From positions 1-58,969 of the forward strand of contig JAISTC010000029.1 of the NCBI GenBank assembly GCA_031272805.1: a DNA stretch of 58,969 nucleotides, given 5' to 3'. A program made the position numbers and the translations under genes. Positions 1 through 58,969 of the stretch are shown here, one piece after another; positions within the stretch are counted from its first letter, which is position 1, and each line of letters starts with the position of its first letter. Under the pieces are notes generated by a model. The model made no database searches. It saw only the letters and a list, made by a program, of their open reading frames with translations, and was not told where the DNA came from. The stretch comes from Propionibacteriaceae bacterium. GTDB lineage: Bacteria > Actinomycetota > Actinomycetes > Propionibacteriales > Propionibacteriaceae.

Positions 1-9
1 CGTGACGGC

Positions 10-38
10 GAGATCCTTCGCTCCGCTCAGGATGACAG
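10..38. repeat. Solo unit of hairpin-repeat family 2 (GAGATCCTTCGCTCCGCTCAGGATGACAG)
   Basis: The same 29-nt unit recurs with 1 mismatch at 28066-28094 and in opposite orientation at 27879-27907. It contains an ATCCT/AGGAT stem. Confidence 0.7.
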
Positions 39-96
39 AACCCATTGTCATCTCCCGTCCCGTGCCGCCACGGCCACGGGATCCAACCCCTCAACC

Positions 97-522
97 TCAC
101 ACGGACGGCACAAGGTCAAGATACGGCGCATGCCGCAGGCGCACCGCGGTGAAGTGGCGCCGGTCCAGCGTGGCGACCTGCCGCACGCCAAAACGCTCGG
201 CCAAGGCCATGACAGCAGCGTCGGTGGTGCCCAATGGGAAGTCGCCGTACTGCTCGACCAACTCCGCCATGCGCTCCAGGTCTTGGGGGATCAAGTCAAC
301 AGTGGCGAACCCGGGACGGGTCAACCGGCGCAGAAACTTGGCTTCAACCCCCGCGCCGCCCAGAGAACCGAGCAGGTAGCCGGTCTCGGCCAGAACAGGA
401 GCCGGCACGGCAATCACTTCACGACGCGCGTGGACTGACTGGAACAACGCCACGCAGGCGGCATGGTCGGGATCAGTTCGGATGGCAGCGGCCACGAGGG
501 GGCCCGTGTCACAGAGCAACAT
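97..522 (-). CDS. vapC: PIN-domain ribonuclease toxin (VapC-like), 141 aa
   Basis: Translation from ATG 522 reads MLLCDTGPLVAA...LAETGYLL...ATLDRRHF, a PIN-type pattern of acidic residues. The start shares one nt with the stop of the upstream small gene (TGATG). Confidence 0.8.
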   Translation of the reverse strand: MLLCDTGPLVAAAIRTDPDHAACVALFQSVHARREVIAVPAPVLAETGYLLGSLGGAGVEAKFLRRLTRPGFATVDLIPQDLERMAELVEQYGDFPLGTTDAAVMALAERFGVRQVATLDRRHFTAVRLRHAPYLDLVPSV

Positions 523-734
523 CAGACCCGGCCGAAACCCTGGGCCAACCACTCGTCCGCACGCTCGGCCACGGGGCCGTCGACGGATTCGATCGCGCCG
601 AACCAGTCGGGCGGCCAGTCGTCGTCCGCCACCAAGGCGGGGCTCAACACGCGTAACGCGGCGATCGCCGACGTCAACTCGGACTCAGGCACGGTCTCAG
701 CCAAGTCCATGAGTTCCTGGCGCTTCGGGGTCAC
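522..734 (-). CDS. Antitoxin-like small protein upstream of VapC (about 70 aa)
   Basis: GTG at 734 is preceded by AGGGAGG with 7-nt spacing. It is small and acidic, with a C-terminus ...ERADEWLAQGFGRV, and is translationally coupled to the PIN gene. An alternative ATG start lies at 710. Confidence 0.6.
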   Translation of the reverse strand: MTPKRQELMDLAETVPESELTSAIAALRVLSPALVADDDWPPDWFGAIESVDGPVAERADEWLAQGFGRV

Positions 735-917
735 ATCGCCACCTCCCTGACTCAGCAACAATCCGAGTCTAGCCACCCAGACCGCGACCACGGGCTCGGG
801 CGGGGGCACCTGATACCGCGGCCGACCCCACACAAACCCCACCACCCGACCCTCGCCCGACCAAACTGTCAGTCACCGCCCCCACAATGAGACCCATCAC
901 CGACCTGAGGAGTCATC

Positions 918-1142
918 ATGCCCTATCCTCCCCGCTACTCCGACGCCTCCCCCGTCCACCACGTCATGGCCCGCGGCGTCGACCACCAACACCTATTCCA
1001 CGACGACGCCGACCGTGATCGCTACCTCGGCATCGCCCGTGACGCCCGCCTCGCAACCGGCGCCGCCCTCATCGGCCTGGCGCTGCTCGTAGCCTCGGCC
1101 CTCATAGCCACCCGCCTGTACCAACACCGCGAACTGGGCTAA
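918..1142 (+). pseudogene. N-terminal fragment resembling an IS200/IS605-type Y1 (REP-associated, RAYT-like) transposase, fused to a hydrophobic tail
   Basis: The PVHHVMARGVDHQHLFHDDADRDRYL segment resembles the conserved N-terminus of RAYT/IS200-like transposases. No HUH or catalytic Tyr region follows; the ORF ends after a hydrophobic stretch at 74 aa. GAGGAG lies 7 nt upstream of the ATG. Confidence 0.4.
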
Positions 1143-1243
1143 GGCGGCAGTCAGAGGGCTGAGGGTCACTCGGGACAGCGACAAGCGGCAGAGCGGCAAT
1201 ACGGCGTCCCGCCATCCAAGCAGATGACAGTCGGACGACTAGG

Positions 1244-1471
1244 TCAATGCCAGGCGCCAGCCATCACTTCGGGGTTGAGAACGTCCTTCGCGGCCTCGGC
1301 CAGCGCAACGAAGTCCTCCACAGTGGCCCTACGGCGGCAAGACTGCGGCTCGGGCTCGTCCACGATCTTCAAGAGCAGGTACTCCTGCCGGGTCATACCC
1401 CGGTAAGCAGCCGCCCGGTCGAAGCGGGCGAGATCCTCCTCGTCGACGTCAGGGATCAACACGTCGGTCAT
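1244..1471 (-). CDS. Ribbon-helix-helix antitoxin-like protein (FitA/VapB-type), 75 aa, no adjacent toxin
   Basis: The start MTDVLIPDVDEEDLARFDRAAAYRGMTRQEYLLLKI fits a beta-strand plus two helices RHH layout. The ATG at 1471 is preceded by GGAGGGGG. The track ORF 1244..1573 was trimmed. Confidence 0.55.
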   Translation of the reverse strand: MTDVLIPDVDEEDLARFDRAAAYRGMTRQEYLLLKIVDEPEPQSCRRRATVEDFVALAEAAKDVLNPEVMAGAWH

Positions 1472-1579
1472 CGTGACCCCCTCCAACTCGTCGTCCGCCT
1501 CGGTCGGCATGACAGCCCATGCTACCGCTGGCCTGTCCGAGTCAGGGCTCGCGCTGGCATCGGTCACGAGCACGTCCGG

Positions 1580-2116
1580 TCAGGCTGGCACGTCACGCGC
1601 GAGGCCGTCGATGCGGGCTGCGCCGGGGAGTTGGGCCAGGGCGGCGCCGGGGACGATCAGCTTGCTGGCCCGGATGCCTGAGCCGATGCACACCCACTCC
1701 GTGTCCGCCACCGCCCCGTCCACCCAGACCGGCCACTCCGGCGGCAGCCCGATGGGCGTGATCCCGCCGTACTCCATGCCCGATTCCCGCACCGCCTCGT
1801 CCATCGGCGCGAATGACGCCTTGCGGACGTCGAGGCGCCGGCGGACGACGCCGTTGACGTCGACGCGGCGGTGGGCCAGCGTCATGCAACAGGCATTGCG
1901 TTTGACCCCCTCGCGCCGCCCGGTCACGAGCACGGCGTTGGCCGAACAGCTCAGCGGCAGGTCCAACGTGGCGCAGAGCACCTCGGTCTCGGCCAGGGCC
2001 GGATCGATGGCGAACACGAGCGCCCCCGGCACGGCCGCAATGGCCGCGGCCACAGGCGCCCCCAGCAACTCCGGATGCTCAACGGCAGGCAAAGTCTCCA
2101 GATGGCCAAACCACAT
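1580..2116 (-). CDS. YbaK/EbsC-family aminoacyl-tRNA deacylase domain protein
   Basis: 178 aa. Motifs include ...NAVLVTGRREG..., ESGMEYGGITPIG and IGSGIRASKLIV, typical of the YbaK/ProX editing-domain fold. Confidence 0.75.
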   Translation of the reverse strand: MWFGHLETLPAVEHPELLGAPVAAAIAAVPGALVFAIDPALAETEVLCATLDLPLSCSANAVLVTGRREGVKRNACCMTLAHRRVDVNGVVRRRLDVRKASFAPMDEAVRESGMEYGGITPIGLPPEWPVWVDGAVADTEWVCIGSGIRASKLIVPGAALAQLPGAARIDGLARDVPA

Positions 2117-2144
2117 GCCGGCGATCGTAGCCGCCCGATCCCGT

Positions 2145-2654
2145 CTATGGCGCGGACTGCAGGACCCGTTTCAGGTCCTTCATGGGCAGGAGCAGGTGGA
2201 GCGGGTCAGCCGGGGACTCGAGAAAATCGGCGTTGGCCAGGTAGAAGGCCTTGGCCGCTTCGTCCCGGCAGTGGACGAGGACGGCGGCGGCGCCGATGGC
2301 GTCGGATTGGAACGCCGCCCGCCGCAGGGCGTCGGCCAGGAGACGGCGGCCCAGGCCCGAGCCCTGGCGGTCGCGCCGCACCGCCAATCGGGCCAGGAGG
2401 ACGCACGGGACCTGGTTGGGACGTCCTTTCTGGAGGCGCTCGGGCACGGTCAGGCGCCCGACGCTCGCCATCGTGATGGAGTAGTAGCCGAGCATCAGGC
2501 CGTCATCGTCCGCCACGACATAGGTCACGGCGTTGCCCGCCTGCTGGTTCTCCCAGGCGAACTGGGCGAACCAGAGGTCGAGGTCGTCGGCGCCGCTGCC
2601 GAAGTCCTCGCGCCGGTCCCCCCGTTCCAGCTTGCGCGGCGCCGGGAAGCCCAT
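2145..2654 (-). CDS. GNAT acetyltransferase toxin of a DUF1778-GNAT (TacT/AtaT/KacT-type) TA pair
   Basis: 169 aa. It has an RLAVRRDRQGSGLGRRLLADAL acetyl-CoA-binding motif and sits 3 nt downstream of a DUF1778 gene. Confidence 0.8.
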   Translation of the reverse strand: MGFPAPRKLERGDRREDFGSGADDLDLWFAQFAWENQQAGNAVTYVVADDDGLMLGYYSITMASVGRLTVPERLQKGRPNQVPCVLLARLAVRRDRQGSGLGRRLLADALRRAAFQSDAIGAAAVLVHCRDEAAKAFYLANADFLESPADPLHLLLPMKDLKRVLQSAP

Positions 2655-2657
2655 CGC

Positions 2658-2975
2658 TCAGGCCTCGCTGAACAGGCGAGCCAGCTTGGCCGTCGACGGC
2701 AGGGGCTGGTCCAGGAGATCGAGAAACGCCTCGTACTGCTCGTCGCTGACGGCGAACCAGCGCCGGTCGGCCAGGACCATCTGGGCCTGCGTCACGGCAC
2801 TGTCGAGGACGAAGTCGGTCAAGGTGTGGTCCGTCGCCTCGGCCGCCCACTTGAGCGTCTGCTCCTGCCGCGGCGTCGCCCGCAAGCTGATGCGCCGAGT
2901 CTTGACCCCCGCAGGTTCCACGGTCAGCGTCACGGGTTCCTCCGATCCCCAGTCTTGTGTGCCCAGTGTACACAC
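2658..2975 (-). CDS. DUF1778 (TacA-type) antitoxin
   Basis: ...RISLRATPRQEQTLKWAAEATDHTLTDFVLDSAVTQAQMVLADRRWFAVSDEQYEAFLDLLD is the characteristic DUF1778 pattern. The exact start is uncertain and may be an internal GTG. Confidence 0.8.
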   Translation of the reverse strand: MCTLGTQDWGSEEPVTLTVEPAGVKTRRISLRATPRQEQTLKWAAEATDHTLTDFVLDSAVTQAQMVLADRRWFAVSDEQYEAFLDLLDQPLPSTAKLARLFSEA

Positions 2976-3006
2976 ACGTCCCGTCGTCCGTGACGAGCCG
3001 TCCGTC

Positions 3007-4734
3007 TTACAGCGACGCGATGGCCGACGGGAGGAAGCGCGCCAGGTCTTGCGGGGGGTACGGGCCGGGGTGGCGGGCGGCGGTCAGCGCTTGGATCGAG
3101 CCGGCCAGCAGTGCTGCGTCACGCGGGGGCAGGCCGGCGGCCAGGAGCGTGGCCGCGATGCCGGCCAGGACGTCGCCGGAGCCGGCCTGGGCGGTCCACG
3201 CCGGGCCGGGGAAGCACAGGTACGTCACGGCGTCGCCCGGTGTGGCGACGTACTGCGTGGCGCCCTTGAGCAGGATCGTGGCACCGGTTCGGCGGCACGC
3301 CGCCTGCACTGCCGCGACCGGGTCGGCCGCCACGGCGTCACGCGGGACGCCGAGCAGGCGCGCCAGCTCACCAGAGTGCGGGGTCAGGAGGACGGGCGCG
3401 GGGGTGGCAGAGGTCACGCACTGGATGGCCTCGGCGTCGACCACTGTGGGGCGGCCCTGGGCCAGGATGGCGGCCACGTGGGTCGCCGCGTCGGGCCGGT
3501 CGCCCCAGCCGGAGCCGAGCAGCCAGGCGTCCGCCCGGGGCAGGGGCGAGTCCGCCGACGGGCAGACCACGTTGGGCAGCGCGGCCCGGACCTCGGCGCG
3601 GGCTGGGCCGACGTACTTGACGTAGCCGGCCCCGGAATAGACCGCGCCCAGTGCGCCCAGCACGGCCGCACCGGGGTACGCCGCCGAGCCCGTGTCGATG
3701 GCGACGACGCCGCGGGAGTACTTGTCGCTCGTGGACGTGGGCCGCGGCCAGCGGGAGGCCAGGTCGGAGAGCTCGAGTTCGCTGAGGTACGGAGGTGTGA
3801 CAGCCACGGCGGCCACGGTGTCGGGCCCGCTGGAGATCGTTCGCAGAGCTCGCTCCGTAGCCACCGTGCCCGACCCCCTGGCCTCAGCCCGCTCCGCAGC
3901 CACCGTGCCCGACCCCATGGCCTCAGCCCGCTCCGTAGCCACCGTGCCCGACTCCGTGGCTTCTGCCCGCCAGGCCAGCGGGTCAGGCGGGGCCAGGGGG
4001 TCGGGCGCCGTGGCTACGGAGCGAGCTCTGCGAGCGACAGCCACGGGGCCCGACACCGTGGCCTGGCGAGCGAACTTCGGGCGGCCCGACCCCGTGGCCT
4101 GGACCTCAGCAAACAGGCCGAGGTCGATCAGGCGTCTGGCGCCACAGCGGTCGCGGGCGGGTTGCAGCACGTGGCAGGGCTTCCAGGCGCCGAAGCTGAC
4201 CGTACGCGCGGCCGCGAACGCTGGCCCCGCCGGACGGCAGGCATCCGCCTCCAGGCCGCTGGGCAGGTCGGCCGCCACGACGGCCACCCCGCGCTCCGCG
4301 CAGGCCGCCGCGAACGCCGCCACGGCGTCGGGCAGCCCGGGCCGGGCCCCGATGCCGAAGACGGCGTCGATGACGACGTCCGCCGACTCCAGCGCCGCCA
4401 GCGCGCCCGCCGCGTCGACCGCCCGCCCGCCGGCGGCCAGCAGCGCCGCCCAACCTTGACCGTGACGTTTCTCGAAGGCCGCCCACACCGTCACCCTGGC
4501 CCCGCGCTGCGCCAATCGGGCCGCCGCGAACAGGCCGTCGCCGCCGTTGTCGCCCGGGCCCGCCACGAGCAGGACCCGCGCGCCCCGGACCCGGCGGCCC
4601 GCGTCGGCCAGTTCGGCCGCGACCTCGCGCGCCAGCCCGGCCGCCGCCCGCGCCATCAACCGGCCCGACGCCAGCGCCTCGCCCGTCGCCCGCTCGGCCG
4701 CGCGGACCTGGTCCGCCGTGTAGACCGCCTTCAC
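3007..4734 (-). CDS. nnr: Bifunctional NAD(P)H-hydrate epimerase / ADP-dependent dehydratase (Nnr), 575 aa, with a repeat-derived insertion in the interdomain linker
   Basis: The N-terminal YjeF_N part reads VLLVAGPGDNGGDG. The C-terminal kinase-like part reads DKYSRGVV...GSGDVLAG. The GTG start at 4734 overlaps the acpS stop (GTGA). The track ORF 3007..5064 was trimmed. Confidence 0.85.
   Translation of the reverse strand: MKAVYTADQVRAAERATGEALASGRLMARAAAGLAREVAAELADAGRRVRGARVLLVAGPGDNGGDGLFAAARLAQRGARVTVWAAFEKRHGQGWAALLAAGGRAVDAAGALAALESADVVIDAVFGIGARPGLPDAVAAFAAACAERGVAVVAADLPSGLEADACRPAGPAFAAARTVSFGAWKPCHVLQPARDRCGARRLIDLGLFAEVQATGSGRPKFARQATVSGPVAVARRARSVATAPDPLAPPDPLAWRAEATESGTVATERAEAMGSGTVAAERAEARGSGTVATERALRTISSGPDTVAAVAVTPPYLSELELSDLASRWPRPTSTSDKYSRGVVAIDTGSAAYPGAAVLGALGAVYSGAGYVKYVGPARAEVRAALPNVVCPSADSPLPRADAWLLGSGWGDRPDAATHVAAILAQGRPTVVDAEAIQCVTSATPAPVLLTPHSGELARLLGVPRDAVAADPVAAVQAACRRTGATILLKGATQYVATPGDAVTYLCFPGPAWTAQAGSGDVLAGIAATLLAAGLPPRDAALLAGSIQALTAARHPGPYPPQDLARFLPSAIASL
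3811..4099. repeat. Cluster of REP-like family-1 repeat units lying inside the nnr reading frame
   Basis: Several GGCCACGGTG..CGCTCCGTAGCCACCGTGCCCGACCCC units are present, plus one inverted GGGGTCGGGCGCCGTGGCTACGGAGCGAG...AGCCACGGGGCCCGACACCGTGGCC unit. The same family occurs at 7 intergenic loci. Confidence 0.85.
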
Positions 4735-5090
4735 CGGTCCCCCTCCAGCACGACCAGCGCCACGGCCACCCCGGCGTCGTGGGTCAGCGACAGGTGGATG
4801 CCCGTCGTCCCGAAGAACTCCAGCAGCCCGGCCAGCGGGTCCGTGAACTTGAAGTGCGGCTTGCCGTCCTCGCCCATCACGACCTCGGCGTCGTGCCACT
4901 GCAGTTGCGGCGGCGCCACGGGCAGCGCCTTGGCCAGCGCCTCCTTGGCGGCGAACCGCGCGGCCTGCGACCACGCGGGCAGCGCGGCCTCCGCCTCCGT
5001 CAGCAGCTTGCGCACCAGGCCGGGCCGCCGCGCGGCCATCTTCTCCCAGCGGGCGATATCGCACACGTCCACGCCAATGCCCAGGATCAT
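4731..5090 (-). CDS. acpS: Holo-[acyl-carrier-protein] synthase
   Basis: The start MILGIGVDVCDIARWEK..., FAAKEALAKAL and SLTHD are classic AcpS motifs. The track ORF was trimmed to ATG 5090. Confidence 0.9.
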   Translation of the reverse strand: MILGIGVDVCDIARWEKMAARRPGLVRKLLTEAEAALPAWSQAARFAAKEALAKALPVAPPQLQWHDAEVVMGEDGKPHFKFTDPLAGLLEFFGTTGIHLSLTHDAGVAVALVVLEGDR

Positions 5091-5142
5091 GGGACGGAGC
5101 TTAGCGATACCGCCTCGTACCTCCCTTGCCATGCCCCCGCTT

Positions 5143-5291
5143 CTTGTCATCCCATTCCTTGTCATCCCCGTTCTTTGTCATCCCGGCGAAAGCCGGGATC
5201 TTTCCCGCTGTTGACTGCACCGGGTTCAAGATCCCGGCTTTCGCCGGGATGACAAGGGGTTTGGGACGACAAGGGGTTTGGGATGACAAGG
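5143..5291. repeat. About 150-nt nested palindrome built from family-2 hairpin units
   Basis: The left arm has 3x CTTGTCATCC(C) plus hairpin ATCCCGGCGAAAGCCGGGAT (5180-5199). The right arm has hairpin ATCCCGGCTTTCGCCGGGAT (5231-5250) plus 3x GGGATGACAAGG-like units. It lies between the acpS start and the glmS stop. Confidence 0.85.
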
Positions 5292-5346
5292 TGTTTGCGA
5301 TGACCAGAGGTTCCGCATGACACAGGGTCTTGGGATGGCCAGGGGT

Positions 5347-7191
5347 CTACTCCACCGTGACGGACTTGGCCAGGTTTCTCGGTTGGTCGACGTCGTAGCC
5401 CTTCAGCGTCGCGACCTCGCACGCGAAGTACTGCAGCGGGATGATCGCCAGCATGGGCTGGAACAGCGTCGGCACGACCGGCAGCTCGATCAGCTTGGTG
5501 GCGAAAGCGCCCGCCTCCGGGTCGCCCTCCTCCGCCAGCACGATCGTCTTGGCCCCCCGCGCGCGGACCTCCTGGATATTGGAGATGACCTTGTCGTGCA
5601 GGGAATCGCGGCCCTGCGGCGGGACCACGACGAAGACCGGCACGCCCGGCTCGACCAGCGCGATCGGCCCGTGCTTGAGCTCGCCGGCGGCGAAGCCCTC
5701 GGCGTGGAGGTAGGAAATCTCCTTGAGCTTGAGCGCGCCTTCCAGGGCGATGGGGTAGCCGACGTGGCGGCCGAGGAAGATGAAGTCCTTGTTGGCCACG
5801 AGGTCGAGCGCCAGCGCCTTCATCGGCTCCAGGGAGTCGAGGACTGCCTGCATCTTGTCCGGGATCCCCGCCAGCTCCTCGACCAGGGACAGGATCTCGT
5901 CGCCGAACTTCGTCCCCCGCTCCTGGGCCAGGTAGAGCCCGAGCAGGTAGCAGGCGATGATCTGGGCCGTGAAGCACTTGGTCGAGGCCACGCCGATCTC
6001 CGGCCCGGCGTGCGTGTAGATGACCGCGTCGGACTCGCGCGGGATCGTCGCCCCGTTGGTATTGCAGATGGCGACGACGGCCGCGTGCTGCTCCCGGGCG
6101 TGACGGATCGCCATGAGCGTGTCCATCGTCTCGCCGGACTGCGAGATCGCCACCACCAACGTGGTCCGGGTCACGATCGGGTCGCGGTAGCGGAACTCGC
6201 TGGCCAGTTCGACCTCGCAGGGCACGCGCGTCCAGTGTTCGATGGCGTACTTGGCGATCAGCCCGGCGTGGTAGGCCGTGCCGCAGGCGATGATGACGAT
6301 CTTGTCGACCGACCGGAGGAGCGCCCGGTCGATCCGCATCTCGTCCAGGCAGAGCCGCCCGTCCGGGTCGATCCGGCCGAGCAGCGTGTCGGCGGCCGCG
6401 TGCGGCTGCTCGAAGATTTCCTTGCGCATGAACCAGTCGAAGCCGCCCTTCTCGGCGGACGACAGGTCCCACTCGATCTCGTAGGGCCGGACCTCGGCGG
6501 GCCGCCCGGCGAAATCCGTCACGTCGACCGAGCCCGCCGTGATGGCCACGACCTGGTCCTGGCCCAGTTCGATGGCGTGGCGCGTGTGCTCGATGAAACT
6601 GGCCACGTCGGAGGCGAGGAACATCTCGCCCTCGCCGACGCCGACGACCAGCGGCGAGCTGCGCCGCGCGGCCACGATCAACCCGGGTTGGGCGGCGTCG
6701 ACGGCGACCAATGTGAAGGCGCCCTCCAGCCGCCGGCAGACGGCGCGGAGCGCGTCGGCCAGCCCCGGCGTGACGTCGAGCTGGCGGCGGAGCAGATGGG
6801 CGACGGCCTCGGAGTCGGTCTGGGAGCGGAACTCGATGCCGTCGGCGGCCAACTCGGCCCGGAGCGTGGCGAAGTTCTCGATGATGCCGTTGTGGACGAC
6901 GGCCACGCGGTCGTCGGCCGAGAGGTGGGGGTGGGCGTTGGCGTCGGTCGGGCCGCCGTGGGTGGCCCAGCGCGTGTGGCCGATGCCCTGGTGGGATTCG
7001 GGCAGCGGGTGGGCCAGCAACTCGGCTTCCAGGTTGGCCAGCTTGCCGGCCTTCTTCCGGGCGGCCAATTGCCCGTCCGCCACGACCGTGATGCCGGCGG
7101 AGTCGTAGCCCCGGTACTCCATCCGCCGGAGCCCGTCGATGATGATCGGCTGGGCCGGGCGCGGCCCGACGTAGCCCACGATTCCGCACAT
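5347..7191 (-). CDS. glmS: Glutamine--fructose-6-phosphate aminotransferase (isomerizing)
   Basis: N-terminal MCGIVGYVG and C-terminal ...PRNLAKSVTVE, 614 aa. The track ORF was trimmed to ATG 7191. Confidence 0.97.
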   Translation of the reverse strand: MCGIVGYVGPRPAQPIIIDGLRRMEYRGYDSAGITVVADGQLAARKKAGKLANLEAELLAHPLPESHQGIGHTRWATHGGPTDANAHPHLSADDRVAVVHNGIIENFATLRAELAADGIEFRSQTDSEAVAHLLRRQLDVTPGLADALRAVCRRLEGAFTLVAVDAAQPGLIVAARRSSPLVVGVGEGEMFLASDVASFIEHTRHAIELGQDQVVAITAGSVDVTDFAGRPAEVRPYEIEWDLSSAEKGGFDWFMRKEIFEQPHAAADTLLGRIDPDGRLCLDEMRIDRALLRSVDKIVIIACGTAYHAGLIAKYAIEHWTRVPCEVELASEFRYRDPIVTRTTLVVAISQSGETMDTLMAIRHAREQHAAVVAICNTNGATIPRESDAVIYTHAGPEIGVASTKCFTAQIIACYLLGLYLAQERGTKFGDEILSLVEELAGIPDKMQAVLDSLEPMKALALDLVANKDFIFLGRHVGYPIALEGALKLKEISYLHAEGFAAGELKHGPIALVEPGVPVFVVVPPQGRDSLHDKVISNIQEVRARGAKTIVLAEEGDPEAGAFATKLIELPVVPTLFQPMLAIIPLQYFACEVATLKGYDVDQPRNLAKSVTVE

Positions 7192-7325
7192 GTGCCCAGA
7201 TGGTACCCGGCCCGCCGCCCCCGCCGAGCCCGCCCACGCCGTGACCCGCCCATGAACCGACTCGCCCGTCCGGCGCCGGTGTGGAAGACTGGGAAAGGTT
7301 TGCCCCGTCATGTCGGAGGTCCACG

Positions 7326-8288
7326 ATGGACAACATTCCTGAGCCGGAGGACCAGCCCTTCGGCCCGTATCTCGCGCTCGGGCGCACGCACTGGGCCGAG
7401 CTGGCCCGGACCCGGCGGCTCGAGCTCGACGAGGCCACGCTCGACTCGGTCCGCGCCATCGGCGACCCGATCGACCTCGACCAGGTCCGCCAGGTCTACC
7501 TGCCGCTGACCGAGCTGATCAACCTCTACATTGACCACACGACGAGCCTGTACCGCCACTCCAACTGGTTCCTCGGCCTGTCGGAGCGGCCGACCCCGTT
7601 CATCATCGGCGTGGCTGGCTCGGTCGCGGTCGGCAAGTCGACGACGTCGCGGCTGCTGCGCGAGCTCCTCGCCAACGGCTATCCGCGCCGCCGCATCGAC
7701 CTCGTCACGACCGACGGCTTCCTCCTACCCAACGCGGAGTTGGAGCGCCAGGGGCTGATGGAGCGCAAGGGCTTCCCGGAGTCCTACGACCGCGCCGCGC
7801 TCCTGCGCTTCGCCATGGCCGTGAAATCCGGCGCCCCGAAGGTCACGGCGCCCGTCTACTCCCACCTGACGTACGACATCGTGCCGGGCGAGGAACTCGT
7901 CATCGAGCGGCCCGACGTCCTCATCATCGAGGGCCTCAACGTCCTTCAGCCCGCCCGGCCGCGGCGGGACGGCCGGATCGGCCTGGCGCTGGCCGACTTC
8001 TTCGACTTCTCCGTCTACGTCGACGCGCCCGAGGCGGCGATCAAGGCGTGGTTCGTCGAGCGCTTCATGGCCCTCCGCCAGACCGCGTTCACGGACCCCC
8101 ACTCCTTCTTCCGCCGCTTCGCCACGGTCTCCGACGAGGCCGCGCTGGCCGTCGCCCACGAGACGTGGGACACGATCAACGGTCCCAACCTGCGCGACAA
8201 CGTCCTCCCGACCAGAGGCCGGGCCACGGTCGTGATCGGCAAGGCCGCCGACCACTCGATCGAGTGCATCCGACTGCGGCGGGTCTGA
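7326..8288 (+). CDS. coaA: Type I pantothenate kinase
   Basis: P-loop GVAGSVAVGKSTTSRLL and full-length CoaA-like sequence. The ATG at 7326 was chosen within track ORF 7281..8288. Confidence 0.93.
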   Translation: MDNIPEPEDQPFGPYLALGRTHWAELARTRRLELDEATLDSVRAIGDPIDLDQVRQVYLPLTELINLYIDHTTSLYRHSNWFLGLSERPTPFIIGVAGSVAVGKSTTSRLLRELLANGYPRRRIDLVTTDGFLLPNAELERQGLMERKGFPESYDRAALLRFAMAVKSGAPKVTAPVYSHLTYDIVPGEELVIERPDVLIIEGLNVLQPARPRRDGRIGLALADFFDFSVYVDAPEAAIKAWFVERFMALRQTAFTDPHSFFRRFATVSDEAALAVAHETWDTINGPNLRDNVLPTRGRATVVIGKAADHSIECIRLRRV

Positions 8289-8429
8289 GCGGGACGTTGG
8301 ACGGCCGGACCCGCGTTCTGTGGGGCTTCTAGCTAGGTAGTCCCTCGCGCCGGTCCGGCCTGGTGATAACCATCCTGGCGGGCCGGTTCTGAGGAAGCTC
8401 CAAGGATTGGGGACGAGTTCGGCCGGATG

Positions 8430-9776
8430 TCAGGCGAGGCTCAAACGGGCCTTGAGGACGCCCGCCAAGTGCTCGGCCACGCCCCGCGCCTCGGCCTCGG
8501 TCGGCGCCTCGACCATGACGCGGACGACCGGCTCGGTGCCGGACGGCCGGAGCAGGATGCGGCCGCGGCCGGCCAGGTCGCGCGTCGCCTGCTTGACGGC
8601 GGCGTTGAGATCCGGGTCGAGGTTGACGCGCGCCTTGTCGACGCCGGCCACGTTCAGCGTGACCTGGGGGACATGCTCCATGACCGCCGCGAGCTGGCGC
8701 AGCGTCTGCCCGGTGGCGGCGACGCGGGCGGCCAGGTGGAGGCCGGTCAGGACACCGTCGCCGGTCGTGGCGTACTCGGACAGGATGACGTGGCCCGACT
8801 GCTCCCCGCCCAAAGTAAAGTTGTTGGCGTTCATCGTCTCGAGGACGTAGCGGTCGCCGACCTTGGTCGTGTCGACGGCGATGCCGTGGGCCCGCATCGC
8901 CTGGATGAAGCCGAGGTTGCTCATGACCGTGGCCACGACCGTGTCCAGGTGGAGGCGGCCCTGCTCCTGCAGCGAGAGGGCGAGGATGGCGAGGATCTGG
9001 TCGCCGTCGACCAGCGCGCCCACATGGTCGACCGCCAGGCAGCGGTCGGCGTCGCCGTCGAACGCCAGGCCGAGGTCGGCGCCGGCGGCCACGACGGCCG
9101 CCTGGAGCGATTCGAGGTGGGTCGAGCCGCAGTCGAGGTTGATGTTGAGGCCGTCGGGGGTGTGGTGGATGGGGGTCACGCGGGCGCCCTGGCCCTCGAA
9201 CGCCGCCACGGCCGTGCGCGACGCGGCGCCGTTGGCCGTGTCGAGGACGATGTTGAGCCCGGCCAGCGAGTTGGGTTCGAGGGAGCCGATGAGGTGGGCG
9301 ATGTAGTCGTCGACGGCGCGGGGGTCGTCGCTGACGCGGCCGACGGCCGCGCCCACCGGCAGGGTCCAGTCGACGTGCAGTTCCTCCTCGATCAGGTCCT
9401 CGACGTCGTCGGGGAGCTTGACGCCGCCCCGCGCCAGGAACTTGATGCCGTTGTCGGGCATGGGGTTGTGGGAGGCGGACAGCATCACGCCCAAGTCGGT
9501 TTCCCGGTCCGCCACGAGCCACGCCAGCGCGGGAGTGGGGAGGACGCCGACGCGGACGACGTCCACGCCCGCCCCGGCCAGCCCCGCCGTGACGGCGGCT
9601 TCCAGGAATTCGCCGGAGGCCCGGGTGTCGCGCCCGACCACGGCGGTGAGGCGCCCGTGGGCGCCCGTGCCGAGGATGTGGGCCGCGGCGGTCGAGAGGT
9701 TGAGGGCCAACTCGGCCGTCAGCACCGGGCCGTTGGCGAGGCCACGCACTCCGTCCGTGCCGAACAGGCGCGCCAT
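8430..9776 (-). CDS. glmM: Phosphoglucosamine mutase
   Basis: The start [12 protein letters not shown], the active-site SASHNP motif, and 448 aa. Confidence 0.97.
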
Positions 9777-9786
9777 GGCCGGCCGG

Positions 9787-10326
9787 TTAACGCTTCGAGT
9801 ACTGCGGAGCCTTGCGGGCCTTCTTGAGGCCGGCCTTCTTGCGCTCCTTGACGCGGGCGTCGCGGGTCAGCATGCCGGCCTTCTTGAGGACGCCGCGCGA
9901 CGCCTCCTGGTCGGCCGCGTTGAGGGCGCGGGCGATGCCGAGGCGGAGGGCGCCGGCCTGGCCGGTCACGCCGCCGCCGGTGATGCGCGCCACGACGTCG
10001 TAGGAGCCGAGGACGGCCGCCGCTTCGAACGGCTCCTTGATCTCCTGCTGGTGGAGCTTGTTCGGGAAGTAGTCCTCGAGGGTCCGGCCGTTGATCTTCC
10101 ACTGGCCCGTCCCCGGCGCCAGGCGGACGCGGGCGATGGCCTCCTTGCGGCGGCCCGTCCCGTAGGAGTTCTGGACCACGGCGGGACGGCCGGCCGGCAG
10201 GACCACGCTCGGCTGGGCTTCGGAACGGTAGGCGATCTCGCGCTCGTTCTCGTCGACGAAGGAGAAGTCCTTCTCGGGGGCCTCGGCGGCCTCGGTCGCG
10301 GCGACCTCAGTGTCGGAAACTGGCAT
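9787..10326 (-). CDS. rpsI: 30S ribosomal protein S9 (with an acidic N-terminal extension)
   Basis: ...[14 protein letters not shown]...[10 protein letters not shown]...[12 protein letters not shown]. Confidence 0.95.
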
Positions 10327-10339
10327 TCCTTCTTACTTC

Positions 10340-10795
10340 CTACTGGGAAACCTGGGTGATGGTGTACGGCTGGGGCTTCTGGGCCTCGTGCGGGTGCTCC
10401 GGGCCGGCGTAGACCTTGAGCTTGCCCAAGAGCTGGCGGGAGAGCTTGTTCTTCGGCAGCATCCCCCAGACCGCCCGCTCGACCGCCTTGCGCGGGTCCG
10501 TGGCGAGGAGAGAGCCGTAGGAGACCTGACGGAGGCCGCCCGGATAACCGGAGTGGCGCGTGGCCAGCTTGTCGGTCCGCTTCTTGCCGGTCAGCGCGAT
10601 CTTGCCGGCGTTGACGACGACGACGAAGTCGCCCGTGTCCACGTGGGGCGCGAACGTCGGCTTGTGCTTACCGCGCAGCAGGGTGGCGACAGTGACGGCG
10701 AGGCGTCCCAACACGACGTTCTCGGCGTCGATGACATGCCAATTCCGGGCAACTTCCCCCGGCTTCGGGCTGTAGGTAGACACGACCTCGACCAT
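10340..10795 (-). CDS. rplM: 50S ribosomal protein L13
   Basis: ...[28 protein letters not shown]... The ATG at 10795 abuts AAGGAAG. The in-frame GTG four codons downstream (10783) is an alternative start. Confidence 0.93.
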
Positions 10796-10880
10796 CTTCC
10801 TTATGTCTGATATCCATGGTGTTGACCCCGGGACATAGTCCAGCGCCGCGAGCCGCGACCGCGGGGCGCAACAGCGCGCT

Positions 10881-10909
10881 ACTCTACCTGCCCCGTGGGC
10901 ACGGGTCAA
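10881..10909 (-). promoter_or_regulatory. Candidate SigA-type promoter of rplM-rpsI-glmM (TTGACC-N17-TAGAGT)
   Basis: On the minus strand the read is TTGACC (10909-10904), an exact 17-nt spacer, then TAGAGT (10886-10881), about 85 nt upstream of the rplM start. Confidence 0.5.
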
Positions 10910-11068
10910 AAGCATGACATAGGTGAGGCGGAGGTGTCTGATGCCGCGGCCTTGGCGAGGAACGAGCCCGGGCGGCGGCGTCAGATACCACGGCCTGCGT
11001 GACATTGGGGACGGTTCCTTTGTCACACGCTCATGCCGTTGGTCAGGCCGACGTGTCCGCGGTCGGCC

Positions 11069-14000
11069 CTAGCCGCGCTTGCGCCGCTTCGCGCCGATCA
11101 CGATGGCGGAGCCGCCCAGCGCGATCGCGGCGATGGCCACGAGGACCATGTAGCCGCTGACGTCCGCGCCGGTGCCGGCCAGGGTGCCGGACGACGTGAC
11201 GGTGAACGCCTTCTCTGCGGAGCCGGACTGGGCGCCCGTCAGGACGACCTTGTGGCTGCCGACGGCGAAGTCGGCGGGCAGCGTGAACGTGAATGTCACC
11301 TTGCCGTCCGAGTTGGCCGCGACCGTGCCGAGGTTGATCGGGTCGGAGTACACCGTGCCGGTGACGAGCTCGGCCGGCAGGAAGCCGGCGCCCGTCACGG
11401 TCAGCGTCCGGCCGCTCGCCGTGATCGACACGGTCGGCGCGGGCCGGGCGGAGGCGGACGGCGCGGCGCTCGTGGCCGCGCCCGAGGGCACGGTCGAGGG
11501 CGCGGCCGACGCGGCCGCCGAGGCGCTGGGCGACGGCGCGGCCGAGCCACCGGGGCCGGTGATGTACAGGGCGATGGAGTCGGCCGGGGATTCGTTGCCG
11601 GCCAGGTCACGCTGGAAGACCGCGATCGTGTGCGAGCCGACGCTCAGCGGCGTCGTGACGTCGCAGGTCCAGGCGCCTTCGGCCTTGACGGCGGTCCGGC
11701 ACAGCTCGTGGCCGTTCTCATCGGTCACGACGACCGTCGCGCCCGACTGGCCGCCGGTTCCGGCGATGGTCGGGGTCGTGTCGTCGGTCGAGGAGCCGGG
11801 GGCGGGCGACGTGATGGTCGGCTTGCCGGGCTTGCCGGGGGCGACGCTGGCCGACGCGCTCGGGCTCGGCGTGGCCGTGGCCGGCGCGGCCGACACGCCC
11901 GCGGAGGGGCCCGCCGAGGTCCCGGCCGAGGGCCCCGCCGAGGCCGGGGCGGACGGTCCGGCCGAGGTCCCGGCCGACGGCACGACGCTCGGCGCGGCGC
12001 TGGGCGAGGCCGTCGGCAGCGGCAGGTTGCATTCCTGCGCGATCTGGACGAGGAAGTCGGCCATGGCGGCAGCCGCCGCTTCCTGGCGCGGGGCCAGGGT
12101 CGCGATGAGGGCCGGGTCGCCGGACTTGACGGCTTCCTGGAAGTCCCCGTAGAACGACACGACGATCCCCAGCGGCGTCGCCACGTTGGCCGGCGGGTTG
12201 GCCGACTGGACGGTCTTGAGGCTCGTCACGAGCTGGTCGAGGGCCGCGGCCGTGTCCGAGACGCTGGCCGCCGCGTTGAGCGCCTTGAACGCCTTGTCGA
12301 TCGCCGTGACCTGCTCGAAGAACACTGGGCACAGCGGGCCGGACGTCGGGCTGGCGGACGGCGTGGCCGAGGTGGCCGGGCCGGCCGTCGGGCTGGGCGA
12401 CGGTGTGACCGAGGGCATGACCGAGGTCACGGGACCGGCAGACGGCTTGGCTGAGGTTGCCGGGGCCACCGACGGCTTCACGGACGTCGCGGGGGCAGCG
12501 GACGTCGCCGGAGCGGCCGATGTGGCGGGCGCAGCCGACGAGGCAGGAGCCGCCGACGTCGCAGGAGCAGCGGACGTAGCCGGAGCCGCCGACGTCGCAG
12601 GAGCAGCCGACGAGGCAGGAGCCGCCGACGTCGCCGGAGCAGCCGACGTCGCCGGAGCAGCCGACGTCGCCGGAGCAGCCGACGTCGCAGGAGCAGCCGA
12701 CGTCGCAGGAGCAGCCGACGAGGCCGGAGCAGCCGACGAGGCCGGAGCAGCCGACGAGGCCGGAGCAGCCGACGTCGCCGGAGCCGCCGACGAGGCGGGC
12801 GCAGCCGACGTCGCAGGAGCGGCCGACGTGGCGGGCGCAGCCGACGTCGCAGGAGCCGCGGACGTCGCCGGAGCAGCGGACGTCGCCGGAGCAGCCGACG
12901 TCGCCGGAGCAGCCGACGTCGCGGCGCTGGCCGACACCGTCGGCAGCGGCAGGTTGCACTCGCCGGCCGTGGCGGTCAGGAACTCGGCCATCGCGGCCAT
13001 GGCGGCGGGCTGGCGGTCGGCCACCTGTTGGCCGAGTTCGTCGTCGTTGGTCACGAGCGCCGTGCGGAAGTCCGCGTAGAAGGCGATCACAGTGGCGAGC
13101 GGCGTCGCCACGGCGGCCGGCGGGTTCGTGGCCTGGATCTTCTCCAGGCTCGCCAGGAACGTGCCGAGCGTGGCGATGACCTCGTCGGTCGTGGTCGCGG
13201 CGTTCAACGCGTTGAGGGAGTCGGAGATGGCCTGGACCTGGCCCAGGAACACCGGGCAGAACCCGGCCGAGACGGTCGGAGTGGCACTCGGGGTGGGCGA
13301 CGACAACACCACCGGCGCCGGGCTCGGCGACGGCGACGGACTCGGCGACGACAACACCACCGGCGCCGGGCTCGGCGACGGCGACGGACTCGGCGACGAC
13401 GACACCACCGGCGAAGGACTCGGGCTCGGCGACACCACCGGACTCGGGCTCGGCGACGGCGACGTCACCGGGCTGGGGCTCGGGCTGGGCGACGTCACGG
13501 GTGACGGACTCGGGCTCGGCGAGACAACCGGCGACGGGCTGGGGCTCGGCGACACGACCGGACTCGGGCTCGGCGACGGCGACGTCACCGGGCTGGGGCT
13601 CGGGCTCGGGGAGACAACTGGGCTCGGGCTCGGGCTGGGCGACACGACCGGCGACGGGCTCGGCGACGGAGACGTCACCGGAGAGGGGCTCGGGCTGGGC
13701 GACGTCACGGGCGACGGGCTGGGGCTCGGCGACACGACCGGGCTGGGGCTCGGCGACGGCGACACGACCGGCGAGGGGCTCGGACTCGGCGAGACCACGG
13801 GCGACGGGCTCGGCGACGGCGACGTCACGGGGCTGGGGCTCGGGCTCGGGGAGACAACCGGGCTGGGGCTCGGCGACGGCGACACGACCGGCGACGGGCT
13901 CGGCGACGGCGACGTCACGGGGCTGGGGCTCGGGCTCGGGGAGACAACCGGGCTCGGGCTCGGCGACGGCGACACGACCGGCGACGGGCTCGGACTGGGC

Positions 14001-15877
14001 GACACCACGGGCGATGGGCTCGGGCTGGGCGACGGCGACGCCGACGACAAGGCCCAGCCGCACTCCTCGGCCGCGCGATCCGCCAACTCGGTCTGGGCCT
14101 CGGCGACGGCATCGGATTCCCCGGCGAGGGCAAGGATCGCGTTCAGGTCGTTGTTCTCGTAGGCCGTCTTCATCCGGCTGAAGTAGTCGATCAGGTAGTC
14201 GAGTGGCTCCTCCACGCTGGCGGGTGGATTCGTCGCCTTGATCTGCTCGAACGACGCCAGAACCTGAGGCATGGCAGCCAGGACATCCGCGACGTTCCCG
14301 GAGCTATTGGCGGCCTCGAGGGCATTGGCGAGGTCGACCATGATCGGCTGGAACTCGTCGCAGAAAGCCCCGGGCGCCGGGGTGATGTCCCCCGTGGCGC
14401 TGACCAGGACGTCCACGGTCGTGGAGACGGTCTGCGTCTCGCCGTCGTCGCACTCGAGGGTCGCGCTGATAGTGACGGCTGCCGTGCCCTCGGCCACGCC
14501 CGTGACCACCCCGGCCTCGTCGACCGTGGCAATCGTTTCATCGTCGGAGGCGTACTCGTACGTCACGGTCACGCTGGACGGCAGGCCGGCCACGCTGGGA
14601 TGCAGCGTCGTCGTCGCGCCGATGACGGCGGTGGCATCGGCGGCCGTCACCGCGTAGGTCGCCGCGGTGTCCGTCACGTCGGTCGCGACCAGGTTGTTGA
14701 TCGAGCCGGGGTCGAAGGTCCGGGTCACGCTGAACGTCGCCGGGACGGCTTCCAGCCCGTCCCGCCACTCGTCGGAGTGGGCCTGGGCGAACGCCGCGAG
14801 GCTCTGCGTCAGCGCGGTCACGCCGGCCGTCCCGTAGGGCGTCACGGCGATGACGCCCTGGCCCTGCTCGAGGTTGAAGTCGGCGAAGAAGGCGTCGTAG
14901 TCGGCCGCGAGCGCGGTCGCCGCGGGCTGGAAGGCGCCGGCCTTCTGCGCCTGGGCGTTAAAGGCGTCGAGGGCCTCGGTCTCGAGGTCGAGCCCGTCGA
15001 GTTCGTCGGCGGTGTCGGACCCCTCGAGGGCCGCCGCCACGGCGGCGCTGACGAACTTGGTCCAGTCGAGCGAGGCGATGTCGGACGTCACGGTCGCAGT
15101 CCCGGAGAGGTCCTTCAGCCAGCCCTGGGCGGCGACCTTGGCCAGGTCGACCGTCGCCTCCTCGCCGTTGGTCAGGGAGTCGAAGGCATAGCCGAACGTG
15201 TAGTCGAACTCGGCGTCGTAGGACCACGTGGCCGCCTGGGCAAAGCCCGAGTACGCCTCGGCCAGCCGCGCGGCCGCCTTGGCGGCGAGTTCGTCGGCGT
15301 GCTCGTTGACGTAGTCGAGGAAGTTGTCCTCCAGCAGCGGCAGGATCTGGGCGTCCTTGGCGGGGTCGTTGCCGGCGTCGGGGGTGACGGTGGCCGTGTC
15401 GAAGTGGGCCACATACGTCCCCGTGTAGCCGTTGGCCGTGATCTGGAGCGTCAGCGGCGGCAGGAGGAACTCGACGACGTCGGCGTCCTGGACGGGGGTG
15501 TCGGCCGCGCTGTAGGTCACGTCAGTGTCGGCGATCTCGACCGTCGCCGTGCCCGTGGCGTCGCCCACGGCCGCGCCGACCGTGACCTCGTCGAAGCAGC
15601 AATTCTCGACGGCGACCCGACCGGTCGCGGCGTCGACCGTGACATGGCTGGTCCCAGCGGGGGCGTAGGCCTCGCCGACCTTGTCGGGGTCGAGGCTCTG
15701 GGCCTGGATGGCGTCGGCGTTCTCGTCGGCCCACGCGCTGGGCTCCCACTCGTCCATGCTTCCCACGAGGACCGCGCCGAGCGGGCCCTCCTCGACGGCG
15801 TTGGCCGGGCTCGGGGCCACGGCCAGGAGCCCGATGACGAGCGTCCCGGCCAGAGCGGCCATCCAGGGCTTGCGCAT
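11069..15877 (-). CDS. LAxTG-anchored cell-surface protein, 1602 aa
   Basis: Signal peptide MRKPWMAALAGTLVIGLLAVAPSPANA. A Big_2-like Ig domain (...VTYEYASDDETIATVDEAGVVTGVAEGTAAVTISA). Three roughly 105-aa Cys-bracketed helical modules separated by low-complexity repeats, then two further Ig-like domains. The C-terminus is LAGTG plus a hydrophobic helix plus KRRKRG, a class E sortase-type sorting signal. Confidence 0.85.
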   Translation of the reverse strand: MRKPWMAALAGTLVIGLLAVAPSPANAVEEGPLGAVLVGSMDEWEPSAWADENADAIQAQSLDPDKVGEAYAPAGTSHVTVDAATGRVAVENCCFDEVTVGAAVGDATGTATVEIADTDVTYSAADTPVQDADVVEFLLPPLTLQITANGYTGTYVAHFDTATVTPDAGNDPAKDAQILPLLEDNFLDYVNEHADELAAKAAARLAEAYSGFAQAATWSYDAEFDYTFGYAFDSLTNGEEATVDLAKVAAQGWLKDLSGTATVTSDIASLDWTKFVSAAVAAALEGSDTADELDGLDLETEALDAFNAQAQKAGAFQPAATALAADYDAFFADFNLEQGQGVIAVTPYGTAGVTALTQSLAAFAQAHSDEWRDGLEAVPATFSVTRTFDPGSINNLVATDVTDTAATYAVTAADATAVIGATTTLHPSVAGLPSSVTVTYEYASDDETIATVDEAGVVTGVAEGTAAVTISATLECDDGETQTVSTTVDVLVSATGDITPAPGAFCDEFQPIMVDLANALEAANSSGNVADVLAAMPQVLASFEQIKATNPPASVEEPLDYLIDYFSRMKTAYENNDLNAILALAGESDAVAEAQTELADRAAEECGWALSSASPSPSPSPSPVVSPSPSPSPVVSPSPSPSPVVSPSPSPSPVTSPSPSPSPVVSPSPSPSPVVSPSPSPSPVTSPSPSPSPVVSPSPSPSPVVSPSPSPSPVVSPSPSPSPVTSPSPSPSPVTSPSPSPSPVVSPSPSPSPVVSPSPSPSPVTSPSPSPSPVVSPSPSPSPVVSPSPSPSPVTSPSPSPSPVTSPSPSPSPVVSPSPSPSPVVSSSPSPSPSPSPAPVVLSSPSPSPSPSPAPVVLSSPTPSATPTVSAGFCPVFLGQVQAISDSLNALNAATTTDEVIATLGTFLASLEKIQATNPPAAVATPLATVIAFYADFRTALVTNDDELGQQVADRQPAAMAAMAEFLTATAGECNLPLPTVSASAATSAAPATSAAPATSAAPATSAAPATSAAPATSAAPATSAAPASSAAPATSAAPASSAAPASSAAPASSAAPATSAAPATSAAPATSAAPATSAAPATSAAPASSAAPATSAAPATSAAPATSAAPASSAAPATSAAPATSAAPATSVKPSVAPATSAKPSAGPVTSVMPSVTPSPSPTAGPATSATPSASPTSGPLCPVFFEQVTAIDKAFKALNAAASVSDTAAALDQLVTSLKTVQSANPPANVATPLGIVVSFYGDFQEAVKSGDPALIATLAPRQEAAAAAMADFLVQIAQECNLPLPTASPSAAPSVVPSAGTSAGPSAPASAGPSAGTSAGPSAGVSAAPATATPSPSASASVAPGKPGKPTITSPAPGSSTDDTTPTIAGTGGQSGATVVVTDENGHELCRTAVKAEGAWTCDVTTPLSVGSHTIAVFQRDLAGNESPADSIALYITGPGGSAAPSPSASAAASAAPSTVPSGAATSAAPSASARPAPTVSITASGRTLTVTGAGFLPAELVTGTVYSDPINLGTVAANSDGKVTFTFTLPADFAVGSHKVVLTGAQSGSAEKAFTVTSSGTLAGTGADVSGYMVLVAIAAIALGGSAIVIGAKRRKRG
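12478..12930 (-). repeat. In-frame 18-bp tandem repeat (about 25 copies) encoding (SAAPAT/SAAPAS)n
   Basis: GCCGACGTCGCCGGAGCA-type units are read directly. They lie inside the surface-protein CDS. Confidence 0.9.
13285..14050 (-). repeat. In-frame 30-bp tandem repeat (about 24 copies) encoding (SPSPSPSPVV/T)n
   Basis: Periodic GGCGACGGCGACGTCACCGGGCTGGGGCTC-type units, inside the surface-protein CDS. Confidence 0.9.
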
Positions 15878-15950
15878 GTCGCACCGCTTTCTCAAGGTTC
15901 CCTGTTTCGAGGCGCACCTGGCGCCGCAGAATCCAGGTGGTTCCGCTGGG

Positions 15951-15979
15951 AGTCTAGTGCCCCGGCGCGGCGCCGTGAA
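15951..15979 (-). promoter_or_regulatory. Weak candidate promoter for the surface-protein gene (TTCACG-N17-TAGACT)
   Basis: Hexamers read on the minus strand about 75 nt upstream of ATG 15877. The -35 match is only 4/6. Confidence 0.3.
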
Positions 15980-16210
15980 AGCCGCGTCACAATTTCGGTC
16001 AAACAACTTGTCAGGCGGTGGTCCACACGGGCCGCCAGAGGCTGGCAACGGGCTCGAAAACAGGCCGGAAACGGGCTGGGCGCGGGTCAGAGGGCGCGGC
16101 CCGGGCCCGCAGACGGCAGTTGGCCCACGGATCTCTCCGTGGGCCAACCGAATGTCTGTGGGCGGGTTGCCGGCGGCGGAGGATCCGCCGCCCCGCCGGT
16201 GATGGGGGTC

Positions 16211-16235
16211 GGGGTGTCCCCCAGGCGGACACCCC
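16211..16235 (-). terminator. Stem-loop downstream of the small ORF (GGGGTGTCC-7 nt-GGACACCCC)
   Basis: Perfect 9-bp GC-rich stem 28 nt after the stop at 16264. A second hairpin GGCGGCGGA-GGA-TCCGCCGCC lies at 16172-16192. There is no U-tract on the minus strand. Confidence 0.35.
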
Positions 16236-16263
16236 CACTCTTGTTGCTAGGAGCTATATGACC

Positions 16264-16401
16264 TTACGAAGTCGGGATCAGAGGCGAGCTCGACCCGGAC
16301 AGCAGGCTGGACAAGAACTGAGTGACAACGGCCAGAATGGTCATCGCCAAGCCCGTGCCCCAAGCCCCCCACGAGAGGAGCCCTGTCAACCAACTGGGCA
16401 T
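16264..16401 (-). CDS. Unannotated 45-aa hydrophobic small protein (MPSWLTGLLSWGAWGTGLAMTILAVVTQFLSSLLSGSSSPLIPTS)
   Basis: Too short to be in the ORF track. The ATG at 16401 is preceded by GAAGGAAGGGGG with 8-nt spacing. It has one predicted TM helix and is followed by stem-loops. Confidence 0.4.
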   Translation of the reverse strand: MPSWLTGLLSWGAWGTGLAMTILAVVTQFLSSLLSGSSSPLIPTS

Positions 16402-16624
16402 ATGTGGCACCCCCTTCCTTCGGTTCTCCGGCGGTCGAGATCAGTTAATGGAGGCCCGACCGCGATTTGCTGGATTCACCACCCCGGTCGCCCGGGGAGG
16501 CTTACCGCGAGCCTAGCGTGACGACGCGCGTGACGGGGAGCCCTTCATCAAATCTTGACGAAACCCGACGTGTCGCCTGAAGCCCCGCTTGCCGCCCGGC
16601 CCCCAGCGCCGACGGCGGCCCCCG

Positions 16625-17593
16625 TCAGAAGCCCAGCCGGTTCAGCTTCTTCGCGTCGGTCTGCCACTCCTTCAGGACCTTGACGCGGAGGTCCAGGTAG
16701 ACCGGCGTGCCGAGCAGCCGCTCGATCTGGCGCCGCGCCGTCGAGCCGATGGCGCGCAGGCGGCTCGCCTTGGACCCGAGGATGATCGGCTTCTGGGAGT
16801 CACGCTCGACGACGATCGAGGCGAAGATGTCGAGCAGCGGCCGGTCGTCGGGCCGGCCCTCGCGGAGCCCCATCTCCTCGACCGTGACGGCGATGGAGTG
16901 GGGCAATTCGTCGTCGACCAGCTCGAGGCAGGCCTCGCGGATGAGCTCGGCCACGATGACGTCGGTCGGCTCGTCCGTGACGTCGTCGCCGGGGAAGTAG
17001 CGCGGTCCCGGCGGCAGCAGGGAGACGAGGACGTCGGCGACCTCGTCGACCTGGTCGCCGGTCAACGCCGAGACGGGCACGAGGTGGGCCCAGTCGACGC
17101 CCAGCTCGGCGCCCACTTTCTGGAGGGTCACGAGGTGGTCGCGCAGGCGCGCGGGCGAGACGAGGTCGGTCTTCGTCGCCAGCGCCACGCACCGGGTCGA
17201 CCCGCCCAGCTTGGCCAGCTCGCCCATGAGGTAGCGGTCGCCGGGGCCGACCCGCTGGTCCGTCGGGAAGCAGGCGGCGACGACGTCGACCTCGGCCAGC
17301 GTGTCGTGGACCAGGGCGTTGAGCCGCTCGCCGAGGAGGGTCCGGGGCCGGTGGAGGCCGGGCGTGTCGACCAGGACGAGCTGGGCGTCGGGCCGGTTGA
17401 CGAGGCCGCGGATGACGTGGCGGGTCGTCTGGGGGCGGTCGGAGGCGATGGCGACCTTGGCGCCGACCAGGGCGTTGACGAGGGTGGACTTGCCGGCGTT
17501 GGGCCGCCCGACGATCGACGCGAAGCCGGAGCGGAACTCCGGCGCCGCGGCACCGGGCGCGGGGCCGGGCCCCAGACCTGCGGGGCTACTCAC
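16625..17593 (-). CDS. era: GTPase Era
   Basis: G1 motif GRPNAGKSTL, DTPG, a KH domain at the C-terminus, and the operon context ybeY-CorC-era. Confidence 0.95.
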   Translation of the reverse strand: MSSPAGLGPGPAPGAAAPEFRSGFASIVGRPNAGKSTLVNALVGAKVAIASDRPQTTRHVIRGLVNRPDAQLVLVDTPGLHRPRTLLGERLNALVHDTLAEVDVVAACFPTDQRVGPGDRYLMGELAKLGGSTRCVALATKTDLVSPARLRDHLVTLQKVGAELGVDWAHLVPVSALTGDQVDEVADVLVSLLPPGPRYFPGDDVTDEPTDVIVAELIREACLELVDDELPHSIAVTVEEMGLREGRPDDRPLLDIFASIVVERDSQKPIILGSKASRLRAIGSTARRQIERLLGTPVYLDLRVKVLKEWQTDAKKLNRLGF

Positions 17594-18872
17594 CGGCCGG
17601 CTCCGCCCCGTCCGCGCGGCGGACGAGGATCGTGGCGACCTGGTGGCGCCGGCCCATCGGCTGGTCGGCCTCCAGCTCCAGCCCCTGCCAGGTGGCCTTG
17701 GCGCCGGGCAGCGGGACCTTGTTGAGGAGCTTGGCCAGGACTCCCCCGACCGTCTCGACGTTCGCGTCGTCCAGCTCGAGGTCGAATAGATCCCCCAGAT
17801 CGTCGAGCGACAAGCGCGAGAGGACCCGGTACTCGCCGGGCGCGATCTCCGTGACGGGGGCGAGCTCGTCGTCGTACTCGTCGACGATCTCGCCGACGAT
17901 CTCCTCCAGGATGTCCTCGATCGTGGCGATGCCGGCCGTCCCGCCGAACTCGTCCACGACGACCACGAGGTGGGTCCGGTTGGCCTGCATCTCCCGGAGC
18001 AGGTCGTCGGCCGGCTTCGAGTCGGGGCACCAGGTCGCCGGGCGCATCAGGCTGGCCACGGTCTCCGCCGACTCGGCCTCCGGGTTGTCGTAGATGCGCT
18101 TCGTGATGTCCTTCAAGTACGCGATGCCGACGATGTCGTCCAGGCCGCCGGGGCCGACGACGGGAATGCGCGAGAAGCCCGAACGCAGCGCCAGCGACAG
18201 CGCCTGGCGCAGCGTCTTGGCCTGCTCGACGTAGACGACCTCGGGCCGGGGCACCATGACCTCGCGGACCATCGTGTCGCCCAGGTCGAAGACCGAGTGG
18301 ATCATCTTGCGCTCGTCGGCCTCGATCTCGTTGCTGGCCTCGGCCAGGTCGACGTAGGCGCGCAGCTCGTCCTCGGACGCGAACGGGCCCTCGGGGTAGC
18401 CGCGGCCCGGCGTGATGGCGTTGCCGAACCAGATCATGAGCTGCGGGATGAAGAACAGGATCTTGGTCAGGAAGCCCATGAGGCCGGCGGTCCGGGCGCT
18501 GACGGCGGAGGCGTGCTGGCGGCCGATGGTCCTGGCGCCGACCGAGATGACGACGAAGAAGACGACCACGATGACGGCGCCCGCGGCGATGTAGCGGCCG
18601 GCCGGGTTGGCGATGAAGCTGGACAGGCGGAAGAAGCCCAGGGTGGCCGTGACCTCGCCGATCAGCGTCAGGAAGCGGCAGGTCGAGATCGTCGGCGCCG
18701 GGTCGGCGGCGATGTCGGCGACCCTCTGGGCGCCCTTGACCTCGTTGGCCACGAGGCGGGCGGCCCGGCCCTTCGTCATGCGCGCGAACGCCTCCTGGAG
18801 GCACGCGAAGTAGCCGGCCCAGGCCAGCGCCACGAGCGTGACGGCGATGTCCCTGGCCAGGTAGGCGGTCAT
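17586..18872 (-). CDS. Hemolysin-family / CNNM (DUF21) membrane protein with CBS pair and CorC_HlyC domain
   Basis: Four N-terminal TM helices, a CBS-pair region (VMVPRPEVVYV...) and a C-terminal CorC-type domain. 428 aa. Confidence 0.9.
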   Translation of the reverse strand: MTAYLARDIAVTLVALAWAGYFACLQEAFARMTKGRAARLVANEVKGAQRVADIAADPAPTISTCRFLTLIGEVTATLGFFRLSSFIANPAGRYIAAGAVIVVVFFVVISVGARTIGRQHASAVSARTAGLMGFLTKILFFIPQLMIWFGNAITPGRGYPEGPFASEDELRAYVDLAEASNEIEADERKMIHSVFDLGDTMVREVMVPRPEVVYVEQAKTLRQALSLALRSGFSRIPVVGPGGLDDIVGIAYLKDITKRIYDNPEAESAETVASLMRPATWCPDSKPADDLLREMQANRTHLVVVVDEFGGTAGIATIEDILEEIVGEIVDEYDDELAPVTEIAPGEYRVLSRLSLDDLGDLFDLELDDANVETVGGVLAKLLNKVPLPGAKATWQGLELEADQPMGRRHQVATILVRRADGAEPAGE

Positions 18873-19327
18873 CGCCGCCTCCGCTCGGCCGCCCAGGCGG
18901 CGATGATGGCGTCGTTGAGGTCGAACATGACCTTCTTCTCGGCGGGCTCCGCGTGGTCGAAGCCGAGGAGGTGGAGGAGGCCGTGGACGAGGAGGTAGTC
19001 GGCCTCCTGGTCGGGCGTCCGGCCGAACTCGGCCGCCTGGCGCGCGGTCACGGCCGGGCAGAGCACGATGTCGCCCAGCAGCCCGAGCGGCGGCTCGTCG
19101 CCGGGGCCGGGCGGGCGCAGCTCGTCCATCGGGAAGCTGAGCACGTCGGTCGGGCCCGGCTCGTCCATGAAGCGCTCGTGGTAGGCGGCCATCGTGGCCT
19201 CGTCGACCAAGAGGATGGAGACCTCGGCCTCGGGGTGGATGTGGAGCTTGTCGAGGGCGAAGCGGGTCAGCTCGATGAGGCCGGCCTCGTCGACGGCGAC
19301 GCCGGATTCGTTGGTGAGGTCGATCAT
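18869..19327 (-). CDS. ybeY: rRNA maturation endoribonuclease YbeY
   Basis: HGLLHLLGFDH zinc motif. ATGA overlaps with both neighbours. Confidence 0.95.
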   Translation of the reverse strand: MIDLTNESGVAVDEAGLIELTRFALDKLHIHPEAEVSILLVDEATMAAYHERFMDEPGPTDVLSFPMDELRPPGPGDEPPLGLLGDIVLCPAVTARQAAEFGRTPDQEADYLLVHGLLHLLGFDHAEPAEKKVMFDLNDAIIAAWAAERRRR

Positions 19328-20283
19328 CGCCTGCCTCCTTGTTCGGCCTCGTACCGGTCGTAGGCCGCCGTGATCTTGCCGACGAGGCGGTGGCGGACGA
19401 CGTCGCGGTTGGTCAGGTGGACGAAGGCGAGGTCGGGGATGCCGTCGAGGATGCCCTGGACCTCGCGGAGCCCGGACTTCTGGCCGGTCGGCAGGTCGAT
19501 CTGCGTGACGTCGCCTGTGATGACCATGGTCGAGCCGAAGCCGAGGCGCGTCAGGAACATCTTCATCTGCTCCATCGACGTGTTCTGGGCCTCGTCCAGG
19601 ATGATGAAGGCGTCGTTGAGGGTCCGGCCGCGCATGTAGGCGAGGGGGGCGATCTCGATCGTGCCGGCGGTCATCAGGCGGGGGACGGAGTCCGCGTCGA
19701 CCATGTCGTGGAGGGCGTCGTAGAGGGGGCGGAGATACGGGTCGATTTTCTCCGACAGGGTGCCCGGGAGGAAGCCGAGCCTCTCCCCCGCCTCGATGGC
19801 GGGCCGCGTCACGATGATCCGGTTGACCAACTTCTGTTGCAGGGCCTGGACGGCCTTGGCCACGGCCAGGTAGGTCTTGCCCGTGCCGGCGGGGCCGATG
19901 CCGAAGACGATCGTGTGCTTGTCGATGGCGTCGACGTAGCGCTTCTGGTTGAGCGTCTTGGGGCGGACGGTCTTGCCCCGGTTGGAGAGGATCGAGGCCG
20001 TCAGTATTTCGGCCGGGGAGACCGCGTCGGTCTCGGTCATGTCGATGATCCGCTCGATGTCGCCGGCCGTCAGGCCCTGGCCCGTGCGGAGGATGGCGAC
20101 GATCTCGCCGAGGACCTCCTCGCCGTGGAGGACGGCGGGGGCGGGGCCGGTCAGGGTGACCTCATTGCCGCGGACCATGATGTCGGCGTCGAGCGAGCGC
20201 TCCAACACGCGGAGGAACTCGTCGCCCGGCCCGAGCACGCCGATCATGGGGATGGAATTGGGGACGGTCAGGTGCTTGGTCAC
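19324..20283 (-). CDS. phoH: PhoH-family ATPase
   Basis: Walker [14 protein letters not shown] and FIILDEAQN. Confidence 0.93.
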
Positions 20284-20393
20284 AGGCTGGTGAGGCTCAG
20301 CCGCCTGCGCATTGGTACTCAGAAGTCCTCCTAGCTCGATTGGGCAACATCATAAGCCACGCCTCCCGTCACCGGGGGCGGCCGCGCGTTCGG

Positions 20394-20612
20394 GCCGTGG
20401 GGTCGGGCACGGGTCGCTAGCCGTGGGGTCGGGCAGGGTCGCTAGCCGTGGGGTCGGGCGCGGTGGCTACGGAGCGAGGCACGAGCGCCAGCCGAGGGGT
20501 CGGGCACGGAGGCAACGGAGCGAGGAACGAGCGACAGCCACCGGGCCCGACACCGCGGCGACACCGAGCCCACGACGACACCCAGCCCACCGCGACACCC
20601 AGCCCACCGCGT
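20394..20612. repeat. REP-like family-1 cluster (partial units, one complete hairpin unit, GACACCCAGCCCACCGC x2)
   Basis: CCGTGGGGTCGGGC occurs 3 times. The complete unit reads GGTGGCTACGGAGCGAGGCACGAGCG...ACGGAGCGAGGAACGAGCGACAGCCACCGGGCCCGACACCGCGG. It ends 7 nt before the transglutaminase gene stop. Confidence 0.85.
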
Positions 20613-20618
20613 GACCGC

Positions 20619-21467
20619 TCACGCCACGCGCGTCAGTTCCACCTTGACGAACATCTCGGACTCGCCCTCGCCGTTGACGACGCCGCGGATCGGCGCGATG
20701 TCGTCGTAGTCGCGGCCGCGGGCCACGAGGATGTGGCGGTCGCCGATGTACGAGCGGTTGGTCGGGTCGAAGCCCAGCCAGTGGCCCGTGAAGAATTCGA
20801 TCCAGGCGTGCATCTCGCCGGCCGCCGTCACGCCGACCGCCGGCTCGGCGTCCGGGTGGAGGTAGCCGGAGACGTAGCGGGCAGGGATGCCGGCCGCGCG
20901 GAGCGCCCCGAGGGCGATGTGGGTGATGTCCTGGCAGACGCCCCGATGCTGGCCCCACGCTTCCTCGGCCGTCGAGTTGACGCCCGTGACGCCCTTGACG
21001 TACTCGACGTGGTCCCGGATCTCGCGGCAGATGCGGACGGCCGCGGCCGCGGGGTCGGGCTCCTCGCGCCGGGCCGCCGCCGCCAAATCGGCCACCTCGG
21101 CGGGCGGCCGGGTCCGGCGGGTCTGCTGGCCGTACTCGACGAGCTTGGCGGTCGACCCGGCCAACTCCGGCAGCTCCGACCACGGCGCGATCTCCGCCTG
21201 ACGCGGCTCGCCCCGGTCGTTCTCGACCAGGGCCGTGGCCTCGACCCACAGCTCCGTGTGGCTGGTCAGGATCTCGAAGTGGGTGACGGGCGTATTGAAG
21301 TAGTCGATGTAGCCGTACTGGCCGGCCCGGGGCCGGATCGACAGCCGGGAGCTGAGCACGGTCTGGCCCGCGTGGTCGCCGGGGAGGAGCCGGGCCTCGT
21401 TGTAGGACGTGTGGATGACGCCCTTGTAGTGAAAACCGGACTCGTGGCGCAGTTTGAGGCGCATCAT
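20619..21467 (-). CDS. Transglutaminase-like (Cys-His-Asp) family protein with an N-terminal bacterial transglutaminase-associated domain
   Basis: The start is MMRLKLRHESGFHY... The core is ...GVCQDITHIALGALRAAGIPARYVSGY...HAWIEFF...WLGFDPTN. ATGA overlap with the alpha-E gene. The track ORF 20619..22400 was trimmed. Confidence 0.85.
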   Translation of the reverse strand: MMRLKLRHESGFHYKGVIHTSYNEARLLPGDHAGQTVLSSRLSIRPRAGQYGYIDYFNTPVTHFEILTSHTELWVEATALVENDRGEPRQAEIAPWSELPELAGSTAKLVEYGQQTRRTRPPAEVADLAAAARREEPDPAAAAVRICREIRDHVEYVKGVTGVNSTAEEAWGQHRGVCQDITHIALGALRAAGIPARYVSGYLHPDAEPAVGVTAAGEMHAWIEFFTGHWLGFDPTNRSYIGDRHILVARGRDYDDIAPIRGVVNGEGESEMFVKVELTRVA

Positions 21468-22390
21468 GTCTGTTCTCCCACCCAGGTCGGGACGAGTTCC
21501 GTCGGGAAGTAGCGCTCGCGGATGGCCGCGCTGGCGTCGTTGATGGCGATCTGGATCCGGTCCATCCGCTGGGGCAGGTCGGTCATCAGCTCGGCGATCG
21601 AGAGGTAGCCGAGGGCGGACATGATCTGGCCGAGGATGCGCGACGCGCCGGTCACGTTGGACCGCCCGGTCGGCGGGTCGAGGGCCGTCACGGCGTCCAT
21701 GGCCCGGTTGACCGACGCCATGACCGAGCGCGGGAACAGCCGGTCCAGCAGCAGGAACTCGGCGGCGTCGTGGGCCAGCGGCAGGCCGCGGTAGGCGCGC
21801 AGGCAGGCGTGGTACGCGCCGGCCGACCGCAACAGCGTGATCCAGCTCGGCGACTGGGCGCCCGACAGGGCGCGCGTGGCGAGGAGCCGGGCCGTCATGT
21901 CCGCGCGTTCCAGCGAGACGCCCAGGATGAAGAACTGGTACGCCTCGTCCCGGCTCATCGTCGTGTCCGCGATGCCGAGCGCCATGGCGACCTGCTGGCG
22001 GACCTGCTGGAAGAACGCGTGGATACGGTCGGCGTGGACCTCGCTGGGCAGCGACTGCACGATCGTGTTGAGGCATTCCCACAGCTCCGTCGAGATGATC
22101 TCGCGCGCCCGCCGGCCGTTCTCGCGCGCCGCCTGGAGGCAGGCCACGATGGACGGCGGGTTGCCCGGGTCGACGGCCAGCCGCTCGAGGATGGAGTCCG
22201 TCGTCAACTCGGCTTCCGAGGTCGCCGGGGTGCCGAGGATGTACAGCAGGGTCCGGCAGTCCTCGGCCTCGTCGATGCGGGGGTCTTCGAGGATGAGCTG
22301 GAAGTGGATGTCCAGGAGCCGGGCCGTCCCGTCGGCCCGCTCCAGGTAGCGGCCGATCCAGAACAGCGACTCCGCGACGCGGCTCAGCAT
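21464..22390 (-). CDS. Alpha-E domain protein (DUF403)
   Basis: MLSRVAESLFWIGRYLERADGTARLLDI... is the characteristic alpha-E N-terminus. 308 aa. Confidence 0.85.
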   Translation of the reverse strand: MLSRVAESLFWIGRYLERADGTARLLDIHFQLILEDPRIDEAEDCRTLLYILGTPATSEAELTTDSILERLAVDPGNPPSIVACLQAARENGRRAREIISTELWECLNTIVQSLPSEVHADRIHAFFQQVRQQVAMALGIADTTMSRDEAYQFFILGVSLERADMTARLLATRALSGAQSPSWITLLRSAGAYHACLRAYRGLPLAHDAAEFLLLDRLFPRSVMASVNRAMDAVTALDPPTGRSNVTGASRILGQIMSALGYLSIAELMTDLPQRMDRIQIAINDASAAIRERYFPTELVPTWVGEQT

Positions 22391-24072
22391 GGCCCATCAC
22401 CTCCGTTCGCAGTCACGTGGGCGCAGGCCGGGGCGGGGCCGCCCGCCTGTTGCTGGTGTTGCTGTTGCTGCATGAACCGGGCGGGGTCGTCCGGGTTGAC
22501 GTCCATGTAGAGCTGGGGCCGGGGCGTGCCGTTGGTCCGGCGGCCGAACACGGCCGGGTGTTCGGGCAGGTCGGCGCTGGGCAGGTCGCCGTGGCCCAGC
22601 ACCCACGTATCCTTCGAGCCGCCACCCTGGGACGAGTTGACGACGAGCCGGCCCTCGGGCAGCGCCACGCGGGTCAGCCCGCCCGGCAGGACCCAGACGC
22701 CGTCGCCGGAGTTGACGGCGAAGGGCCGGAGATCGGAGTGGCGCGGGTGGATGCCGCCGTCGATGACGGTCGGGATCGTGGCCAACTGGACGATCGGCTG
22801 GGCGATCCAGCCGCGCGGGTTGTCCAGGAGGGTGGCGCGGAGCTTGTCGAGCTCCGCCTGGGAGGCCTGGGCGCCGACGACGAGGCCCTTGCCGCCGGAC
22901 CCGTCGACCGGCTTGACGACCAGCTCGGGCAGCCGGTCGAGGACCTCCTCGAGGGCGTCGGGCTCCTCCAGCCGCCAGCTCTTGACGTTGGGGATGATCT
23001 GCTCGGCGCCGAGGTAGTACTTGATGAGGTCCGGCATGTACGTATAGACGAGCTTGTCGTCGGCCACGCCGTTGCCGACGCCGTTGGCCAGAGTGACGTG
23101 GCCCGCCCGGGCGGCGGTCAGGAGGCTGGGCGCGCCGAGGACCGAGTCGGCCCGGAACTGCAGCGGGTCGAGGAACTCGTCGTCGACGCGGCGGTAGATG
23201 ACGTCGACGCGCTGCGGCCCCGCCGTCGTCCGCATCCAGACGTAGCCGTTGGAACAGAACAGGTCCCGCCCCTCGACCAGCTCGACGCCCATCAGCCGGG
23301 CCAGGAGCGTGTGCTCGAAGTAGGCGGAGTTGAAGACGCCGGGGGTGAGCACGACGACCGTCGGGTCCTCGACGCCGGCGGGGGCCGCGGCCCGAAGGGC
23401 CGCGAGGAGGCGGCTGGGGTACTCGTCGACGCTGCGGACCCGCAGCGCGGCGAACAACTCGGGGAGGGTCTGGGTCATGACGTCCCGGTTGGAGATGACG
23501 TAGGACACGCCGGAGGGGACGCGCACGTTGTCCTCCAGGACCCGCCACTGGCCCGACTCGTCGCGGATGAGGTCGATGCCGGCGACCTGGACGCGCACGC
23601 CGTTGTCCGACACGACCCCGACGGCCTGCCGGAGATAGCCGGGCGAGCTGACGACGACGCGGGCCGGGATGACGCCGTCGCGGATCGCGTTCTGGTGGCC
23701 GTAGACGTCGTCGAGGAAGGCCTCAAGCGCCTCGACCCGCTGCTGGACACCGGCCTCGAGGACGGCCCACTCCTCCTCGGAGATGATGCGGGGCACGCCG
23801 TCGAGGGGGAACGCGCGCTCCTCGCCGGCGTAGTCGAAGGTCACGCCCTGGGCCAGGTAGCTGGCGCCGATGGCATCGGCGCGGCCCTGGAGGTCGTCGA
23901 AGGTCATCCTCTCGAAGACCTGTTTCAGCCCCTCGTACGAGGGCCGGGCCTGGAGCGCCCCAGCGCTCGCTCCGGGGTCCAGGAACATTTCGTCGTAGGC
24001 CCGGGAGTGGGACGCCGCTCCCAGGGGGGCGTTCAAGAGGTCGTGGGTATACCCGTCGAACAAGTTGGCCAT
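22384..24072 (-). CDS. Circularly permuted type-2 ATP-grasp protein (DUF404/DUF407)
   Basis: Full-length similarity pattern, including ...VLTPGVFNSAYFEHTLLARLMGVELVEGRDL..., ...VIYRRVDDEFLDP... and ...GNGVADDK.VY.Y. It has a Gln-rich C-terminal tail. The ATG at 24072 was chosen within track ORF 22384..24150. Confidence 0.85.
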   Translation of the reverse strand: MANLFDGYTHDLLNAPLGAASHSRAYDEMFLDPGASAGALQARPSYEGLKQVFERMTFDDLQGRADAIGASYLAQGVTFDYAGEERAFPLDGVPRIISEEEWAVLEAGVQQRVEALEAFLDDVYGHQNAIRDGVIPARVVVSSPGYLRQAVGVVSDNGVRVQVAGIDLIRDESGQWRVLEDNVRVPSGVSYVISNRDVMTQTLPELFAALRVRSVDEYPSRLLAALRAAAPAGVEDPTVVVLTPGVFNSAYFEHTLLARLMGVELVEGRDLFCSNGYVWMRTTAGPQRVDVIYRRVDDEFLDPLQFRADSVLGAPSLLTAARAGHVTLANGVGNGVADDKLVYTYMPDLIKYYLGAEQIIPNVKSWRLEEPDALEEVLDRLPELVVKPVDGSGGKGLVVGAQASQAELDKLRATLLDNPRGWIAQPIVQLATIPTVIDGGIHPRHSDLRPFAVNSGDGVWVLPGGLTRVALPEGRLVVNSSQGGGSKDTWVLGHGDLPSADLPEHPAVFGRRTNGTPRPQLYMDVNPDDPARFMQQQQHQQQAGGPAPACAHVTANGGDGPC

Positions 24073-24201
24073 GCGCGGCATGCTATGGAGCCTATATTGC
24101 CGAGAGGTTTCACCGCCATAACACGGAGTTGTCACACAGATCACGCGCACCCCTCACAACCGGCCCGGACTACAGGCCGGGGCCGCCCACAGCGTGACGT
24201 C

Positions 24202-25470
24202 CTATGGGCCCAGGCACGAGATGGGCACGGAGTAGACGCCGTCCGGGCGGCGGTAGGCATAGCCGTCGGCCGTGAGGACGAGGAGGAACGACGCCGGCCC
24301 GGCGTGCTGGGACCGGACCGCCCCCTGGAGGCGGAGGAGGTTGGCGGCCGCCTCGTCCTCGCGGGTCTTGTCCAGCTTGATCTCGACGGCCCCCCACCGG
24401 CCGTCAGCGTGTTCGATGATGGCGTCGCACTCCAGGCCCCGGGCGTCTCGGTAGTGCCAGACCGAGGCGTCAGCGGCCTCGGCGTAGGTCCTCAGGTCGC
24501 GCACGCAGAGCGACTCGAACAGCAGGCCGAACGTGTTGAAATCGGTCACGAGCTTGTCGGGCGTCAGGCGCAGGAGCGCCGCCGGGATGGACGGGTCGCA
24601 GAAGCGGCGGATGGGCGAGGTGCGCTGGACGACCTTGGACCGGACGGCGGGCGCCCAGGGCTCTTGGTCCTCCAACACGTACAGGCGGCGCAGCGCGGCG
24701 AGGTAGACGGCGATCGTATTGACCGACACCACGCCGTCGTCGGCCGCCATGTCGGCCCGCAGGGTCGTCATGGCGGCTTCCGTCGACTCGTTGCGGGCCA
24801 GCGAGCGCAGCAGGAGCCGGACCCGGCGGGGGTTCTTGTCGATCCCGTCGACCCGGGAGATGTCCGACTCGGCGATCGAGTCGGCGTAGTCGGCGGCCCG
24901 CTTGGCGGAGTACTCGTCGCTGGTCACGACGGAGGCCGGCCACCCGCCCCGGATCAGGCTGAGGGCGAGGTAGTCGAGCGGGAGAGTGGCCTGGCCCGTG
25001 ACATCGGCGCCGTCGAAGATATCCCGCAGCGACACGGACCGGTTGGACTCGCCGGACTCGGCCAGGCTCATGGGACGCATCACCACCCTGGACACACGGC
25101 CCGTGCCCGTGTGGCGGATCTCGTCTTGGGCAGGGATGGACGAACCGGTCAGGATGAACTGGCCGACGTCGTGGCCGCGGTCGACCGCGAAGCGCACGGC
25201 GTCCCACAGCACCGGCTGGTCCTGCCACTCGTCGATCAGGCGGGGCCGCTCGCCCTCGAGGAGCAGGGACGGCTGGACTCCAGCCAGGCGGGCGTAGTCG
25301 GCCCGCCGGTCAGGGTCCTGGAGATAGATCGCCGAGCGGGCCGCCCGCTCGGCGGTCGTCGTCTTGCCGCACCACTTCGGCCCGACGATCTGTGCCGCCC
25401 CGGCACTCTTCAGCGCGGCGGCGAGGAGACCGTCAGCGATCCGGGGATGGTAGTCCGCCACCGTGTCCAT
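24202..25470 (-). CDS. AAA-type ATPase with C-terminal DUF4143 domain
   Basis: Walker A GPKWCGKTT, Walker B LIDEWQ, and a DUF4143-like C-terminal half. 422 aa. GAGGAG lies 9 nt upstream of the ATG. Confidence 0.85.
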   Translation of the reverse strand: MDTVADYHPRIADGLLAAALKSAGAAQIVGPKWCGKTTTAERAARSAIYLQDPDRRADYARLAGVQPSLLLEGERPRLIDEWQDQPVLWDAVRFAVDRGHDVGQFILTGSSIPAQDEIRHTGTGRVSRVVMRPMSLAESGESNRSVSLRDIFDGADVTGQATLPLDYLALSLIRGGWPASVVTSDEYSAKRAADYADSIAESDISRVDGIDKNPRRVRLLLRSLARNESTEAAMTTLRADMAADDGVVSVNTIAVYLAALRRLYVLEDQEPWAPAVRSKVVQRTSPIRRFCDPSIPAALLRLTPDKLVTDFNTFGLLFESLCVRDLRTYAEAADASVWHYRDARGLECDAIIEHADGRWGAVEIKLDKTREDEAAANLLRLQGAVRSQHAGPASFLLVLTADGYAYRRPDGVYSVPISCLGP

Positions 25471-25585
25471 AAGGCTGGCTCCTCTGAGAAGGGAGCCCTC
25501 AGCCTACCGACAGGAATGACATTTCGCCAACCAACTTGGTGACATATCATGAAGTTACTTGGCGATCTGTCACACGGTGCCGACG

Positions 25586-25695
25586 GTAGCCACGGGGTCG
25601 GGCACGTCGGCGACGGAGCGAGGAACGAATGATTCCAGCGGGCCTGACACCGTGGCCCTGCTGACGACACCCAGCCCGGCCGTGGGGTCGGGCCG
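25586..25695. repeat. Degenerate REP-like family-1 unit
   Basis: AGCCACGGGGTCGGGCAC...GACGGAGCGAGGAACGA...GGGCCTGACACCGTGGCC...CCGTGGGGTCGGGCC, located between the HNH-TIR gene stop and the ATPase gene start. Confidence 0.6.
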
Positions 25696-25737
25696 GTCGT
25701 GGGTGGTCCTGGTCCCATAGCCGCGCCACCCTCGGCG

Positions 25738-27315
25738 TCACGCCCCGGGGGATTCGAGATTCAGCCACAAAGCCGGGCGCACGCCGCCGACAGCAGCCGG
25801 GACAACGAGGCCATAGTCATACAGGCGGCCGTCGGTGTTGACAAGGGCCGCGTAGCCAGGAACGTAGCCAGGCGAACGCAACCACCACCAAGCGTTGTCC
25901 CCTCCAGAGTCGACAGCGATTAGACCAGGGGCCATGAACCATCTGCTTCGGTGGCGCAGGAAATCGAGTGAAGACTTTCCCGCCAGGTAGAGCGCGCTCT
26001 CTTCGATGCTCAGCAGGAAGACCCGGTCTCGAGCGGGCCGGCCACCTGGCGTCGTCCAAGCGAGGTTGTCCTTAGTTCTAATGGTCGCCTCCGCCACCTG
26101 GTTTGCGAACGGTTTGCCCAGCCAGTCTAGGAATTCACTGTTGAGCCAGGTCCTGAGGTCGCACTCGCACCATGTCACGGCCTGCTGCTTGCCGTGGTAC
26201 GGCCCTCGCCCCACAACCTGGTCGGTCAGGAGCAACGCCCTCCGCTCGCCCTGCTTGCCCTTAACTGCCAGGACTCTCCATCTGTACCCGCTCAGCGTCA
26301 CGGACAAGGCCGTGTCCCGCCACACGGACTCACTGGGCTCGGGAGCTTGCCGCAGAATCGTCGCGGCGGCCGCCGCCACCTCCACCTCCGACGACGCAGG
26401 CCGACGCTCGCACGTGACCAGTCCTGACACATCCACCGGCCGCTGCGCCTTGCCCGCGGGTCGCCTCCGGCGCGCCGGCTCCCGACCCGGCTGGCCTGCA
26501 CCCAGCAGGCCCTTGATCTTCGCTACCAGCTGGGCGGCTTCCTTGTCGTACCGGTCTCCGGACAGGTCACAGTAGTGAAGGTCAGCCAGCGTGAGGCCGC
26601 CGCCCAGGTCCCGCGCCGGGATCTCGCCTGCGTCCAACCGAACTGGAACCAGCCACACCTGACCTGGCGGCCTTTGCCGAAACTCCTCCACCGCCAGGGT
26701 CAGCTCCTCATTCATGAAGGACTTCTGCTTACGCCGATAGTTCTCCGAGAAACACGCCAGGAACACGAGCGACTCGTTACGGATGGCCGTCCTGATCTTG
26801 TCCTTCCACAAGTCCCCGGGCCCGAGCTCGTTCCGGTCACGCCAGTACGGAATCTTGGCAGTCTTCAGGACAGCGCAGAGCCTGTCGACCGCGTCGGAGT
26901 CTTCCCTCACATACGAAATGAACACGCGCTTGCCCGCGACAGAGGCTGCGGCAGAGGTTGTGGCGGGCCTGCGGGCCGGTGTCCCGTCCTGTCCGTGTTC
27001 GTGCTGCTGCTTCCATGAGCGCAGGGTCTCGGCGCTGTAATCGGCGCCGTTGTTGGCGTCCACCTGGCTGTGATGGGTCGGGCACAAGATGATCCGGTTC
27101 GCGTAGGTCTCCACGAGGTCGGCCGGGTAGGCCGGGTCCCAGCGCGGCCCGCCAGGAGTGGCCGAGTGAATATGCGCCTCTTCCCCCCGAACACCGGGAC
27201 GGCCCGACGAGTTACCAGCGGCTCCTTCGACCAGCTTCTGATGGCAGCCAGGGAACGCACATTCGTTGCGCGACAGCGCCCACAACAGCTTGCGATCCTT
27301 CGCGGAGAGGCTCAC
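25738..27315 (-). CDS. 525-aa three-domain protein: N-terminal HNH nuclease + TIR domain + C-terminal DUF6273-like domain
   Basis: HNH: CAFPGC..EEAHIH..NRIILCPTHHSQVD..WKQQHE (aa ~8-106). TIR: KRVFISYVREDS...LVFLACFSENY...SFMNEELTLA (aa ~129-232). DUF6273-like: YRWRVLAV..ALLLTD..TWCECDLRTWLN..RVFLLSIEE..WWWLRSPG..GVRPALWLNL (aa ~340-520). The GTG start at 27315 is preceded by GAGGAG with 6-nt spacing. Confidence 0.85.
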   Translation of the reverse strand: MSLSAKDRKLLWALSRNECAFPGCHQKLVEGAAGNSSGRPGVRGEEAHIHSATPGGPRWDPAYPADLVETYANRIILCPTHHSQVDANNGADYSAETLRSWKQQHEHGQDGTPARRPATTSAAASVAGKRVFISYVREDSDAVDRLCAVLKTAKIPYWRDRNELGPGDLWKDKIRTAIRNESLVFLACFSENYRRKQKSFMNEELTLAVEEFRQRPPGQVWLVPVRLDAGEIPARDLGGGLTLADLHYCDLSGDRYDKEAAQLVAKIKGLLGAGQPGREPARRRRPAGKAQRPVDVSGLVTCERRPASSEVEVAAAAATILRQAPEPSESVWRDTALSVTLSGYRWRVLAVKGKQGERRALLLTDQVVGRGPYHGKQQAVTWCECDLRTWLNSEFLDWLGKPFANQVAEATIRTKDNLAWTTPGGRPARDRVFLLSIEESALYLAGKSSLDFLRHRSRWFMAPGLIAVDSGGDNAWWWLRSPGYVPGYAALVNTDGRLYDYGLVVPAAVGGVRPALWLNLESPGA

Positions 27316-27389
27316 GGTTCACTCCTCGGCCCAACGTGGCAGACGGGCTGTACTGGCCTAGTCTGTCACGCCCCGATCGCCCACCTGGT

Positions 27390-27545
27390 TCAGGCGGCGC
27401 TCAAGGCTCGTTGCACGGTGGTCTGGCTGACGCCGAGGGCGGCGGCGATGTAGCGGATGCTCCGGCCTTCTGCTCTCATCTGGGCGGCCGCCTCGGTCTT
27501 CACCTTCGTCGTCACGGTCGGCCGCCCGCCGACCCGGCCCCCGGC
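27390..27545 (-). pseudogene. Remnant of a serine recombinase (resolvase/invertase) C-terminal HTH domain
   Basis: My own translation of the minus strand gives ...AGGRVGGRPTVTTKVKTEAAAQMRAEGRSIRYIAAALGVSQTTVQRALSAA*. This is the GRP...IA..LGVS..TV.R HTH_7 pattern. No catalytic domain or credible start codon lies upstream. It is absent from the track in this frame. Confidence 0.5.
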
Positions 27546-27586
27546 CCGGGCGTGGATCAGGGGCCGGCGGGCGTTCTCCCGGCAGC

Positions 27587-27862
27587 GTGTCTCTGGGGGA
27601 ATCTTCCCTGAAGTTGGCGTATGCCAAGGCCCATGTGGCCGAGATCGAACAACGGCGTCACGTCTTCTTGGCGGCTGAGGCGGGGATGACTCAGCGTGAC
27701 ATCGCCCGGTCCGTCCACCTGTCCCAGCCGACCGTGCACCGGATGATCCGCCAGGCCAAGGCCCTCGGCGTGGACGAGTCCATCGAGGAGATCGTGTTGG
27801 CCCGGTTCGTGGGCGACATCGGCAACGACGAGGCGGACTCGGTCGTGGACGCCCATGCCTGA
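27587..27862 (+). CDS. Small helix-turn-helix protein (about 80-91 aa)
   Basis: ...AGMTQRDIARSVHLSQPTVHRMIRQAK... is an HTH motif. The start is uncertain (GTG 27587 or TTG 27614). Confidence 0.55.
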   Translation: MSLGESSLKLAYAKAHVAEIEQRRHVFLAAEAGMTQRDIARSVHLSQPTVHRMIRQAKALGVDESIEEIVLARFVGDIGNDEADSVVDAHA

Positions 27863-27873
27863 CCTGAGGGACG

Positions 27874-28102
27874 CCCCCCTGTCATCCTGAGCGCAGCGAA
27901 GGATCTCGCCCCGCTACCGAGCCGCCCCGCCACCCCCCTTGTCATTCCGGCGACAGCCGGAATCTTGAAGCACTGTTGTCGGCCATCCGGGAAAGATCCC
28001 GGCTTTCGCCGGGATGACAGAGAAGGGGGCCGGGATGACGACCCAGGGGGATCGTCGGCGGCGGAGAGATCCTTCGCTGCGCTCAGGATGACAGAGGAGG
28101 GG
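27874..28102. repeat. Nested inverted array of family-2 hairpin units (A, B, B-inverted, A-inverted)
   Basis: A is CTGTCATCCTGAGCGCAGCGAAGGATCTC (27879-27907). B contains ATTCCGGCGACAGCCGGAAT (27944-27963). B-inverted contains ATCCCGGCTTTCGCCGGGAT (27996-28015). A-inverted is GAGATCCTTCGCTGCGCTCAGGATGACAG (28066-28094). Confidence 0.85.
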
Positions 28103-28134
28103 GACAGCCCTGGGCCAACCCAGGACTGTCCCCC
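28099..28134 (-). terminator. Long stem-loop just downstream of the acyl-CoA dehydrogenase stop
   Basis: GGGGGACAGCCCTGGG-CCAA-CCCAGGACTGTCCCCC forms a 16-bp stem with 1 mismatch. It starts 14 nt after the stop at 28149 and is followed on the minus strand by TCCTCTGTC. Confidence 0.55.
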
Positions 28135-28148
28135 TCGCGGGTGCTGGG

Positions 28149-29291
28149 TTACTTGCGGAGGACCAGGCGGGAGATCACCATGCGTTGGATTTCGCTGGTG
28201 CCTTCGTAGATCTCCGTGATGCGGGAATCGCGGTACATGCGCTCCACCGGGTAGCCCTCGATGTAGCCGTTGCCGCCGTGGACCTGGACGGCCCGGTGCG
28301 TCACGCGCGTGGCCAGCGGGCCGCAGTACAGCTTGGCCATCGACGCCTGCTGGCTGAACGGCAGGTGGCGGTCTTCCAGGTCCGCCGCCTCGTAGACGAG
28401 GGACCGGCCGGCGGCGATCTCCGTCGCCGAGTCCGCGATCATCCACTGGATGGCCTGCTGCTCCGCGATCGGCTTGCCGAACTGGACGCGCTGCTTGGCG
28501 TAGTCGACCATCTCCTCGAACGCCCCCTGGGCGATGCCGAGGGCCTGGGCGGCGATGCCCGTCCGGCCGCCGTCGAGGCCCGACATGGCGACCTTGAAGC
28601 CGTCGCCCTCGTTGCCGAGGAGCGCGGAGGCCGGCACGCGGCAGTCCGAGAACTGCAGGGCGCACGTCGACGAGCCCCGGATGCCCATCTTGCGCTCGGG
28701 GTCGCCGATGGCGAAGCCCGGGGTGCCGCGGTCCACCAGGAACGCGGAGATGCCCCGGGTGCCGCCCTCGTCGGACGTCCGGGCCAGGACGCAGAAGACC
28801 TTGGCGAACCCGGCGTTCGTGATGAAGATCTTCTGGCCGTTGAGGACGTACGAGTCGCCGTCCTTGACCGCCTTGGTCTTGAGCGCCCCGGCGTCGGAGC
28901 CGGCGGACGGCTCGGTCAGGCAGAAGGAGCCGATGATGTCGCCGGACGCCATGCCCGGCAGGTACTTCTGCTTCTGCTCCTCGTTGCCCCAGCGGACGAT
29001 GTTGGCGCAGGCCAGGCCGCCGTGGACGTCCACGATGACGGACGTCGTGGCGCAGACCCGGGCCAGCTCTTCGATCGCGATGACGAAGCTCAGGTAGTCC
29101 GTCGCCGAACCGCCGTACTCCGCCGGGATGGTCATGCCCAGGATGCCCATTTCCGCCAGTTTCGGCAGGGTCTCCAGGGGCGGGCGGTGCTCCCGGTCGA
29201 GGGTCGCCGCCAAGGGCTTGACCTCGGCCTCGGCGAACTCGCGGATGGATGAGCGGACGATCTCCTGCTCATCGGACAAGTGATAAGGCAT
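28149..29291 (-). CDS. Acyl-CoA dehydrogenase, short-chain/butyryl-CoA type (paralogue 1), 380 aa
   Basis: MPYHLSDEQE..., GSFCLTEPSAGSDAG and ...[14 protein letters not shown]. The ATG at 29291 is preceded by GGAGGGAAC. The track ORF 28149..29918 was trimmed. Confidence 0.93.
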   Translation of the reverse strand: MPYHLSDEQEIVRSSIREFAEAEVKPLAATLDREHRPPLETLPKLAEMGILGMTIPAEYGGSATDYLSFVIAIEELARVCATTSVIVDVHGGLACANIVRWGNEEQKQKYLPGMASGDIIGSFCLTEPSAGSDAGALKTKAVKDGDSYVLNGQKIFITNAGFAKVFCVLARTSDEGGTRGISAFLVDRGTPGFAIGDPERKMGIRGSSTCALQFSDCRVPASALLGNEGDGFKVAMSGLDGGRTGIAAQALGIAQGAFEEMVDYAKQRVQFGKPIAEQQAIQWMIADSATEIAAGRSLVYEAADLEDRHLPFSQQASMAKLYCGPLATRVTHRAVQVHGGNGYIEGYPVERMYRDSRITEIYEGTSEIQRMVISRLVLRK

Positions 29292-29311
29292 GTTCCCTCC
29301 TCGGCGGCGGA

Positions 29312-30163
29312 TCAGGCGTACGTGTAGAAGCCGCGGCCGGACTTCTTGCCCAGCCAGCCGGCCTTGACGTACTGCCGGAGCAGCGGGCAGGGCCGGTACT
29401 TCGAATCGCCGTAGCCCTCGTGCATGATCTCCATGATCGCCAGGCACGTGTCCAGGCCGATGAAGTCGGCCAGCGTCAGCGGGCCCATCGGGTGGTTCAT
29501 GCCGAGCTTCATGACCGTGTCGATGTCCTCGACCGTGGCCACGCCCTCGTAGAGCGAGTAGACGGCCTCGTTGATCATGATCATGAGCAGGCGGTTGGAG
29601 ATAAAGCCGGGGACGTCGCGGACCTCGACCGGGGTCTTGCCCAGGTCGATGGCCTCCTGGCGGACCGTCGCCGTCGTCTCGTCCGACGTGGCGATGCCGC
29701 GGATCATCTCGACCAGCTTCATGACCGGGACCGGGTTCATGAAGTGCATGCCGATGACCTTGTCGGGCCGCTTCGTGTGGGCGGCGATCTCCGTGATCGG
29801 CAGCGACGACGTGTTCGACGCGAGGATCGTGGCCGGCGGGCAGAGCTCGTCGAGCTGCGAGAAGACCTTGGCCTTGACGTCCATGTTCTCCACGATCGCC
29901 TCCACGACGAGGTCGCACTCGGCGGCCGGGTCGAGGCTCGTCGTCGGGATGAGGTTGGCGAGGGCCTTGGCCTTGTCGTCCTCCGTGATCCGGCCCTTGG
30001 AGATGTCCTTCGTCAGCAGCGAGTCGATGAAGGCGATGCGCTTGTCGATGAAGGTCTGGTCGACATCGTTGAGGTAGACCTTGCGCCCGGCCTGGGCCAT
30101 CACTTGGGCGATACCGCCGCCCATCTGGCCGGCGCCGATCACCATCGCGGTGGAAATTGTCAT
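29312..30163 (-). CDS. hbd: 3-hydroxybutyryl-CoA dehydrogenase
   Basis: Rossmann motif [14 protein letters not shown], plus NTSSLPITE and GFISNRLL. 283 aa after trimming. Confidence 0.93.
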
Positions 30164-30198
30164 TGTGGGTTTCTCCTTTGGGATAGATGTGTGGGTGG

Positions 30199-31395
30199 TT
30201 AGACGGTTTCGACCCAGACAGCGTCGCCTTGGGCCATGCCGGAGCAAATGGCCGCCACGCCCGACTTTAGCCCGGAGCGGCGGAGCTGGTTGATGAGGGT
30301 CATGAGAATGCGGGCGCCCGTGGCGCCGATCGGGTGGCCGACGGCGACGGCGGAGCCGTTGACGTTGACCTTGGCGTCCATCGTGGCCTCGTCCATCCCG
30401 AGGATGCCGAGGCAGCTCACGAGCGGCACGGCGGCGAACGCCTCGTTGACCTCGATCAGGTCGAACGAGTCGAGGGTCAGGTTGTGCTTGGCCATGAGCT
30501 TCTGCATGGCGAGGCCGGGCACCGTGGCGATGTACTTCGACTCGGCGGCGGCCTGGGCGTAGCCCTTGATGACGGCGAGGATGGGGCAGCCCAGCTCCTC
30601 GGCCTTGGCCCGGTCCATCACGACCACGGCCGTGGCGCCGTCGTTCGTGCCGGGCGCGTTGCCCGCCGTGACGGTGCCGTCCTTGATGAACAGCGGCGGC
30701 AGCTTGGCCAGGCCTTCGAGCGTCGTGTCGGGGCGGGGGGCCTCGTCCTTGGCCACGACCGTCGACGTGCCCTTCGGGCCCGGCACGGTCACGGGGAAGC
30801 GCTCCTCGTCGAAGAAGCCCGCGGCCTCGCCCGCGGCCCAGCGCTGCTGGCTGCGGTACGACCAGGCGTCCTGCTGCTCGCGCGTGATGCCGTACTCGCC
30901 GGCCACGGAGCCGCCGATGACGGCCATGTGGACGTCGTTCTCGGGGCACCACAGGCCGTCCAAGACCATGGCGTCCTTCATCACGGCGTCGTTCATCCGG
31001 GCGCCCCAGCGCATGGCCGGGACGAGGTACGGGATGTTGCTCATCGACTCCATGCCACCGGCCACGACGACCTGGGCGTCGCCCGCCTTGATCATCTGGG
31101 TGGCGAGCGTCACGGCCTTGAGCGCGGAGCCGCAGACCTTGTTGATCGTGACGACGGGCACCGAGTGGGGCACGCCGCCCTTGATCGAGGCCTGGCGCCC
31201 GGGGATCTGGCCCTGGCCGGCCGGGACGACCATGCCCATGACGACCTCGTCGACCTGGTCTCCCTGGAGGCCGGCCCGGCGCAGCGCCTCGGCGATGGCG
31301 AGGCCGCCGAGGTCGACGGCCTTGAGCGGCTTGAGCCCGCCGCCGAACTTGCCGAACGGCGTGCGCGCCGCGGCCACAACCACTACTTCTGTCAT
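30199..31395 (-). CDS. Acetyl-CoA C-acetyltransferase (thiolase), copy 1
   Basis: [19 protein letters not shown]..., active-site context [11 protein letters not shown], and C-terminal ...[25 protein letters not shown]. Confidence 0.93.
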
Positions 31396-31447
31396 TCTTT
31401 CCCTTTCTAGTTGACTGGCCGCGCAAGCGTGGCGCGGCCCGCGGAGG

Positions 31448-33013
31448 TTAGATAGTGAGGCCCATCGGCGCATCCGTGAAGATGCGCGGGTCCATTTCCT
31501 TGAGATCCGGGGAGATGAAGGGCTTGAACTCCATCTGGCCCAGGATGTCTTGGTCGAGGTCGACGCCGGGCGCGATCTCGATGAGCTCGATCCCGCCCTT
31601 GACGAGGCGGAAGACGGCCCGCTCCGTGATGTAGTAGACCTGCTTGCCGGTGTCGGCGGCGTACTCCCCGGAGAACGTGATCTGCTCGACGGCGGTCTTG
31701 AACTTGATGGAACGGCCCTCCTTGGCGATGGTCAGCTTGCCGCCGCCGATCTGGTACTCGTTGCCGCCGGCCGTGAACGTGCCGACGAACGCGACGAGCG
31801 GGGTCGACTGCGAGATGTTGATGAAGCCGCCGGGGCCGACGACGCGGCCGCCGAACTTCGACACGTTGACGTTGCCGACCTGGTCGATCTCGGCCGCGCC
31901 GAGGACGGCGAGGTCGATGCCGCCGCCGTCGTAGATGTCGAACGTGGCGACGTGGGAGATGATCGACTCGGGGTTGAGGGCGTTCGTGATGCGGAGCCCG
32001 CCGAGCGGGACGCCGCCGTAGATGCCGGCCTCAATGGACATCGAGATCTCGTCGGCCACGCCCTCTTCGGCGGCCACGGCGGAGACGGATTCGGCGATGC
32101 CGATGCCGAGGTTGACGTGGTAGCCCGCCTTGAGGAGGAACGCGGCGCGGCGGCCGCAGATCTTCCGCTCGGTCAGCGGGTCGGGCGTGAACGCCGAGAG
32201 GGGCACGCGGGTCTCGCCCGACCACTCGGGGTGGTAGTCGGGGTCGATCAGGCACTGCCTGTGCAGGTCCGGGTCGGCCACGACGACGTAGTCGACCAGC
32301 AGGCCGGGGATGACGACACCGTGCGGCGGCAGAGTGGCGCGCTCGACCATCCGGGCCACCTGGGCGATGACGATGCCGCCCGAGTTGTGCGTGGCCGTGG
32401 CCATCTCCAACTGGTCGAACGTGATCGACTCGCGCTCGATCGAGAGGTTGCCGGCCTCGTCGGCCGACGTCGCGCGAATGAAGCAGACGTCGATCGGGCG
32501 GGTCTTGTAGCGGAGATACTCGACCCCGTCGAACTCGACCAGTTCGACGACCGACTTGCCGGCGTCACGCGCGGCCTGGTTGCCCAGGCAGCCCTCGACT
32601 CGGGGGTCGGCGAAGGTCTTCAGGCCGACGGTCGTGAAGACGCCGGGCTTGTGGCCGGCCTGGGCGCGGATCAACTGGGCGTTGACGCCCTGCGGCACGA
32701 TGTAGGCGGGGAACGAGTTCTGGTTGACGAGGGCGGCCATCTTGGGCGACGTGCCCAGGTGGCCGCAGTGGAGCTCGCCCACGAGGCCCTCCTGGGCCAG
32801 GGCGTTCATGCCGCCGTCGGCGGGGCCGTCGCCGATGCCGGACTCGTAGAACAATGTGATGCCCTTCGGGCTGGCGGTCTCCCGGTAGCGGGCGGCCAGG
32901 GCCTGGATGAGGGCTTCGGGCACCGAGGTGCAGATGATGCCTTGGACGCCGAGCGTCTGGCCGTCCTGGACCAGGGCGGCCGCTTCTTGGGCTGTGATGA
33001 ATTGGGTGGCCAT
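31448..33013 (-). CDS. Family I acyl-CoA:carboxylate CoA-transferase, fused alpha/beta (propionate CoA-transferase/YdiF-like)
   Basis: 521 aa. N-terminal ...ITAQEAAALVQDGQTLGVQG... The catalytic-Glu region ...SIEAGIYGG... is typical of Pct/YdiF-type enzymes. Confidence 0.85.
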   Translation of the reverse strand: MATQFITAQEAAALVQDGQTLGVQGIICTSVPEALIQALAARYRETASPKGITLFYESGIGDGPADGGMNALAQEGLVGELHCGHLGTSPKMAALVNQNSFPAYIVPQGVNAQLIRAQAGHKPGVFTTVGLKTFADPRVEGCLGNQAARDAGKSVVELVEFDGVEYLRYKTRPIDVCFIRATSADEAGNLSIERESITFDQLEMATATHNSGGIVIAQVARMVERATLPPHGVVIPGLLVDYVVVADPDLHRQCLIDPDYHPEWSGETRVPLSAFTPDPLTERKICGRRAAFLLKAGYHVNLGIGIAESVSAVAAEEGVADEISMSIEAGIYGGVPLGGLRITNALNPESIISHVATFDIYDGGGIDLAVLGAAEIDQVGNVNVSKFGGRVVGPGGFINISQSTPLVAFVGTFTAGGNEYQIGGGKLTIAKEGRSIKFKTAVEQITFSGEYAADTGKQVYYITERAVFRLVKGGIELIEIAPGVDLDQDILGQMEFKPFISPDLKEMDPRIFTDAPMGLTI

Positions 33014-33269
33014 CGTGTTCCTTCTCTACGCTGGACCGGAGGCAACGCTGGCGGATCCGGTCCCACCTTGCTCCCCTGCGGGCTGCTCTGTCCGCGACCT
33101 TGGTGGGGGGCGCTTAGCCACACTACTAGGGGCGATGAGTCCGCGCCAGGCGCGCCGGGGGCCGTCTCACGGGTTGGAGCGTGGAGAACACCACACTGAG
33201 AAGACTCACGCGGACTGTGCACGAAATTGCAGGTATCTGTCGTGGGGAGGGGCATGCGTGCGGGGCCGG

Positions 33270-33460
33270 GCGCCACGGTGTCAGGCCCGCTGGCTGTCGC
33301 TCGTGCCTCGCTCCGTAGCCAGCGCGCCCGACCCCATGGCTGTCCCTCGCGCCTCGCTCCGTAGCCAGCGCGCCCGACCCCATGGCTGTCCCTCGTACCT
33401 CGCTCCGTAGCCAGCGCGCCCGACCCCATGGCCCGACCCCATGGCCCGACCCCGTGGCTC
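33270..33460. repeat. REP-like family-1 cluster, three tandem units plus partial units
   Basis: GCCACGGTGTCAGGCCCGCTGGCTGTCGCTCGTGCCTCGCTCCGTAGCCAGCGCGCCCGACCCCATGGC is followed by two shortened copies and CCCGACCCCATGGCCCGACCCCGTGG. Confidence 0.85.
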
Positions 33461-33473
33461 CAAACAAACGGAC

Positions 33474-33506
33474 GGGCGGACGATCGGGGGATCCGATCGC
33501 CCGCCC
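33474..33506 (-). terminator. Stem-loop about 75 nt downstream of fixX
   Basis: GGGCGGACGATCGG-GGGAT-CCGATCGCCCGCCC forms a 14-bp stem with 1 mismatch. Confidence 0.4.
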
Positions 33507-33579
33507 GCCCTCAGCGGCTGACTCCGCGGCGGGTACAGAACCGGGGAATCAGCCGTCGAGACCCTGACGGATCTTGGGC

Positions 33580-33867
33580 TCAGCCTTCGCGGAACTGCAC
33601 GCCGAAGCCGCCGCGCGGGTAGTGCCACGAGAGCGCCCCCGGGTCGGCGAGTTCGAAGCAGGTCCCGCACTCGAGGCACGCGGCGTATTCGACCGCCACG
33701 TTCCCGTCCGCGCCGAGGGAGTAGACCTGGGCGGGGCAGGCCGCGATGATGCGTTCCGCCGTGCCCGTGGACTTGGCCAGTTCCTGGTTGACAACGATGT
33801 GCGGCTCTTCCTCGTCGAGGATGAACCGGTTGCCGCCGAGGCGCTGCGCGACTGGTGCGAGTTTCAT
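33580..33867 (-). CDS. fixX: Ferredoxin-like protein FixX
   Basis: 95 aa. Contains ...CPAQVY... and CLECGTC.., and overlaps the fixC stop. Confidence 0.85.
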   Translation of the reverse strand: MKLAPVAQRLGGNRFILDEEEPHIVVNQELAKSTGTAERIIAACPAQVYSLGADGNVAVEYAACLECGTCFELADPGALSWHYPRGGFGVQFREG

Positions 33868-35162
33868 AGTGCCTTCAATCCCTTCAGGCCGTCCTTGGCG
33901 AGTTGCATCAACTTGACCGGCGACTTCTTGAGCGCCTGGCGCGCGACCTTGGACATGTGCTGCCGCGGCGTGCCGTCGAGCGAGAACGCCCCGTGGAGCA
34001 CGTCGGCCAGCAACTGGCCGTAGTCGCCGTACATGCCGACCGCGGATTCCAGGAACGCGGGCGCCTTGTTGTACGTGTGCATGTCCTGCCCGACGAAGGA
34101 CGAGGCGAGGTTCGCCGTGTAGCCGGACAGGCCGGCCGCCGACGTGTCACCCTTCTCCAGCGCCGCCGACACGGCCGAGCTGGCCGCGATGGCGGAGCCG
34201 ATGGCGAGGTCCATGCCGCGCACGGTCAGGCCCGTGTTGAGCGTCAGCCCCGCCGCGTCGCCGACGATGACCAGGCCCGGGAAGACGAGCTGGCCCATCA
34301 TGGCCTCGCCGCCCTCGTTGACGAGGTGGCAGCCGTACTCGACCAGTTCGCCACCCTTGACCAGGGAGTCGACCAGCGGGTACTCCAGGTAGTGGTCGAA
34401 GATGTCGACCGTCCGGAGCTTCTTCTTCTCCAGGTCGTCGAGCCGCAACACGAGGCCGACGGACAGCGTGTCCTTGTTCGTGTACAGGAAGCCGCCGCCG
34501 CCGACGCCGAGCGAGCAGTCGCCGACCAGCGCGTAGGCGACGCCGTGCTCCGAGTCCACGTTGAAGCGGTCCTCGATGACGGCCGGGTCGAGCTTGATGA
34601 CGGCCTTGACGCCGACCGCCTGCTGCTCGTGGCGGGGCTTCGTCCGAAGCCCCGCGTCGCGGGCGATGAACGAGTTGACGCCGTCGGCCGCGATCACGAC
34701 CCGGGCGCGCAGCTCGTCCTCACCGGCGACCACGCCCGTGATCTGCTCGCCCTCCTTGATGAGCGAGTCGACCCGGACACCCGGCATGACCATGGCGCCC
34801 GCGCCCTCGGCCTGCTCGGCCAGCCAGGCGTCCAGCTTGGCCCGGAGCACGGAGACCGCGCTGCCGAGTTGCGCCAGGCGGGCGTCCTGGTAGTCGACGC
34901 CGACCCAGGAGCCGGGGTTCGTGAACACGATCCGGTTCTTGTCGATCTTGCGCTCGTAGGGCGCCGTCTCCAGGAAGTCGGGGAACACCGTCTTGATCGA
35001 GTGGGTGTAGAGGATGCCGCCGGACAGGTTCTTGCTGCCCGGCGCCTCCCCCCGCTCGATGAGGACGACCGAGTGGCCCTTCGAGGCCAACTGGTACGCC
35101 GCGACGGTGCCGGCCACGCCGGCACCGATCACGATGACATCAAAATCCGGTTCTTCAGCCAC
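33864..35162 (-). CDS. fixC: FAD-dependent oxidoreductase FixC (ETF-quinone-oxidoreductase-like)
   Basis: FDVIVIGAGVAGTVAAYQLA dinucleotide fold. 432 aa. Context etfBA-fixCX. Confidence 0.88.
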   Translation of the reverse strand: MAEEPDFDVIVIGAGVAGTVAAYQLASKGHSVVLIERGEAPGSKNLSGGILYTHSIKTVFPDFLETAPYERKIDKNRIVFTNPGSWVGVDYQDARLAQLGSAVSVLRAKLDAWLAEQAEGAGAMVMPGVRVDSLIKEGEQITGVVAGEDELRARVVIAADGVNSFIARDAGLRTKPRHEQQAVGVKAVIKLDPAVIEDRFNVDSEHGVAYALVGDCSLGVGGGGFLYTNKDTLSVGLVLRLDDLEKKKLRTVDIFDHYLEYPLVDSLVKGGELVEYGCHLVNEGGEAMMGQLVFPGLVIVGDAAGLTLNTGLTVRGMDLAIGSAIAASSAVSAALEKGDTSAAGLSGYTANLASSFVGQDMHTYNKAPAFLESAVGMYGDYGQLLADVLHGAFSLDGTPRQHMSKVARQALKKSPVKLMQLAKDGLKGLKAL

Positions 35163-35171
35163 AGCGGGCCC

Positions 35172-36068
35172 CTAGAGCGCGGCGGTGATGGCGGGCACCA
35201 GGGCGTACAGGTCGCCGACCAGCGCGTAGTCGCACTCGCCGATGACCGGGGCGTCCTTGTCGGTGTTGATCGCCACGATGGTCTTGGCGCCGCGGCACCC
35301 GCCCATGTGCTGGATCTGCCCCGAGATGCCGACCATGAGGTACAGCGCCGGGGAGATGTGGTTGCCGGAGATGCCGACGTAGCGGTCACGCGGAAGCCAT
35401 TCGAGGCCCTCGGCAACCGGCCGGGAGCACCCGACCTCGGCGCCCAGCTTGGCGGCCAGGGCCTGGATCAGGCCCAGGTCGTCCTGGGACTTGAGGCCGC
35501 GCCCCACGCCGATGACCTTGGCGGCGGCCGTCAGGTCGCCACCCGTCTTGGCCTGGGGGGTCAGGCTCGTCACGGTCACGCCGGCCGGGCTGGCCGCCGC
35601 GGTCTCCACGGCCGCCGAGCCGCCGCCGGCGACGGGCGCGCCGCCGTCGAGGACGAAGGCCACCGGGCCGTCGTAGCTCGTGGTCTCCAGGGCGATGCCG
35701 CCGTAGACCCCGTGGACCACGCTGACGCCGGCCCCCTGGGCCGTGATCTCCGTGGCGCCGGACACGACGGGCGCCTTGATCGTGGCGGCCACGGCGCCCA
35801 GCAGGACGCGCTCGGCCGGACCGCGGCCCGCGAACACGGGGCCCGGGTCGGCCGCGACGACCGCGGCGGCGGCGGCCGCGAAGGCCTCCGGCGCCTTGTC
35901 GCCGGGCTCGCCCAGCCACACGACCTTGGCCACACCCGGCGCGGCCGCGGCCTGGGCCAGGGCCTCAGGCCCCGCCACGACGGCCACGACCGGCGCGCCG
36001 AGCCCGGCCGCGGTCTCCACGAGGTTCGTCACGCCGGCGCTGCCGGCCAGAAGAACATACGTTGTCAT
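35172..36068 (-). CDS. etfA: Electron transfer flavoprotein alpha subunit (EtfA/FixB)
   Basis: C-terminal FAD-binding region ...YVGISGNHISPALYLMVGISGQIQHMGG...INTDKDAPV. Confidence 0.9.
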   Translation of the reverse strand: MTTYVLLAGSAGVTNLVETAAGLGAPVVAVVAGPEALAQAAAAPGVAKVVWLGEPGDKAPEAFAAAAAAVVAADPGPVFAGRGPAERVLLGAVAATIKAPVVSGATEITAQGAGVSVVHGVYGGIALETTSYDGPVAFVLDGGAPVAGGGSAAVETAAASPAGVTVTSLTPQAKTGGDLTAAAKVIGVGRGLKSQDDLGLIQALAAKLGAEVGCSRPVAEGLEWLPRDRYVGISGNHISPALYLMVGISGQIQHMGGCRGAKTIVAINTDKDAPVIGECDYALVGDLYALVPAITAAL

Positions 36069-36087
36069 GATTTTCTCTCTCCTAATC

Positions 36088-36858
36088 TCAGTCCAAGACG
36101 CCGGCGGCGCGCAGGGCGGACACCAACTGGGCCGCGGCCGCGGCCGGGTCCTTCGTGTCGATGGCGATCTGCTGGCGGGCGGGCCCGCTCAGCTTGGCGG
36201 TCGCCGTGACCGTCCCTTCGGACGCCAGGGCGACGCCCAGGTCCGCGGTGGACTTGACCGTCACCGGCTTCTTGCCGGCGGCCAGGATGTCCTTCATGCC
36301 AGGGGCCTTGGCCTTGGCGGCGTCGGACGCGACGGCGACGACGGCCGGGGCGGCCAGCGCGACCTTCTGGACGCCTTCCGGCAGCACGCGCTCGGCCGTC
36401 AGGGTCGAGCCGTCGAACGCCACGCCCAGCGCGTCGGTGATGGTCGCCCAGCCGAGCGTCCCGCCGAGCGTCGCGGCCAGCATCTTCGAGCCCGAGTCGA
36501 GCGACGCGTCGCCCGTCACCACGAGGGCGACGTCCCCGAGGCTCTGGACCGCGGCCGCGATGACGGCGGCCGTGTTCAGCGTCCCGGCGTTGTCCGCGTC
36601 GGCCACGACGAGGGCCTCGTCGAGGCCGCGGGACAGGGCCGCCTTGGTGGCGACGGCCTGGGCCGCCGCGGCGCCGCCGACGCTGACGCCGACGAGGGTG
36701 GCGCCGGCCGCCGTGGCGAGCCCGCGGGCCACCTCGATGGCGACGGCGTCATAGTCGGAGACGACAGCCTTGGCCCGGCTGAAGTCGACCTTCCCGTCGG
36801 CGGCCACGCTGGCCTCTTGCGGGTCGAGCGCCCACTGGTATGTGACAACGATCTTCAT
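36088..36858 (-). CDS. etfB: Electron transfer flavoprotein beta subunit (EtfB/FixA)
   Basis: 256 aa, starting MKIVVTYQWALDPQE..., with the ETF-beta layout, immediately upstream of etfA. Confidence 0.9.
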   Translation of the reverse strand: MKIVVTYQWALDPQEASVAADGKVDFSRAKAVVSDYDAVAIEVARGLATAAGATLVGVSVGGAAAAQAVATKAALSRGLDEALVVADADNAGTLNTAAVIAAAVQSLGDVALVVTGDASLDSGSKMLAATLGGTLGWATITDALGVAFDGSTLTAERVLPEGVQKVALAAPAVVAVASDAAKAKAPGMKDILAAGKKPVTVKSTADLGVALASEGTVTATAKLSGPARQQIAIDTKDPAAAAAQLVSALRAAGVLD

Positions 36859-36882
36859 CAGTTTTCCTCTCGTGTAAACGTG

Positions 36883-38022
36883 TCAGCGGAGTTCGGTGCG
36901 GGCGATGACGAGACGCTGGATCTCGGACGTGCCCTCGTAGATCTCCGTGATCTTGGCGTCGCGGTAGGCCCGCTCCACCGGGTAGCTCGTGGTGTAGCCG
37001 AGGCCGCCGTGGACCTGGATGGCCTTGCCCGCCACGCGGGTCGCCATCTCGCCGCAGAACAGCTTGGCCATGGCCGAGGCGTGGCCGTGGGGCTGGCCGC
37101 GGTCCTCGAGGTCGGCGGCCTGGTAGACCAGCAGCCGGCCGGCCTCGATGTCGACGGCCATGTCGGCGATCATCCACTGGATGGCCTGGAGCTCGGCGAT
37201 CGGGTGGCCGAACTGGACGCGCTGCTTGGCGTACTCCTTGGCGGCCTCGAAGGCGCCCTGGGCGATGCCGACGGCCTGCGCGGCGATGCCGGTCCGGCCG
37301 CCGTCGAGGGTCATCATGGCGATCTTGAAGCCCTGGCCCTCCTGGCCGAGCAGGTTGGCGGCCGGGATGCGGCAGTCGCTGAAGAACAGCGGCGTCGTCG
37401 AGGAGCCGCGGATGCCGAGCTTGTCTTCCGGCTCGCCGATCGTGAAGCCCGGGGTGTCGCGCTCGACGATGAAGGCCGACACGCCCTTGACGCCCGGGGC
37501 GTCCGTCGAGCGGGCCATGACGACGAACGTCTTGGCGAAGCCGCCGTTCGTGATGAAGACCTTCTGGCCGTTGAGGACGAACTCGTCGCCGTCGCGGACG
37601 GCGGTCGTCTTCGTGGCGCCGGCGTCGGAGCCCGCGCCCGGCTCGGTCAGGCCGAAGCCGCCCGCGGCTTCGCCGGAGGCGAGGGCCGGCAGGTACTTCT
37701 GCTTCTGCTCTTCCGTGCCGAAGTGGACGATCGGCCACGTGCACAGCGACGAGTGGGCCTCGACCAGGACACCGGTCGTGGCGCAGCAGCGGGACAGTTC
37801 CTCGATGGCGATGTTGTAGCTCACCGTGTCCATCGCGGAGCCGCCGTACTCCTCGGGGATCAGCATGCCCATGAGGCCCATCTCGCCCAGTTTGGGAATG
37901 GTCTCGAGGGGCGGGCGGTGGGTCTTGTCGATCTCCGCGGCGAGGGGCTTGACCTCGGCCTCGGCGAATTCACGTACGGACGAGCGGGTCAGTTCTTGCT
38001 CGTCGGTCAGCGTATAGGGCAT
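36883..38022 (-). CDS. bcd: Acyl-CoA dehydrogenase, butyryl-CoA type (paralogue 2), 379 aa
   Basis: [10 protein letters not shown]... By eye it is roughly two-thirds identical to the 28149..29291 product. It lies directly upstream of etfBA. Confidence 0.93.
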
Positions 38023-38152
38023 CAGTTCCTCCTGATTGGTGTGTTGCGGTTGCAGGTTGACGGTTCACAAGGGTTGTTCGGGGCGGCCACCGTGGCCCGC
38101 CACACAAGTGGCAGGCTAGTGCCCGCAGGGGCTTTCTTCCAAGCGTCTTGGA

Positions 38153-39334
38153 CTAGCACTTTTCGTACACGGTCGCGATGCCCATGCCCCCGCCGATGCA
38201 GAGCGTGGCGAGGCCGCGCTTGGCCTCGGGCCGCTTGAGCAGTTCGTGCAGCAGGGTCACGGTGATGCGGGCGCCGGACGCGCCGATCGGGTGGCCGAGG
38301 GCGATGGCGCCGCCGTTGACGTTGGTCTTGGCCATGTCGAGGCCGAGGCCCTGGGCCACGGCGCACGCCTGGGCGGCGAAGGCCTCGTTGGCCTCGACCA
38401 GGTCCATGTCGGCGACGGTCAGGCCGGCCTTGGCCAGGGCGGCCTGGGACGCGCCGATCGGGCCGATGCCCATGATCGTCGGGTCGACGCCTGCCTGGCC
38501 CCAGCCGAGGATCTTGGCCATCGGCTTGAGGCCGAGTTCGGCCACGGCCTCGCCGGAGGCGAGGACCAACGCGGCGGCGCCGTCGTTGATGCCCGAGGCG
38601 TTGCCCGCGGTCACGCGGCCGCCGTCCGGCTTGAACGCCGGGCGCAGCTTGGCCAGGGCTTCGGCGGTCGTGGCGCGGGGGAACTCGTCGGTGGCGAAGG
38701 AGACGGTTTCCTTCTTGACCTTGACGTCGACCGGCACGATCTCGTCGGCGAAGCGGCCGGAGGCGACCGCCGCGAGGGCCCGGGTCTGGGACGCCAGGGC
38801 CAGCTCGTCCATCATCTCGCGGGTGATGCCGAACTGGTCGGCCACGTTCTCCGCCGTGATGCCCATGTGGTAGCCGTTGAAGGCGTCCCACAGGCCGTCC
38901 TTGATCATGACGTCGACCAGGGACGTGTCGTTCATGCGGGCCCCCCAGCGGGCGGCCGGGGCGACGTACGGCGAGGCGGACATGTTCTCCGTGCCGCCGG
39001 CCACGACGACCTTGGCGTCGCCGGCCAGGATGGCCCGGACGCCCTCGACGATGGCGCGCATGCCGGAGCCGCAGACCATGCCGACGGTCATCGCGGGCAC
39101 CGTGACGGGCAGGCCGGCGCCGAGCGAGGCCTGGCGGGCCACGTTCTGCCCCAGCGCGGTCGTCAGCACGCAGCCGAAGTTGACCTCGCAGACCTGGTCG
39201 GGGGCGACGCCCGCCCGCTTCAGCGCCTCGGCGATCACGATGGACCCCAGCTTGACGGCGGAAACGTCCTTGAGGCTCCCGCCAAAACTCCCGACCGCCG
39301 TGCGGCAGCCGGAGACTACATAGACATCGGTCAT
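38153..39334 (-). CDS. Acetyl-CoA C-acetyltransferase (thiolase), copy 2
   Basis: [19 protein letters not shown]..., [10 protein letters not shown] and ...[24 protein letters not shown]. Confidence 0.93.
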
Positions 39335-39408
39335 GATGCCCCTTCCTTTTGGGTTGCGAGTTGGGTTGCGAATGGGTTTGGGGATGGGTGGCCGGCCGGG
39401 CGGCCGCT

Positions 39409-39435
39409 GGCCGGCGGAGGGGTCCTCCGCCGGCC
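39409..39435 (-). terminator. Stem-loop 24 nt downstream of the hydrolase-membrane fusion gene
   Basis: GGCCGGCGGAGG-GGT-CCTCCGCCGGCC forms a perfect 12-bp stem with no U-tract. Confidence 0.45.
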
Positions 39436-39458
39436 AACCGCCAGGTGACCGCGTGGCG

Positions 39459-41531
39459 TCACATCGTCACCTGCCACGGGAGCTGGACGCACGCCGTGCA
39501 GACGACGAAGAACGTGACCAACAGGCCGTTGACCACGCCGGCCGTCCAGGCGTTGCCCGTCTTCTTGTAGTAGACGCGGGCGATGATCGCGCAGACCGGC
39601 AGGATGAACAGGAGCCCCCAGAGCATGATGCCGGACAGCGGGTTCGGGTAGGCCATGTTCATGACCGGCGACCAGGAGCCGACGGCGTTCGGGATGCCGC
39701 GGCCGTGGCCCAGGTAGTACGGGATGTAGTCGTACGCCTGGAGCGCGGCCAGGCCGAGGGTGTTGGCCAGGATCATGAGGACGACGTTGACCCATTCCTT
39801 CACCTTGTTCAGGCGCGTCAGCGAGTTGAGGATGACGGCGTTGAAGAAGAAGTAGAGGAAGAAGAACGGCAGGTACTTCAGGAACTCCAGCCACTTCTCG
39901 GCCGGCATCTCGCGGAAGACGAACTTCCAGAAGCCCAGGTCGACGTGGAAGAAGTAGGTCATGAAGCTGAGGGCCAGGACGGCGCCGAGGAAGACGGTCA
40001 GGCCGAGCAGGATGCCCTTGCCCGCCACTTCCTTGGTCGTCACGAGGCCCGTCGCCTTGAGCGAGGCACCCGCCGGCTTGGCCACGAAGAACCAGATGGC
40101 GGCGAACATCAACAGGTAGAACGCCAGCAGGATCCCGTTCAGGATGACGAGGCCGTTGGCGGTCGGCAGGTTGAAGTAGTCGGACACGGGCAGCATGACG
40201 TTCATGACCGACGACACGTACGGGCTGTGCAGTCGGAAGCCGCTGGTCCACGTGTAGATGGTCGCCGGGGCGATCATCGCGATGAGGTAGACCACGATGT
40301 AGATGACCTTGTTCTTGGTCGTGTCGAAGGTCGACAGGGAGTCCGGCTCCTTGGTCTTGACGGCCTGGAAGAAGCGGACGCGGCGCAGCAGGACGAGGCC
40401 GAGCGTGGCGACGAACACGAGGAACGCGACGAGCGCGATGCCCGTGCCGACGTTCTTCCAGCGCCAGATCTGGGAGTCGTACGCGATCGTCATCTCGCCG
40501 TCCATCAGCGTCAGGTCGAACCACTCGAGCGCGCGGGCGACCGAGTCGTTGTTGAACGTCATCTGGGAGTGGGCGATCGGCAGGTTGAAGACGACGCGGA
40601 GCTGGCCCTTGGCGGCGGCGGCCACCTCGGCGGCCTTGTCCGTCAGCGGGGTCGGGTCCTGGTAGGCGTAGAACGTGTCGACCTGGCCGCCCTCGAAGCC
40701 CATGCCGTTGGCGAAGGCGGGCGCGGTCTCCAGGTCGTGGCCGTCGACGCCCCACAGGAGCGGGGCGAACTCGTCGAACTGGCCCGTGTCGTCGCCGTAG
40801 TTGACGCCGAGCTGGTTGACCGGGTCGTAGGCGTTGCCCTGGGCGTCCTTGACGTTGCCCCAGGCGTTCGACATGACGAAGATCGACCACGGCACGACGA
40901 CGCTGGGGTCGGTCTGGTGGTTCGTGTAGGCCTTGATCGCGGCGTTGCGGGAACCGAGGCCGCCGAGCGAGTGGCCCGTGATGCCGACGCGGGTGGAGTC
41001 GACGTAAGGCATGTGGCCGAGGTACTGGAGGGCCGAGTACATGCCGACGTCGTTGTACTCGGGCCAGTCGGACTGCTGCATCGCGGACGGGACGATGTCC
41101 GCGTTCTCCGACTCGCCGTGACCGTACGTGTCGATCGACAGGCAGACGATGCCGCGGCGGGCCAGCTCGATGGCGTGGCCCTCGACGCCGTCGTAGGAGG
41201 CGGAGTAGCCGGCGGCGAGGACGACGCCGGGGGCCGGGTTGTGCTCGGTCACGCCCTCGGGGATGTAGAGGACGCCGTTGAGCATGGCGCCGCCCTCGCT
41301 CATGAACTCCGTGTGCTCGACGCGGATGCCGCCGAAGTCGCGCTCGGCGCCATAGCCGAGCCAGCAGCCCGCGAACATGAGGATGAACGAGAGGAGGCAC
41401 GCCAGCGCGGCCTTGTCGTGTTTCAGGCCGGCCCAGCCGGTGGGCTGGTCGGGGGAGGTCGGGGAGGCCGCCGCGGCCTTGGTCTTGGAGGAGGTCGAGG
41501 TGGATGTCTTGGTCTTGGGGTTGGTCGCCAT
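39459..41531 (-). CDS. Alpha/beta-hydrolase domain fused to a polytopic membrane domain, 690 aa
   Basis: An N-terminal TM helix, then a hydrolase fold with nucleophile elbow GHSLGG, then about 8 hydrophobic helices in the C-terminal half. The ATG at 41531 is preceded by AAGGAAGAG. The track ORF was trimmed. Confidence 0.75.
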
Positions 41532-41580
41532 TTCTCTTCCTTGAGTGTGGTCGTGTTCCTGGAGGGGTGGGGTCGCTGGT

Positions 41581-41991
41581 CTATCTGGCTGCGGCCACCT
41601 CCTCTGCCACTCGGTCGGATGGCGGGCGAACTGGCTCGGCGGCGGGGTCCTCGTCGAGGCCGAACACGACCTCGGGCCCCTGGACCAACGCCAGGTCACG
41701 ACCGGACAGCCGCAGTTGCGTGCCAATCACCCAATCCCCGCCTTCCTGGGCCAAGGCCTGTTGGGCCCGCGGGCTCAGAAACACGGGAACTTCGCCTACC
41801 CTAACGCACTCGTAGTCCACTCCGAAAGACTCTCCCGGGCGGACCGCGCGGACGTAGGTCGTGAAAAACGGACGTGTCCGCCCGAGGCCGCAACAGCTCG
41901 TGGCGACGCGGTCGCGCAGCATGTCGAGGAGGACCCCGGCGTTGGCCTCCCGGGCCAGGTATTTCAGGGCGTCGGCCCGGAGCTTGATCAT
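41581..41991 (-). CDS. Hypothetical 136-aa protein with vicinal Cys-Cys (..ATSCCGLG..)
   Basis: Reading frame MIKLRADALKYLAREANAGVLLDMLRDRVATSCCGLGRTRPF... with a purine-rich stretch upstream of ATG 41991. No family is confidently recognised. Confidence 0.5.
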   Translation of the reverse strand: MIKLRADALKYLAREANAGVLLDMLRDRVATSCCGLGRTRPFFTTYVRAVRPGESFGVDYECVRVGEVPVFLSPRAQQALAQEGGDWVIGTQLRLSGRDLALVQGPEVVFGLDEDPAAEPVRPPSDRVAEEVAAAR

Positions 41992-42061
41992 CGTGTTCCC
42001 TTCTTCCCCCGCGGTGGGGGGACGGTCGCCCGTCCCCCCACCGGAGCGGTGTGGCCGGAGC

Positions 42062-43555
42062 CTACTTCTGGTCTCCGGGCGCTGGGTTGCCGCCACCGCC
42101 GTCGGAGGCCGCCTCGACGGCCGCCGGCGCCGACTCGGCCACGGCCGCGGCCTCGGCCGCCGGCACGTCTTCGCGCCGGGCGCCCGAGAACACGTCGGCC
42201 AGGTAGTCGTCGTATTCCTTGCGGTTGAACAACTGGATCAGCAGGCACAGCAGGATGCCGACGGCGAGGCCCCAGGCCGCGCCGCGCGTGGCCAGGACGG
42301 CGCCCATGACGCCCGCGATGCCGAGGTCAGTGAACGTCCGCGCGTTGGAGATGCCGACGCGGACGGCCACGTAGCCCTGGATCAAGTAGGTCAGCGCCAG
42401 GCCGACGCCGAGGATCGGCGTGACCAGCGCCACGATGGGCGCCAGGAAGTACCCCGTCAACGTGCCGAACCGGAACGAGCCCGTGCCGCCGTGGATGGAG
42501 TCCATCTCCTTGCGGCCCCTCTTGTAGCGGTCGCAGACCACGACCTGCATGGCCGCCCACAGCGGGCCGCACATCGTGATGTCCGGGCCGATGATGGACA
42601 TGGTCAGGTTGCGGATGCCGAAGACCAGGTGGGACCGGTTCGGGTTGTAGTCGATCGTCTCGTCGGGGCGGACCTTGTGGGCGTCCTTCAGGAGGGCGTC
42701 CGCCTGGACCATTTCGCCGAACAGGACGACGTACGCCGAGAACACCATGGGCAGGCCCTTGATGAACATCGACAGCGGCGGGAAGGGGACGTCGCCCAGG
42801 ACCGTGAAGTTCTGCCAGAGGTCGGCGAAGTCCGGCGTCGAGAAGATCTTCGCCTCGAACGTCGGCCACGAGATGGTCGCCCGGTCGAGGAGCGGACCGA
42901 TCACGACGGCCAGCAGCAACACGGGCATGAGGCCCAGGTTGGAGATGGTCGAGGCGATCTTGGACCGCTGGGCGATGTACTTGAAGCGGTTCGAGAACAG
43001 CAGGAAGAACGCCAGGCCGATGCAGATGGAGATCGTCCACGGGTACGTGTCGAACCGGGCGCCCTTCGTGAAGATCTGGGAGACGGCGGCGATGCCGGCG
43101 CCCATGATCAGGCCGCACTTCATGGCCGGCGGAATCAGCGCGACCATCTTCTTGCCAAGCCCTGTGATGCCGAGGACGATGGCCAGCACGCCGAGCGTCA
43201 TCTCGAACGCCATGAGGGCCTGGATCCTCTCGTGGTTGTCCAACGAGAAGTCGCTGACGTAGAGGACCAACAGCGGGATGGCCGGGGTCACCCAGCCAGG
43301 CACCACGGGGTCGCCCAGGAGGACGTGGGTGCAGTAGAGGATGCCGTTGAGCACGACCACCGCGAGCGCGGTTTCCATGGCCATGCCCAGGTTCTCCGTT
43401 AACAGGGGGATCGCGGAGAGGCACACCGTACAGAGGAGCAGGCCTTGGACGTAGTCGGGCCACTCGAACTTGTAGTGAACAAACGGCAGACGGATCTTGA
43501 AGGGACCCGCCGGGATAAACGGTTGTTCGCCCCCTTCTTGGCGCTTCATGGCCAT
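42062..43555 (-). CDS. Polytopic membrane transporter-like protein, 497 aa, family not assigned
   Basis: At least 10 hydrophobic segments and an acidic/Ala-rich cytoplasmic tail. The ATG at 43555 is preceded by GAAGGTGAG. Confidence 0.7.
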   Translation of the reverse strand: MAMKRQEGGEQPFIPAGPFKIRLPFVHYKFEWPDYVQGLLLCTVCLSAIPLLTENLGMAMETALAVVVLNGILYCTHVLLGDPVVPGWVTPAIPLLVLYVSDFSLDNHERIQALMAFEMTLGVLAIVLGITGLGKKMVALIPPAMKCGLIMGAGIAAVSQIFTKGARFDTYPWTISICIGLAFFLLFSNRFKYIAQRSKIASTISNLGLMPVLLLAVVIGPLLDRATISWPTFEAKIFSTPDFADLWQNFTVLGDVPFPPLSMFIKGLPMVFSAYVVLFGEMVQADALLKDAHKVRPDETIDYNPNRSHLVFGIRNLTMSIIGPDITMCGPLWAAMQVVVCDRYKRGRKEMDSIHGGTGSFRFGTLTGYFLAPIVALVTPILGVGLALTYLIQGYVAVRVGISNARTFTDLGIAGVMGAVLATRGAAWGLAVGILLCLLIQLFNRKEYDDYLADVFSGARREDVPAAEAAAVAESAPAAVEAASDGGGGNPAPGDQK

Positions 43556-43666
43556 GGGAGGCTCACCTTCTTTCTTTGTGGATTGTGAGGCCGCGCCCTC
43601 ACCGCGGGGGCGCCGGATATTCAGTTGTCGCATCTGGCCGGTTCGGCCCCCGGCCTGGGCAGGCCA

Positions 43667-43692
43667 CCGGCGGGTGGTAAACCACCCGCCGG
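43667..43692 (-). terminator. Stem-loop about 100 nt downstream of crt
   Basis: CCGGCGGGTGG-TAAA-CCACCCGCCGG forms a perfect 11-bp stem. Confidence 0.4.
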
Positions 43693-43794
43693 GTTGTTGG
43701 CCTCACTCGTAGGGAGTTGGCCCCGGCGTCCCCGGGCCAGGCTGGGCCCGGGAGACGCAGGGGTGTGATCGTCGAGCCGACGCCGGCTCTCCGG

Positions 43795-44565
43795 TCACGC
43801 GCCCTGGAAGGGGTTGGCGGGGCGCTTCTCGAGGAAGGCGCCCATGCCCTCTTTCTGGTCGGCCGTGCCGAAGCACGACGCGAAGACCTTGGCCTCGAGG
43901 GCGAGGCCCTCGTCGAGGCCGCCCGCCAGCCCGTCGCGGATGCCGACCTTGCAGGCCCGCACGGCCAGCGGCGCCTGGGCGGCGATCTGGGCGGCCAACT
44001 TGGCGGCCTCCCCCATCAGCTCCTCCACCGGGTAGACGGCGTTGACGAGGCCCACGGCGAGGGCCCGGTCGGCCTTGATCCGGCCGGTCGAGAAGATCAG
44101 TTCGCTGGCCACGGCCACGCCGCAGAGGCGGGCCAGGCGCTGGGTGCCGCCGAAGCCCGGCGTCACGCCGATGCCGACCTCGGGCTGACCGAAGACGGCC
44201 TTCTCGGAGGCCAGTCGGATGTCGCAGGACAGGGCCAGCTCGCAGCCGCCGCCGAGCGCGAAGCCGTTGACGGCCGCGATCGACGGGATCGGGAGTTGCT
44301 CCAGCTTGCGGAAGACCGCGTTGCCGAGTTTGGAGAACTCCTCGGCCTCGGCCGGGGTCATCGAGACCATCTCGCCGATGTCGGCGCCGGCCACGAAGCT
44401 GCGGCCCGCGCCGGTCAGTACCAGGACCCGGGCGTCGGACGCCTGGATTTGGTCCAGCGCGTCGTCGAGTTCCTTCAGGACCCCGCTGTTCAGGGCGTTG
44501 AGCGCCTCGGGCCGGTCGATCGTGACCGTGGCGACGTAGGCGTCGATAACGAGGTTGACTGCCAT
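43795..44565 (-). CDS. crt: Short-chain enoyl-CoA hydratase (crotonase)
   Basis: 256 aa, with ...VTIDRPEALNALN..., GAGRSFVAGADI and ..AVNGFALGGGCELA. Confidence 0.92.
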   Translation of the reverse strand: MAVNLVIDAYVATVTIDRPEALNALNSGVLKELDDALDQIQASDARVLVLTGAGRSFVAGADIGEMVSMTPAEAEEFSKLGNAVFRKLEQLPIPSIAAVNGFALGGGCELALSCDIRLASEKAVFGQPEVGIGVTPGFGGTQRLARLCGVAVASELIFSTGRIKADRALAVGLVNAVYPVEELMGEAAKLAAQIAAQAPLAVRACKVGIRDGLAGGLDEGLALEAKVFASCFGTADQKEGMGAFLEKRPANPFQGA

Positions 44566-44570
44566 GTTCC

Positions 44571-45881
44571 TTAGTTCCTATCAATCGCGTCGAGCGTGGC
44601 GAAGCGGCGCTCGTACTCTTCCTGGAGTTGCGCCCGGACGTCCGGGTGGGCGATGGCGATGAGCCGTTGGGCGCGCTGGCGGAGGGAGGCGCCGTGCATG
44701 GCGGCGATGCCGTACTCCGTCACGATGTAGTCGGCGTCTTCCCGGAGGGTCGACACGCTGGAGCCCTCGTCGATGAACGGCACGATCTTGGAGATGCCGC
44801 CCTTGGCGATGGACGGGAAGGCCATGATCGAGCGGCCGCCCTTGGAGTAGGCCGCGCCGCGGACGAAGTCGGCCTGGCCGCCGATGCCGGAAATCTGCTT
44901 GAGGCCGGCGGAGCTCGACACGATCTGGCCCTGGAGGTCCACCTGGACGCAGGAGTTGATCGACACGAGGTTGTCGTTCTTGGCGATGACCAGCGGGTGG
45001 TTGACGTAGTCGACGCCCGCCATGTAGACGGCCGGGTTGTTGTGGACGTAGTCGTACAGCTTGCGCGTGCCCATGAGGAAGTTCACGACGCAGAGGCCGG
45101 GGTGGTACGTCTTCTTCGAGTTGTTGACGACGCCCGCCTCGATCAGCTCGACGACGCCGTCGGAGAACATCTCGGAGTGGATGCCCAGGTCCTTCTTCTC
45201 GGTCAGGAAGCGGAGGACCGCGTCCGGGATGGCGCCGATGCCGAGCTGGAGCGTGTCGCCGTCGTTGATGAGGCTGGCGCAGTGCTCGCCGATGTTCATC
45301 TCGACGTCCGAGAGCTTGGGGGCGGGCAGCTCGATGATCGGGCTGTCGACCTCGACGATGGCGGCGAACTTGGAGACGTGGATGAACGTGTCGCCCAGCG
45401 TCCGCGGCATGTTCGGGTTGACCTGCGCGATGACCGTCTTGGCCGACTCGGCGCCGGCCTTCGAGTAGTCGATCGACACGCCCATCGAGCAGTAGCCGTG
45501 CTCGTCCGGCGGGCAGACGTGGACGAGGGCCACGTCGGGGACCAGCTCCGTGCGGAGCAGGTCGGGGAACTGGTGGAAGAAGATCGGCGTGTAGTCCGCC
45601 CGGCCCTCGGCCAGCGCCTTGCGGGTGGAGCCGCCCGCGAACACGCAGTTGTGGATGAAGTGCTCCTCCATGCCGGGGGCGCAGTAGGGCGAGGTGCCCA
45701 TCGGGACCATGTGGACGATCTCGACGTGGCGGTAGGCCGCCGCGTTGGCGACCATCGCGTCGATCAGCGCGGTCGGCTCGGCGCAGGCGTGGTGGACGCA
45801 GACGCGGTCGCCCGACTTGATGAGGTTGACGGCCTCCGCGGCCGAGGTGAGATGGGACTTGTAGTGCTCGCGCCAATCCAT
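44571..45881 (-). CDS. abfT: 4-hydroxybutyrate CoA-transferase (acetyl-CoA hydrolase/transferase family)
   Basis: 436 aa. MDWREHYKSHLTSAAEAVNLIKSGDRV.., a ...GIGGQADF... motif, and position next to abfD. Confidence 0.85.
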   Translation of the reverse strand: MDWREHYKSHLTSAAEAVNLIKSGDRVCVHHACAEPTALIDAMVANAAAYRHVEIVHMVPMGTSPYCAPGMEEHFIHNCVFAGGSTRKALAEGRADYTPIFFHQFPDLLRTELVPDVALVHVCPPDEHGYCSMGVSIDYSKAGAESAKTVIAQVNPNMPRTLGDTFIHVSKFAAIVEVDSPIIELPAPKLSDVEMNIGEHCASLINDGDTLQLGIGAIPDAVLRFLTEKKDLGIHSEMFSDGVVELIEAGVVNNSKKTYHPGLCVVNFLMGTRKLYDYVHNNPAVYMAGVDYVNHPLVIAKNDNLVSINSCVQVDLQGQIVSSSAGLKQISGIGGQADFVRGAAYSKGGRSIMAFPSIAKGGISKIVPFIDEGSSVSTLREDADYIVTEYGIAAMHGASLRQRAQRLIAIAHPDVRAQLQEEYERRFATLDAIDRN

Positions 45882-46001
45882 GGCGGGGCTCCTTCCTTCG
45901 GGTCTGTTGCAGGACGGGGTTGTTCGGTTTCTCGGAATGGTCGGGGCCGCGGGTCACGCCGGTAGTGGCCCGTGGGGGAAGTCGCGCGGGTGGACAGGGG
46001 C

Positions 46002-46370
46002 TTAGGCGGCCCCGCCTTGCCGGCAGGGTGCCGGCGCGGGGTTGGCCACCGCCAGGGGGAGGAGCCGGGGCGGCGGCGCGCTGAACTTGTGGTGGCCCAT
46101 GAGGAGCTTGGCCTGGGCGATCAGCTCGTCGGAGACACCGCCGTCGAGGACGACGTCGCTCAGCTCGGGCAGGGCGCCCAGCAGTTCCTCCTTGACGATG
46201 AGGTGCATGGACATGTCGGCGGCCGGGCAGCCGACGCACTCGCCGTGCAGCGTCACGTGGACGACGTTGTCCTCCAGGGAGGCGAAGCTGATGTCGCCGC
46301 CGTGGAGGGCCAACACCGGGCGCACGCGCTCGGCCAGGACGGCCTCGATCCGGTTCGTCAAATCTGCCAT
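46002..46370 (-). CDS. NifU C-terminal-domain (Nfu-like) protein
   Basis: ...VRPVLALHGGDISFASLEDNVVHVTLHGECVGCPAADMS... carries a CxxC motif. It has a Pro/Ala-rich tail. Confidence 0.85.
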   Translation of the reverse strand: MADLTNRIEAVLAERVRPVLALHGGDISFASLEDNVVHVTLHGECVGCPAADMSMHLIVKEELLGALPELSDVVLDGGVSDELIAQAKLLMGHHKFSAPPPRLLPLAVANPAPAPCRQGGAA

Positions 46371-46409
46371 GGTCTTCCTCTGGGAGTTGTCCGGGTTCGG
46401 GCGGGCCGT

Positions 46410-46441
46410 CCCCGGAGGCGGCCCAGGGGCCGCCTCCGGGG
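46410..46441 (-). terminator. Perfect 14-bp GC stem-loop between abfD and the NifU-like gene (intra-operon attenuator/processing candidate)
   Basis: CCCCGGAGGCGGCC-CAGG-GGCCGCCTCCGGGG, 14 nt after the abfD stop. Confidence 0.45.
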
Positions 46442-46455
46442 ACCGGGTACCGCGT

Positions 46456-47907
46456 TCAGTCGGCGATGTGCAGGATCTTCTTGACCAGCGCCTTCTTGGC
46501 GTTGAGGTCGGCCTGGCGCGAGATCATGATGCGCTGCGCCTGCGGGCTGCCGGCGCCGTGCATCGACTCGGTCATGTAGGCGACCGAGCCCGTGCCGTGG
46601 ACCATGTTCTCGACGAAGCGCATGACCTTGAGGCGGTTCTCCGTCGGCACCGAGGCGACGCCGCGGAAGTACTTGTCGACGATCGGGCCGAGCTTGGGAT
46701 CGCGGAAGTCCTTCTCGGACGGGGCGGTCACGAGCATGCCGCCCGCGATGTCGGCCGCCAGGCGGCAGATCTCGTACGGGAACCGGGTCACGTTCTGCTT
46801 GCAGATGTTGGCCAGCAGCAGGTCAACCAGGTAGTTGCCGGCCGCGGTCGGCTTACCCTCGTACGAGCAGGCCAGGCCGCAGGCCCACAGCGTCTCGTTG
46901 AGGTGGACCATCTCGATGAGCTTGTCCTTGACGTGGCTGGCCTTCTGGGCGCCGTTGTAGTCGGCCGCCAGCGCCGCCGCGCCGATCAGGCAGTCGGCCA
47001 CGCCGGTCTTGCAGCCGCCGTAGCTCTGGCGGTGGTAGCCGGCGAAGCGCTCGACCAACATGCCGGAGAAGTCCCACTCGCCGTCCATGTAGACGTTCTC
47101 GTTCGGGATGAAGACGTCGTCCCAGACCATCAGGGCTTCCATGCCGCCGAAGTCCGGGTTGCCGACGTCGAGGGTCCCGCCCTCGAGCTTGCGCGTGTCG
47201 CAGGACTGGCGGCCCATGATCATGTACAGGCCCTCGACGTCCATCGGGCACGAGAAGCAGACGGCCCAGTCCTTGTCGGCCTCCGTCATCGTCTGCGTCG
47301 GCATGACGATGACCTCGTGGCTGTTGACGCAGCCGGTCTGGTGGGCCTTGGCGCCGCGCACGACGATGCCGTCGGGGCGGCGCTCCACGACGTGGAGGAA
47401 CAGGTCGGGGTCAGCCTGCTTGCTCGGGGAGAGTCCGCGGTCGCCCTTGGGGTCGGTCATGGCGCCGTCCATCACGAGGTCGTTCTCCTGGCAGTACTTG
47501 AGGTACTTGAGGAAGCGCTCGTGGTAGTTCGTGCCGTGCGCCTGGTCCGTCTCGAACGTCGTCGAGAAGACGGCGTTGATGGCGTCCATGCCGACGCAGC
47601 GCTGGAAGCAGGAAGCCGTCTGCTGGCCGAGGATGCGCTGCATGCGGACCTTGTTGACGAGGTCCTGCGGGGACTGGTGGATGTTGAGGAAGCGGTTGAT
47701 GCGCTCGCCCGTGTACGGCGAGATCGCCGTGGCGACGTCCTGGTACTGGGGGTCCTGGGCCAGGTCATAGGTGGCCTTGACCGAGTTGAGGGAGGGGCGG
47801 AGGATCGGGTTGTCGACGGGCGTGTCAACCAGCTCGCCGAACATGTAGACCTTGAGCTTGAGCTTGCGGATGCTCTCTACGTACTCGTCACCGGTCATGA
47901 GTGCCAT
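46456..47907 (-). CDS. abfD: 4-hydroxybutyryl-CoA dehydratase / vinylacetyl-CoA delta-isomerase
   Basis: 483 aa. MALMTGDEYVESIRKLKLKVYMFGE..., with full-length HpaB-family/AbfD-like sequence. The ATG at 47907 is preceded by AAAGGAG. The track ORF was trimmed. Confidence 0.92.
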   Translation of the reverse strand: MALMTGDEYVESIRKLKLKVYMFGELVDTPVDNPILRPSLNSVKATYDLAQDPQYQDVATAISPYTGERINRFLNIHQSPQDLVNKVRMQRILGQQTASCFQRCVGMDAINAVFSTTFETDQAHGTNYHERFLKYLKYCQENDLVMDGAMTDPKGDRGLSPSKQADPDLFLHVVERRPDGIVVRGAKAHQTGCVNSHEVIVMPTQTMTEADKDWAVCFSCPMDVEGLYMIMGRQSCDTRKLEGGTLDVGNPDFGGMEALMVWDDVFIPNENVYMDGEWDFSGMLVERFAGYHRQSYGGCKTGVADCLIGAAALAADYNGAQKASHVKDKLIEMVHLNETLWACGLACSYEGKPTAAGNYLVDLLLANICKQNVTRFPYEICRLAADIAGGMLVTAPSEKDFRDPKLGPIVDKYFRGVASVPTENRLKVMRFVENMVHGTGSVAYMTESMHGAGSPQAQRIMISRQADLNAKKALVKKILHIAD

Positions 47908-48134
47908 GGGTGTACTCCTTTGTCGTGATGGTCTCGCCGGCGGCGGGCGGGGGCGGGGCCGGGCGGAGGGGCGACCCTCCGGGCCGAAGGGCACTCGTGG
48001 CTGGCAGGCGCGTCGTCGGGGTCCTGACGGTCGCCACAGTGCCGCCCTTCGTCGTCGTTGGCGATGGTGGCCTGCAGACCGGCCACCATCCAGTGAGGCT
48101 AGTTGACTGCCCGGCGACTTTCACCATCCGCCAC

Positions 48135-48149
48135 GAACATAAAATGTTC
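48135..48149. promoter_or_regulatory. Perfect palindrome GAACAT-AAA-ATGTTC in the abfD / regulator divergent intergenic region (operator candidate)
   Basis: It sits in the most AT-rich spot I saw in the window and overlaps a TAAAAT hexamer (48140-48145). Confidence 0.3.
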
Positions 48150-48342
48150 TAGCATGTGTCCGTGATCGACATTGACTCACGCCCCCGCCGGATGCCACAG
48201 TGCCGCAATCGGCCCTGGTCCGCGCCCCCCGAGCGGTCCAGGCGCGACGGGACGCCGTCACGACACAACAGATTCACCCTCCGGTCACGGCCCGCGGCTC
48301 CCCGGACCACGCCGCCGCCAACGAACACTGTCAGGATCACCC

Positions 48343-50193
48343 ATGGTGGAGCCCACCATCCCGGCCTCGGTTGAGGACCGGCCCAGGGCCGCGCGCCAGC
48401 GCGCCCAGACCGCGGCGGACCCCGCGGCCAACGTCTTCGCCTCCCCGTCGGTCCACGCCGTCCTCCGCGCGGTCCGTGACTCCTGTACCGACCTGGCGCA
48501 GAACCGTGACCCGGAGATGGTCGCCCAGTCCATCGTCCAGCGGACGCGCCACCTCCTGGCCGCCGACATGGCGTACATCTCGCTCAACGACCTGGCGGCG
48601 GGCGAGACGTTCATCCGCTGGACCGACGGGGTCCGGACGGAGGCATACAAGACGATCCGGATGCCGCTCGGCACGGGCGTGCTCGGCATGATCGCCGCCG
48701 GCCAGCCCCTGGCGTACACCGGCCAGTACGTCGGCGACCCCGAGATGATCCACGTACCGCGGATCGACGCGATCGTGGCGGCCGAGGGGGTACGGACCGT
48801 GACGGGGGTGCCGCTGCGCATCTCGGGCCGCGTCGCCGGGGCCCTGCTCGTGGCCAGCCGGACCCCCACGACGCTGACGCCGCGCGGCCGGTTCGCCATC
48901 GAGCAGCTCGCCGCCCAGGCGTCGATCGCCCTCCTGCAGCAGCGCAGCCGGGACGAGCTGGAGCAACTGCACTCGCTGGTCGACGCGGACGACCGCAGCC
49001 AGGCGGCCCGGGCCCAGGAACTCCAGGGCGCGCTGGAACTCGACGACCGGCTCCTGGAGACGCTGGCGCGGGCCAGCGACCCGGCGGACGCCGTGGCGGT
49101 CCTGGCCGAGCAGCTCGACCGGCCGGTCGGGCTCTGGTCGGCCCGGGGCGACCTGCTCGCCGGGACCGAGCTGCCGGGGCTGACGCGCGACACGGCCAAC
49201 CAGTGGCGCGTCGACGGCGCCGCCCGGGCGTCGATCGGGGCGCACGAGCCGGCCACGCTCCGGCTCGACCACACCGATTTTGCCGTCATGGGCCTGGCGG
49301 TCGACGACACGCACATCGCCACGCTGATCGTCGAATCGGGCTCCGACAACGCGGTCCGGCTGCTGCGGCGGGGCGCGGACTTCGTCATGGCGGCGCTCAT
49401 CATGCAGCGGGTCACGCTGGAGGCCGACCGGCGGGCCCGGTCGATGCTGATTGAGGACATCCTGGCGACGCGGACCGGGCCGGCGCCGCTGGCCCTGCCC
49501 AAGCGGCTGGCCCAGCACGGGCTCAACCTCGGACGCCCCGTGGCGGCGTATTGCGTCGAGGGGCGGGCCAGCGCCCGGCCCAAGCTCTACCGGGTCCTGT
49601 CCGAGGCCCTGGCGGCCGAGCGGGGCGTCATCTCGCCGCACGAGACCCACGTCTGCGTCCTCGCCAACACGGCCGACCCGGCGGCGTTCGGGCGCAAGGT
49701 GACGGCCGCGCTGGCAGCGGGCGGCGTGACGGACGTCGTCGGCTTCGCCGTCGTCTCCGGGGCGACAACGGCGGCCGACCTGGCCGCCGCCCACGACCAG
49801 GCGCTGACCGCGGCCCGGGCGGCGACCGCGCTGGGCTTCGGCGAGGGCGTGTTCGACGCCACCGCGCTCGGGGTCGCCGGGCTGCTCTTGAGCGGGGCCG
49901 ACCCGGCCGTGACGGACTCCCTCATCCAACGGTTCCTGGGCGCCATGCTCCAGTACGACGACGCGCACGGCTCGCAGTTGACCGAGACCGCCTGGCAGTT
50001 CTTCGAGAACGCCCAGCAACTGGGGCCGACGGCCGCCCGCCTCCACGTCCACCCCAACACGGTCAAACAGCGCCTCGGCCGGATCGACAAGGTGCAGGGC
50101 CCCGGCTGGCGGGTCGGCGCCCACGCCGTCGACACGCATTTCGCCCTGCGCCTCTGGCACGCGCGCGAAGCCCTGGCCGGCGGCACCGAGTAG
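48343..50193 (+). CDS. GAF-domain / PucR-family transcriptional regulator
   Basis: An N-terminal GAF-like region (...MAYISLND...GTGVLGM...VTGVPLRISGRVAGALLVAS). C-terminal PucR HTH (...TAARLHVHPNTVKQRLGRI). The ATG at 48343 was chosen within the track ORF. Confidence 0.85.
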   Translation: MVEPTIPASVEDRPRAARQRAQTAADPAANVFASPSVHAVLRAVRDSCTDLAQNRDPEMVAQSIVQRTRHLLAADMAYISLNDLAAGETFIRWTDGVRTEAYKTIRMPLGTGVLGMIAAGQPLAYTGQYVGDPEMIHVPRIDAIVAAEGVRTVTGVPLRISGRVAGALLVASRTPTTLTPRGRFAIEQLAAQASIALLQQRSRDELEQLHSLVDADDRSQAARAQELQGALELDDRLLETLARASDPADAVAVLAEQLDRPVGLWSARGDLLAGTELPGLTRDTANQWRVDGAARASIGAHEPATLRLDHTDFAVMGLAVDDTHIATLIVESGSDNAVRLLRRGADFVMAALIMQRVTLEADRRARSMLIEDILATRTGPAPLALPKRLAQHGLNLGRPVAAYCVEGRASARPKLYRVLSEALAAERGVISPHETHVCVLANTADPAAFGRKVTAALAAGGVTDVVGFAVVSGATTAADLAAAHDQALTAARAATALGFGEGVFDATALGVAGLLLSGADPAVTDSLIQRFLGAMLQYDDAHGSQLTETAWQFFENAQQLGPTAARLHVHPNTVKQRLGRIDKVQGPGWRVGAHAVDTHFALRLWHAREALAGGTE

Positions 50194-50205
50194 ACCGGCC
50201 ACTGT

Positions 50206-50274
50206 GGCCACGGGGTCGGGCAGTGGCTACGGAGCGAGGCACGAGCGACAGCCACCGGGCCCGACCCCGTGGCC
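50206..50274. repeat. Best-preserved single REP-like family-1 unit (69-nt imperfect hairpin)
   Basis: GGCCACGGGGTCGGGCAGTGGCTACGGAGCGAGGCACGAGCGACAGCCACCGGGCCCGACCCCGTGGCC. The arms GGCCACGGGGTCGGGC / GCCCGACCCCGTGGCC and GTGGCT / AGCCAC pair. It starts 13 nt after the regulator stop. Confidence 0.9.
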
Positions 50275-50384
50275 CCGACCGCCATCCACTGCCCCACCAC
50301 CGCACCCGGCGCACCGCGTGACGGCAACTGTCGGTCGCCCACATTAGGGTGGGCCCGAGGCCCAGGACCTAAGGAGGAACCGCC

Positions 50385-51749
50385 ATGCACGAGATTGTTT
50401 GCCCGCACTGCCGCAAGGCGTTCACGATCGACGAGGCCGGGTACGCGGACATCGCCAAGCAGGTGCGGGACGCGGAGTTCGCGGCGCAGTTGCACGAGCG
50501 GCTGGAGTGGGCGGAGGCCGACAAGGAGAAGGCCGTGGCGCTGGCGGAGGCGGCCAAGGACCGGGCTATCCAGGGCCTGAAGGCCCAACTGGACGCCGGC
50601 GTGACGCAGACGAAGCTGGCCGTGGCGGAGGCCCTGGCGGCCGTCGAGAAGGAGCGGGACGCGCTCGCGCTGGAGTTGGAGCAGGCGGCGGCGGAGCGGG
50701 CCCAGGCCCTCGAGCTGGCGGCGGCCAAGAGCGCGGCGGAGCGGCAGCAGCAGGCGGCGGCCAAGGACGCCGCCATCCAGCAGTTGCAGGCGGAGCTGGC
50801 GGCGGCCGGGGTGGAGCGGCAGTTGGCCGTGACGGAGGCCGTGGCGGCGGCCGAGCGGGAGCGGGACGAGGCGCGGAGCGGGCTGGAGAAGCTCGGGCTG
50901 GAGAAGCAGTTGGCGGAGACGGCGCTGAAGGACAAGTACGAGACCCAGTTGAAGGACCGCGACGACGCGATCGAGCGGCTGCGGGACATGAAAGCCAGGC
51001 TGTCGACCAAGATGGTCGGGGAGACGCTGGAGGTCCACTGCGAGACCGAGTTCAACCGGCTGCGCGCGACGGCGTTCCCGCGGGCCTACTTCGAGAAGGA
51101 CAACGACGCGCGGACCGGCAGCAAGGGCGATTTCATCTTCCGGGACTACGACGAGGCGGGGACGGAGATCGTGTCGATCATGTTCGAGATGAAGAACGAG
51201 GCCGACACGACCGCCACCAAGCACCGCAACGAGGATTTCTTCAAGGAACTCGACAAGGACCGGACCGAGAAGGGCTGCGAGTACGCCGTCCTCGTGACCC
51301 TGTTGGAGCCCGATTCCGAGCTGTACAACACGGGAATTGTCGACGTGTCGCACCGGTATCCCAAGATGTACGTCGTCCGGCCCCAGTTCTTCATCCCGCT
51401 GATCACGCTGTTGCGCAACGCCGCGTTGGGGGCGCTGGCGTACAAGACGGAACTGGCGCTGGTCCGGGCGCAGAACATCGACGTGACGCACTTCGAGGAC
51501 CAGCTCGACCGCTTCAAGACCGCGTTCGGCAAGAACTACGACCTGGCCCACCGCCACTTCGAGCGGGCCATCGCCGAGATCGACAAGTCCATCGACCACC
51601 TGCAGAAGACCCGCGACGAGCTGCTGGGCTCCGACCGGCAACTGCGGTTGGCCAACGACAAGGCGCAGGACGTGACGCTGAAGAAACTGACCAAGGGCAA
51701 CCCGACCATGGCGGCCAAGTTCGCGGAGCTGGGGGTCGCCGAGGAGTAG
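50385..51749 (+). CDS. DUF2130-family protein (Zn-ribbon + long coiled coil + PD-(D/E)xK-like C-terminal domain)
   Basis: [29 protein letters not shown]..., an Ala/Glu/Leu-rich coiled coil, and a C-terminal ...GDFIFRD...IMFEMKNE... motif. Confidence 0.85.
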
Positions 51750-51753
51750 GGGC

Positions 51754-52092
51754 TCAGGCTGACGCCGGCAGGACCGTGACGGCGGTGACGGGCGTGTCCG
51801 GGTAGCCGAAGCGCTCCCAGTGGTCGGCCAGCCAGGGGGCGCTGATGCCGGCCTCGGGGTCGGCCGGGTCGGCCGCGGACTGCCAGCGGGGTAGGTTGCA
51901 CAGGCGGGTGCCGGCGCGCTCGCCCGTCACGATGAGGATCTGGAAGCCGTGCGTGTCGTGGTACGGCTCGCAGGCCAGGAGCAGGACGTCTGGCGCGCCG
52001 TCGCGCGCGCAGCGCAGCAACGTGCCGCGGGTGAGGGGCGCGGCGCGGTCCGCCAGCGGTGCGCCGTGGTCCAGGTCGAGGTCAAGGGCCAT
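51754..52092 (-). CDS. Hypothetical protein, 112 aa
   Basis: An open frame convergent with DUF2130 (4-nt gap). No recognisable family. Coding status rests only on length and plausible composition. Confidence 0.4.
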   Translation of the reverse strand: MALDLDLDHGAPLADRAAPLTRGTLLRCARDGAPDVLLLACEPYHDTHGFQILIVTGERAGTRLCNLPRWQSAADPADPEAGISAPWLADHWERFGYPDTPVTAVTVLPASA

Positions 52093-52153
52093 GGGGGGAT
52101 TCTAGAGGGGGGCGTCTCCGGAGGTGGGCTGACCGGGGGATGAGTTTGGGGCG

Positions 52154-52245
52154 GGCCACGGTGTCAGGCCCCGTGGCTGTCGCTCGTTCCTCGCTCCGTA
52201 GCCACGGTGCCCGACCCCATGGCCCTGTGCCTGACCCCGTGGGGG
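52154..52245. repeat. REP-like family-1 unit (inverted orientation) plus partial unit
   Basis: GGCCACGGTGTCAGGCCCCGTGGCTGTCGCTCGTTCCTCGCTCCGTAGCCACGGTGCCCGACCCCATGGCC, directly abutting the DUF5709 gene stop. Confidence 0.9.
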
Positions 52246-52674
52246 CTAGTCGTCGTCGCGTTCGGTGGCGGAGTCGATGATGTGCATGGCGGCTTCCTCC
52301 GCGCTGGCGCCGCCACCGTCGATGCCGACTTCCTCGGCCAAGGTGTCGGGGGACGGGTCGTAGCCCGTGCCGCTGACGGCCACCAGGCGGCCCGCACGGC
52401 GGCCGCCGACCTGGGATTCCTGGCCCGGCTCGGGGCGCCAGCGCGGGCGCTCCTCCGTCGGCTCGGGGACTTCCGCCGCGACCTGGCGGTCGATCGACTC
52501 GCCCTGGCGCATCTCGGCCGCCGTGTTGCCGTAGGTCTGGAGCACCGACCAGTTGTCGGGCGCGATGAAGCCCTCGTCCAGCACGTCGCCGACGCCGCGG
52601 TCGATCAGCGTCGCGTCGGGCTGGAGCTGGTCCAGTTGTTCGGACGAATCCGGGACGAATGCTTCTTCGCTCAT
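52246..52674 (-). CDS. DUF5709-like acidic protein, 142 aa
   Basis: MSEEAFVPDSSEQLDQLQPDATLIDRGVGDVLDEGFIAPD... Acidic, with an actinobacterial DUF5709-type pattern. The track ORF 52246..53052 was trimmed. Confidence 0.65.
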   Translation of the reverse strand: MSEEAFVPDSSEQLDQLQPDATLIDRGVGDVLDEGFIAPDNWSVLQTYGNTAAEMRQGESIDRQVAAEVPEPTEERPRWRPEPGQESQVGGRRAGRLVAVSGTGYDPSPDTLAEEVGIDGGGASAEEAAMHIIDSATERDDD

Positions 52675-52993
52675 GCTCCGATCCTGCCACAACGGGGCCC
52701 TTGTCTCCAGAGCCACACACGAGGGATTACCACCACCCATGGACCGGGAGAGGACCATGACCAGGCTGACCCTCAGCCCGCGCCCGGCCCACCCAACCGG
52801 CGCTTGCCCCCGCCCAACGGCACCTCCCAACCGACCCAACCACGGTTGGCGACCGCCCCGCAGGCTGAGGCGCGCAGGGATGGCGCACTCGCCGCCCGCA
52901 GCGCCGCCGCCGCCCAACTCGGCCACAGCGTGACGGTTCGGCGGCCGAGGACGGCGAGTGCGTCGTGCCTGTGCGCCGACCCACAGACCAACC

Positions 52994-53060
52994 CGGCGAG
53001 CGTAGCGAGCGAACTCGCCAAGGCGGGGGAGCCTGACACCTCGGCCTGACACCTCGGCCT
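52994..53060. repeat. Degenerate REP-like fragment with a 13-nt tandem duplication (GCCTGACACCTCG x2)
   Basis: GGCGAGCGTAGCGAGCGAAC resembles the ACGGAGCGAGGAACGAGCGAC loop. GCCTGACACC resembles the REP arm. Confidence 0.35.
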
Positions 53061-53079
53061 CTCAACTATCATTCGGGCC

Positions 53080-53745
53080 GTGTCTCAACAACATCGGTAT
53101 GCGGATGTGATTGTCGCCACGTTCTGCGGCTGCCTGCTGTTGGCCAATGTGGCCGCGACGAAGCTGATCCAGGTCGGGCCGGAGTGGACGCCGCTCGGGC
53201 TGCATCTACTCCCGCTCGTGTTCGACGGCGGCGCGCTGCTGTTCCCCGTGACGTACATCCTCGGCGACGTGCTGGCAGAGGTGTACGGCTTCCGGCAGGC
53301 GCAACGGGCGATCGTGACGGGGTTCATCCTGTCGGCCGTGGCGGCGCTGTCGTTCTGGGCGGTGGACTCCGCGCCGCCCGCGGCAGACTGGGAGAACCAG
53401 GCCGCGTGGCACGCCGTGCTGGGCTTCGTGCCGCGCATCTGCGCCGCGTCGCTGGTCGGGTACCTCGTCGGGCAGCTCATCAACGCGCGCGTGCTCGTGT
53501 GGCTGCGCGACCGGGCGCGGCCGGGGTCGCTGTGGAGCCGGCTGCTCGGGTCGACCGTCGCCGGCGGGGCCGCGGACACGATCCTGTTCTGCGGCATCTC
53601 GTATATCGGCGTGGTCGGGTTCGGCACGTTGGCCAACTACATCGTGGTCGGGTATGCGTACAAGTTGGGCGTGGAAGCTGTGTTGTTGCCTGTGACGATG
53701 CGCGTGATTCGATTTGTCAAGCGGAAGGAAGGCGTGACGGTGTGA
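53080..53745 (+). CDS. yhhQ: Queuosine-precursor transporter (YhhQ/DUF165, VUT family)
   Basis: ...VFDGGALLFPVTYILGDVLAEVYGF..., six hydrophobic segments, 221 aa. GTG start, with an alternative GTG 8 codons downstream. Confidence 0.88.
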   Translation: MSQQHRYADVIVATFCGCLLLANVAATKLIQVGPEWTPLGLHLLPLVFDGGALLFPVTYILGDVLAEVYGFRQAQRAIVTGFILSAVAALSFWAVDSAPPAADWENQAAWHAVLGFVPRICAASLVGYLVGQLINARVLVWLRDRARPGSLWSRLLGSTVAGGAADTILFCGISYIGVVGFGTLANYIVVGYAYKLGVEAVLLPVTMRVIRFVKRKEGVTV

Positions 53746-53759
53746 CAGCAGGGGCGAGA

Positions 53760-53905
53760 AGGCCACGGTGTCAGGCCCCCTGGCTGTCGCTCGTTCCTCG
53801 CTCCGTAGCCAGGGTGCCCGACCCCCTGGCCTTCTCGTTCCTCGCTCCGTAGCCAGGGTGCCCGACCCCCTGGCCTTGCGACCCCCTGGCCTCCCGACCC
53901 CTGGG
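53760..53905. repeat. REP-like family-1 cluster filling the gap between convergent yhhQ and the TPM gene
   Basis: GGCCACGGTGTCAGGCCCCCTGGCTGTCGCTCGTTCCTCGCTCCGTAGCCAGGGTGCCCGACCCCCTGGCC, plus a shortened copy and CCCCTGGCC tails. Confidence 0.9.
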
Positions 53906-53907
53906 CT

Positions 53908-54807
53908 TTAGAACTTGCCGCCGGAGTGGCCGCCGAAGCCGCCGCCTCCGCCTCCGCCACCGCCGAAGCCGCGACCGCCGTCTTCGTGGCGCGGGAGGGG
54001 GATGACGGCGGTGTGCGTCGACACGAACTGGTCTTCCTTGACCGTGAAGTGCAGGCTGCCCTTGGCCTGGTAGGCCAACGCGTCACGTTCGGGCCGCGCG
54101 GTCTTCAGGCCGCGCTTCCAGACTCCGACCGTGATGCCCGCGGCGATCAGCCCGATGCCGCCGCCGATGGCGCCGGACATGAGGACCGGGTGGGACCGGA
54201 AGCCCGCCTCGCCCGGGGTATTGGATGTGGCCAGGGCGTTGGTGGCCAGGTCGAGGTAGCGGTCGCAGGCGCCCGCGTAGTCGCCCGCCGACAGCCACTG
54301 GGCGACGGACGAGGCAATCGAGGCGCGCTCGTTGTTCGTCACCAAGCGTTGGCTGTAGGTCGTGTAGACGTCGTAGTCGCGGGACTGGATGGCGACGAGG
54401 AGGACCATCCCGTAGCTGCTGTAGCCCTGCTGTTCGTACCACTGCTCGTTGGCGCTGGCCGCGCTCTGGCCGCCCGGCGGGGAGTCGATCGTGTGGATGA
54501 CGACGTCGAAGTCGTACTGGGACTGGAGCGCCGCGGCCCGAGCCTCCAAGCTCGCCTCCTCCGAGGCGGTCAGCAGGTCGGCTTCGTCCACCACCAAGGG
54601 TGGGGCCGCGTTGGCCTTCAGCGGGAACAGGGCCCAGAACAAGCCGATGATGACCCACGCGGCCAGGAGCGCCGCGATCAGCCAGCCGGCCCGCGTGACC
54701 TTGTCCTTCCATGTCCCCGAGCGGTCGAACAGGGAGTCGCGGTCCGCGTGACCGGTCTGTCCCTTCTGTGGCTTCTGGCCCGTCGGGCCGGGTCGCGGCG
54801 CGCTCAC
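53908..54807 (-). CDS. TPM-domain membrane protein (YgcG/YdjH-like), 299 aa
   Basis: A TM helix, then a TPM-like region (LVVDEADLLTASEEASLEARAAAL...FDVVIHTI...GMVLLVAIQSRDYDVY), a second TM helix and a Gly-rich tail. GTG start at 54807 in a GTGA overlap with the upstream stop. Confidence 0.8.
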   Translation of the reverse strand: MSAPRPGPTGQKPQKGQTGHADRDSLFDRSGTWKDKVTRAGWLIAALLAAWVIIGLFWALFPLKANAAPPLVVDEADLLTASEEASLEARAAALQSQYDFDVVIHTIDSPPGGQSAASANEQWYEQQGYSSYGMVLLVAIQSRDYDVYTTYSQRLVTNNERASIASSVAQWLSAGDYAGACDRYLDLATNALATSNTPGEAGFRSHPVLMSGAIGGGIGLIAAGITVGVWKRGLKTARPERDALAYQAKGSLHFTVKEDQFVSTHTAVIPLPRHEDGGRGFGGGGGGGGGFGGHSGGKF

Positions 54808-55985
54808 ACCACACCGCCCAGAAACAGGTACGCCACCACGCTCGCGACCAGCCCGATGCCCGCGAACAGGCCGGCGAACCAACCCCAGAAGCGGCCCCAG
54901 CTCGTCGGCAGCTCGCCGACGAACTCGCCGGTCTGGCCGTTCATGGCGAAGGTATAGGTCTTGTCGCGGTAGATCGTGTTGAGCAGCCAGACGGGCAGGA
55001 GCGCGTAGTGGACCTGCTCGGCCCGGACGCCGATGCGCTCGCCCGTGACCGTGAACGTCGTGTAGTCGCGGACTGACGCGGCGAACGAGTCGCGCAGCGC
55101 GACCTCCATCCGCTGGTGGGCGCGCGGGCGGCAGTCGTCGGCCGTGTCGTCGTAGGTCTGGGCGAGGTAGCCGAGGAGGTAGGTCGGCTGGTAGGCCACG
55201 GCGGCCCGGTAGTCGAACGGCTCGATCGCCTCCGTGTAGCGGTTGTCGATCTTGGTCGCCGCGTCGACGGGCACGCGCTCGTAGACGACGGTCCCGGCGC
55301 GGCGGACGCGGAATGTGTCGGTCTTCGTGTACTGGTTGCGCGTGTCCGTCCAGGTCGACACGCGCGTGGCGCGGAACTGGATGTCGGCCGCCAACTGGGT
55401 GTCGAACAGCCAGAACGGCACGTAGATCCCCGTAACGGAGTCGATCTTGGCCTGGGAGCGGAACAGCTTCGGCGCCAGGCGCTTGGTCTTGACGTGGGCG
55501 GTCAACGCCTCCGTCACCTGCTCCTTCGTCACCTTGAACGGCAGGACGGCGTCGGGCTTGCGCGCGCCCGTCAACTGGCTCGGCAGGATGGTCGGCGAGT
55601 CGCAGTAGGGGCAGTGGGTCGCGGCCGTGGACTTGTCGGTCAGGATTTCGCCGCCGCAACTCGGGCACGTGTACTGGCGCAGTTCCGCCAGTTCCGCCTC
55701 AGTGAAGCCGGTCTCCTGGATGACCGTCGGCTGGGCTTCCGGCTGGGCGGCCACAGCGGCGTCGGCGCCGAACGACGCCGGGTCGAACAAGGAGCCGCAG
55801 TAGCCGCACTTCATCTGCCCCGAGGGCGCGTCGAACGTGACGACGCCGCCACACTTGGGGCACTTGTACTCGACGACGCTGCTGGCCCGCGCCCCCACCC
55901 GGCCGACCGGGGTCGCCGGGGCGTCGGCGGGGCCGGGGGGCGGGGGCGCGGAAGCGGGTTCGGCCGCGGCGTCGAGGGCGGACAT
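54804..55985 (-). CDS. Double zinc-ribbon protein with C-terminal TM helix (YdjG-like)
   Basis: CPKCGG...CGYCG and CPSCGG...CPYCDS ribbons, then a roughly 230-aa beta-rich domain and a terminal TM helix. 393 aa. Confidence 0.8.
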   Translation of the reverse strand: MSALDAAAEPASAPPPPGPADAPATPVGRVGARASSVVEYKCPKCGGVVTFDAPSGQMKCGYCGSLFDPASFGADAAVAAQPEAQPTVIQETGFTEAELAELRQYTCPSCGGEILTDKSTAATHCPYCDSPTILPSQLTGARKPDAVLPFKVTKEQVTEALTAHVKTKRLAPKLFRSQAKIDSVTGIYVPFWLFDTQLAADIQFRATRVSTWTDTRNQYTKTDTFRVRRAGTVVYERVPVDAATKIDNRYTEAIEPFDYRAAVAYQPTYLLGYLAQTYDDTADDCRPRAHQRMEVALRDSFAASVRDYTTFTVTGERIGVRAEQVHYALLPVWLLNTIYRDKTYTFAMNGQTGEFVGELPTSWGRFWGWFAGLFAGIGLVASVVAYLFLGGVV

Positions 55986-55994
55986 GGGCGGGGT

Positions 55995-57281
55995 CTACGA
56001 GCGGGCGTCCGCGGCGTCGAACGGATCGCCGCAGTTGGCGCAGAACTTCGGCGGGTTGGCCGGGTCCGGCGGCGCCCAGCCGCACTTGTCGCAGACGTAC
56101 GTCACGCTGCCCGCCGGCCGGGCGGTGCCGCAATTGGTGCAGAACTTGCCCGTGTTCTGGGTCCCGCACTGCGGGCACGCCCAGGTCGCCGCAGCGGCGG
56201 CCGGCGCCGTCACGCCGGGAGCAGGGGCGGCGGGAGCGGCAGCGGCAGCGGCTGGGGCGGCGGCTGCCGCCTTCTGGGCGCCCAGGGCGAACAGGTCGCC
56301 CGCGTTGACGCCGCCGGCCTGCTGCGCCATGCCGAGGCCGGCGTAGCCGATCATGGCGCCGCCCGCGTTGGCCGCCGCGGCGCGCATCGCGTCCGCCTGG
56401 GCCGACACGATCGTGGCCGCCGCCATCGACGGGTCGCGCATGACCGCCCCGGCCTGGAGCTTCTTGATCATCTCCTCGTCCTCCGGCGACGCCGTGGCCG
56501 AGTTGATGGCGACCGACGAGAGCGTGATCCCGCGGGCCTGGGCCCACTGCTGGTTGAGCACGTCGTTGAGGGCCTGCTGGATCTCGGGACCGTGGCCGGG
56601 CAAGGCCGAATAGCGGATGCCCAGCTCGGAGATCTGGGCCAGCGCCGGCTGGAGCGCCGCCAGCAGCTCCGCCTTGAGCTGGCCGTCGAGCTGGTCGCGC
56701 CGGTACTCCCCGGCCACGTTGCCCGCCACGTTCGTGTAGAACAGGATCGGGTCGGTCAAGCGGTAGGAGTAGACGCCGTTGACGCGGATGGCGATGTCGA
56801 CGTCGAGGCCGATGTTCTGGTCGACGACGCGGAACGGGATGGGGTTGGCCGTGCCGAACTTGTTGCCCGTGATCTCCTTCGTGTTGAAGTAGTAGACCCG
56901 CTGGTCGACGCCCGGCTCGCCGCCGAACGCCAGCCGCTGGGCCAGACGCTCGAACGTGGCGCGCAGGTTGGCGCCGAAGTCGCCGTAGAAGATCGACGGC
57001 TCGGCCGACGTGTCCCACGTGAAGTCGCCCGGCTCGGCGCACACCTCGATGACGAGGCCCTGCTGGACGATGATGGCGCACTGGCCCTGATTGACGACCA
57101 CGACGGAGCCGTTGGAAATGACGTTGTCGTCGCCCTTCGTGTTGGAGCTGCGCGAGCCCGCCCGCTTCTGGCCCTTGGTCAGGAGCACCGCCGGGTCGAG
57201 GGAGTCGCAGTAGAAATAGTCACGCCAGGAGTCGGCCAGGATGCCGCCGAGGGCACCGGTCGCGGCTTTGATGAGGCCCAT
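55995..57281 (-). CDS. SPFH/band-7-like 'virion core protein-like' protein (YdjI-like) with C-terminal Ala-rich linker and two zinc ribbons, 428 aa
   Basis: The start is MGLIKAATGALGGILADSWRDYFYCDSL.... The tail is CPQCGTQNTGKFCTNCG...CDKCGW...FCANCG. The ATG at 57281 is preceded by AAGGAAGGG. Confidence 0.85.
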   Translation of the reverse strand: MGLIKAATGALGGILADSWRDYFYCDSLDPAVLLTKGQKRAGSRSSNTKGDDNVISNGSVVVVNQGQCAIIVQQGLVIEVCAEPGDFTWDTSAEPSIFYGDFGANLRATFERLAQRLAFGGEPGVDQRVYYFNTKEITGNKFGTANPIPFRVVDQNIGLDVDIAIRVNGVYSYRLTDPILFYTNVAGNVAGEYRRDQLDGQLKAELLAALQPALAQISELGIRYSALPGHGPEIQQALNDVLNQQWAQARGITLSSVAINSATASPEDEEMIKKLQAGAVMRDPSMAAATIVSAQADAMRAAAANAGGAMIGYAGLGMAQQAGGVNAGDLFALGAQKAAAAAPAAAAAAPAAPAPGVTAPAAAAATWACPQCGTQNTGKFCTNCGTARPAGSVTYVCDKCGWAPPDPANPPKFCANCGDPFDAADARS

Positions 57282-57415
57282 TGAAATAACCCTTCCTTGG
57301 GGGAGCGTCGGCGGGAGCGCGCGGACGCGATGCGGACGCGAATCAGTGTAGTGGGTCACGCGGGGGCCGGGTCGGCGTCACGGCCCGCGGCCCGGGCGGT
57401 CCCCGGCCGGCCCGT

Positions 57416-58672
57416 TCAGCCTAGCAATCCGGCTTGTTGTTTGGCCGTCACGATCCGGGCCACGGCCGCGTCCACCTGGGCGGCGAACGCCGGGTCGGCG
57501 GCCATCTCGGCGGTCAGGGCCGACCAGGCCTCCTGGACCTCGGCCGCGGTCTCGAAAATCGCGATGTCGCCCCCGGCGCGGACGAACTGGACGGCCCGCT
57601 CCCCCGCCGTCAACACGGTGGCCGCCTGGGCGGACAGGGAGTCCGAGATGACGACGCCGGTCCAGCCGAGGCGGCCGCGCAACAGGTCCGTGATGACGGC
57701 CGGGGAGAAGGCCGCCTGGTGGTCGGGATCGATCTGCGTGTAGTAGGCCAGAGCCACCATGACCATCGCCGGGTGGGCCGCCAGCGCCAGCGTGTAGGCC
57801 TCGAAGTTGGGGTCGTCGGTAGTCGTGGCGTCGTCCACGATGCCCTCGGATGTGAAATCTGTATTGCCCGTGACGCGGCCCAGGCCGGGGAAGTGCTTGA
57901 CGGCGGTCGCCACGCCCGCCTCGGCCATGCCCGTGACGAACGCGGCGGCCGACCGGCCGGCCGAGGCCGGGTCCGACGCGAACTCGCGGTCGAGTTGGCC
58001 GATGGGCGCGTTGGCGTACTTGAACGCCGCGTCGACCACGTCGGCGACGGGCGCGAGGTCGAGGTTGACCCCGGCGGCCTTGAGTTCGGCGCCCCAGCCC
58101 GCGGCGGCCGTGGCCAGGTCCTCAGGCGCCCACGTGCCCTGGGTCGTGGCGCTCGGGATGGCGGAGAAGCCCGCGCCCTGGAGCCGCTGGACCTGGCCGC
58201 CCTCCTGGTCCGTGGCGATGAACGGGGCCAGGCCGCCGGGGCGCGGCAGGGCGTTGACCTGCGCGGCGGCGGACTGGGCGGTCTCCAGGGACCAGCCGGT
58301 GCCGAGGAGGAGGACGCTGCCGACGTGGGCGCCGGCCAGCACCGGGTCGGCGGCGGCCGTCGGGTCGAACAGGGCCAGCATGAGGAGTTGCCCGGCCTTC
58401 TCCTCGGCCGTCAGCTGTCCCACCGCCACCTCCGTCACGCTGGGCGCCGGCGACGGCGAGGGGCTCGGACTGGGGCTGGACGACGGGCTGGGGGTAGCCA
58501 GAGTCGAGCTGGCCGCCGGGCTCGGCGACGGCGTGACCCCTCCCCCCTGGCCGCACCCGGCCAGGGCGAGCAGGGCGGCCCCGGCCCAGCAGGCGGCCGG
58601 GCCGACGCGGCGCCGCGTTCGGCTGGTTCGGCTGGTTCGGCTGGTTCGACAGGTTCGACTGGTTCCACGCAT
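57416..58672 (-). CDS. Glycoside hydrolase family 3 lipoprotein (NagZ-like beta-N-acetylhexosaminidase)
   Basis: Arg-rich n-region plus lipobox LALAGC, a Ser/Pro linker, and the GH3 motifs ...DQEGGQVQRL... and KHFPGLG. The track ORF was trimmed to ATG 58672. Confidence 0.88.
   Translation of the reverse strand: MRGTSRTCRTSRTSRTSRTRRRVGPAACWAGAALLALAGCGQGGGVTPSPSPAASSTLATPSPSSSPSPSPSPSPAPSVTEVAVGQLTAEEKAGQLLMLALFDPTAAADPVLAGAHVGSVLLLGTGWSLETAQSAAAQVNALPRPGGLAPFIATDQEGGQVQRLQGAGFSAIPSATTQGTWAPEDLATAAAGWGAELKAAGVNLDLAPVADVVDAAFKYANAPIGQLDREFASDPASAGRSAAAFVTGMAEAGVATAVKHFPGLGRVTGNTDFTSEGIVDDATTTDDPNFEAYTLALAAHPAMVMVALAYYTQIDPDHQAAFSPAVITDLLRGRLGWTGVVISDSLSAQAATVLTAGERAVQFVRAGGDIAIFETAAEVQEAWSALTAEMAADPAFAAQVDAAVARIVTAKQQAGLLG
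58621..58665 (-). repeat. Five tandem 9-bp units encoding (TSR)n in the signal-peptide n-region
   Basis: GGCTGGTTC x3, GACAGGTTC and GACTGGTTC. The translation is RTCRTSRTSRTSRT. Confidence 0.75.
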
Positions 58673-58760
58673 GGGCGGAAGTATGCCTTGTCCCGGTGAA
58701 GGCCAGTGAAGCCCGGTCAGCGCCGGCAACCGGCTGGGCGCAGTCGGCCGAATGCCCAAC

Positions 58761-58788
58761 GCCCCTCGTCCCAGAGGGGACGAGGGGC
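58761..58788 (-). terminator. Stem-loop downstream of the hsp20-like gene
   Basis: GCCCCTCGTCCC-AGAG-GGGACGAGGGGC forms a perfect 12-bp stem, 25 nt after the stop at 58814. Confidence 0.55.
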
Positions 58789-58813
58789 GCCGGGATGCGG
58801 TCGGAGTGACCTC

Positions 58814-58969
58814 CTACTCGGACTGGTCGGCCGCGATGCTGCGCGCGGCGCCGCCGGTCTGGACGGCGATCTTGCGCGGCTTGGCCTCCTCGGCGACGGG
58901 GATCGTCAGCGTCAGGACGCCGTCCGTGTAATCGGCCGTGATGTGGGCCACGTCGAGGCCCGTGCCGAG
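58814..58969 (-). CDS. Hsp20/alpha-crystallin family protein, C-terminal 51 aa only (truncated by the window edge)
   Basis: My own translation gives [40 protein letters not shown]... The GVLTL.IP motif is typical of small HSPs. Confidence 0.8.

Follow-up and report, generated by a model that had tools for sequence, protein, structure and literature searches.

One gene, three modules: an actinobacterial HNH-TIR-DUF6273 fusion as a candidate single-polypeptide sensor-effector immune protein

Can a single polypeptide that joins an HNH nuclease, a TIR domain and a DUF6273 module constitute an immune system of its own? The question is raised by a minus-strand gene of a Propionibacteriaceae bacterium (GCA_031272805.1, contig JAISTC010000029.1), where the window analysed here comprises 58,969 nucleotides. 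The original prediction had read the three domains from the translation of an open reading frame of 525 aa, and all three modules are real, with each quoted motif in its place (Table 1). The GTG start listed for this frame is backed by an alignment in which the N-terminus runs colinear with HNH relatives from residue 1, and the Shine-Dalgarno sequence that had been called strong is present 6 nt before the GTG. The lower-GC patch claimed for the region was likewise borne out, with a GC content that drops from ~0.70 in the flanks to 0.656-0.676 at 25-28 kb, and a GC3 of 0.785 in the fusion gene against 0.93-0.96 in the flanking genes; within the gene, GC3 is even across all three modules. Because its GC3 of 0.78 compares with ~0.95 in its neighbours, we conclude that the fusion gene is compositionally foreign and was acquired horizontally. 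Neither a signal peptide nor a TM segment was found in the 525-aa protein (maximum KD19 = 1.27), which is predicted to reside in the cytoplasm.

Table 1 Features of the fusion gene and its surroundings, in coordinates of the window
Feature	Position	Strand	Basis
Whole gene HNH-TIR-DUF6273, 525 aa	25738..27315	-	ORF list and domain matches; GTG start, stop codon 25738-25740
Shine-Dalgarno sequence GAGGAG	27322..27327	-	Read from sequence; 6 nt 5' of GTG
HNH nuclease module, aa 1-110 (C19, C24, H48, N73, C78, H81/H82)	26986..27315	-	PADLOC HNH models, PDB matches, relatives
Linker 1, aa 111-127, Ala/Pro/Thr-rich, disordered	26935..26985	-	pLDDT <50 at residues 106-126
TIR domain, aa 128-272, catalytic-equivalent Glu204 in F-M-N-E-E-L	26500..26934	-	Pfam TIR_2, homology, AF2
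Junction/linker 2, aa 273-281	26473..26499	-	TIR-family homology stops and KAP-DUF6273 homology starts; pLDDT <50 at residues 275-289
C-terminal putative sensor module, aa 282-525	25741..26472	-	Pfam DUF6273, KAP-DUF6273 homology, AF2, Foldseek
Hypervariable patch, aa 484-509, predicted ligand-binding surface	25789..25866	-	Entropy over 122 homologues
Serine-recombinase-type C-terminal HTH remnant, ~46 aa (…GRPTVTTKVKTEAAAQMRAEGRSIRYIAAALGVSQTTVQRALSAA, then stop)	27390..27530	-	Six-frame translation; adjoins the gene upstream
91-aa HTH protein, divergent	27587..27862	+	Pfam HTH_24 and HTH_23; GC3 0.86, intermediate
AAA_14 + DUF4143 ATPase, downstream neighbour	24202..25470	-	Pfam; PADLOC candidate PDC-S01, E=1.3e-58; GC3 0.936

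The N-terminal module is recognised by PADLOC HNH models over aa 3-108 (PDC-M68A, 1e-24; CBASS endonuclease effectors, 7e-21; SduA N-terminus, 7e-13) and by solved nucleases, of which the SPARHA HNH effector 9om4 is the closest (E=6e-14) and Cap5 a further match (7rwk, E=1.4e-6). In alignments with 9om4, 7rwk and 8fm1 and with 20 genomic relatives, C19, C24, H48, N73, C78 and H81/H82 are all retained, so that the beta-beta-alpha-metal residues (H48, N73, H81/H82) and the Cys ligands (C19, C24, C78) of the Cap5/SPARHA clade are complete. The proposed HNH nuclease therefore stands on its PADLOC and PDB matches and on the conserved Cys, His and Asn residues, but no Pfam HNH family matched the fusion protein at E<=1. 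AF2 modelled this part with a pLDDT of 30-50 (<50 over aa 18-93) from an alignment just two sequences deep, which is too shallow for modelling because an HNH-only search of the word-indexed database returned P0240 as the sole relative. HNH relatives form the N-terminal part of proteins with STAND/TPR NTPases, with pAgo-associated PNTD domains or with SAVED; plasmids of actinobacteria and the Z-region of a P2 prophage carry such relatives too.

The second module, proposed as a TIR domain, matches Pfam TIR_2 (PF13676) over aa 131-263 (E=2.8e-22) with 79.9 bits, well above the curated cut-off of 28. Its AF2 model reaches a pLDDT mostly >90 and includes helix 200-213, and its Foldseek neighbours are immune NADases (SPARTA, SARM1, AbTir, TIR-STING and Cat1). 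The catalytic glutamate expected in this domain is present and invariant across 35 aligned TIR sequences, with the correction that E204 is the catalytic-equivalent residue and E203 its neighbour: E204 pairs with the Glu of the Cat1 motif WCWDEL (profile alignment YmneEL). We take this position to be that of the catalytic Glu on the alpha-C helix, in the W/F-x-x-x-E motif of SARM1, AbTir and Cat1. Judged by these alignments, made module by module, both effector modules of the fusion protein keep their catalytic residues, and the TIR module is a putative NADase. The TIR block is 60-68% identical (about 65%) over aa 126-272 to the N-terminus of a widespread ~502-aa actinobacterial TIR family (P0012, P0013), the donor lineage, with which it has the motifs FISYVxED…FLACFS…MNEEL in common. 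Members of that family continue into a ~350-aa PDC-S65-type C-terminal domain (P0012 matches PADLOC PDC-S65 over aa 163-495), whereas in the fusion protein DUF6273 replaces this domain and an HNH module has been added in front; no PDC-S65 match was obtained for the fusion protein, and homology to the family stops at ~aa 272.

In the C-terminal module, the DUF6273 domain with its presumed lectin-like fold (aa ~341-521) is preceded by an extension made of strand and helix (aa ~300-340); the module was modelled with a pLDDT of 92.8 and a pTM of 0.91. Pfam DUF6273 (PF19789) matches aa 360-519 with 77.5 bits (cut-off 23.5; E=1.4e-21), and the residues that are invariant or nearly so among 122 homologues are all present. 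The DUF6273 hallmarks noted originally are thus confirmed, but the module begins at ~aa 282 and not at 340. It had also been called a domain of unknown function, a description that does not hold: DUF6273 is known as a C-type-lectin-like binding fold, employed by phages as a variable receptor-binding domain and targeted there by diversity-generating retroelements (DGRs). We do not claim this fold from Foldseek, which returned the DUF6273 N-terminal domain of the IgA peptidase 9qa6 from the PDB and no canonical C-lectins; further matches were phage DUF6273 and receptor-binding proteins. [quoted passage not shown] In the closest relatives of its DUF6273, the fusion partners are cytoplasmic (KAP NTPase, FHA, PknG-TPR and TIR modules), and the C-terminal module is 63% identical to the C-terminus of the KAP-NTPase protein P0002.

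The module is predicted to bind its ligand at a hypervariable patch with many Tyr, Asp, Asn and Gly residues, flanked on its two sides by the invariant WWWLRSPG and GGVRPALWLNL motifs. Within the patch, invariant A491, G496 and G502 are interleaved with positions whose entropy over the 122 homologues is at least 3.4 bits. The variable region (VR) of DUF6273 proteins is C-terminal (PMC11792537; bioRxiv 10.1101/2024.10.15.618418), and the domain is a recurrent DGR target with its VR at the matching position (PMC10743442, PMC11792537, bioRxiv 10.1101/2024.10.15.618418); the patch is the predicted equivalent of this region. The DUF6273 variable proteins served by DGRs, phage tentaclins and Mtd-like RBPs, belong to the same family and hold their variable patch between WWWLRSPG-like and GVRPA-like motifs (PMC10743442). 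They are, however, extracellular virion proteins that a neighbouring reverse transcriptase and template repeat diversify, whereas the protein described here is predicted to be cytoplasmic and carries effectors, and no DGR lies in the 59 kb of its window.

The second junction was placed by comparison with P0012/P0013 for the TIR part and P0002/P0003 for the KAP-DUF6273 part. The fusion protein is a mosaic in which three defence-type lineages of actinobacteria meet, probably through domain shuffling. The nearest relatives of each module belong to defence-type families, the module relatives are mainly actinobacterial, and the NTPase of the KAP-NTPase-DUF6273 donor lineage matches PDC-S20, QatA and PifA. 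As a whole, the protein is a singleton. No full-length relative was found in 5.8 billion protein clusters (word-indexed), 1.84 billion representatives (exhaustive HMMER) or 185,579 genomes, and proteins with at least two of the module types were absent from the top matches of these clusters and representatives and from the genomes. Neither full-length nor two-module relatives were found on plasmids and phages, and the 90% cluster of the protein contains the same contig only, deposited twice. One TIR relative with a 225-aa N-terminal extension, P0302, was considered as a two-module relative and rejected for its lack of HNH motifs. The statement that no named system has this combination agrees with these results: the triple fusion is absent from the databases searched, and no PADLOC or NCBIfam model spans the whole protein.

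The pairing of TIR with DUF6273, by comparison, is recurrent and involves several TIR subtypes. Independent fusions join DUF6273 to TIR_2 (P0222, P0225), to SEFIR (P0205, bSEFIR model 9e-68) and to a CAP12/PCTIR TIR (P0214). Among the TIR-superfamily-DUF6273 fusions, two match ThsB_TIR and one matches the spbK model at 8.6e-41, and DUF6273 always lies C-terminal to the head. These proteins (P0222, P0225, P0205, P0214 and the SpbK/ThsB-like member) resemble the fusion protein in carrying a directly fused head without an NTPase and in being stand-alone genes with no reverse transcriptase nearby. Unlike it, they lack an HNH module, stem mostly from Firmicutes-type metagenomes, carry other TIR subtypes and have a DUF6273 just 35-41% identical to that of the fusion protein. 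The sensor-effector design logic noted for the fusion is not itself new: the coupling of one or more effectors to a C-terminal lectin-fold sensor, in the presence or absence of an NTPase, has already been proposed for a class of conflict systems (PMC7159879; PMC10907252). Because the class had been proposed and because TIR-DUF6273 proteins recur, we regard the protein as a new combination and not a new design principle; its novelty is that of a dual-effector, NTPase-free triple fusion.

The immediate neighbours are housekeeping genes, with the exception of the PDC-S01-like ATPase downstream. A dispersed repeat and a promoter-like site (25573-25546) lie in the 267-bp gap to this ATPase, and the ATPase is probably independent of the fusion gene, given its native codon usage and its own promoter-like site; an operon of the two genes was rejected in view of the gap, the promoter-like site and the native GC3. 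On the upstream side, the predicted recombinase remnant proved to be a resolvase-type C-terminal HTH, but it comprises only ~46 aa and lacks the catalytic domain; it matches HTH_7 over profile positions 1-44 of 45 with 22.9 bits, just below the cut-off of 23.8, and HTH_38 with 29.5 bits, above its cut-off. The divergent 91-aa HTH protein beyond it may belong to this acquired patch or may act as a regulator. A 17-nt inverted repeat that flanks the gene (25724-25740 and 27428-27444) was discarded as the mark of a mobile or invertible segment, since an equal pair occurred by chance in 33% of shuffles. Toxin-antitoxin genes lie elsewhere in the window, which yielded no Rfam matches and no tRNA genes.

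Which known systems does this architecture resemble? The conflict systems with lectin/FGS antigen sensors (Kaur et al. 2020, PMC7159879; Doré et al. 2024, PMC10907252) share its syntax, with effector and signalling domains (TIR, peptidases, nucleases) followed by a hypervariable C-terminal lectin fold, and a KAP-NTPase partner type mentioned there is the lineage of its C-terminal module. In contrast to the fusion protein, which has no NTPase, vWA, adaptor or DGR in 59 kb, these systems are NTPase-centred (STAND, KAP, MoxR-vWA) and mostly served by DGRs; their sensor is of the FGE-sulfatase subtype, whereas here the DUF6273 subtype is joined to two enzymatic effectors in one chain. SpbK of the B. 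subtilis element ICEBs1, a single polypeptide whose TIR NADase needs clustering and is triggered when the protein binds the phage YonE portal directly (PMC12847820), serves as our model for the mechanism, although it has neither HNH nor DUF6273 and its TIR differs from the TIR_2 lineage found here. Cap5 (CBASS HNH-SAVED) and SPARHA HNH-APAZ contain the same HNH subtype, with the Cys/His zinc site and AHI…N..LLC..HH motifs, and these nucleases are inactive until they oligomerise and then degrade DNA non-specifically (PMC12738770). Their sensors are SAVED, for a cyclic nucleotide, or pAgo/APAZ, for a guide-target duplex; both are missing from the fusion protein, and the genes next to it encode neither a cyclase nor an Argonaute. 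The PADLOC SAVED_HNH and SAVED_TIR models of CBASS match the HNH or TIR parts only, in flanks made up of the ATPase, the HTH protein and metabolic genes, and the Aga_TIR-PNTD models of SPARHA/SPARTA match aa 130-233 (TIR) only, with no Argonaute-like neighbour. The NTPase domain of Avs and NLR-like STAND proteins is absent from the fusion protein according to PADLOC and Pfam, and for Thoeris there was no ThsA-like (SIR2/Macro-SLOG) neighbour and no PADLOC match.

The explanation we favour, with slightly better than even confidence, is that the fusion protein is a cytoplasmic single-polypeptide sensor-effector of the abortive-infection type, composed of shuffled domains and acquired horizontally. 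The DUF6273 module would bind an invader ligand, for which an oligomeric structural protein of a phage or a glycan is the most plausible candidate, through the hypervariable surface of aa 484-509, and a multivalent ligand would cluster the protein. The clustered TIRs would then form a composite NADase site (Glu204), resulting in NAD+ depletion or ADPR-type products, and the clustered Cap5/SPARHA-type HNH modules (H48/N73/H81-82, Cys/His zinc site) would become active oligomers that degrade DNA indiscriminately, so that the infected cell would be killed or arrested. Ligand binding by DUF6273, activation by clustering, both enzymatic activities and an anti-phage role are inferred, and there are precedents for parts of the scheme: SpbK is a one-gene TIR protein activated by clustering on the oligomeric phage YonE portal (PMC12847820), filament formation activates the SPARHA HNH effector for collateral DNA degradation (PMC12738770), and an antigen-sensing role in conflict systems has been put forward for CLec domains (PMC10907252, PMC7159879). 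More tentatively, and with clearly less confidence, the fusion protein and the TIR-DUF6273 group might together represent a minimal, NTPase-free arm of lectin-receptor immunity, in which phage is sensed inside the cell and clustering fires suicide effectors. If this were so, the fusion protein would deploy two orthogonal effectors at once, one depleting NAD+ and the other degrading DNA, which would make escape of a phage by one anti-defence protein harder.

The isolation of the protein could also mean that it arose as an evolutionary accident when recombination or deletion recently fused defence genes of a mobile element in frame, and that the chimera is non-functional or neutral and headed for decay in a degraded insertion. 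Such an origin would fit the absence of orthologues and of other multi-module proteins among the top matches (5.8e9 clusters, 1.84e9 representatives, 185,579 genomes), the 90% cluster with the same contig twice, the shrinkage of the adjacent recombinase to an HTH stub and the sharp module junctions. We nevertheless consider it unlikely, as the 525-codon frame is intact over two junctions, behind a strong Shine-Dalgarno sequence and with an N-terminus colinear with relatives, and as the HNH and TIR catalytic or structural residues and the invariant scaffold residues of DUF6273 are all kept. The order of modules obeys the known syntax of N-terminal effectors and a C-terminal lectin fold (PMC7159879). 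GC3 that is even across the modules further argues against a recent chimera, since it implies that the fusion is older than the transfer or has had time enough to equilibrate. HNH and TIR domains both serve as toxin modules in polymorphic toxins, and the protein might instead be an inter-bacterial or addiction toxin with HNH and TIR payloads that DUF6273 directs to a surface glycan or protein of a competitor. DUF6273 is indeed found mostly in secreted, surface or phage receptor-binding proteins (PMC12402451, PMC10743442), and toxin-antitoxin genes are present in the window. This alternative is improbable, however, as the protein shows neither a signal peptide nor a TM segment, and no domain recognisable as serving secretion or trafficking; polymorphic toxins place the toxin C-terminally and follow it with an immunity gene, whereas the fusion protein has its effectors at the N-terminus and its gene is followed by that of an ATPase, of native composition, and the nearest DUF6273 relatives are joined to cytoplasmic modules (KAP NTPase, FHA, PknG-TPR, TIR).

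A further alternative concerns the patch itself, which a DGR encoded at another site of the genome might actively hypermutate; the protein would then be an antigen receptor that diversifies. DUF6273 recurs as a DGR target with its VR at exactly the position of the patch (PMC10743442, PMC11792537, bioRxiv 10.1101/2024.10.15.618418), aa 484-509 are hypervariable family-wide and of Tyr/Asp/Asn/Gly-rich composition, and DGR-diversified KAP/STAND-CLec proteins have been described whose template repeats may be distant in the genome (PMC10907252, PMC7159879). The 59-kb window, however, contains no DGR: sensitive blastn of the gene against all of it gave only chance-level matches, with neither a copy of the gene's 3' end nor a template repeat, and no open frame of at least 200 aa carries the reverse-transcriptase YxDD motif. 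The fetched loci of the KAP-DUF6273 and TIR-DUF6273 relatives are equally devoid of a template repeat and of a called reverse transcriptase, and we regard diversification of the fusion protein by a DGR as very improbable.

For the sensor-effector that we favour, the interest lies in the lectin-fold sensor idea, as experimental characterisation of the CLec domains of STAND proteins was lacking as of the 2024 PNAS paper (PMC10907252). With one occurrence on one contig, the general importance of the fusion protein is limited unless the whole TIR-DUF6273 group is defensive. It would nonetheless offer a convenient test of that idea, being small, encoded by a single gene and equipped with two easily assayed effectors, for which NTPase, adaptor and retroelement are all unneeded. 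A dual-effector design would also bear on how hosts counter phage anti-defence proteins. Furthermore, the protein illustrates the birth of a defence protein by module swapping, here among a PDC-S65-linked TIR family, KAP-NTPase-DUF6273 proteins and a Cap5/SPARHA-type HNH. The simpler TIR-DUF6273 proteins, at 325-420 aa, would suit the testing of the sensor idea as well.

The 525-aa ORF with a GTG start (25738..27315, minus strand) was found where the original prediction had placed it, with the proposed Shine-Dalgarno sequence GAGGAG 6 nt 5' of the GTG. In a Pfam profile search, the protein matched TIR_2 over aa 131-263 (79.9 bits vs. a curated cut-off of 28) and DUF6273 over aa 360-519 (77.5 bits vs. 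a cut-off of 23.5). None of Pfam's HNH models matched, but the HNH module is backed by matches of aa 3-108 to the HNH parts of PADLOC models (PDC-M68A, 1e-24; CBASS endonuclease effectors, 7e-21; SAVED_HNH, 2e-19), to the N-terminus of PADLOC's SduA (7e-13) and to solved nucleases (9om4, E=6e-14; the Cap5 structures 7rwk and 8fm1), with which, as with relatives, its AHI, N..LLC and HH motifs and Cys ligands align. The predicted HNH-TIR-DUF6273 fusion is confirmed; an NCBIfam search returned no model for the protein.

Alignments with solved nucleases and relatives show that the HNH residues are all kept (C19, C24, H48, N73, C78 and H81/H82). The TIR glutamate predicted to be catalytic also held up: E204 is invariant across 35 aligned TIRs, including distant TIR-DUF6273 proteins, and family-profile alignment places the Y-m-n-e-E-L of the query family on W-C-W-D-E-L of the CRISPR-associated NADase Cat1. 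In SARM1 and AbTir, the corresponding position is that of the W/F-x-x-x-E glutamate. In the full-length AlphaFold model the TIR has a pLDDT mostly above 90, and its Foldseek neighbours are SPARTA TIR-APAZ, SARM1, AbTir, RPS4, BtpA, Cat1 and TIR-STING. The HNH part (pLDDT 30-50) is modelled unreliably because its alignment holds only one homologue, so that HNH membership rests on sequence evidence.

No full-length relative was found in a collection of 5.8 billion protein clusters or in 185,579 species-representative genomes, and when 1.84 billion representatives were searched exhaustively with HMMER, no other protein among the best 150 matches combined more than one kind of module. The query's own 90% cluster consists of two deposits of one 58,969-bp contig. 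On these results the triple fusion is a singleton. The TIR block (aa ~126-272) shares 60-68% identity with the N-terminal part of a large family of ~502-aa TIR proteins from Streptomyces, Kribbella, Nocardioides, Dietzia and others, whose other ~350 aa match PADLOC candidate PDC-S65. The C-terminal block (aa ~282-525) shares 63% identity with the C-terminus of P0002, a KAP-family protein of 769 aa whose NTPase part matches PDC-S20, QatA and PifA; further close relatives are the KAP-NTPase fusions P0293, P0301 and P0341 and others with PknG-type TPR or FHA. Homology switches from the TIR family to the KAP-DUF6273 family within ~10 residues, around aa 273-281. Close relatives of the HNH block are few; P0240 is 45% identical to it. 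Its 'SGNECAFPGC…H…N…HH' domain recurs in 20 genomes as the N-terminus of P-loop/STAND-like proteins of ~900 aa, a number of which have TPR arrays, of ~425-aa proteins matching PNTD (pAgo-associated) models and of other architectures. Further copies are found on plasmids of Mycobacterium, Rhodococcus and Arthrobacter and, in a P2-like prophage, in the Z-region.

The target gene is foreign and compositionally uniform, with a GC3 of 0.785 for the whole gene and 0.75-0.81 for the individual modules, vs. 0.93-0.99 in the native genes on either side. The predicted lower-GC patch is thus real, while the accompanying recombinase remnant amounts to only a ~46-aa resolvase-type HTH stub directly upstream. 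Beyond the stub lie a divergently oriented HTH gene (91 aa, intermediate GC3) and then a MITE-like inverted repeat pair. On the downstream side, one copy of a dispersed hairpin repeat occupies the 267-bp gap before the adjoining AAA_14/DUF4143 ATPase gene, as does a promoter-like site for that gene. The ATPase gene has native codon usage (GC3 0.936), and nothing ties it to the target gene. The outer flanks on both sides, read by eye from translations, are housekeeping genes (PhoH; an ATP-grasp/alpha-E/transglutaminase cluster; acyl-CoA dehydrogenase; thiolase; CoA-transferase). A 17-nt inverted repeat (16/17 complementary), with arms at the target stop codon and inside the HTH remnant, was rejected as the boundary of an invertible or mobile segment, an equally good pair occurring in 33% of region shuffles.

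DUF6273 had been described as a domain of unknown function, a point the literature already answers: it is a target of diversity-generating retroelements (DGRs), with the variable region at its C-terminal end (PMC10743442; bioRxiv 10.1101/2024.10.15.618418; PMC11792537). The AlphaFold-type model covering aa 286-525 has high confidence (pLDDT 92.8, pTM 0.91). The only PDB entry it matched in Foldseek was 9qa6, a Thomasclavelia IgA peptidase, in that enzyme's N-terminal DUF6273 domain (E=9e-6; PMC12402451), its BFVD matches were phage DUF6273, receptor-binding and tail proteins, and the structure search returned no canonical lectin structures. Across 122 homologues, the WWWLRSPG-to-GGVRPALWLNL stretch alternates invariant A491, G496 and G502 with positions of near-maximal entropy, as is characteristic of a binding surface that diversifies.

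Among the 122 closest DUF6273 proteins, TIR_2 heads occur in three, one of them, P0205, also matching SEFIR (bSEFIR model, 9e-68 over the N-terminal part); ThsB-type TIR heads occur in two, a CAP12/PCTIR TIR head in one, and a match to the spbK model (8.6e-41) in one. The TIR-DUF6273 pairing is recurrent, and in these fusions the TIR-superfamily head comes first and DUF6273 is always C-terminal, the same order as the 'strict syntax' noted for C-terminal lectin-fold (FGS) domains in conflict systems (PMC7159879). Furthermore, Doré et al. put forward as putative antigen sensors a set of STAND- and KAP-NTPase-CLec proteins, part of which have a TIR or peptidase effector at the N-terminus; none was experimentally characterised at that date (PMC10907252). 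Because such CLec/FGS systems are described, the sensor-effector reading of the original prediction is sound but its design is not a new principle, and the interpretation is partly supported overall. What is new in the query is the DUF6273 subtype, the lack of a DGR in the window, two enzymatic effectors per chain and, unlike the NTPase-CLec proteins, the lack of an NTPase or adaptor.

The TIR of SpbK is switched on by clustering on the dodecameric phage portal (PMC12847820), and the HNH of SPARHA, which of the solved nucleases is nearest to the query HNH, gains activity on forming filaments and then degrades DNA non-specifically (PMC12738770). Both effector types are thus known to turn on by oligomerisation. 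In the most economical model, the DUF6273 module, a putative lectin fold, would bind a multivalent invader component, and the resulting clustering would activate both NADase and nuclease, leading to abortive infection; the domains are present and intact, and every step beyond that we infer. On balance, the query is best explained as a horizontally acquired abortive-infection protein that would act in the cytoplasm as sensor and effector in one.

The main rival, that this singleton with its abrupt homology switch is a recent chimera and possibly functionless, appears unlikely beside the retained HNH and TIR residues. A toxin reading is improbable; the maximal 19-residue hydropathy of 1.27 and the polar N-terminus indicate no membrane segment or signal peptide. 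The variable stretch might suggest a remote DGR, which we consider very improbable: a sensitive blastn of the gene found no second copy of its 3' end in the window, no YxDD motif occurs in the window's open frames of at least 200 aa, and the available locus sequences of the KAP-DUF6273 relative and three TIR/SEFIR-DUF6273 relatives contain neither a template repeat nor a reverse-transcriptase gene. Of more general value than this singleton is the TIR-DUF6273 group, a candidate set of compact proteins in which bacterial 'antigen sensing' by a lectin fold could be tested.

Among the relatives, a nucleotidyltransferase (NTP_transf_2/Polbeta) gene pair lies 5' of the KAP-DUF6273 gene of P0002 (locus L026:265-1223), and a SocA_Panacea-domain gene 3' of the SEFIR-DUF6273 gene of P0205 (L027:1887-2318); these neighbours are toxin-antitoxin-like and typical of mobile or defence regions, though anecdotal and on short contigs. 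Many 340-400-aa DUF6273 relatives outside the window (P0140, P0150, P0156, P0166, P0172, P0173, P0175, P0183, P0194, P0207, P0220, P0228, P0232 and P0233) have in common an N-terminal zinc-ribbon (CxxC…CPFC), after which comes a conserved helical segment, 'NSKDALAFIAKEHGADVLLG.KLK.FF'. Two members have zinc-ribbon matches in Pfam; otherwise DUF6273 is the sole Pfam annotation of this set, and no signal peptide is evident. This looks like another recurrent cytoplasmic DUF6273 architecture.

Coordinates of neighbouring genes and repeats in the window
Feature	Position	Strand	Remark
PIN (VapC-type) gene and small upstream ORF	97-552 and 522-845	-	toxin-antitoxin-like pair
TacA antitoxin gene, then GNAT acetyltransferase (TacT-type)	2145-2654 and 2658-2975	-	toxin-antitoxin-like pair
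AAA_14 + DUF4143 ATPase	24202-25470	-	directly downstream of target; matches PADLOC single-gene candidate PDC-S01, E=1.3e-58
17-nt inverted repeat	25724-25740 / 27428-27444		
DUF5709 ORF	52246-53052	-	268 aa
Dispersed repeat	3811-3882		partial copies 3890-4063
Dispersed repeat	20440-20588		
Dispersed repeat	25588-25658	+	
Dispersed repeat	33272-33341		partial copies to 33432
Dispersed repeat	50201-50275		
Dispersed repeat	52153-52223		
Dispersed repeat	53761-53874		
TGTCATCCTGAGCGCAGCGAAGGATCT copy	11-37	-	
TGTCATCCTGAGCGCAGCGAAGGATCT copy	27880-27906	+	
TGTCATCCTGAGCGCAGCGAAGGATCT copy	28067-28093	-	
35-nt inverted repeat	27876-27910 / 28063-28097		94% complementary

The dispersed ~75-nt intergenic repeat (consensus GGCCAnGGGGTCGGGCACGGTGGCTACGGAGCGAGGAACGAGCGACAGCCAGCGGGCCTGACACCGTGGCC) is REP/MITE-like and unusually dense, with at least 10 copies in 59 kb at ~76-86% identity. 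It folds as a long hairpin of 23 pairs, 3 with compensatory changes, and had no Rfam match; its translation accounts for the odd 'GVGHxGxGARNE…GPDT' peptides of spurious intergenic ORFs. A second repeat family, TGTCATCCTGAGCGCAGCGAAGGATCT, has three copies where none is expected. Two of them form the 35-nt inverted repeat, which falls between the HTH and acyl-CoA dehydrogenase genes and encloses a 152-nt segment with further hairpins; the third, at the very start of the contig, suggests that this repeat breaks assemblies. The two toxin-antitoxin-like pairs at the left end have a GC3 of 0.76-0.91, below the native ~0.95. The ORF with a C-terminal DUF5709 likewise has a GC3 (0.82) below that of its neighbours, and adjoins copies of the dispersed hairpin repeat.
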